Origin: Vibrio vulnificus CMCP6
GTDB taxonomy: Bacteria; Pseudomonadota; Gammaproteobacteria; Enterobacterales; Vibrionaceae
Assembly: GCF_000039765.1 (NCBI RefSeq)
Contig: NC_004459.3
Location: 1,470,001-1,502,000, forward strand
Direction: 5' to 3'
DNA: 32,000 nucleotides
In this document: one piece after another, positions 1-32,000 of the stretch
Position numbering within the stretch: position 1 is the stretch's first letter
How the letters are laid out: the number at the start of each line of letters is the position of its first letter
Notes under the pieces: model-generated
Seen by the model: only the letters and a program-made list of their open reading frames with translations
What the model was told of the DNA's origin: nothing
Database searches by the model: none
Program-made: the position numbers and the translations under genes

Positions 1-429
1 CTCCAGAACCGCAAGGTTTTGTTCAAAGGTTGCAGCATCATAAACAGGATCTTGATAGGAGTTGATTTGATGATTACCTGTTGCATTACATTCAGCCCCG
101 CTGTTTGGGCCAAATTCTTCCACGCAGTTATGGATCATGTGATCGTAACTGTGGTTCCCCACGATATGGCCAGAGTCGAGAGCCAACTTGAGCGCCTCAA
201 GTGCTCGGTCTTCATTTTCATCCCCAATTCCATCTAAGTGCCAAGCATTGAAATAGAACGTGGCTTTAATTCCGCCTTCATTGAGCACTTGAATGACATC
301 AAGGCTCGCGTTAATTGGGCCGTCATCAAAGGTTAAATAAATCGTGCCTTTTGGGCTTGTTTGTGCCAAAGCACTTCCTGAAATAACGATACTCGCAGCA
401 GTAAGTAAAGCCAGTTTTTTTAATTTCAT
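1..429 (-). CDS. Secreted polysaccharide deacetylase of the chitin-oligosaccharide deacetylase type (CE4), N-terminal 143 codons only; the C-terminus lies beyond the window start
   Basis: My own minus-strand translation from the ATG at 429-427 gives MKLKKLALLTAASIVISGSALAQTSPKGTIYLTFDDGPINASLDV...GHIVGNHSYDHM. It has a Sec signal peptide and the CE4 motifs TFDDGP and HSYDH. The frame is open to the window edge, which is why it is missing from the ORF track. It is divergent from the chb-type PTS operon. Confidence 0.8.
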   Translation of the reverse strand, partial: MKLKKLALLTAASIVISGSALAQTSPKGTIYLTFDDGPINASLDVIQVLNEGGIKATFYFNAWHLDGIGDENEDRALEALKLALDSGHIVGNHSYDHMIHNCVEEFGPNSGAECNATGNHQINSYQDPVYDAATFEQNLAVLE

Positions 430-618
430 TTTTCTATCCTTTTTGAAATTAATTAATAATGACGTTGTTAGTTTTATATTGATAAAAGTGTTTTTATATT
501 CGCTAATTAAATAACGATTAATCAAAATCGTTGCTCTCTTCTTGGTTATTATCCTATCCATGATTACCAATCTAAAAATAGGGTTAATTGTTCGAAATGA
601 GATTTTGTTCACGAACAA

Positions 619-632
619 TGCAACCGGTTGCG
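619..632. promoter_or_regulatory. Candidate LacI-family operator: TGCAACCGGTTGCG, with a perfect 12-bp palindromic core GCAACCGGTTGC
   Basis: A perfect palindrome about 65-80 bp upstream of the chbB start. It resembles LacI/GalR-type operators (TGnAAnCGnTTnCA class). A LacI-family gene closes the operon. Confidence 0.35.
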
Positions 633-694
633 CTTTTTTGCATGGATTTATTTTGCTACAGTTTTTAGGTCAGATTTTGAACAAGGGAAAATAA

Positions 695-1003
695 GTGATG
701 AAAAAGATTTTGTTATGCTGTAGTGCGGGCATGTCAACGAGTATGCTGGTCAAGAAAATGGAGCAAGCTGCCGCGAGCAAAGGGATCGAATGCAAGATTG
801 ATGCGTTATCTGTCAATGCGTTTGAGGAAGCGATTAAAGAATACGATGTTTGTCTGTTAGGGCCGCAAGTGCGATTCCAACTCGAGTCTTTACAGAAGAC
901 GGCGCATGAGCATGGTAAGAATATTGCGGCGATCTCTCCGCAAGCTTACGGAATGATGAAAGGTGATGAAGTTCTTCAGCAAGCGCTAGATTTAATTAAC
1001 TAA
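695..1003 (+). CDS. chbB: PTS lactose/cellobiose-family EIIB component (chitobiose/(GlcN)2-type)
   Basis: The translation MKKILLCCSAGMSTSMLVKKME carries the EIIB active-site Cys motif. The likely true start is the ATG at 698, one codon after the GTG at 695, with an AAGGGA RBS at 684-689. Confidence 0.9.
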   Translation: MMKKILLCCSAGMSTSMLVKKMEQAAASKGIECKIDALSVNAFEEAIKEYDVCLLGPQVRFQLESLQKTAHEHGKNIAAISPQAYGMMKGDEVLQQALDLIN

Positions 1004-1091
1004 TTCGCGAACGTAAAATTTTAAGAAGTTAATCAGGTCATATATTAAATATGGCTAAGGGTTGCTTTGTCTAAAAATAAGGAAGGATTCT

Positions 1092-2423
1092 ATGAAGCTT
1101 TATGATGCGATAATTGGAGTTGTTGAAAAATATATTGCTCCAATAGCGGCTAAAGTTGGTAATCAGCCTCACGTGAGAGCGATGCGTGATGGTTTTATCG
1201 TGGCCATGCCATTTATTATTGTTGGTAGTTTTATTTTAATTTTTGCTTTTCCACCTTTTTCAGAAGATACCACTAATACTTTTGGTCGAGTGTGGTTAGA
1301 TTTTGCTACTAAGCACTTCGATACCATTATGATGCCCTTCAATATGTCGATGGGGATCATGACGATATTTGTCTCGTTGGGGGTCGCTTACAGTTTGGCG
1401 AAAGCTTACAAAATGGATGGCATCACGAGTGCTGTGTTATCACTGATGTGCTTTTTGTTGGTGGCAGCACCGGCTAAAGATGGCGCTTTATCGATGGCAC
1501 ACATGGGCGGAACGGGAATCTTCACTGCAGTGATGTGTGCCTTCTTCGCGGTGGAGCTCTATCGCTTTATGAAGAAGCATAACATTACCATTCGAATGCC
1601 AGAACAAGTTCCTCCTGCGATTGCACGATCCTTTGAGGTTCTGCTACCAGTCTTAGCGATTTTTATTACGCTCTACCCGCTGAGTTTATTCGTGCAAGCC
1701 CAATACGATATGTTGATTCCAGATGCGGTTATGGCAATGTTTAAACCTCTGATCAGCGCATCCAATACACTTCCTGCTATTATTGGTGCCTTGCTGGTCT
1801 GTCAGCTATTGTGGTTTGCTGGTATTCACGGTGCGGCCATTGTTGTTGGCCTGCTTTCTCCTATCTTCCTAACTAATATCAGTGCAAACATTGATGCGTT
1901 CGTTGCCGGACAGCCAGTTCCAAACGTCTTTACTCAGCCATTCTGGGATTTCTACATCTTTATTGGTGGCTCTGGTGCGACATTAGCGCTAGTGATGTTG
2001 ATGTCTTTCAGCCGTTCAGCGCATTTAAAGAGCATTGGTCGTATGAGTGCGGTACCAGGACTCTTCCAGATTAACGAACCCGTTATCTTCGGTAGCCCTG
2101 TGGTGATGAACCCAATTCTCTTCCTACCATTTGTTTTTGCTCCGGTGATTAACGCCACCATCGCTTATTTTGCTGTGCAGTTTGGCTTTGTTGGCATGGG
2201 CGTAGCGACAACGCCTTGGACAACTCCGGCCATCATCGGTGCATCGTGGGGAAGTGGCTGGACATTTACGCCGATTCTCCTCGTTGTTGGGTTACTGATC
2301 CTTGATCTCTTCATCTATCTGCCATTTTTCAAAATGTTTGAGAAACAGATTCTGGAGCAAGAGCAACCCAACACAGAATCTCAAGAGCAGCCACAAGCCA
2401 GTGGCCAAGGTGTTACCGCTTAA
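1092..2423 (+). CDS. chbC: PTS lactose/cellobiose-family EIIC permease
   Basis: A polytopic membrane protein of about 443 aa (MKLYDAIIGVVEKYIAPIAAKVGNQPHVRAMRDGF...). I prefer the ATG at 1092, which has a GGAAGGA RBS, over the track start at 1062. Confidence 0.9.
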   Translation: MKLYDAIIGVVEKYIAPIAAKVGNQPHVRAMRDGFIVAMPFIIVGSFILIFAFPPFSEDTTNTFGRVWLDFATKHFDTIMMPFNMSMGIMTIFVSLGVAYSLAKAYKMDGITSAVLSLMCFLLVAAPAKDGALSMAHMGGTGIFTAVMCAFFAVELYRFMKKHNITIRMPEQVPPAIARSFEVLLPVLAIFITLYPLSLFVQAQYDMLIPDAVMAMFKPLISASNTLPAIIGALLVCQLLWFAGIHGAAIVVGLLSPIFLTNISANIDAFVAGQPVPNVFTQPFWDFYIFIGGSGATLALVMLMSFSRSAHLKSIGRMSAVPGLFQINEPVIFGSPVVMNPILFLPFVFAPVINATIAYFAVQFGFVGMGVATTPWTTPAIIGASWGSGWTFTPILLVVGLLILDLFIYLPFFKMFEKQILEQEQPNTESQEQPQASGQGVTA

Positions 2424-2436
2424 TTTATCGAGATTT

Positions 2437-2458
2437 GAGGCTGCGAAGTCGCAGCCTC
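2437..2458 (+). other. GC-rich stem-loop between chbC and chbA (GAGGCTGCGA-ag-TCGCAGCCTC)
   Basis: Perfect 10-nt inverted arms lie directly after the chbC stop (2421-2423) and before the chbA RBS GGAGGAG (2464-2470). There is no U-run after the hairpin. Confidence 0.6.
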
Positions 2459-2476
2459 TCTTTGGAGGAGAGAAAA

Positions 2477-2785
2477 ATGGAACAAGAACTGGTGGTGATG
2501 GAAATCATTTGTAATGCAGGTGAAGCAAGAAGTTTGTGCTTTGAAGCATTGAAATTATCACGGCAGAAAGAGTTTGTGCTGGCGGACGAAAAACTGGCTC
2601 AAGCAAAGGAGTGTTTGAACAAGTCACACTTAGTGCAAACGCAGCTGATTGAAGAAGATCAAGGTGAAGGCAAAGTGCCTATGACATTGGTCATGGTGCA
2701 TGCACAGGATCACCTTATGACGACAATCTTGGCTCATGAGCTTGCAGTAGAAATGGTCGAACTTCATAAGCAGTTGGCTGGATGA
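2477..2785 (+). CDS. chbA: PTS lactose/cellobiose-family EIIA component
   Basis: MEQELVVMEIICNAGEARSLCFEAL...VHAQDHLMT is typical of EIIA-Lac/Cel. The ATG at 2477 follows a strong GGAGGAG RBS. The upstream part of the track ORF runs through the hairpin and is probably not translated. Confidence 0.9.
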   Translation: MEQELVVMEIICNAGEARSLCFEALKLSRQKEFVLADEKLAQAKECLNKSHLVQTQLIEEDQGEGKVPMTLVMVHAQDHLMTTILAHELAVEMVELHKQLAG

Positions 2786-2794
2786 GGAAGTCTT

Positions 2795-4117
2795 ATGTCT
2801 AGAAAAGGACTAAAACTTGCGATTATCGGGGGAGGCAGTAGCTATACCCCTGAGTTAGTCGAAGGTGTATTAAAAAGAGCAGCATTTCTGCCAGTAGAGC
2901 AAATCCATTTTGTCGATATTGAGGCGGGTGCAGAAAAACTGGAGATCATTCGTCAGTTATCGCAAAGAATGGTGGATAAGGTTGGCGCTAAGATTGAGAT
3001 CAAAGCTGGCTTTGATCGTAGAGAAGCGATCTTGGGTGCCGATTTTGTCATGACACAATTTCGTGTAGGCGGATTAGCCGCCCGAGCCAGTGATGAGCGC
3101 ATCCCATTGAAGTATGATGTGATTGGTCAAGAAACCACTGGGCCAGGTGGGTTTGCTAAAGCCCTGCGCACCATCCCGGTGATCCTCGATATTTGTCGAG
3201 ATATCGAAGAGCTAGCACCTGAAGCTTGGATGCTGAACTTTACCAATCCAGCAGGGTTGGTCTCCGAAGCGGTAAGCAAGTACTCCAAGGTGAAAAGCAT
3301 TGGCTTATGCAATGTGCCAGTTTCAATGCAAATGATGATTGCAGAGATGATGGATTGCGAACCCAAGGAATTGCAGCTTGAGTTTGCTGGCCTTAATCAC
3401 TTGGTATGGGTACATAACGCTTGGCTAGACGGAAAAAATATCACGGAGACCGTGTTGGAAAAAGTTGGTGATGGTGCCAATTTCAGCATGAAGAACATTT
3501 GGGAAGAACCTTGGGATCCAACCTTCTTAAAAGCTTTAGGGGCCATTCCTTGTCCTTATCATCGCTACTTTTATCAAACCGACGCAATGTTGGCTGAAGA
3601 GAAGCAAAGCGCGCGAGAAAAAGGCACGCGAGCTGAGCAGGTGATGGAAACAGAAAAAGCGTTGTTCCAGCTTTATCAAGATCCCGGTTTAGATCATAAA
3701 CCCGAAGAGTTAGAGCAACGTGGTGGGGCGTACTATTCAGATGCTTCATTAAACTTGGTGGATGCGATTTACAACAACCGAAACAGTATCCATGTGGTTA
3801 ACGTCTTAAATAATGGTGCGATAAATACGTTGCCGGATAACGCCGTGATTGAATGCAGTTCTGTGGTAGGAAGTTGGGGAGCTAAGCCGATTGCTATAGG
3901 CACTTTGTCACCAAAACTCAGTGGACTGTTACATCAAGTGAAAGCCTATGAACAATTAGCGATCGAAGCTGCTGTTCATGGCGATTACCATCAGGCCTTG
4001 ATGGCATTAGCGAATAATCCATTGGTTCCTGATATTGGTAGAGCTAAGCTGATTTTGGACGATATTCTCCAAGAAAATGCAGAGTACTTACCGCAGTTTA
4101 AGTTAACCTCTCTTTAA
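2795..4117 (+). CDS. chbF: GH4 family 6-phospho-beta-glucosidase (NAD/Mn-dependent)
   Basis: An N-terminal Rossmann motif (KLAIIGGGSSYTPELV), a length of 440 aa, and a position after EIIA as in chb/cel operons. Confidence 0.9.
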   Translation: MSRKGLKLAIIGGGSSYTPELVEGVLKRAAFLPVEQIHFVDIEAGAEKLEIIRQLSQRMVDKVGAKIEIKAGFDRREAILGADFVMTQFRVGGLAARASDERIPLKYDVIGQETTGPGGFAKALRTIPVILDICRDIEELAPEAWMLNFTNPAGLVSEAVSKYSKVKSIGLCNVPVSMQMMIAEMMDCEPKELQLEFAGLNHLVWVHNAWLDGKNITETVLEKVGDGANFSMKNIWEEPWDPTFLKALGAIPCPYHRYFYQTDAMLAEEKQSAREKGTRAEQVMETEKALFQLYQDPGLDHKPEELEQRGGAYYSDASLNLVDAIYNNRNSIHVVNVLNNGAINTLPDNAVIECSSVVGSWGAKPIAIGTLSPKLSGLLHQVKAYEQLAIEAAVHGDYHQALMALANNPLVPDIGRAKLILDDILQENAEYLPQFKLTSL

Positions 4118-4136
4118 TAATAAGGTGGATGTTGAG

Positions 4137-4895
4137 ATGAAAGTTATTTTTAACGCTGACGATTTTGGCCTCACGCGAGGGGTGAATGATGGCATTGTCC
4201 ATGCTCATTTAGATGGCGTAGTACGCTCAACTACGATGATGGTTGGTATGCCCGCAGAAGCCCATGCAGTTGAGTTGGCTAACCATTTGCCAGAGTTAAA
4301 AGTGGGCCTTCATCTCAGATTCACTGCGGGGAGACCGCTAACGGAAGAGCAAAACCTAGTCGGCAGAGACGGCGATTTCACTCCTTATGGGCAATTTTGG
4401 CATCGACGAGACTACGATCCTATTGCGATACACAACGAAGCGGTAGCGCAAGTTGAGTACTTTTTAGCGCTGGGATTGAACTTGAGCCATATCGATAGTC
4501 ACCACCATGCGCATACTCATCCACAGTTTGAACCTGTTATTTACGACATTGCGAGAACCTATCAAGTACCGCTGCGAAGCACGGGATTGGCTGGTGAAGA
4601 AGAGTTTGGTTGCCGCTATCACTTTACCGATCATTTCTATGACAAGCGAGTAGGGCACGATTCGCTGATACAGCACTTGTTGACGTTAAAAGAGCACTAT
4701 GACGTTGTAGAAGTGATGTGTCACCCCGCCATCGTGGACACTGCGTTAGAAGCTTGCAGTGGTTATGCCAAACAAAGAGAACTTGAACTGGCCATTTTAA
4801 CCAGTGATGAACTCAAGCTAAGTTTGAGAAAGCATGATATCGAAGTCACGGATTATTCCGAGTTGATTTTTGCACCACTGCACAGCTGTGTATGA
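4137..4895 (+). CDS. chbG: YdjC/ChbG-family chitooligosaccharide deacetylase
   Basis: MKVIFNADDFGLTRGVNDGI... is the YdjC-family N-terminal signature (DDFG). The ATG at 4137 is preceded by an AAGGTGG RBS. Confidence 0.85.
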   Translation: MKVIFNADDFGLTRGVNDGIVHAHLDGVVRSTTMMVGMPAEAHAVELANHLPELKVGLHLRFTAGRPLTEEQNLVGRDGDFTPYGQFWHRRDYDPIAIHNEAVAQVEYFLALGLNLSHIDSHHHAHTHPQFEPVIYDIARTYQVPLRSTGLAGEEEFGCRYHFTDHFYDKRVGHDSLIQHLLTLKEHYDVVEVMCHPAIVDTALEACSGYAKQRELELAILTSDELKLSLRKHDIEVTDYSELIFAPLHSCV

Positions 4896-4899
4896 TTAA

Positions 4900-4952
4900 G
4901 ACTGCCAGCATCGCCCCCTAGTCACCTTTCAAGTTGCTGGCAGTCACTTTTT
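4900..4952 (+). terminator. Long-loop hairpin plus T-run between chbG and the regulator gene (GACTGCCAGCA-24 nt-TGCTGGCAGTC-ac-TTTTT)
   Basis: Perfect 11-nt inverted arms at 4900-4910 and 4935-4945, followed by TTTTT at 4948-4952. The large loop makes its strength as a terminator uncertain. Confidence 0.4.
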
Positions 4953-4990
4953 ATGAAGAAGCTCTGAGCGCTTCGAATTGGGTTGAAGGA

Positions 4991-5986
4991 ATGGCAAGAA
5001 TTAAAGATGTAGCAGAGCTTGCTGGTGTAAACCGCTCTACCGTATCGCGCATTATTAATGGCGAAGGCAAATTTAAAGAAGAAACCAAGAAGAAAGTTGA
5101 ATGGGCGATGGCGCAACTCAACTACCGACCAAGTGCTATAGCGCGCTCACTGGCCACATCTTCTTCCAATATGGTGGGGCTATTAGTTACCTACTATACA
5201 GGTGGTTTCTTCGGAGAAATGATGGACCGTGTTCAAACCGAGTTAGATCAACACAATAAATTTCTCATCACCGCTCAAGGACACCATTCCGCGCAAGGTG
5301 AACGAGATGCAATACAACGCTTTCATGACCTACGTTGTGATGGCTACGTCTTGCACAGCCGTTACTTATCTGATGATGATTTGAGAGAGTTAGCTCAGCA
5401 AACAACACCGTTCGTCTTATTAGATAGATACGTCGAAGGATTGGAAGAACGTTGTATTACCTTCGATCATCGAGCAGCTAGTTTGATCGCTGTGAATCAT
5501 CTAATTCATCAAGGTCATCGTCAAATCGGTTGCATTACTGGCCCAAGCCAACGGTATAACAGTCAACTGAGAAAACAAGGCTATCTAGATGCAATGAAGC
5601 AGATAGAGCATCAAGGAGGGGGGGCATTATGCATTGAAGGTGATTATGGTCGAAAAAGTGGCTACCGCGCGATGCAAGTTTTGCTTGAACGTGAACCTAC
5701 ATTGACGGCGGTATTTTCTTGCAGTGAAGAAATGACGATTGGTGCACTGCAATATTTGCATGAGAAGAAAATCGCAGTTCCAGAGCAAATATCTATAGTC
5801 AGTTTTGATAGTGTCGATCTGTGTGAGAGCCTTTATCCGACCGTGACAGCGGTGCATTTCCCGATTAGTGAGATGGCGGAAGTGGCGGTTCAAACCTTGA
5901 TTCATCTCATCAAAGATCAACCACTCACCCCTTTAGACGGTTTTCAGCCGATACTAAAAAGGCGGAATGCAGACCGTACAATTTAA
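4991..5986 (+). CDS. LacI/GalR-family transcriptional regulator
   Basis: MARIKDVAELAGVNRSTVSRIINGEG is the canonical LacI HTH, followed by a periplasmic-binding-protein-like sugar-binding core. The ATG at 4991 follows a GAAGGA RBS. Confidence 0.85.
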   Translation: MARIKDVAELAGVNRSTVSRIINGEGKFKEETKKKVEWAMAQLNYRPSAIARSLATSSSNMVGLLVTYYTGGFFGEMMDRVQTELDQHNKFLITAQGHHSAQGERDAIQRFHDLRCDGYVLHSRYLSDDDLRELAQQTTPFVLLDRYVEGLEERCITFDHRAASLIAVNHLIHQGHRQIGCITGPSQRYNSQLRKQGYLDAMKQIEHQGGGALCIEGDYGRKSGYRAMQVLLEREPTLTAVFSCSEEMTIGALQYLHEKKIAVPEQISIVSFDSVDLCESLYPTVTAVHFPISEMAEVAVQTLIHLIKDQPLTPLDGFQPILKRRNADRTI

Positions 5987-6055
5987 TCGAATCAGACACC
6001 TGCAGTAAGTTGAATTGTTGACTATCTTTGTAAGAGACATAACAAGGAGAGAGAT

Positions 6056-6463
6056 ATGTATCAACTTACTCCCTACCTTTACTTTGCTGGACGCTGTGCA
6101 GAAGCTCTCGAATTTTACCATCATTGCTTTGGTGGACGCGTAACCAACATCCGTTTGTTCAAAGATGCCCCTCAATATATTGAATCGGTAGAACCTGATT
6201 GGATTATGCATGCCGAATTTGAAGTGAATGGTATCCATCTGATGCTCTCAGACGGTGTCGTTGCCAAGGAGTTAGCGGGAAACAATATGGCGTTGTCTCT
6301 GTGCGTTGATGATCTCGACATACAACTAAAGTTGTTTGATCAATTGGCTGATGGTGGGCGAGTGATGATGCCTTTAACTGACACCTTTATTGGCAGTCGT
6401 TTAGGAAAGGTTGAAGACAAATTTGGTATTCGTTGGATGATTCACTGTAAATTTACAAATTGA
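6056..6463 (+). CDS. VOC/glyoxalase-superfamily protein, PhnB-like
   Basis: A 135-aa protein. MYQLTPYLYFAGRCAEALEFY...HAEF...GIRWMI matches the PhnB/YjdN-like VOC pattern as I recognise it. Confidence 0.7.
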   Translation: MYQLTPYLYFAGRCAEALEFYHHCFGGRVTNIRLFKDAPQYIESVEPDWIMHAEFEVNGIHLMLSDGVVAKELAGNNMALSLCVDDLDIQLKLFDQLADGGRVMMPLTDTFIGSRLGKVEDKFGIRWMIHCKFTN

Positions 6464-6557
6464 TAGTGATTGGAAATGTGAATTGTTATTGATGAATTAA
6501 TTGACAAAATCCACTAAAATTTCGCCTTTGTTTTGGAAATTTTGGTCTTAACGAGAA

Positions 6558-7814
6558 GTGGCAACTATCAAAATTACAGTAGATCGTATTCAACCTGGAT
6601 TACATATACGTCTGCCGTTGAAGTGGAACGAGCACCCTTTTCTTTTTAATAGCTTCAAGATCAAGGATCAGGAACAAGTGGAAATGATTCGCCACTTGGG
6701 CGTGAAGTGGGTCTTCCTCAATGTTAATCAGAGTGATACGCAGCCATTGCCTGCCAATCAGCAAAACCTTTCTGAAAGTGAACAGCAATCTGAAAAACTT
6801 GATGGCGAAACCAAAAAGCTTTGGGATGAAAAGCAAAAGCGTATCGAGAAGTTAAGTTCTTACCGACGTCGTGTCATTCAATGCGAAAAAGAATTTGAAC
6901 GTTCGTTGGCGAGAATGCGCTCTGTCATGACCAAAATTCGCAATCGTCCGACCGATGCGGTTGATGAAGCAAAACAACTCATCGATGACATCGTTGAAAA
7001 ATTGATGAGTGATGACAATGTGACCCTTCATCTCATGAATGGGAAAAGTGAATTTGAAGATATCTATTTTCACTCATTAAACGTGTCCGTCATCGCGATG
7101 ATGATAGGCCGTGCAAAAGGGTTTAGTGCGGCACAGCTAAAAGAACTTTCATTTGCCGCTTTGTTTCACGATATCGGTAAAATAAAAATTCCCTCTGCGA
7201 TTGTCCGTAAGCAAACGCCACTCACTGATCCTGAGTTTAATTACCTCAAACTGCATACCAAGTACGGATTGGATTTAGCCAATACAGTAGATGGTTTTCC
7301 AGATAGTGCAAAAAAGGTCATTGCGCAGCATCATGAGCTCAATGATGGTTCCGGTTATCCTGATGGTTTAAAGGAAAATGAAATTGACGAGCTGACACAA
7401 GTGATTGCGGTGGCGAATGCTTTCGACAATTTATGCCATCACAACATTCCTGCAGAACAGAAAATTCCCTACACCGCACTATCTCATCTATATAAGAACT
7501 GCAAGCACCTCTATAGTGCCGAGAACCTGAATATTCTCATTAAGTTCATGGGAGTGTTTCCACCAGGTACGGTCGTACAACTTTCCAATAACATGGTCGG
7601 GCTGGTCATTTCCGTCAATGCGGCTCATCTACTGTATCCCAATGTTTTGATGTACGACCCAGCAGTACCAAGAACTCAGGCGCCCATCATCGATTTAGCG
7701 GACAAAGATATAAAGATAGTCAGTGCAATTCATCCTAATAAATTACCTGACAAAGTGAGAGAGTACTTAAACCCTCGCTCACGAATTTCTTATTTCTTTG
7801 ATAGTGACGATTAG
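6558..7814 (+). CDS. HD-GYP domain c-di-GMP phosphodiesterase with a DUF3391-like N-terminus
   Basis: HD motif (LFHDIGKIKIP) and HHELNDGSGYPDG (GYP motif). The start codon is GTG. Confidence 0.85.
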   Translation: MATIKITVDRIQPGLHIRLPLKWNEHPFLFNSFKIKDQEQVEMIRHLGVKWVFLNVNQSDTQPLPANQQNLSESEQQSEKLDGETKKLWDEKQKRIEKLSSYRRRVIQCEKEFERSLARMRSVMTKIRNRPTDAVDEAKQLIDDIVEKLMSDDNVTLHLMNGKSEFEDIYFHSLNVSVIAMMIGRAKGFSAAQLKELSFAALFHDIGKIKIPSAIVRKQTPLTDPEFNYLKLHTKYGLDLANTVDGFPDSAKKVIAQHHELNDGSGYPDGLKENEIDELTQVIAVANAFDNLCHHNIPAEQKIPYTALSHLYKNCKHLYSAENLNILIKFMGVFPPGTVVQLSNNMVGLVISVNAAHLLYPNVLMYDPAVPRTQAPIIDLADKDIKIVSAIHPNKLPDKVREYLNPRSRISYFFDSDD

Positions 7815-7875
7815 TTATCCACAGAATTTTGTGAATATCTTCTTTATATATTGAAGATAAAACTACGACAAATAA

Positions 7876-7913
7876 ACGTTTGAGTGAATAATCATCACTC
7901 GAACGTTTTTTTT
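7876..7913 (+). terminator. Rho-independent terminator of the HD-GYP gene
   Basis: ACGTTTGAGTGA-ataatca-TCACTCGAACGT stem with one G:U pair, followed by T8. Confidence 0.7.
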
Positions 7914-7934
7914 AGAAAAAATGGCAAATAGCAC

Positions 7935-7962
7935 TTGCCAATGAAACTACCTTCCCTATAAT
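7935..7962 (+). promoter_or_regulatory. rrn P1 promoter (sigma70): -35 TTGCCA, 16-nt spacer, -10 TATAAT, GC-rich discriminator GCGC
   Basis: The hexamers are read directly from the sequence. A-T-rich UP-like sequence lies upstream (7906-7930). The architecture is typical of stringently controlled rrn P1 promoters. Confidence 0.6.
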
Positions 7963-8050
7963 GCGCATCCACCGACACGGCAGACAGCGTAAGGCTTCAG
8001 CAAGGTCGGGTGAGGCAAAAGCTTCTGAGAAAATAAATTTGAAAAAGTGT

Positions 8051-8078
8051 TTGACTCTTCAAATTAACTCGCTAGAAT
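8051..8078 (+). promoter_or_regulatory. rrn P2 promoter: -35 TTGACT, 16-nt spacer, -10 TAGAAT
   Basis: The hexamers are read directly. It lies about 115 bp downstream of P1, as in tandem rrn promoters. Confidence 0.6.
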
Positions 8079-8116
8079 GCACCTCCGCTTTGAGAGAAAA
8101 GCTTCTCGAAAAGCAA

Positions 8117-8129
8117 AGCTCTTTAACAA
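8117..8129 (+). promoter_or_regulatory. rrn leader boxA antitermination element (AGCTCTTTAACAA)
   Basis: Matches the boxA consensus TGCTCTTTAACAA at 12 of 13 positions. Confidence 0.65.
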
Positions 8130-8322
8130 TATAAACCTATCAATCTGTGTGGGCACTCGTTGATGATAATCCAAAAGATTTATCAATGAACTGAGTGACC
8201 AAATCAAGTTGGTAACAGCCTTGAGCTGTTTTGTTTCACTTTTTTAAAAGTGAAAGCCAATAAGAGCACAGTCAATTTATTCAGTATTCATTGAGCCGAA
8301 GCGCAAGCTTCAAAAAACTTTT

Positions 8323-9864
<1,542 letters not shown>

Positions 9865-9926
9865 TACGATGATTATTGCGATGAGTGTTCACACAGATTG
9901 ATACGGTTTAGATTAGAGTATCTAGT

Positions 9927-10003
9927 GGGTCTGTAGCTCAGGTGGTTAGAGCGTACGCCTGATAAGCGTAAGGTCGGTGGTTCGAGTCCACTCAGACCCA
10001 CCA
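9927..10003 (+). tRNA. tRNA-Ile (GAT)
   Basis: Acceptor stem GGGTCTG/CAGACCC, anticodon loop CTGATAA, encoded CCA. A standard ITS tRNA. Confidence 0.95.
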
Positions 10004-10013
10004 CTCAAACGAT

Positions 10014-10089
10014 GGGGCTATAGCTCAGCTGGGAGAGCGCCTGCCTTGCACGCAGGAGGTCAGCAGTTCGATCCTGCTTAGCTCCACCA
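10014..10089 (+). tRNA. tRNA-Ala (TGC)
   Basis: GGGGCTATAGCTCAGCTGGGAGAGC..., with the G3:U70 identity pair, anticodon TGC and encoded CCA. Confidence 0.95.
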
Positions 10090-10140
10090 TCTTTAAGGGT
10101 TTTTCCTTAAGAATCTTTAAAAATGGTTTCGAAAGAAATC

Positions 10141-10153
10141 TGCTCTTTAACAA
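10141..10153 (+). promoter_or_regulatory. Spacer boxA (TGCTCTTTAACAA)
   Basis: A perfect boxA consensus in the 16S-23S spacer. Confidence 0.7.
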
Positions 10154-10368
10154 TTTGGAAAGCTGACAAAACAACAATTTATTGTTGTTTGTAAAGTTCT
10201 CAATGTTTGTCTTTAGGACAAACACCAACAAACACATTCAAGTGTTCTTGGGAAGGTCACTTTTAGTGACTATTCGAAATTGAGTCCGGCAAAATCAACG
10301 CTATCTCGCTCATTCAAATAATGAGATAGCAACTTTGGTTGTTTAACAAAGACCCTTTGGGGTTGTAT

Positions 10369-13256
<2,888 letters not shown>

Positions 13257-13341
13257 ACAACACCCAAAGGGTTTTGATGGACTCGATGTAAGAACATTGA
13301 ATGTGTAGAGAATAGAAACAGCTTTCCGAATTTTAAGAATT

Positions 13342-13461
13342 TGCTTGGCGACCATAGCGTTTTGGACCCACCTGATTCCATTCCGAACTCAGAAGTGAAA
13401 CGAAATAGCGTCGATGGTAGTGTGGGGTTTCCCCATGTGAGAGTAGAACATCGCCAGGCTT
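13342..13461 (+). rRNA. rrf: 5S ribosomal RNA, copy 1
   Basis: TGCTTGGCGACCATAGCG...CCCATGTGAGAGTAGAACATCGCCAGGCT. It is 120 nt long and collinear with E. coli 5S. Confidence 0.95.
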
Positions 13462-13470
13462 TTAATTTTT

Positions 13471-13495
13471 GAAACCCGCTTTCAGAGCGGGTTTC
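13471..13495 (+). other. Terminator-like perfect hairpin inside the rrn operon (GAAACCCGCT-ttcag-AGCGGGTTTC)
   Basis: A 10-bp perfect stem 10 nt after 5S copy 1. TTTT follows only after a 5-nt gap. More operon genes lie downstream. Confidence 0.5.
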
Positions 13496-13508
13496 TCAAG
13501 TTTTAAAT

Positions 13509-13584
<76 letters not shown>

Positions 13585-13590
13585 TGATTT

Positions 13591-13710
13591 TGCTTAGCGA
13601 CCATAGCGCTTTGGACCCACCTGATTCCATTCCGAACTCAGAAGTGAAACGAAGTAGCGCCGATGGTAGTGTGGGGTTTCCCCATGTGAGAGTAGGACAT
13701 TGCTAGGCTC
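13591..13710 (+). rRNA. rrf: 5S ribosomal RNA, copy 2 (sequence variant)
   Basis: 120 nt, collinear with copy 1 with about 8 substitutions, several of them compensatory in helix I. Confidence 0.93.
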
Positions 13711-13771
13711 TTATTTGTTTTTTGCTTTTAAAAAGTAAAACAAAACTTAGACTCAATAGTCTAACCAGTGC

Positions 13772-13848
13772 GGAGCGGTAGTTCAGTTGGTTAGAATACC
13801 GGCCTGTCACGCCGGGGGTCGCGGGTTCGAGTCCCGTCCGCTCCGCCA
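13772..13848 (+). tRNA. tRNA-Asp (GTC)
   Basis: GGAGCGGTAGTTCAGTTGGTTAGAATACCGGCCTGTCACGCCGG...CCGCTCCGCCA. Confidence 0.95.
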
Positions 13849-13858
13849 CTTATACCAA

Positions 13859-13886
13859 GCCTCAGTTGAAAAACTGGGGCTTTTTT
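13859..13886 (+). terminator. rrn operon rho-independent terminator
   Basis: GCCTCAGTT-gaaa-AACTGGGGC (9 bp including one G:U pair) followed by T6. Confidence 0.8.
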
Positions 13887-14182
13887 ACGTCTGGATGTTT
13901 GGGTTTACTCTAACGTCGAATGAGTTCTGCTTGATGAGTTCCGCTTGAATGCAAGTCTGGCCGTCCCTTGCCGCTCTAAACTGTGTTTTGTTGTCTGCGA
14001 TTACAGGTCTCTCTTACTGAAGGTGATTACTCGCTGATAGCTCCTCTGATTGGCATAGCATGCTTCCATTATGGCTTCATTACCTATGGTACGTTACTCT
14101 TAGAGTCGCTTAGGCATTTATAGGCTGCTACTTTCTTTTGAATCCTCACTTTCTGTCTTTTTAAGTGTTGGGATAACAGTAA

Positions 14183-14914
14183 TTAAACTGCAATACCGAC
14201 TTCTAACTTATCTAGCCAATCTAAAAAACGTGGTACGTCATCACCACGGAAAATACCGCCGTGTTGCGGGCACATCATCTCTATATCCAGTTGGCTTACC
14301 TTGTCAATCCATGCTGATTTGGCTTTTTCCGATGGCATCCAACGTTGATGAAAATAGGCCATTTTCTCGATATGACTACCAAAGTCTTCAACGAAAAGTG
14401 GCGCGTCGATACGATCAAGTGCGGCGCCAATATCTCCGGACATTAAGATCTTTGCTTCAGGGTCATAGACGGAAAAATTTCCTGAAGAATGCATATAGTG
14501 GGCCGGAATAAATTGAATATCTAACCCTGCTAATGACACCGTTCCACCTTGATCTTTGATCGGAGCAAAGGTGATAGATTCCATACCAAAATGACGAATA
14601 AAGCCTTCCCAAAGCCAAGGTGAATGGAGCGTTGCTGAGGGGAGGGTTTTATCCCAAAGTCCAAGAGAGGAGATGATGTCGGGATCTTGATGCGATGCAA
14701 ATAGATGGGTAATTTGCTCAAGTGATATTTCTTTCACAACACTGCTGAGCATGGCAGAGAAAAGCTCGATACCACCAGGGTCGAGGAGCATCGCCTGGCC
14801 GTTGTGTACCAGCATATACTGATTAGTATCGATGATTTTGTCAGGCTTATGAGGATCTCTACCAAACATCAACCAACGGTGGGAGCCTTCTTCATAGAGA
14901 ATTTCTGAGCGCAT
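14183..14914 (-). CDS. Stand-alone flavodiiron-type (MBL-fold, ODP-like) di-iron domain protein, 243 aa
   Basis: Motifs SHQDPD (res 74-79), PAHYMHS (137-143), SGD (159-161) and CPQHGG (215-220) are collinear with the HxExDH...H...D...H ligand pattern of the flavodiiron/NorV N-terminal domain. There is no flavodoxin domain. Confidence 0.7.
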   Translation of the reverse strand: MRSEILYEEGSHRWLMFGRDPHKPDKIIDTNQYMLVHNGQAMLLDPGGIELFSAMLSSVVKEISLEQITHLFASHQDPDIISSLGLWDKTLPSATLHSPWLWEGFIRHFGMESITFAPIKDQGGTVSLAGLDIQFIPAHYMHSSGNFSVYDPEAKILMSGDIGAALDRIDAPLFVEDFGSHIEKMAYFHQRWMPSEKAKSAWIDKVSQLDIEMMCPQHGGIFRGDDVPRFLDWLDKLEVGIAV

Positions 14915-14931
14915 AATTTTTAATGTCCTTA

Positions 14932-15543
14932 TTACAAAAAGAGCGAAAAGAGTTTAAGAGAGAGTGAAACATGATGGCGAATTGCATCAGAGAATTCCGT
15001 TACACTATCGGCGATAGCGTTGAGTTGAATTCGGTAACGCTCGTCGACTTTAGATGCTTCAACGCTGAGCATAGTCGATATGATCTGAGCGATGCGCAGT
15101 TGGTCATAGAGCTCCTGAAGGGCTTCCTTTAGGGATTTAGCTTTGAGAGTAAATAAGGTGTTGAGTTGCTGATAATCTTCGTTAGCACGCTGTTTGGCTT
15201 GATTTAAACTGGATAGAAATATTGCTTCTTTGCTGCTTTGTTCCACACGATTCAACTGCTTTAACACAAATTGAGCACGAGTTCGCTCTGTGGCAATTTG
15301 ACTGAGTTGTTGAGCTTGTAGATTGATGGTATTTGAAGAATGAAATGTCAGGAGGACGAGCTCATCAATGGAATCCGTGACGGGTCTAAATCCTGCTGCA
15401 CTTTCTCCCGCTCTTAGAGCAAGCGCTCTGGCATTACTGGCAACCAGTTGTAGTTGTTTCGCAATTTTTAACCCTCGATTTAACTCTGCTGATACTTCAG
15501 TGGCAATAACGAATAGAGGTTTTCGTTCAATGGTGTCTCTCAT
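14932..15543 (-). CDS. Soluble coiled-coil protein with a chemoreceptor (MCP) hairpin-tip-like motif; no TM, HAMP or ligand-binding domain
   Basis: IAKQLQLVASNARALALRAGESAAGFRPVTDSIDEL versus the MCP consensus [36 protein letters not shown], about 40% identity over 40 aa. I prefer the ATG at 15543; the track uses the TTG at 15555. It lies 17 bp upstream of the di-iron gene, which has an AAGGA RBS. Confidence 0.6.
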   Translation of the reverse strand: MRDTIERKPLFVIATEVSAELNRGLKIAKQLQLVASNARALALRAGESAAGFRPVTDSIDELVLLTFHSSNTINLQAQQLSQIATERTRAQFVLKQLNRVEQSSKEAIFLSSLNQAKQRANEDYQQLNTLFTLKAKSLKEALQELYDQLRIAQIISTMLSVEASKVDERYRIQLNAIADSVTEFSDAIRHHVSLSLKLFSLFL

Positions 15544-15672
15544 TAACTCGCTCAATACACAGTTTGTTCTTATATAGGTATAGAGCTGAGTTGCATATTT
15601 GCCAATGCCTAAGGTTCTAAAATTGGCAGCGAGAAAAAGGAATTGAACGGAGATGAGCTAATGATAGATGTG

Positions 15673-15701
15673 AAAAAGCCGCATCAATGATGCGGCTTTT
15701 T
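15673..15701 (-). terminator. Terminator of tRNA array 1 (bidirectional-looking: A5-GCCGCATC-aat-GATGCGGC-T5)
   Basis: A perfect 8-bp GC-rich stem immediately after the last tRNA of the minus-strand array. Confidence 0.7.
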
Positions 15702-15707
15702 CTAAGG

Positions 15708-15783
15708 TGGCTCCTCCTGCTGGGCTCGAACCAGCGACCTGCGGATTAACAGTCCGTCGCTCTACCGACTGAGCTAAGGAGGA
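15708..15783 (-). tRNA. tRNA-Asn (GTT)
   Basis: The reverse complement reads TCCTCCTTAGCTCAGTCGGTAGAGCGACGGACTGTTAATCCGCAGGTCGCTGGTTCGAGCCCAGCAGGAGGAGCCA. Confidence 0.93.
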
Positions 15784-15823
15784 ACTATTCTGTGTTTCTT
15801 GCAATGCAAGATAACGTTATAAA

Positions 15824-15899
<76 letters not shown>

Positions 15900-15934
15900 G
15901 CCTAAACAACAAGCTTTCGCTTATCCTTTGAAAG

Positions 15935-16010
15935 TGGCTCCTCCTGCTGGGCTCGAACCAGCGACCTGCGGATTAACAGTCCGTCGCTCTACCGACTGAG
16001 CTAAGGAGGA
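15935..16010 (-). tRNA. tRNA-Asn (GTT)
   Basis: Identical to the copy at 15708-15783. Confidence 0.93.
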
Positions 16011-16049
16011 ACTATTCGGTTATTGTGTGTTAGCACAACTTAAAATAAG

Positions 16050-16125
16050 TGGTGCCTCGAGGCGGAATCGAACCACCGACACGAGGATTTTCAATCCTCT
16101 GCTCTACCGACTGAGCTATCGAGGC
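16050..16125 (-). tRNA. tRNA-Phe (GAA), acceptor-stem variant (GCCTCGA...TCGAGGC)
   Basis: The reverse complement reads GCCTCGATAGCTCAGTCGGTAGAGCAGAGGATTGAAAATCCTCGTGTCGGTGGTTCGATTCCGCCTCGAGGCACCA. Confidence 0.92.
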
Positions 16126-16132
16126 AAAAGAA

Positions 16133-16208
<76 letters not shown>

Positions 16209-16266
16209 GCACTATATTCTTTTTAAATTGTCGTTCGTACGTTAAGCACCAACGACTTTAAATTCG

Positions 16267-16342
16267 TGGTGCCCGGAGGCGGAATCGAACCACCGACACG
16301 AGGATTTTCAATCCTCTGCTCTACCGACTGAGCTATCCGGGC
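16267..16342 (-). tRNA. tRNA-Phe (GAA), canonical acceptor stem (GCCCGGA...TCCGGGC)
   Basis: Same body as 16050-16125 apart from base pairs 4:69 and 5:68. Confidence 0.93.
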
Positions 16343-16352
16343 GACGAGGTGT

Positions 16353-16381
16353 ATTAAACGGTTTTTCGCTTTCTAGGTCAA
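16353..16381 (-). promoter_or_regulatory. Promoter of tRNA array 1 (minus strand: TTGACC-17 nt-TTTAAT, GC-rich discriminator)
   Basis: The hexamers are read on the minus strand about 10 nt upstream of the first tRNA-Phe. An A/T-rich UP-like tract lies at 16382-16405. Confidence 0.55.
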
Positions 16382-16528
16382 TATAAAAATGCAAAAAAAA
16401 TATCGTTTGCTGCTTTTGTGCCCGCTATGGGGTGTTTTTATTCGTTTTAAACGATGGAAGTACAGTATATAAACATCTAAGCGACATTTATTTATCAGAT
16501 TTAATGGGATGGACAGCGATTCCAGCAA

Positions 16529-16555
16529 TAAAAAAGCACGCGATAAGACGTGCTT
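16529..16555 (-). terminator. Terminator of the MCP gene (minus strand: AAGCACG-tcttatcg-CGTGCTT-TTTTATT)
   Basis: A 7-bp stem plus T-run about 20 nt after the MCP stop codon. Confidence 0.6.
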
Positions 16556-16575
16556 AGTTAGAAAACAGGTTTAGT

Positions 16576-18213
16576 TTAATGCTTTACGGAAAAATTATTG
16601 ACCCAGTTTTCGAGTTGGTTCGCTAAGGTCGCCAAGCTGCGCGTGCTGTTGTGACTCTCTGTGACGACGCTGGTAAGCTGATTGCCGCTGTCTTCAATCA
16701 TGTTGATACGCTGTGCAATATCATCACTCACTTGTGTTTGTTCTGCGGCGGCGGTCGCAATTTGTTGGCTCATGGTACTGATGGATTCCAAGGCTTGAAC
16801 GATCTGTTGCAACGCTTCTGAAGCTGTTTGCGATTCAACAACGGTGCTTTGGCTGGTCTCCGCACAGATTTCCATGGTTTGGATGGCATTGCGAGAACCT
16901 TGTTGCAAGTTATTGATCATCAACTGGATCTCTTTAGTGCTGGATTGGGTTCTTCCTGCAAGGTTACGTACTTCGTCCGCGACGACGGCAAAACCTCTTC
17001 CTTGCTCGCCAGCTCGAGCAGCCTCAATCGCAGCGTTGAGGGCCAACAAGTTGGTTTGCTCCGCAATATCGCCGATCACATCGAGCACTTTTACAATGTT
17101 GTTCACGTCTTTATCGAGATCTGCCACCGCTTGGCTGGCGGTGCCTAACTGGCTTGCCAATCCTTGGATGTTGCTGACGGTATTGTGAATCAGCACCTGT
17201 GTATGTTTACTCTGTTTATCGGCTTCATCCGTATTGTTGGCCGTATCACTGGCGGAATCGGCGACGTGATTTGCAGAAGAAGCCATTTCTGTCATCGCTG
17301 TTGCTATCATCGCGGTCGACTGTTGCTGCATCGCAGTGAGGTTGGAAATGGTATCGCTACGGCTTTCAACGGACGCCAGTTCGTCACGCAGTGCGTGCAT
17401 TGAACGTTCTAGGTTGCTGATCATCTCGGCTAAGGAGAGGCTCATCTCTTGCACGGCCTGGTAAATACTGCCTTGTGGCGCTTTATTGTCGAAACTGGTT
17501 TGGATGCGACCTTTTGCAACGTCTTGTACTGCGTTGCGCACATCATTTGGCTCGCCACCCAACAGATTCAGCATTTTATTGATGGAAACAATCAAGCCAC
17601 CCAAAATCGTGCCTGCAATCACAAGACAAAGGACCAACTGCCATTGGGCGGTAGACCAAAAGCGAGCATTCACTTCATTGAAGCCGATACCCGTACCGAC
17701 AACCCAACCCCAGTGTGGGGTTCTTTCTGCGATTGAGAGTTTTTCCTCAATCGAGCCATCGGCCAGTTTTTGCGTCCAAGTATATTCCACCAGTTGGCCT
17801 GTTTTTCGGCCAAGCACATCTAGGATTAACTGGCCAACGCTGTTGCCATTACCATCTCGAAAATCATGAAAACTGGTGCCATGAAGTTGTGGATCTAATG
17901 GAGTGGCAATAAAGATCATTTTTTCATCGGCAACGTAAACATACTCATTGTCTTTGTAGATGTTATTACGCAGTAGTCGAGTGGCTAATGCTTTCGCTTC
18001 TGGCTCAGACATTTTTCCTTCTACGGCCATTTTCTCGACTTCGGTCAGGATGCTATAAGCGCTGCGAAAGAGTTCGGTTACTCGTGCTTTGTTATCTAGA
18101 TTACTGGCCACCCTTAGTGTCCAAAGGCCAGTAGCGGTTAACGCGAGTAGGGCAATTAAGATAATTCCCGATAATAAATAAGCTTGTGTCTTAAGTTTCA
18201 TAAAAATGCTCAT
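16576..18213 (-). CDS. Methyl-accepting chemotaxis protein with a periplasmic single-Cache-type sensor
   Basis: An N-terminal TM helix; a Cache-like segment ([15 protein letters not shown]...[14 protein letters not shown]); a second TM helix; HAMP; and the canonical tip [34 protein letters not shown]. Confidence 0.9.
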
Positions 18214-18400
18214 ATTGTAGTCACAATGAACACGGCAAATGCTTGGTTTGTCCGTTTAATTGAAATGAAATATTAATGTAGCACGAGTGAAACAAGTAGC
18301 TGCTTAGCGTCAAAGCATGATCGTGATTAAATTTATAGCGTGAAAAAAGTATAAATGGAGGAAAAGTAATGAATTGGCAGGGAAATAAAGCGCAGAAATG

Positions 18401-18430
18401 AAAAAAGCCAAGTCTTTCGACTTGGCTTTT
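18401..18430 (-). terminator. Terminator of tRNA array 2 (AGCCAAGTC-tttc-GACTTGGCT; T6 on the minus strand)
   Basis: A perfect 9-bp stem directly after the tRNA-Asn gene. Confidence 0.7.
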
Positions 18431-18435
18431 AAAGG

Positions 18436-18511
18436 TGGCTCCTCCTGCTGGGCTCGAACCAGCGACCTGCGGATTAACAGTCCGTCGCTCTACCGACTGA
18501 GCTAAGGAGGA
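18436..18511 (-). tRNA. tRNA-Asn (GTT)
   Basis: Identical to the array-1 Asn genes. Confidence 0.93.
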
Positions 18512-18525
18512 ACAAATTTTAATAA

Positions 18526-18601
<76 letters not shown>

Positions 18602-18655
18602 ACACTATATTCTTTAATTATCGCTTGTACTATTTGCACCAACGATTTGAATTCG

Positions 18656-18731
18656 TGGTGCCCGGAGGCGGAATCGAACCACCGACACGAGGATTTTCAA
18701 TCCTCTGCTCTACCGACTGAGCTATCCGGGC
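18656..18731 (-). tRNA. tRNA-Phe (GAA), canonical acceptor stem
   Basis: Identical to 16267-16342. Confidence 0.93.
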
Positions 18732-18742
18732 GACGGAGCGCT

Positions 18743-18772
18743 ATTAAACGGATTTTTTATCTGCCTCGTCAA
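18743..18772 (-). promoter_or_regulatory. Promoter of tRNA array 2 (minus strand: TTGACG-18 nt-TTTAAT, discriminator AGCGCTCCGTC)
   Basis: Paralogous to the array-1 promoter, with a shared CCGTTTAATA...CGTCGCC context. Confidence 0.5.
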
Positions 18773-18831
18773 CCGATTTTTGCAAAAAAAGTAAAAAATT
18801 GATCATTTGCTTAGAAAATATTCATTTGTAA

Positions 18832-19971
18832 TCAAAGAGAATGTCCTTGATTAAAGTCTTGCTTGAATTTGGTTACTTTTTCCAAATAACGGCGAGCTTC
18901 CGCATTGGGGTGTTTTTTGGTTAATGCCCAATAAACTTGATTGGGTTGCAATGCGTTGAGATCGCGCATTGCGCGCTTGCGATCGTTGCGATTAAAGGTG
19001 TTGAGTACACCGCCTGTACCACCGTTGTAGGCTGAAATCATCGAATATTCGAGAGATGTTGGATGATTGACCTCTTTCAGATAGCGGTTTTTCAACAGAT
19101 AAAAATAGGCCGTTCCGGTGTCGATATTGTTTTCTGGGTTAAAGAGATATTCCGGACTGGGTTCGCCACTGCGATTTTTAACCAAGTTGAACACATCGCG
19201 GCCTGCGGTTTTCGGTACGACTTGCATTAAGCCATAGGCGTTTGCCCAGCTCACGGCATAAGGGTTGAAACTGCTTTCGGTTTTGATGATGGCGTAAATC
19301 AGATCTTCGGGAATGTCGTACTTTCTTGAGGCGCGGCGTACGATATCGGCGTATTTATAACTGCGTTTGTCTACGTGGTCTGCCACCATGGGAATTTCAA
19401 CGTAGTAGGCTTTCTTAAAATCAACCGTACGTGTCTTGAGTTTATTGGCGATCAGATAATCGGCAAAGCGATTGGCGCGCCAAGTCCACTGGATAGCTTG
19501 TTTGTCTTGATCTAACACTTGATTGTAGAGAAAAGGTTGCCCTTCCAAGCGGATCTCTTTGGAGGAGAAAAGATCGACATTGGCCGGATCATCTGGAGTT
19601 AGCAAGGTAGTGATAATGGCATTTTTCAGGTGCTGTTTGGGTTCTGTGGGTGAAACCGTCTCAATGAGGATGGTGCCATTGCTAAAGTTGACATCGGCTC
19701 GGCTGAGGTAATTATCTATGTATTTCACATAGTTACTTTTGCCTGCCATTTTTATTTCTCGGCTCCCCCAGCGTTTTTCAATATTGCCTGAGAAGCTGTT
19801 GATCAAAGCATCCAGTGCTGCCGTGTCTTTTTCAAATTGTCCTGGCAGCTCTGCGAGATTTTTAGCAAAGCGGTTGGTCGGTTGGTAATTGACGTCATAG
19901 ATGTTTTCGATAAATTCGCGGCTACAACCGGTTAAGAGCAATGCAGCTAAAAAATACCCAAACTTTTTCAT
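18832..19971 (-). CDS. mltC: Membrane-bound lytic murein transglycosylase C (lipoprotein)
   Basis: Lipobox LLLTGCS, a DUF3393-like N-terminal domain, and an SLT catalytic segment (TESSFNPYAVSWANAYGLMQV). Confidence 0.9.
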   Translation of the reverse strand: MKKFGYFLAALLLTGCSREFIENIYDVNYQPTNRFAKNLAELPGQFEKDTAALDALINSFSGNIEKRWGSREIKMAGKSNYVKYIDNYLSRADVNFSNGTILIETVSPTEPKQHLKNAIITTLLTPDDPANVDLFSSKEIRLEGQPFLYNQVLDQDKQAIQWTWRANRFADYLIANKLKTRTVDFKKAYYVEIPMVADHVDKRSYKYADIVRRASRKYDIPEDLIYAIIKTESSFNPYAVSWANAYGLMQVVPKTAGRDVFNLVKNRSGEPSPEYLFNPENNIDTGTAYFYLLKNRYLKEVNHPTSLEYSMISAYNGGTGGVLNTFNRNDRKRAMRDLNALQPNQVYWALTKKHPNAEARRYLEKVTKFKQDFNQGHSL

Positions 19972-19990
19972 CGTTTACCTATTCAAACCT

Positions 19991-20027
19991 AAAAAAATGA
20001 CACCAAAGCGTTGGCTATGATGTCATT
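19991..20027 (-). terminator. Terminator after yggX (minus strand: AATGACATCA-12 nt-TGGTGTCATT-T7)
   Basis: 10-nt arms with one mismatch, followed by a T-run on the minus strand. Confidence 0.6.
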
Positions 20028-20050
20028 GATTAACCATGAAGAAAACCAGA

Positions 20051-20323
20051 TTATTTGCTCGGTGGTGTGTAACCTTCGATATGGACTTCTTTACCTTCAA
20101 AGAGGAAGTTAACCATTTCAGTTTCGAGCAATTTGCGGTGTTCAGGATCCATCATGTTGAGCTTTTTCTCATTGATCAACATGGTTTGCTTATGCTGCCA
20201 CTGACCCCAAGCTTCTTTAGAAATGTTGTCAAAGATGCGCTTTCCAAGCTCTCCTGGGTACAACTGAAAATCTAAACCATCAGCTTCTTTGTTTAGACGA
20301 GCACAAAACACAGTGCGGCTCAT
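20051..20323 (-). CDS. yggX: Fe(2+)-trafficking / oxidative-damage protection protein YggX
   Basis: A 90-aa protein, [31 protein letters not shown]..., located immediately downstream of mutY as in enterobacteria. Confidence 0.92.
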
Positions 20324-20344
20324 AATGACTCCTTAAATAAAGCA

Positions 20345-21397
20345 TTAACGAAGTTCATGGGGCAAGCTCTCCAGCAACTGTTTGACGGGAGCCGCTAACC
20401 CAACTTCTCCGGGATTGGCTAAGTTATACCAAAGACCATTGCTGGCTTCCATCACCATGTCAGGTTGCTTTGATAGGTCCAGCAAAATCGGAGTGATGTC
20501 GAGATGGTAATGGCTAAAAGTATGGCGAAAAGCAATTAAGGTGTTTTGTGTGCGAATGTCACCCTCTTTTATGCCTCGCTTCTCGAGCAGTGCTTCAAGT
20601 TGTGCATGCTCATTTTGCGGAAAGCAAAACAATCCGCCCCAAATGCCACTTTGTGGCCTTTGTTCCAACCACACTTGATTGTTGTAGTGCAACATGGCAA
20701 ACCATGTCTCTTTGACGGGTTTCTCTTTTTTAGGCTTTTTGCCGGGATAGTCCAGTGGGTTACCTTGTTTGTTGGCTTGGCATAGCTCGGCTACCGGGCA
20801 CAATGTGCATTTGGGTTTGCTGCGTGTGCAGACCATTGCCCCCATATCCATCATCGCTTGGTTGTATTTATCGACATCGGTGTTGGGTGTGTGTGCTTCC
20901 GCTAATTGCCACAATTGGTTTTCGACCGTTTTTTGCCCAGGCCAACCTTCAACGGCAAAGGCGCGAGATAAGGTGCGTTTCACATTGCCATCAAGAATGG
21001 CATGTGGCTGTTTGTGAACGGAAGAGAGCACGGCAGCGGCGGTAGAGCGGCCAATCCCCGGCAGAGCATTCATCTGCTCCAGTTCCAATGGAAATTCACC
21101 ATGATATTGCTCAGCCACCATTTTCGCGGCTTTGTGCAGATTGCGTGCGCGAGCGTAGTAGCCTAACCCCGTCCATAGATGAAGCACTTCATCTTGCTCG
21201 GCGTTGGCGAGATCAACTACGGTCGGAAAGCGCTGTAAAAAACGTTGGTAATAGGGAATTACGGTCGCAACTTGCGTTTGTTGCAGCATAATTTCCGATA
21301 ACCAAACGCTGTAGGCGCTCTTATTGTGTTGCCAAGGAAGGTTTTTTCTTCCGTAGGCGTCATACCATTTCAAAATGGCGCTGGCAAAAGGTGTCAC
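20345..21397 (-). CDS. mutY: A/G-specific adenine DNA glycosylase
   Basis: HhH-GPD motif, a 4Fe-4S Cys cluster ([17 protein letters not shown]) and a NUDIX-like C-terminal domain. Confidence 0.93.
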
Positions 21398-21562
21398 GAC
21401 ATGCTCTGTGTTCTATTATTTGTAGGCAAAATTGCACCACAGATTGTGGTGAAAGTACAACCGACAAAGTGTGGGGATAATGGTTTTTATTGATAACACT
21501 TGCACCAAAGAAAATTCTTTGGATAATCCCCGCTTTGATTAATCAATGTGCAGGCAGAATCC

Positions 21563-22282
21563 ATGAGTGAAGTCACCACTAACGAATACAATGAAGACGG
21601 CAAGCTGATCCGCAAAATCCGCAGTTTTGTTCGTCGCGAAGGCCGTTTAACCAAAGGTCAAGAAAATGCGATGAAAGAGTGCTGGCCAACAATGGGTATC
21701 GATTACCAAAAGCAACTTCTTGATTGGAAAGAGGTATTTGGTAACGATAATCCTGTCGTGCTTGAAATTGGCTTTGGTATGGGCGCTTCTTTGGTTGAAA
21801 TGGCGAAAAATGCCCCTGAAAAGAACTTCTTTGGTATTGAAGTGCACAGCCCTGGCGTTGGTGCGTGTCTGTCAGACGCTCGTGAAGCGGGCATCAGCAA
21901 TCTGCGTGTGATGTGTCATGATGCGGTTGAAGTGTTTGAGCACATGATTCCGAACGACAGCCTAGCCACTTTGCAATTGTTCTTCCCAGACCCATGGCAC
22001 AAAAAGCGCCATCACAAGCGTCGTATTGTACAGCTTGAGTTTGCGGAAATGGTTCGTCAAAAGCTGATCCCGAATGAAGGTATCTTCCATATGGCGACGG
22101 ATTGGGAAAACTACGCTGAGCACATGATTGAAATCATGAACCAAGCGCCAGGTTACCGCAACATTGCCGAAGCAGGTGATTATATTCCACGCCCTGAAGA
22201 GCGTCCGCTGACCAAATTCGAAGCGCGTGGCCATCGTCTCGGCCACGGTGTGTGGGATATTAAATTTAAGCGAGTGAGCTAA
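21563..22282 (+). CDS. trmB: tRNA (guanine46-N7)-methyltransferase
   Basis: [19 protein letters not shown]-binding motif and [14 protein letters not shown]. The ATG at 21563 gives 239 aa, so I prefer it to the GTG at 21548. Confidence 0.9.
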
Positions 22283-22339
22283 TCGCGGATTTATTGTTTG
22301 ACTGGTTTTTATAAAATCAGCACACTGCGAAAAAGAAGA

Positions 22340-22367
22340 GCCAACATTGAGAAATGTTGGCTTTTTT
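22340..22367 (+). terminator. trmB rho-independent terminator (GCCAACATT-gaga-AATGTTGGC-T6)
   Basis: A perfect 9-bp stem plus T6. Confidence 0.8.
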
Positions 22368-22408
22368 GACCCTACAATAAACACAATAATGGTTTGGTAA
22401 AGTCTGTC

Positions 22409-23329
22409 ATGAAGCCAACAAAAGAACTGCTCAACGAAATTTTGCATGAAGTTCGCCCTTTGATTGGGCGTGGGAAAGTCGCCAACTATATTCCTGCTTT
22501 GGCCAGAGTGCCGGCGCATAAGCTTGCTATCGCGGTGTACACCAATCAAGGTGAGGTGATCAAAGCGGGAGATGCCGATGAGGCGTTCTCGATTCAATCC
22601 ATTTCTAAGGCGCTGAGTTTAACTCTCGCCATGGGCCTGTATCAGCCGGACGAAATTTGGCGTCGAGTGGGCAAGGAGCCTTCTGGACAGGCGTTTAACT
22701 CGCTGATTCAGTTAGAAATGGAGCAGGGGATTCCGCGCAACCCGTTCATTAATGCGGGGGCGATTGTGGTGGCCGATCTGCTGGCCAGCCGTTTATCTGC
22801 GCCACGCCAGCGTTTGCTGGAATTTGTCCGCCAGCTTTCTGGTGAAACGCATATCTGTTACGACAAAGTGGTGGCGGCCTCTGAAATGATGCACAGCGAC
22901 CGCAATGCGGCCATTGCCTATCTGATGCGCTCATTTGGCAATTTTGAGAACGAAGTGATCCCGGTGTTGAACAACTACTTCCATGCTTGCGCATTGAAAA
23001 TGAGTTGTGTCGATTTGGCTAAGACCTTTAGTTATTTAGCGAACAAAGGCGTGTCGGTACACACAGACCAACGCGTTATTAGCCCAGTGCAAACTAAACA
23101 GCTCAATGCCTTATTGGCAACCTGTGGCTTGTACGATGGGGCGGGGGAGTTTGCGTATCGCGTGGGAATGCCGGGCAAATCGGGCGTGGGCGGCGGGATC
23201 ATCGCCATCGTGCCGGGGGAAATGACCATTGCGGTTTGGTCACCAGAGTTAGACCCGTCAGGAAACTCGTTAGCGGGCACGAAAGCGCTAGAGTTGCTTT
23301 CTGAGCGAATTGGGCGTTCGATTTTTTAA
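22409..23329 (+). CDS. glsA: Glutaminase
   Basis: [17 protein letters not shown] (Ser-x-x-Lys) and GKSGVGGGI motifs. I prefer the ATG at 22409 to the TTG at 22394. Confidence 0.9.
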
Positions 23330-23382
23330 TACCCCAATCTTTCAGGATCCATGAGGGATAAGGGAAATCGCAAGGAGGCGAG

Positions 23383-24009
23383 ATGCCACACCAAACAAGC
23401 CAGCAAATTCATCAAGCGCTGCTGATGCAGTGCCAATCTTTTCCGTTTCTGTGTTCCGTGCTGGAGCGCAATGGCCCACGCACACTTGAGCGGCAACCGA
23501 CGTCGAGTTTTCTGCCTTACTTAAGCCGAGCGGTCGCCGGGCAGCAATTGTCGGTTAACGCAGCGAAGACCATCTGGCGACGTGTAGAGTCGTTGAGCGC
23601 AGAGAAGGGCTCTTTGCAACAGACGTTTGTTGATGAACACTATCAAGCACTGCGCGATTGCGGGTTATCGAATGCCAAAGTCAAAACCATTTTGGGCATC
23701 AATCAGGCCCTGATGGAAGGGGCGCTGGACAGTGCATTTTTGGCCAGTAATGATCCCCAGACGATTGTGAAGCAGTTAACGGGTTTATGGGGGATTGGGC
23801 CTTGGACGGCAGAGATGGCGCTGATGTTTTTCTTTGGCATGCCTGATGTCTGGTCTGCTGGTGATGCCGCTCTGATGCGTGGTCTCTCATCGTTGGCCGA
23901 AAAAGAAGGCGTTGATGCAGAAGCTATTTTATCCGCAGCCACGCCTTATCGTACCTATCTTGCTTTGCATATCTGGGAGATGCTGGATGCCGAACTGCTC
24001 TCCGAGTAG
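23383..24009 (+). CDS. HhH-GPD superfamily DNA glycosylase, AlkA-like (3-methyladenine DNA glycosylase II type)
   Basis: LTGLWGIGPWTAEMALMFFFGMPDVWSAGDAALMRG is a helix-hairpin-helix followed by the catalytic Asp. Confidence 0.75.
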   Translation: MPHQTSQQIHQALLMQCQSFPFLCSVLERNGPRTLERQPTSSFLPYLSRAVAGQQLSVNAAKTIWRRVESLSAEKGSLQQTFVDEHYQALRDCGLSNAKVKTILGINQALMEGALDSAFLASNDPQTIVKQLTGLWGIGPWTAEMALMFFFGMPDVWSAGDAALMRGLSSLAEKEGVDAEAILSAATPYRTYLALHIWEMLDAELLSE

Positions 24010-24010
24010 G

Positions 24011-25180
24011 TTACTCTTCAGCCATAAACGCTTCGAGCAAGTCGTTTAGGAACAGCTTACCTTTCTCTGTGATTTGCCAACTGGTTTCGTTGTCATTCAA
24101 ATAGCCCATCTCAACGGCCCATTGAATGGTTGTCTCGATAAAACTCAGTGGTAGCCCTGTTGTATCAATGAAATCTTGTTTAGGGCACGCTTCCATCAAT
24201 CTAAAGCGATTCATAAAGAACTCGAACGGACGATCGATCTCTTCGACCAACTGTTCGCTATCAAGATAGGGTTTGACCATATTTTGATGCGCCGCCAAGT
24301 AGCCCTTCGGGTGCTTAATTTTGGTGGTGCGAATGATGCGACCGTCAGCAAAGCTCAGTTTGCCGTGTGAGCCACAGCCAATCCCTAAGTAATCACCAAA
24401 ACGCCAGTAGTTAAGATTGTGCTGACATTGATAACCGGGTTTGCTGTAACCGGAAATCTCATACTGCACGTATCCCGCTTGTGTGAGTTTTTGATGACCT
24501 CGCTCAAAGATGTCCCACAACTGGTCGTCGTCGGGGAGAGCCGGCGGTTTGTAGTAGAACATGGTATTTGGCTCAATAGTGAGCTGATACCAAGAAAGAT
24601 GAGGCGGATTAAGTTCAATCGCTTTGTCCAGATCGGCCAGAGCTTGTTCGATGCTTTGATCGGGCAAACCGTGCATGAGATCGAGGTTAAAACTGTTCAA
24701 GCCAATTTGATGAGCCAGTTTCGCGGCGTTCACTGCTTCATCTTGGCCATGAATACGCCCCAAACGCTCAAGTTTTTGCTGCTCAAAACTTTGTACACCG
24801 ATGGAGATGCGCGTGACCCCTGCTTTGCGATAGCCCGCAAAGCGCTCAGCTTCGATGGTGCCGGGATTGGCTTCCATGGTGATCTCGATCGAAGGCGTAA
24901 AGGGAATGCGTTTTTCGATCCCTTGCAAAAGATCTCGAATGCCTTCTGCTGAGATGAGGCTTGGTGTGCCTCCACCGATAAAAATCGAGTGCAGTGGTCT
25001 TGGCGCGCGGTGAAGCTGATACTTTTCGATATCACGGTCAAGATCTTCCAGCAGCGCATTGATGTACATCTGCTCTGGGATCTGCTCTTTGAGCGCGTGA
25101 GAGTTGAAGTCGCAATAAGGGCACTTTTGTACACACCATGGGATGTGAACATACAAACTGAGTGCAGGGGGCGTTAACAT
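24011..25180 (-). CDS. hemW: Radical SAM heme chaperone HemW (YggW)
   Basis: YVHIPWCVQKCPYCDFNS carries the CxxxCxxC motif. The protein is 389 aa and sits next to rdgB. Confidence 0.9.
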   Translation of the reverse strand: MLTPPALSLYVHIPWCVQKCPYCDFNSHALKEQIPEQMYINALLEDLDRDIEKYQLHRAPRPLHSIFIGGGTPSLISAEGIRDLLQGIEKRIPFTPSIEITMEANPGTIEAERFAGYRKAGVTRISIGVQSFEQQKLERLGRIHGQDEAVNAAKLAHQIGLNSFNLDLMHGLPDQSIEQALADLDKAIELNPPHLSWYQLTIEPNTMFYYKPPALPDDDQLWDIFERGHQKLTQAGYVQYEISGYSKPGYQCQHNLNYWRFGDYLGIGCGSHGKLSFADGRIIRTTKIKHPKGYLAAHQNMVKPYLDSEQLVEEIDRPFEFFMNRFRLMEACPKQDFIDTTGLPLSFIETTIQWAVEMGYLNDNETSWQITEKGKLFLNDLLEAFMAEE

Positions 25181-25189
25181 GCGAGCACC

Positions 25190-25792
25190 TTACACCAAAG
25201 GTTGTTCACGTAGCGTAGCAAAAAGCTGTTTCAATGCTTTGCCACGATGAGAGAGTTGTTTCTTGCGCACAGGTTCAAGCTCGGCAGAAGCGCAGTTGTC
25301 TTCTGGGACGAAGAAGATTGGATCGTAGCCAAAGCCATTGTCACCGTGTGCTTGCGTTAAGATGCGGCCTTCCCATTTGCCGTGGCAGACAATGGGTGTC
25401 GGGTCGTTTTCGTGGCGCATCAACACCAACACACAATGGAAACGCGCGGTGCGTTGCGCTTCTGGCACACCTTCCATCGCTGTTAATAGCTTTTCTAAAT
25501 TCTCTTGATCTGAGGCTTTCTCTCCTGCGTAACGTGCAGAGTAAATCCCAGGAGCGCCCTGAAGAAAATCCACTTCTAAACCTGAATCATCCGCAATCGC
25601 TGCAAGCCCGGTCTCTTTAGCTGCGTGACGCGCCTTGATGATGGCATTTTCAATGAAAGTTGTGCCCGTTTCAGCCACTTCAGACACATTGAATTCGCTT
25701 TGTGCGACGACATCAAAACCGAAATCGGCAAGTAGGTCTGCCATTTCGCGAACTTTGCCTTGGTTACCTGTGGCTAATACGATCTTTTTCAT
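25190..25792 (-). CDS. rdgB: dITP/XTP pyrophosphatase (non-canonical purine NTPase)
   Basis: [17 protein letters not shown]...FGYDPIF. The ATG at 25792 gives 200 aa. The longer track ORF, starting at 25870, would overlap the upstream gene. Confidence 0.9.
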
Positions 25793-25802
25793 GGTGTTCT
25801 CG

Positions 25803-26234
25803 TTATTCTTCAACATAAAACTTTTGGGTAAATTTGAGTTTGCCTGCGCCTTTGATGCCTGCGTTGACATCCAGATCGAAGGTCAGGGTCTCTTCGTGGC
25901 TGATCGGCAACTCCGCTAAATAATAAATCGCGCTCCCTTCTTGGACACGCTTAAATTCCAGAGTACGAATTTGGCCGAGTAAATTCTTGGCTTGGCCGGA
26001 TATTGTGGCATCCAGTGCTGGTTTTCCTACACGGCTTTTGTCCAACACACTGATGTTGATAATGGCACTGTATTCGTTACGTTTTAGCCCATAGCTTCTC
26101 GCCACTTTGGCGGTTAAAAAGGTGGAATTGAATGCGATGTAATGCACTTCCGCATCTTTAATGGTTTTGAATTGTTCTGCCCATGTTGGTAGGGCCATCA
26201 GGCAACTCAGTAACGCAACCATCCATTTGTTCAT
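25803..26234 (-). CDS. DUF4426-family periplasmic protein
   Basis: Signal peptide [19 protein letters not shown], 143 aa, in a conserved position between yggU and rdgB in Vibrio and Pseudomonas. Confidence 0.7.
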
Positions 26235-26276
26235 TGTAGACTTCCTTACTCGTTATTGGCGGTAAACAAAAAGCCA

Positions 26277-26567
26277 TCACAAGATGGCTTTCACTTCGTC
26301 TGGTATTTGTTGTGGAGTGTGAACACGCACTTGTTTGTGCCGTCCGAGTTCTCCTTTTTCTATCGTGACCAGACTTTTAGCAACTTTAAACCACTTACCC
26401 AGTAACTTGGTTAAATGCCCATTTGCTTTCCCATCGACGGGGGGCGCGGTGATGGCAATTTTCAGTTCATCACCATGCAAGCCAAGGATTTTATCACGAC
26501 TTGCTTTGGGTTGGATGTAGAGACGAAGCACTACATCCTCACCATCAAGCCAAACCGTTTGGCTCAT
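26277..26567 (-). CDS. yggU: DUF167 protein YggU
   Basis: [36 protein letters not shown]. The ATG at 26567 overlaps the yggT stop (TAATG), which implies translational coupling. Confidence 0.85.
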
Positions 26568-27124
26568 TACAACTGATACCAAATCGGGCCAATCACATCG
26601 CCCATCAGGAAGTTGGCAAATTGCAGAGCGATGAACAGCACCAGCACGCTTAAGTCAAAGCCCCCCATGGCGGGCAAAATACGACGAATCGGTGCCAGCA
26701 TAGGTTCTGTTAATTGATGGAACACGTATTCGATAGGGCTGCGACCTTGGCTCACCCAGCTCAGAATCGCACGAATCAACAGTACCCAGAACAACAGACC
26801 ACCTGCGGCTTTCACCAGTGACAGTAGGCCAAGGTAGAGGAAATCGGCACTAAAGGTGACGGAACCACTAGACGCAATTAGGATCAGCGCAACAAACTTC
26901 AACACACATAAGACGTAGGCAAACAGCACAGTGGCGAGATCGATACTGCCAATCGATGGGATCACACGGCGCAGCGGGCCAATTACGGGTTGGGTTGCTT
27001 TGACGATAAACTGCGAAAATGGATTGTAAAAATCCGCACGCGCGGCTTGCAGCCAAATTCGTAAGATCACGACCATGATATAGAGATCAAACAGCGTCGA
27101 AATCAGAAAACTCATTGCATTCAT
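26567..27124 (-). CDS. yggT: YggT-family integral membrane protein
   Basis: 185 aa with two YGGT repeats of hydrophobic helices, in conserved proC-yggT-yggU order. Confidence 0.85.
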
Positions 27125-27165
27125 AGATGCCCCTTAAAACGTAGAGCTGCTAAGCAGCCAGGTGA

Positions 27166-27984
27166 TTAAAACAGTTTTTCCATCTCTTGCGCGCGAGCCA
27201 CTGCCGCTTGCATGGCTTTGGCTACGATATCAGAGAGTTGATGTTCATTGAAAGTGCGCAATGCTTCGGCGGTGGTCCCTCCTTTCGAGGTGACGTTCTC
27301 GCGCAGAGTCGCCAGTTCGGTGTCTGGGTTTTCCACTACCATACTGGCCGCCCCCAATGCGGATTGCTGAACCAGCAAACGAGCGGTTTGTTTATCAAAC
27401 CCTTGCGCCATCGCTTCAGCTTGCATGGCTTCCATAAAGAGGAAGAAGTACGCTGGAGCACTGCCTGCCGCCGCAATAACGTGGTTAATGCCCGATTCTT
27501 CATCGACCCAGCAGGTTTTGCCGACCGCTTGCATTAACTGCTCGGCAAAGTGGCGATCTTGCTCGGCCACTGAGGCTGGCGCATATAAGCCGCTCATGCC
27601 TAACCCGAGTTGTGATGGGGTATTGGGCATGACGCGCACTAAGTTGAGTTGAGTGGCGAGCATGTCATTTAATCGTGCGCAATTGATGCCTGCGGCAATC
27701 GAAATAACCAGCTTATTGGAGAAATCGACGGATTGCAGCGGTTTGCACACTTCTTCCATCATTTGCGGTTTGACAGAAAGGACGATCACGTCTGCTTGCG
27801 TTGCTGCCATGAGATTATCGCTGGTGGTCTGAATGCCAAACTGCTGCTCAAGGGGTAAACGACGCGTCTCGCTGGGTGCGGTGGCGGTGATTTTATCGGC
27901 AGGGTAACCGTTCGCCACTAAGCCAGAGACAATGGCTCTCACCATATTGCCAGCACCGATAAAAGCGATGTTCTTATGTTCCAT
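27166..27984 (-). CDS. proC: Pyrroline-5-carboxylate reductase
   Basis: IAFIGAGNMVRAI Rossmann motif and the C-terminal motif VTSKGGTTAEAL. Confidence 0.93.
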   Translation of the reverse strand: MEHKNIAFIGAGNMVRAIVSGLVANGYPADKITATAPSETRRLPLEQQFGIQTTSDNLMAATQADVIVLSVKPQMMEEVCKPLQSVDFSNKLVISIAAGINCARLNDMLATQLNLVRVMPNTPSQLGLGMSGLYAPASVAEQDRHFAEQLMQAVGKTCWVDEESGINHVIAAAGSAPAYFFLFMEAMQAEAMAQGFDKQTARLLVQQSALGAASMVVENPDTELATLRENVTSKGGTTAEALRTFNEHQLSDIVAKAMQAAVARAQEMEKLF

Positions 27985-28018
27985 ATTTCTGTTCCGCTAG
28001 TAAGTAAAAGTCGCCGAG

Positions 28019-28729
28019 TTACGCTTTGTTGCTGTAATCGCGATGGCCAAAAATGGCGGTGCCAATACGCACCATGGTTGAACCTGATTCGATGGCGGCA
28101 TCCATGTCGCCACTCATGCCCATCGATAAAGTGTCCACGCTTGGATAGCGTTGAACCAAGCGTTGTTGTAGCTCAGCAAGCGGTTGGAATGCAGCCAACT
28201 GAGAAGCGTGGTCATCGACGTTTTCAGGGATTGACATCAACCCTCTTAACGTGAGGTTCGGGAGGGTAGAAATCAACTCAGCAAGTGCAAATATTTCCTC
28301 ACCGGATACGCCTGACTTAGAGGCTTCGCCGCTGGTGTTCACTTGGATCAGCACTTGCAGCGGAGGGAGCTCGGCTGGGCGTTGATCATTTAAACGTTGA
28401 GCGATTTTGTCACGATCAATGGTATGTACCCACGCAAAGTGCTCCGCCACTAAGCGACTTTTATTCGATTGAATGGGGCCGATAAAATGCCACTCGATGG
28501 ATTTCTCAGGGTGTTGCTCGGCAAAAAATCGGACTTTTTCTACGCCTTCTTGCACGTAGTTCTCACCAAAAGCCCTTTGACCTGCATGATAGGCTTCGAG
28601 AATCGCCTCGACAGGTTTGGTTTTACTGACCGCTAAAAGTTGCACTGAGTCTCGAGCTCGTCCACACTTTTGCGTAGAGTCGTGAATCTGTGTGGTGATA
28701 TGTTCAATGTTTTGTTGAATACTGTTCAT
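28019..28729 (-). CDS. yggS: PLP-homeostasis protein YggS (COG0325)
   Basis: LLAVSKTKP carries the PLP-binding Lys, followed by FGENYVQEG. It is collinear with E. coli YggS. Confidence 0.92.
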   Translation of the reverse strand: MNSIQQNIEHITTQIHDSTQKCGRARDSVQLLAVSKTKPVEAILEAYHAGQRAFGENYVQEGVEKVRFFAEQHPEKSIEWHFIGPIQSNKSRLVAEHFAWVHTIDRDKIAQRLNDQRPAELPPLQVLIQVNTSGEASKSGVSGEEIFALAELISTLPNLTLRGLMSIPENVDDHASQLAAFQPLAELQQRLVQRYPSVDTLSMGMSGDMDAAIESGSTMVRIGTAIFGHRDYSNKA

Positions 28730-28753
28730 CGCAAGTCTTTTAAGGGAAAAATA

Positions 28754-29791
28754 ATGGATATCACTGAGTTACTGGATTTTAGTGTAAAACATAACGCATC
28801 AGATCTACATCTTTCTGCGGGTGTGCCTCCTATGGTACGCATAGATGGCGATGTAAGAAAGCTCGGTGTGCCCGCATTTAATCATGCTGATGTGCATCGT
28901 TTGGTTTTTGAGATCATGAACGATTCACAGCGCAGTGAGTTTGAAGAGAAGTTGGAAGTCGATTTTTCCTTTGAATTGCCTAACGTAGGTCGTTTTCGTG
29001 TTAACGCCTTCAACCAATCTCGCGGCTGCTCTGCGGTGTTTCGTACCATTCCAACCAATATCCCAACCTTGGAAGAGCTTGAGTGTCCGCAAATTTTTGA
29101 AAAAATTGCGAAGTGTGAAAAGGGCTTGGTGTTGGTCACCGGGCCGACAGGTTCGGGTAAATCGACCACGTTAGCGGCGATGGTGGATTACATTAACCGC
29201 AACTACAACAAACACATCCTGACCATTGAAGATCCGATTGAATTTGTTCACCAAAATCAGAAATGTTTGATTAACCAACGCGAAGTTCATCGCGACACCC
29301 ACAGTTTTAAAAATGCCCTGCGCAGCGCATTGCGTGAGGACCCAGACGTTATCTTGGTGGGTGAGTTACGTGACCAAGAGACCATCAGCCTAGCGCTTAC
29401 CGCGGCAGAAACGGGTCACTTGGTGTTTGGTACGTTGCACACCAGTAGTGCAGCAAAAACCATTGACCGTATTATCGATGTGTTCCCTGGCAGTGACAAA
29501 GACATGGTGCGCTCAATGCTTTCTGAATCATTGCGCGCCGTTATCGCACAGAAATTGCTGAAACGCATTGGCGGTGGGCGAGTGGCGTGTCATGAGATCA
29601 TGATGGCAACGCCAGCCATTCGTAACTTGATCCGTGAAGACAAAGTGGCACAAATGTACTCCATTATCCAAACGGGGGCTGCGCACGGCATGCAGACGAT
29701 GGAACAGAATGCGCGTCAGTTGATTGCACAGGGCAAAGTGGCCAAAGAAGAAGTCGACGCCAAAATTGAGATTGAAACTATCCAGTTTTAA
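28754..29791 (+). CDS. pilT: Type IV pilus retraction ATPase PilT
   Basis: MDITELLDFSVKHNASDLHLSAGVPPMVRIDGD, Walker A GPTGSGKST, and an AIRNLIRE motif. The ATG at 28754 follows an AAGGGA RBS. The track ORF start at 28670 overlaps yggS. Confidence 0.93.
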   Translation: MDITELLDFSVKHNASDLHLSAGVPPMVRIDGDVRKLGVPAFNHADVHRLVFEIMNDSQRSEFEEKLEVDFSFELPNVGRFRVNAFNQSRGCSAVFRTIPTNIPTLEELECPQIFEKIAKCEKGLVLVTGPTGSGKSTTLAAMVDYINRNYNKHILTIEDPIEFVHQNQKCLINQREVHRDTHSFKNALRSALREDPDVILVGELRDQETISLALTAAETGHLVFGTLHTSSAAKTIDRIIDVFPGSDKDMVRSMLSESLRAVIAQKLLKRIGGGRVACHEIMMATPAIRNLIREDKVAQMYSIIQTGAAHGMQTMEQNARQLIAQGKVAKEEVDAKIEIETIQF

Positions 29792-29803
29792 CTGAGGTCT
29801 GCA

Positions 29804-30916
29804 ATGAGCATGGATTTAAACAAGATTTTAGAAGGGATGATCACGCTTAAAGCGTCGGATCTTTATATCACGGTTGGTGCCCCCGTGCTGTTTCGTGTCG
29901 ATGGCGAGCTGCGCCCGCAAGGCGAAAAATTATCGCAAATTGAAGTCGCTCAACTGCTGGATGGGGCGATGGACGAAGAGCGGCGCGCTGACTTTCGCAA
30001 AAGCCGCGAGTCAAACTTTGCCATTGTGCGAGATTCGGGGCGTTTTCGTGTCAGTGCCTTCTACCAACGAGAGCTTCCTGGTGCGGTGATTCGCCGCATT
30101 GAAACCAACATTCCAACCTTTGAGGAACTTAAGCTGCCTCATGTTTTGCAAGACTTAGCGATTGCCAAACGTGGATTGGTGCTGGTGGTGGGCGCGACGG
30201 GCTCTGGTAAATCGACCACCATGGCTGCGATGACGGGATATCGAAATACCCACCGTAGTGGACACATTTTGACGGTGGAAGATCCGATTGAATTTGTCCA
30301 CGAACATAAACGCTGTATTGTCACCCAGCGTGAAGTCGGTTTGGATACGGAAAGCTATGAAGTCGCACTAAAGAACTCGCTGCGTCAAGCGCCAGATATG
30401 ATTCTAATTGGTGAGATTCGCAGTCGGGAAACCATGGAATACGCCATGACCTTTGCTGAAACGGGTCACTTGTGTATGGCGACACTGCATGCCAATAACG
30501 CCAACCAAGCACTGGAGCGCATCTTACACTTGGTGCCTAAAGAACAAAAAGAGCAGTTTTTGTTTGACCTTTCCATGAACTTAAAAGGGGTAGTTGGTCA
30601 GCAGTTGATTCGTGATAAAAATGGTAAAGGTCGTCACGGTGTGTTCGAGGTGTTACTTAACAGTCCGCGCGTGTCGGATTTGATCCGTCGTGGCGATTTG
30701 CATGAGCTGAAAATGACTATGGCGAAGTCGAAAGAAGTCGGTATGCAGACCTTTGACCAATCACTCTATACATTAGTAGTGGAAGGCAAAATCAGCGAAG
30801 AAGACGCCATGCACAGTGCCGATTCCGCCAACGATTTACGTTTGATGCTGAAGACGCAGCGAGGTGATATTAGTTCCCCCGGCTCATTGGCGAACGTGAA
30901 GATTGATATGGATTAG
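29804..30916 (+). CDS. pilU: PilT-paralogous type IV pilus ATPase PilU
   Basis: 370 aa with Walker A GATGSGKST, located immediately downstream of pilT. Confidence 0.9.
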   Translation: MSMDLNKILEGMITLKASDLYITVGAPVLFRVDGELRPQGEKLSQIEVAQLLDGAMDEERRADFRKSRESNFAIVRDSGRFRVSAFYQRELPGAVIRRIETNIPTFEELKLPHVLQDLAIAKRGLVLVVGATGSGKSTTMAAMTGYRNTHRSGHILTVEDPIEFVHEHKRCIVTQREVGLDTESYEVALKNSLRQAPDMILIGEIRSRETMEYAMTFAETGHLCMATLHANNANQALERILHLVPKEQKEQFLFDLSMNLKGVVGQQLIRDKNGKGRHGVFEVLLNSPRVSDLIRRGDLHELKMTMAKSKEVGMQTFDQSLYTLVVEGKISEEDAMHSADSANDLRLMLKTQRGDISSPGSLANVKIDMD

Positions 30917-30943
30917 TTCGACAGTGCTAAAACACCATGAAAA

Positions 30944-30970
30944 AACGAGAGACTAGAAGTCTCTCGTTTT
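30944..30970. terminator. Bidirectional terminator between pilU and ruvX (AACGAGAGAC-tagaa-GTCTCTCGTT, A-run upstream and T-run downstream)
   Basis: A perfect 10-bp stem flanked by A5 and T4. Confidence 0.7.
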
Positions 30971-31008
30971 GTGTTTAGGGAGTGCGAAGGTGAAGAGTCT
31001 TCTGTGAG

Positions 31009-31431
31009 TTAGCCCCACTGAGCTTCAAACCAACTCTCTAAAATAATCACCGCAGATTGGCAATCAACATTACCTTTGCTCAAAGCTTTGTAACCGCCCA
31101 TAGAGAACAGCTCAGAACGCGCTTCTGTAGTCGATAGGCGTTCATCATGCAATTCAACCGGAAGACCAAAGCGCCCTTGTAGGCGCTGAGCAAACTTCTT
31201 CGCGCGTGGGGTAATGGTTTCTAAGGCCTTGCCGTGCAAATCTGTCGGCAGTCCCACCACCAATAAATTGGGTTGCCACTCTTTGATTTGCTTTTCAATC
31301 TCATCCCAATTTGGAATGCCGTCATTGGCTTTGAAAGCCTTCAGTGGTGATGCGGTGCCAGTAATTTCTTGGCCGATGGCACTACCAATGCTTTTGGTGC
31401 CAAAATCGAATGCCATGATGGTGCGAGACAT
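31009..31431 (-). CDS. ruvX: Holliday-junction-resolvase-like pre-16S rRNA nuclease YqgF
   Basis: [20 protein letters not shown]... with a RuvC-like fold signature, 140 aa. Confidence 0.9.
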
Positions 31432-31452
31432 AAATAACCTAAGTCAAACGGG

Positions 31453-32000
31453 TTAAGCGTGACCAGCTTGATCGGAAAGCTGAGACGCGTGAATTCCAAG
31501 CATTTGCACGGCTTTTTGCCAGCGCATTGCTATCGGTGTGTCAAAAATAATATCAGGATTGGCTTCAACCGTGAGCCACGAGTTTTCCGCTAATTCGGCT
31601 TCGAGTTGTCCAGCACTCCAGCCTGAGTAACCGAGTGCGACGATGTAGCTGCTTGGTTCCGCTTCTGTGCCAAGCACAGTCAAAATGTCCTTTGAGGTCG
31701 TAACGGAGATCTGCTCGGTCATTTGTAAGCTCGACTCATAGAAATCTTTCGGTCTATGGAGAATGAAGCCGCGATCTTCAGCGACTGGCCCGCCATTGTA
31801 GACTGGCTTGGTCAGACTTGAGGTGTTCAACTGAGGATGAACAGGCTGGACATCGACTTGCTCGAGCATTTTGCCCACGGTGATATCAATAGGCGCGTTG
31901 ATCATTAAGCCCATTGCGCCTTCTTCATTATGTTCACAGATATAGATGACGCTGTGCTGAAAGTAGGGATCTTTCATACCCGGCATCGCAACCAGAAAAT
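31453..32000 (-). CDS. yqgE: YqgE/AlgH-family protein, 5'-truncated by the window edge
   Basis: The frame stays open upstream of the M at 31986 (..[35 protein letters not shown]). The true N-terminus is outside the window. Confidence 0.85.

Follow-up and report, generated by a model that had tools for sequence, protein, structure and literature searches.

Direct O2/iron sensors known for chemotaxis are few; ODP is one of them, and studies of it have been confined to an anaerobic spirochaete and a thermophile. According to published accounts, it works together with a cytoplasmic MCP that has no sensor domain and modulates CheA (PMC7666581; PMC6978683). The pairs named there are TDE2498/TDE2496 of Treponema denticola and the ODP of Thermotoga maritima with Tm14 (PMC7666581, PMC6978683, PMC7319448), a system credited to Muok et al. 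2019 (PNAS). Operons of ODP and an MCP have been reported with either gene first (PMC7319448). In Treponema, deletion of ODP alters the ordering of CheA, and ODP itself takes no visible position in the array (PMC7666581). Engineered fused dyads of 71-residue tip fragments (Tm14/Tar) bind CheA/CheW and regulate CheA (bioRxiv 10.1101/2020.03.27.011866). Engineered single-chain receptor 'dimers' or foldons are attributed to Greenswag 2015 and Muok 2020.

A stretch of 32,000 nucleotides of the Vibrio vulnificus CMCP6 genome (the window) was analysed here, in which two adjacent genes had been predicted to encode a free di-iron domain and a small soluble receptor. Like the Treponema and Thermotoga systems, the locus encodes a free-standing ODP that carries their motifs, and in all of them the gene beside ODP encodes a soluble MCP-like protein without TM or sensor domain, in V. 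vulnificus called mini-receptor in the following. These features support counting the pair among the established ODP–soluble-receptor systems, though with a different receptor architecture: the paired genes and the receptor-like partner of the original prediction were found, while the one tip that it had pointed out in the small protein turned out to be accompanied by a second. No characterisation of an ODP in Vibrio was found in the literature searched, as had been expected. A strictly paired ODP cassette in this aerobic, iron-responsive pathogen is a concrete candidate for aerotaxis, iron taxis or O2/iron stress signalling.

Organisation of the locus

The two genes and the signals around them are listed in Table 1. 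The stop codon of the mini-receptor gene (14934-14932) and the ATG of the ODP gene (14914-14912) leave the gap that had been predicted, and the coordinates also confirm the AAGGA ahead of the second gene. The spacing in homologous loci ranges from a 23-nt overlap up to 72 nt, which is consistent with co-transcription. NCBI annotates the mini-receptor with 203 aa as 'chemotaxis protein'; read from the in-frame TTG at 15555, the ORF would have 207 aa (14932..15555, minus strand).

Table 1. Features of the ODP cassette and its surroundings (positions in the window)
Feature	Position	Strand	Remarks
ODP gene	14183..14914	-	243 aa, ATG start
Mini-receptor gene	14932..15543	-	203 aa from ATG at 15543
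Intergenic spacer	14915..14931	-	17 nt; read directly from the sequence
AAGGA Shine-Dalgarno	14926-14930	-	11 nt ahead of the ODP ATG
Tip 1 of mini-receptor	15388..15438	-	SNARALALRAGESAAGF, residues 40-56 (207-aa numbering)
Tip 2 of mini-receptor	15001..15063	-	VEASKVDERYRIQLNAIADSV, residues 165-185 (207-aa numbering)
Weak candidate promoter TTGGCA-17 nt-TATACC	15577..15605	-	by eye; 5' of mini-receptor gene
Terminator-like hairpin AAAAAGCCGCATCATTGATGCGGCTTTTT	15673..15701 (about)	-	by eye, after tRNA-Asn
tRNA-Asn	15708-15783		part of tRNA array
sCache_2 MCP of the window	16576..18213		canonical MCPsignal comparator

By this by-eye reading, the terminator-like hairpin parts the tRNA array from the ODP cassette; it was absent from the output of a consensus terminator scan. 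Since it resembles an intrinsic terminator and follows tRNA-Asn, the mini-receptor/ODP pair is probably driven from its own promoter. The weak hexamer pair in front of the mini-receptor gene is tentatively proposed as this promoter from its sequence, and a sigma-70 promoter scan of 13900-16600 returned zero sites that met its criteria. A sigma-54 motif seen by eye near TTGGCA was rejected due to a GG-to-GC spacing of 9, not 12. Recent horizontal transfer is not indicated by the base composition, the GC content of 41-47% being like that of the flanks.

The 243-aa protein

Judged by its sequence, the 243-aa product is a stand-alone ODP of MBL fold. It matched the Pfam ODP profile PF19583 over positions 1-194 of 194 with 246.8 bits (cutoff 27.2; E 2e-73) and aligned end to end with the solved ODPs 6QRQ (E 4e-64) and 6QNM (E 1e-57). 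Its identity with the Treponema ODP amounts to 40%, and it is collinear with the solved sensor ODPs at 40-50% identity. The motifs HQDPD, P(A/S)HxxHS, SGDIGAA and PQHG are identical in the protein, 6QRQ and 6QNM. The collinearity with a di-iron domain and the four motifs of the original prediction were thus recovered. The candidate metal-site motifs are HQDPD (75-79), PAHYMHS (137-143), SGDIGAA (159-165) and PQHGG (216-220), which would contain the iron ligands as in the family. If it behaves like its homologues from Treponema and Thermotoga, the V. vulnificus ODP would bind Fe(II) and then O2 at its di-iron site.

Flavodiiron proteins and NorV have a homologous MBL-like di-iron domain; the flavodiiron protein motif is H-x-E-x-D-H, whereas the 243-aa protein has HQDPD. 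This weak similarity, together with the MBL fold (Lactamase_B, E 1.3e-16 in Pfam), would also suit a metabolic or detoxifying enzyme, O2/NO-reducing or a hydrolytic MBL, with a functionally unrelated coiled-coil neighbour. We regard such an enzyme as very improbable, as no flavodoxin or rubredoxin domain was found with Pfam and NCBIfam (the Pfam matches being ODP and Lactamase_B), the NorV model scored 32.9 bits against a cutoff of 635, and the identity to and collinearity with sensor ODPs are high. Moreover, both genes are adjacent in 11 of 11 contexts, and their reading frames overlap in some of these, which suggests that they work as a pair. The same scores uphold the earlier doubt about an O2/NO reductase and place the protein with the di-iron ODPs and not with hydrolytic MBLs, as proposed.

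Relation of the mini-receptor to MCP tips

Sequence comparison supports a relation of the mini-receptor to the MCP tip, with no sensor and no TM part. It was identical to the window's own MCP at 23 of 56 positions (41%) in a gapless BLASTP alignment (E 5e-6); the similarity on which the prediction was built is therefore real and better than chance. With Pfam MCPsignal (PF00015) it reached 17.9 bits, short of the gathering cutoff of 34.6, and thus does not count as a canonical MCP; among 32 of its relatives, 13 matched MCPsignal at E<0.01 (best 7.6e-6). An MCPsignal-type profile match had been anticipated, of which the relation to tips holds by BLASTP and by the half-profiles described below, and the passing of the Pfam threshold does not. 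Neither a TM segment (maximum Kyte-Doolittle 19-residue mean 0.85) nor a HAMP or sensor domain (Pfam, with the weak MCPsignal match as the sole one) was detected, in agreement with the predicted lack of TM, HAMP and ligand-binding regions, and no NCBIfam model was found for the protein. The canonical MCP of the window and the mini-receptor have a homologous tip and an antiparallel helical hairpin fold in common, but the latter is devoid of TM, sensor, HAMP and methylation helices. A simple methylation-site pattern was absent from the V. vulnificus protein and present in just 3 of 188 family members, and the helices are too short for an adaptation region in the predicted structure.

Using the MCP hairpin-tip pattern N-A-x-x-E/x-A-x-R-A-G-E-x-x-x-G-F, tip 1 was found to carry the canonical residues N41, A42, R48, A49, G50, E51, G55 and F56. 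Conservation within the family is highest here (N41 100%, G50 99%, R48 95%, F56 93%), and the profile of this half matched Tm14 tip structures in the PDB with E about 1e-5 (9e-6). Tip 2 is degenerate with a family consensus of SRVEASQAGEY..L..VADNV (E166 99%, A167 93%), and the V. vulnificus protein carries VD where the family has AG, which speaks against a kinase-tip reading. The C-half profile alone nevertheless matched MCP tips in the PDB without gaps and tip to tip, namely, 3UR1/4JPB with E 3e-6 followed by 3G67 (8e-6), 6S18 (8e-4) and 2CH7 (5e-3). A profile was needed for this detection; when single C-half sequences were run against Pfam, MCPsignal was matched by one in ten. Against four different MCP tips, hairpin 1 scored 32-42 bits and hairpin 2 21-27 bits, all of them tip-centred. 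Several canonical trimer-contact positions are presumably substituted in the mini-receptor, compared with E. coli Tsr, and this counts against the receptor reading. A closer relation of the hairpins to ODP-partner receptors than to ordinary MCPs was rejected, the order being Tm14 > window MCP > MCP of L007 > Treponema partner.

The positions invariant among about 190 sequences coincide exactly with those that define MCP tips (N41, R48, G50, G55, F56, E166 and A167), and both hairpins scored against every MCP tip tried. Both results make it quite improbable that the mini-receptor has lost its contact with CheA/CheW and either serves ODP alone, be it as scaffold, stabiliser or regulator, or acts as an array-perturbing decoy, its tip being kept for ODP binding. 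Such a role would fit the sub-threshold MCPsignal score, the lack of a methylation region, the strict pairing with ODP next to a loose link to che genes and the Treponema phenotype with its shifted CheA ordering and no ODP visible in the array (PMC7666581). It is at odds with the lineage in which the pair is embedded among cheA, cheW and cheY.

Internal duplication and predicted fold

Sequence and model both support two tandem MCP-tip hairpins in the one chain instead of a single one. The N half and the C half of the mini-receptor aligned in the same register over 57 columns in hhalign (E 5.5e-5) when a 188-sequence alignment was used; with a shallow alignment of 32 sequences, the result was not significant (E 0.088, 9 columns). 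The two halves are strongly diverged from each other. AF2 modelled the monomer as a four-helix bundle (pLDDT 94.2, pTM 0.85) with predicted helices at 10-49, 52-103, 110-164 and 168-200 (203-aa numbering), the pLDDT having risen from 84 to 94 with a more diverse alignment. It comprises two hairpins of ~95 residues each with tips at ~residues 55 and 170; antiparallel helical hairpins had been foreseen for the small protein. The best fold matches to the model were single-chain four-helix bundles of ~196 aa. The mini-receptor appears from this model to fold as a single-chain copy of the kinase-binding tip that is normally made by a receptor dimer. As AF2 was run on the monomer, it may also form a domain-swapped oligomer.

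The Treponema partner (L011) is a protein of 284 aa that is encoded downstream of ODP, matches MCPsignal with 83 bits and has one mid-chain tip and thus one long hairpin. Tm14 likewise has one tip at ~residue 115 of the 213-aa construct. In contrast, the Vibrio-type partner has ~200 aa and two tips, stays below MCPsignal and is always found upstream of ODP. The V. vulnificus protein is hence not a classical single long hairpin passing MCPsignal like that of Treponema. The engineered dyads resemble it in that two tip hairpins per polypeptide give a four-helix tip mimic. They are, however, man-made with identical halves and in some cases a trimerisation motif, whereas the mini-receptor is natural, strongly diverged between its halves and tied to ODP. 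Another soluble Vibrio protein with two MCP signalling tips per chain is DosM, reported by Briegel et al. in 2016 as the double-signalling-domain receptor of the cluster I cytoplasmic arrays of V. cholerae. DosM is reportedly long, with tips at opposite ends that bridge two baseplates, while in the AF2 model the short connecting loops of the mini-receptor would bring its two tips to one and the same end of a short bundle. In the literature searched, no description of a double-tipped receptor architecture of this type was found.

Recognised MCP classes have 24-44 or more heptads and are far longer than the mini-receptor hairpin with ~13. Its fit into an array is therefore not assured. No smaller natural module for kinase control is known to us, and the mini-receptor would match in nature the single-chain receptor dimers that were engineered to study CheA control, which makes it attractive for structural work on the regulation of CheA by tips. 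Because its halves differ, it could show which tip face does what, and it could reveal how an accessory sensor signals to a receptor without a transmembrane or HAMP relay.

Family and gene neighbourhood

The mini-receptor family is uniform in size at ~200 aa: of the 322 clusters obtained at 50% identity, nearly all have 196-220 aa and match over the full length. In 11 of 11 contexts sampled, the gene lies directly upstream of the ODP gene on the same strand, so that the two are co-conserved as predicted; the reading frames overlap in some contexts, and the remaining neighbours are unrelated among the 11. No che genes were present near the cassette in V. vulnificus and most of the other contexts sampled. 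The pair is embedded in a che cluster in one lineage (L007/L008), where it is flanked by CheY, CheA, CheW, HDOD, REC-PP2C, CheR, CheW, an MCP and CheA-REC. REC-SpoIIE (PP2C) response-regulator genes adjoin the pair in two unrelated lineages (L004/L005 and L007/L008).

Proposed mode of action and output

We consider it fairly probable that ODP and the two-tip mini-receptor form a self-contained two-gene sensory cassette that feeds the O2/iron state to CheA. The two tandem hairpins would pack into a four-helix bundle whose two U-turns lie at one end, and would thereby reproduce in a single, pseudo-dimeric chain the kinase-control tip of a receptor dimer. ODP would bind this mini-receptor, which in turn would dock on CheW/CheA via its conserved tip(s), and the O2/iron state of ODP would then alter the output of CheA. 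Coupling to CheA/CheW and a chemotaxis function of the cassette are inferred; for binding to CheW/CheA and entry into receptor arrays, the che-cluster context in L007/L008 is indirect evidence. The target pathway in V. vulnificus could be che1/F6 for motility or che2/F7 with Aer2 and RsbU/RsbV.

In V. vulnificus, the O2 sensor Aer2 and RsbU/RsbV, a REC-PP2C/STAS pair, belong to the F7 che2 system. The cassette could sense O2 and iron and, instead of flagellar chemotaxis, feed such a non-motility chemosensory or partner-switching pathway, as the REC-SpoIIE (PP2C) genes beside the pair in unrelated lineages would suggest. This output is unlikely, since a PP2C neighbour was seen in only 2 of 11 contexts, the cassette and che2 lie at different loci in V. 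vulnificus and a published two-hybrid assay gave no interaction of CheA2 with RsbU. In addition, the characterised Treponema system acts on chemotaxis (PMC7666581).

Within the favoured reading of a cassette that acts on CheA, a more far-reaching proposal is put forward tentatively and with some doubt. The ~200-aa proteins could constitute a natural, undescribed class of minimal chemoreceptors, each a single-chain pseudo-dimer of two diverged MCP tips and adjacent to ODP in all contexts sampled, in which the non-identical faces split the work between docking on CheW/CheA or on other receptors and the binding of ODP. They would provide a methylation-free O2/Fe(II) input that could spread among genomes as a cassette of two genes and may feed F7/RsbU stress signalling in addition to motility. 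If this were true, marine Gammaproteobacteria would gain a plug-in O2/Fe(II) input for which methylation is not needed. A link to the hypoxia-associated cytoplasmic arrays of Vibrio, also raised in the original prediction, finds no support, since the che1 cluster of V. cholerae (cluster I, F9) reportedly has no counterpart in V. vulnificus (PMC10107281).

V. vulnificus and V. mimicus are among the marine Gammaproteobacteria that carry the cassette. A possible identity of the mini-receptor with the single '24H' receptor described in strain YJ016 was considered. A scan of genome contigs with one protein returned one locus, from V. floridensis.

Identity of the 243-aa protein

The 243-aa product was matched by the whole Pfam model of the oxygen-binding di-iron proteins (ODP, PF19583) with 246.8 bits (E 2e-73; cutoff 27.2) and aligned end to end with the solved ODPs 6QRQ (E 4e-64) and 6QNM (E 1e-57). 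HQDPD, PxHxxHS, SGDIGAA and PQHG are common to all three proteins, and each motif quoted in the original prediction is present. 6QNM is a Treponema protein (the homologue P0223 is 100% identical to it, with T. pedis and T. socranskii as nearest named relatives), and the window ODP shares 40% identity with the Treponema ODP. Flavodiiron proteins matched with an E of about 1e-4 only, the NorV model reached 32.9 bits (cutoff 635) and domain-model searches found no flavodoxin or rubredoxin module. On these sequence matches, the protein is an ODP, as its proposed assignment to a di-iron MBL-like domain implied. It is thus no O2/NO reductase, which the original prediction already considered unlikely, and no typical hydrolytic MBL.

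The mini-receptor and its two tips

The product of the upstream gene, here called mini-receptor, is labelled 'chemotaxis protein' by NCBI and is matched by no NCBIfam model. It aligned without gaps to the window's own MCP (23/56 identical, E 5e-6), so the tip identity of about 40% noticed earlier is real; with 17.9 bits it stayed under the gathering score of Pfam MCPsignal (34.6). A profile of 32 relatives had its best solved structures in 3G6B/3G67 and the tip fragments 3UR1/4JPB (E 9e-6 to 5e-5), which represent Tm14, a soluble receptor of Thermotoga, and the ternary complexes it forms with CheA and CheW; TM1143 came next. Neither a TM segment, in agreement with the original prediction, nor a methylation-type motif was found in it. 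The mini-receptor is a relative of MCP tips, not a canonical MCP.

When 1.84 billion representatives were searched exhaustively with a profile, 322 mini-receptor clusters were recovered, 219 of them at E<=1e-10. Since nearly all are 196-220 aa long and matched over their full length, they form a discrete family and not an occasional truncation. P0005, which carries the label V. vulnificus, shares just 78% identity with the window mini-receptor (98% for the main cluster of 118 members); there may be two diverged cassette alleles among V. vulnificus lineages, or the record, which resembles V. floridensis, may be mislabelled.

A single tip had been proposed. In a 188-sequence alignment, hhalign matched 57 columns of the N-terminal half to the C-terminal half at E 5.5e-5, with tip placed on tip; a shallow alignment gave no significant match. 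The C-half profile alone (80 positions) matched 3UR1/4JPB (3e-6), 3G67 (8e-6), 6S18 (8e-4) and 2CH7 (5e-3) in the PDB, with gapless alignments to MCP tips placing EA.(R/Q)AG over EAARAG. On every MCP tested, the half-profiles always scored on the tip (hairpin 1 32-42 bits, hairpin 2 21-27 bits). Together, these results support two tandem tips arisen by duplication. The C-terminal half of more distant members, SRVEASRAGEY..SLEVVADNLE, is close to a canonical MCP tip; tip 2 of V. vulnificus is degenerate (VEASKVDERY), and individual C-half sequences have diverged too far to be recognised by Pfam (1/10 matched).

AlphaFold2 predicted the monomer as four long helices (14-53, 56-107, 115-167 and 172-204 in 207-aa numbering) joined by short loops with a pLDDT of 84, rising to 94.2 (pTM 0.85) with a more diverse alignment. 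Closest among solved structures were single-chain four-helix bundles of ~196 aa (TM 0.55-0.6). Gly or Pro at the loop positions throughout the family supports real helix breaks. As the turns 1-2 and 3-4 share one end of the up-down-up-down bundle, the tips of the monomer model would lie side by side as in a receptor homodimer. A domain-swapped oligomer would be an alternative to this monomeric bundle, given that the prediction was made on the monomer only.

Genomic organisation and conservation of the pair

The pair is arranged as predicted, with the AAGGA read 11 nt ahead of the ODP ATG. The hairpin after tRNA-Asn suggests an own promoter for the cassette; the promoter scan found no consensus sigma-70 site around it.

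Features of the cassette region and of the homologous loci (L001-L013, P0067 contig) examined for gene context
Feature	Location	Strand	Remarks
Mini-receptor ORF	14932..15555	-	207 aa from TTG; 203 aa from ATG at 15543, the NCBI-annotated length
ODP ORF	14183..14914	-	243 aa; 17 nt downstream of mini-receptor ORF
rrn operon 16S-tRNAIle-tRNAAla-23S-5S-tRNAThr-5S-tRNAAsp	8322-13848	+	one side of cassette
tRNA array	15708-16342	-	other side of cassette; six genes
Terminator-like hairpin after tRNA-Asn	about 15673-15701	-	seen by eye; not listed by terminator scan
Mini-receptor then ODP, V. vulnificus	window 14183..15555	-
Mini-receptor then ODP, V. floridensis	L001
Mini-receptor then ODP	L002, L003		about 40% identity
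Mini-receptor then ODP	L004/L005; L006; L007/L008; P0067 contig; L009/L010; L013
Mini-receptor then ODP, V. mimicus	L012
REC-SpoIIE (PP2C phosphatase) response-regulator genes	L004 1210-2775; L007 3359-4495; L008 6646-7782		directly beside pair

Wherever its context was examined, the mini-receptor gene directly precedes an ODP gene of the same strand, at distances between a 23-nt overlap and 72 nt, as expected for co-conserved partners. The genes around the pair change from locus to locus, with rRNA/tRNA in V. vulnificus, recBCD in V. mimicus, and elsewhere GGDEF, lpxK/kdsB and others, so that the two genes behave like a portable cassette. The hosts that carry a name are marine Gammaproteobacteria, namely many Vibrio species, Enterovibrio, Thaumasiovibrio, Aurantivibrio and Hahellaceae; the near-identical proteins carry the species name Vibrio vulnificus. 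The GC content of the cassette region does not point to a recent transfer.

The end of the rrn operon is unusual, in that a 5S gene (13344-13459) is followed by tRNA-Thr(GGT), a second 5S of identical score (13593-13708) and tRNA-Asp. Asn(GTT)/Thr(TGT)/Phe(GAA) units build both tRNA arrays of the window, the second with three genes (18436-18731, minus strand), and matching Rfam scores suggest near-identical copies. An sCache_2 MCP gene (16576..18213) sits between the arrays and the cassette just outside them, which looks like an insertion-prone region.

Chemosensory context

Apart from the cassette, from which a tRNA array separates it, this MCP gene is the sole chemotaxis gene of the window; all others have housekeeping roles. 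Shortly before the rrn operon, a gene at 6558-7814 (plus strand) encodes a DUF3391 + HD_5 (HD-GYP-type) protein, probably a c-di-GMP phosphodiesterase; a GGDEF gene lies directly upstream of the cassette in L013 and a PAS-GGDEF gene about 5 kb away in L003.

In L007/L008, two distinct sets of chemosensory genes enclose the cassette (L007 4628-10597; L008 1-5105), one with cheY, a classical cheA, cheW and an HDOD gene, the other with cheR, cheW, a 465-aa MCP and a 1008-aa CheA-REC hybrid beside REC-PP2C. A REC-PP2C gene is also found directly upstream of the pair in L004/L005, a second, unrelated metagenomic lineage; this may point to an output by partner switching, as with RsbU/RsbV.

Two chemosensory clusters are reported for V. 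vulnificus, che1 (F6, flagellar chemotaxis) and che2 (F7). The latter comprises Aer2, a haem O2 sensor, and RsbU/RsbV, for which the paper remarks on a relation to iron metabolism and to stress that depends on O2 (PMC10107281). The proposed input to hypoxia-associated cytoplasmic arrays is unsupported in this species, because an analogue of the V. cholerae che1 cluster, which responds to low energy, is reportedly missing (PMC10107281). From the remark on RsbU/RsbV and the recurrence of REC-PP2C by the cassette in other loci, we infer che2 as a live alternative to che1 as target.

Comparison with known systems

The cassette is of the same known kind as the ODP-receptor systems of Treponema and Thermotoga. 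According to PMC7666581 and PMC6978683, T. denticola ODP senses O2 for chemotaxis and is coupled genetically to TDE2496, which is an MCP homologue without TM or sensor modules and is able to modulate CheA. PMC7319448 describes ODP-MCP operons in two gene orders and ODP with other signalling genes. The Treponema ODP-adjacent receptor (284 aa) passes MCPsignal with 83 bits, lies downstream of ODP and carries a single central tip, IEAARAGSVGNGF, near residue 157, and Tm14 has one at about residue 115 of a 213-residue construct, whereas the Vibrio-type partner is upstream, ~200 aa long and double-tipped. It resembles engineered single-chain receptor dimers of two fused 71-residue Tm14 or Tar tip fragments, which bind CheA/CheW and regulate kinase activity (bioRxiv 10.1101/2020.03.27.011866). 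No description of a natural single-chain double-tip receptor, or of ODP in Vibrio, was found in the literature searched; the original PNAS ODP survey may count such proteins.

The core of the original prediction, a conserved module of ODP and soluble receptor-like partner, thus stands without its single tip and hypoxia-array link. Modules of this kind are already known; what differs here is the partner, modelled as a double-tipped single-chain mini-receptor. Homology and gene context make it fairly likely, as the best-supported reading, that the ODP would report the O2/Fe(II) state and the mini-receptor would relay this signal to CheA/CheW.

MiST is reported to class one of the 51 chemoreceptors of strain YJ016 as '24H', the shortest class (PMC10107281); this one might be the mini-receptor, put there because no other class comes closer. 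PTS EIIC, GH4 glycosidase, YdjC and LacI-family regulator genes at 1062-5986 (plus strand) of the window form a chitobiose/cellobiose-type sugar utilisation operon.
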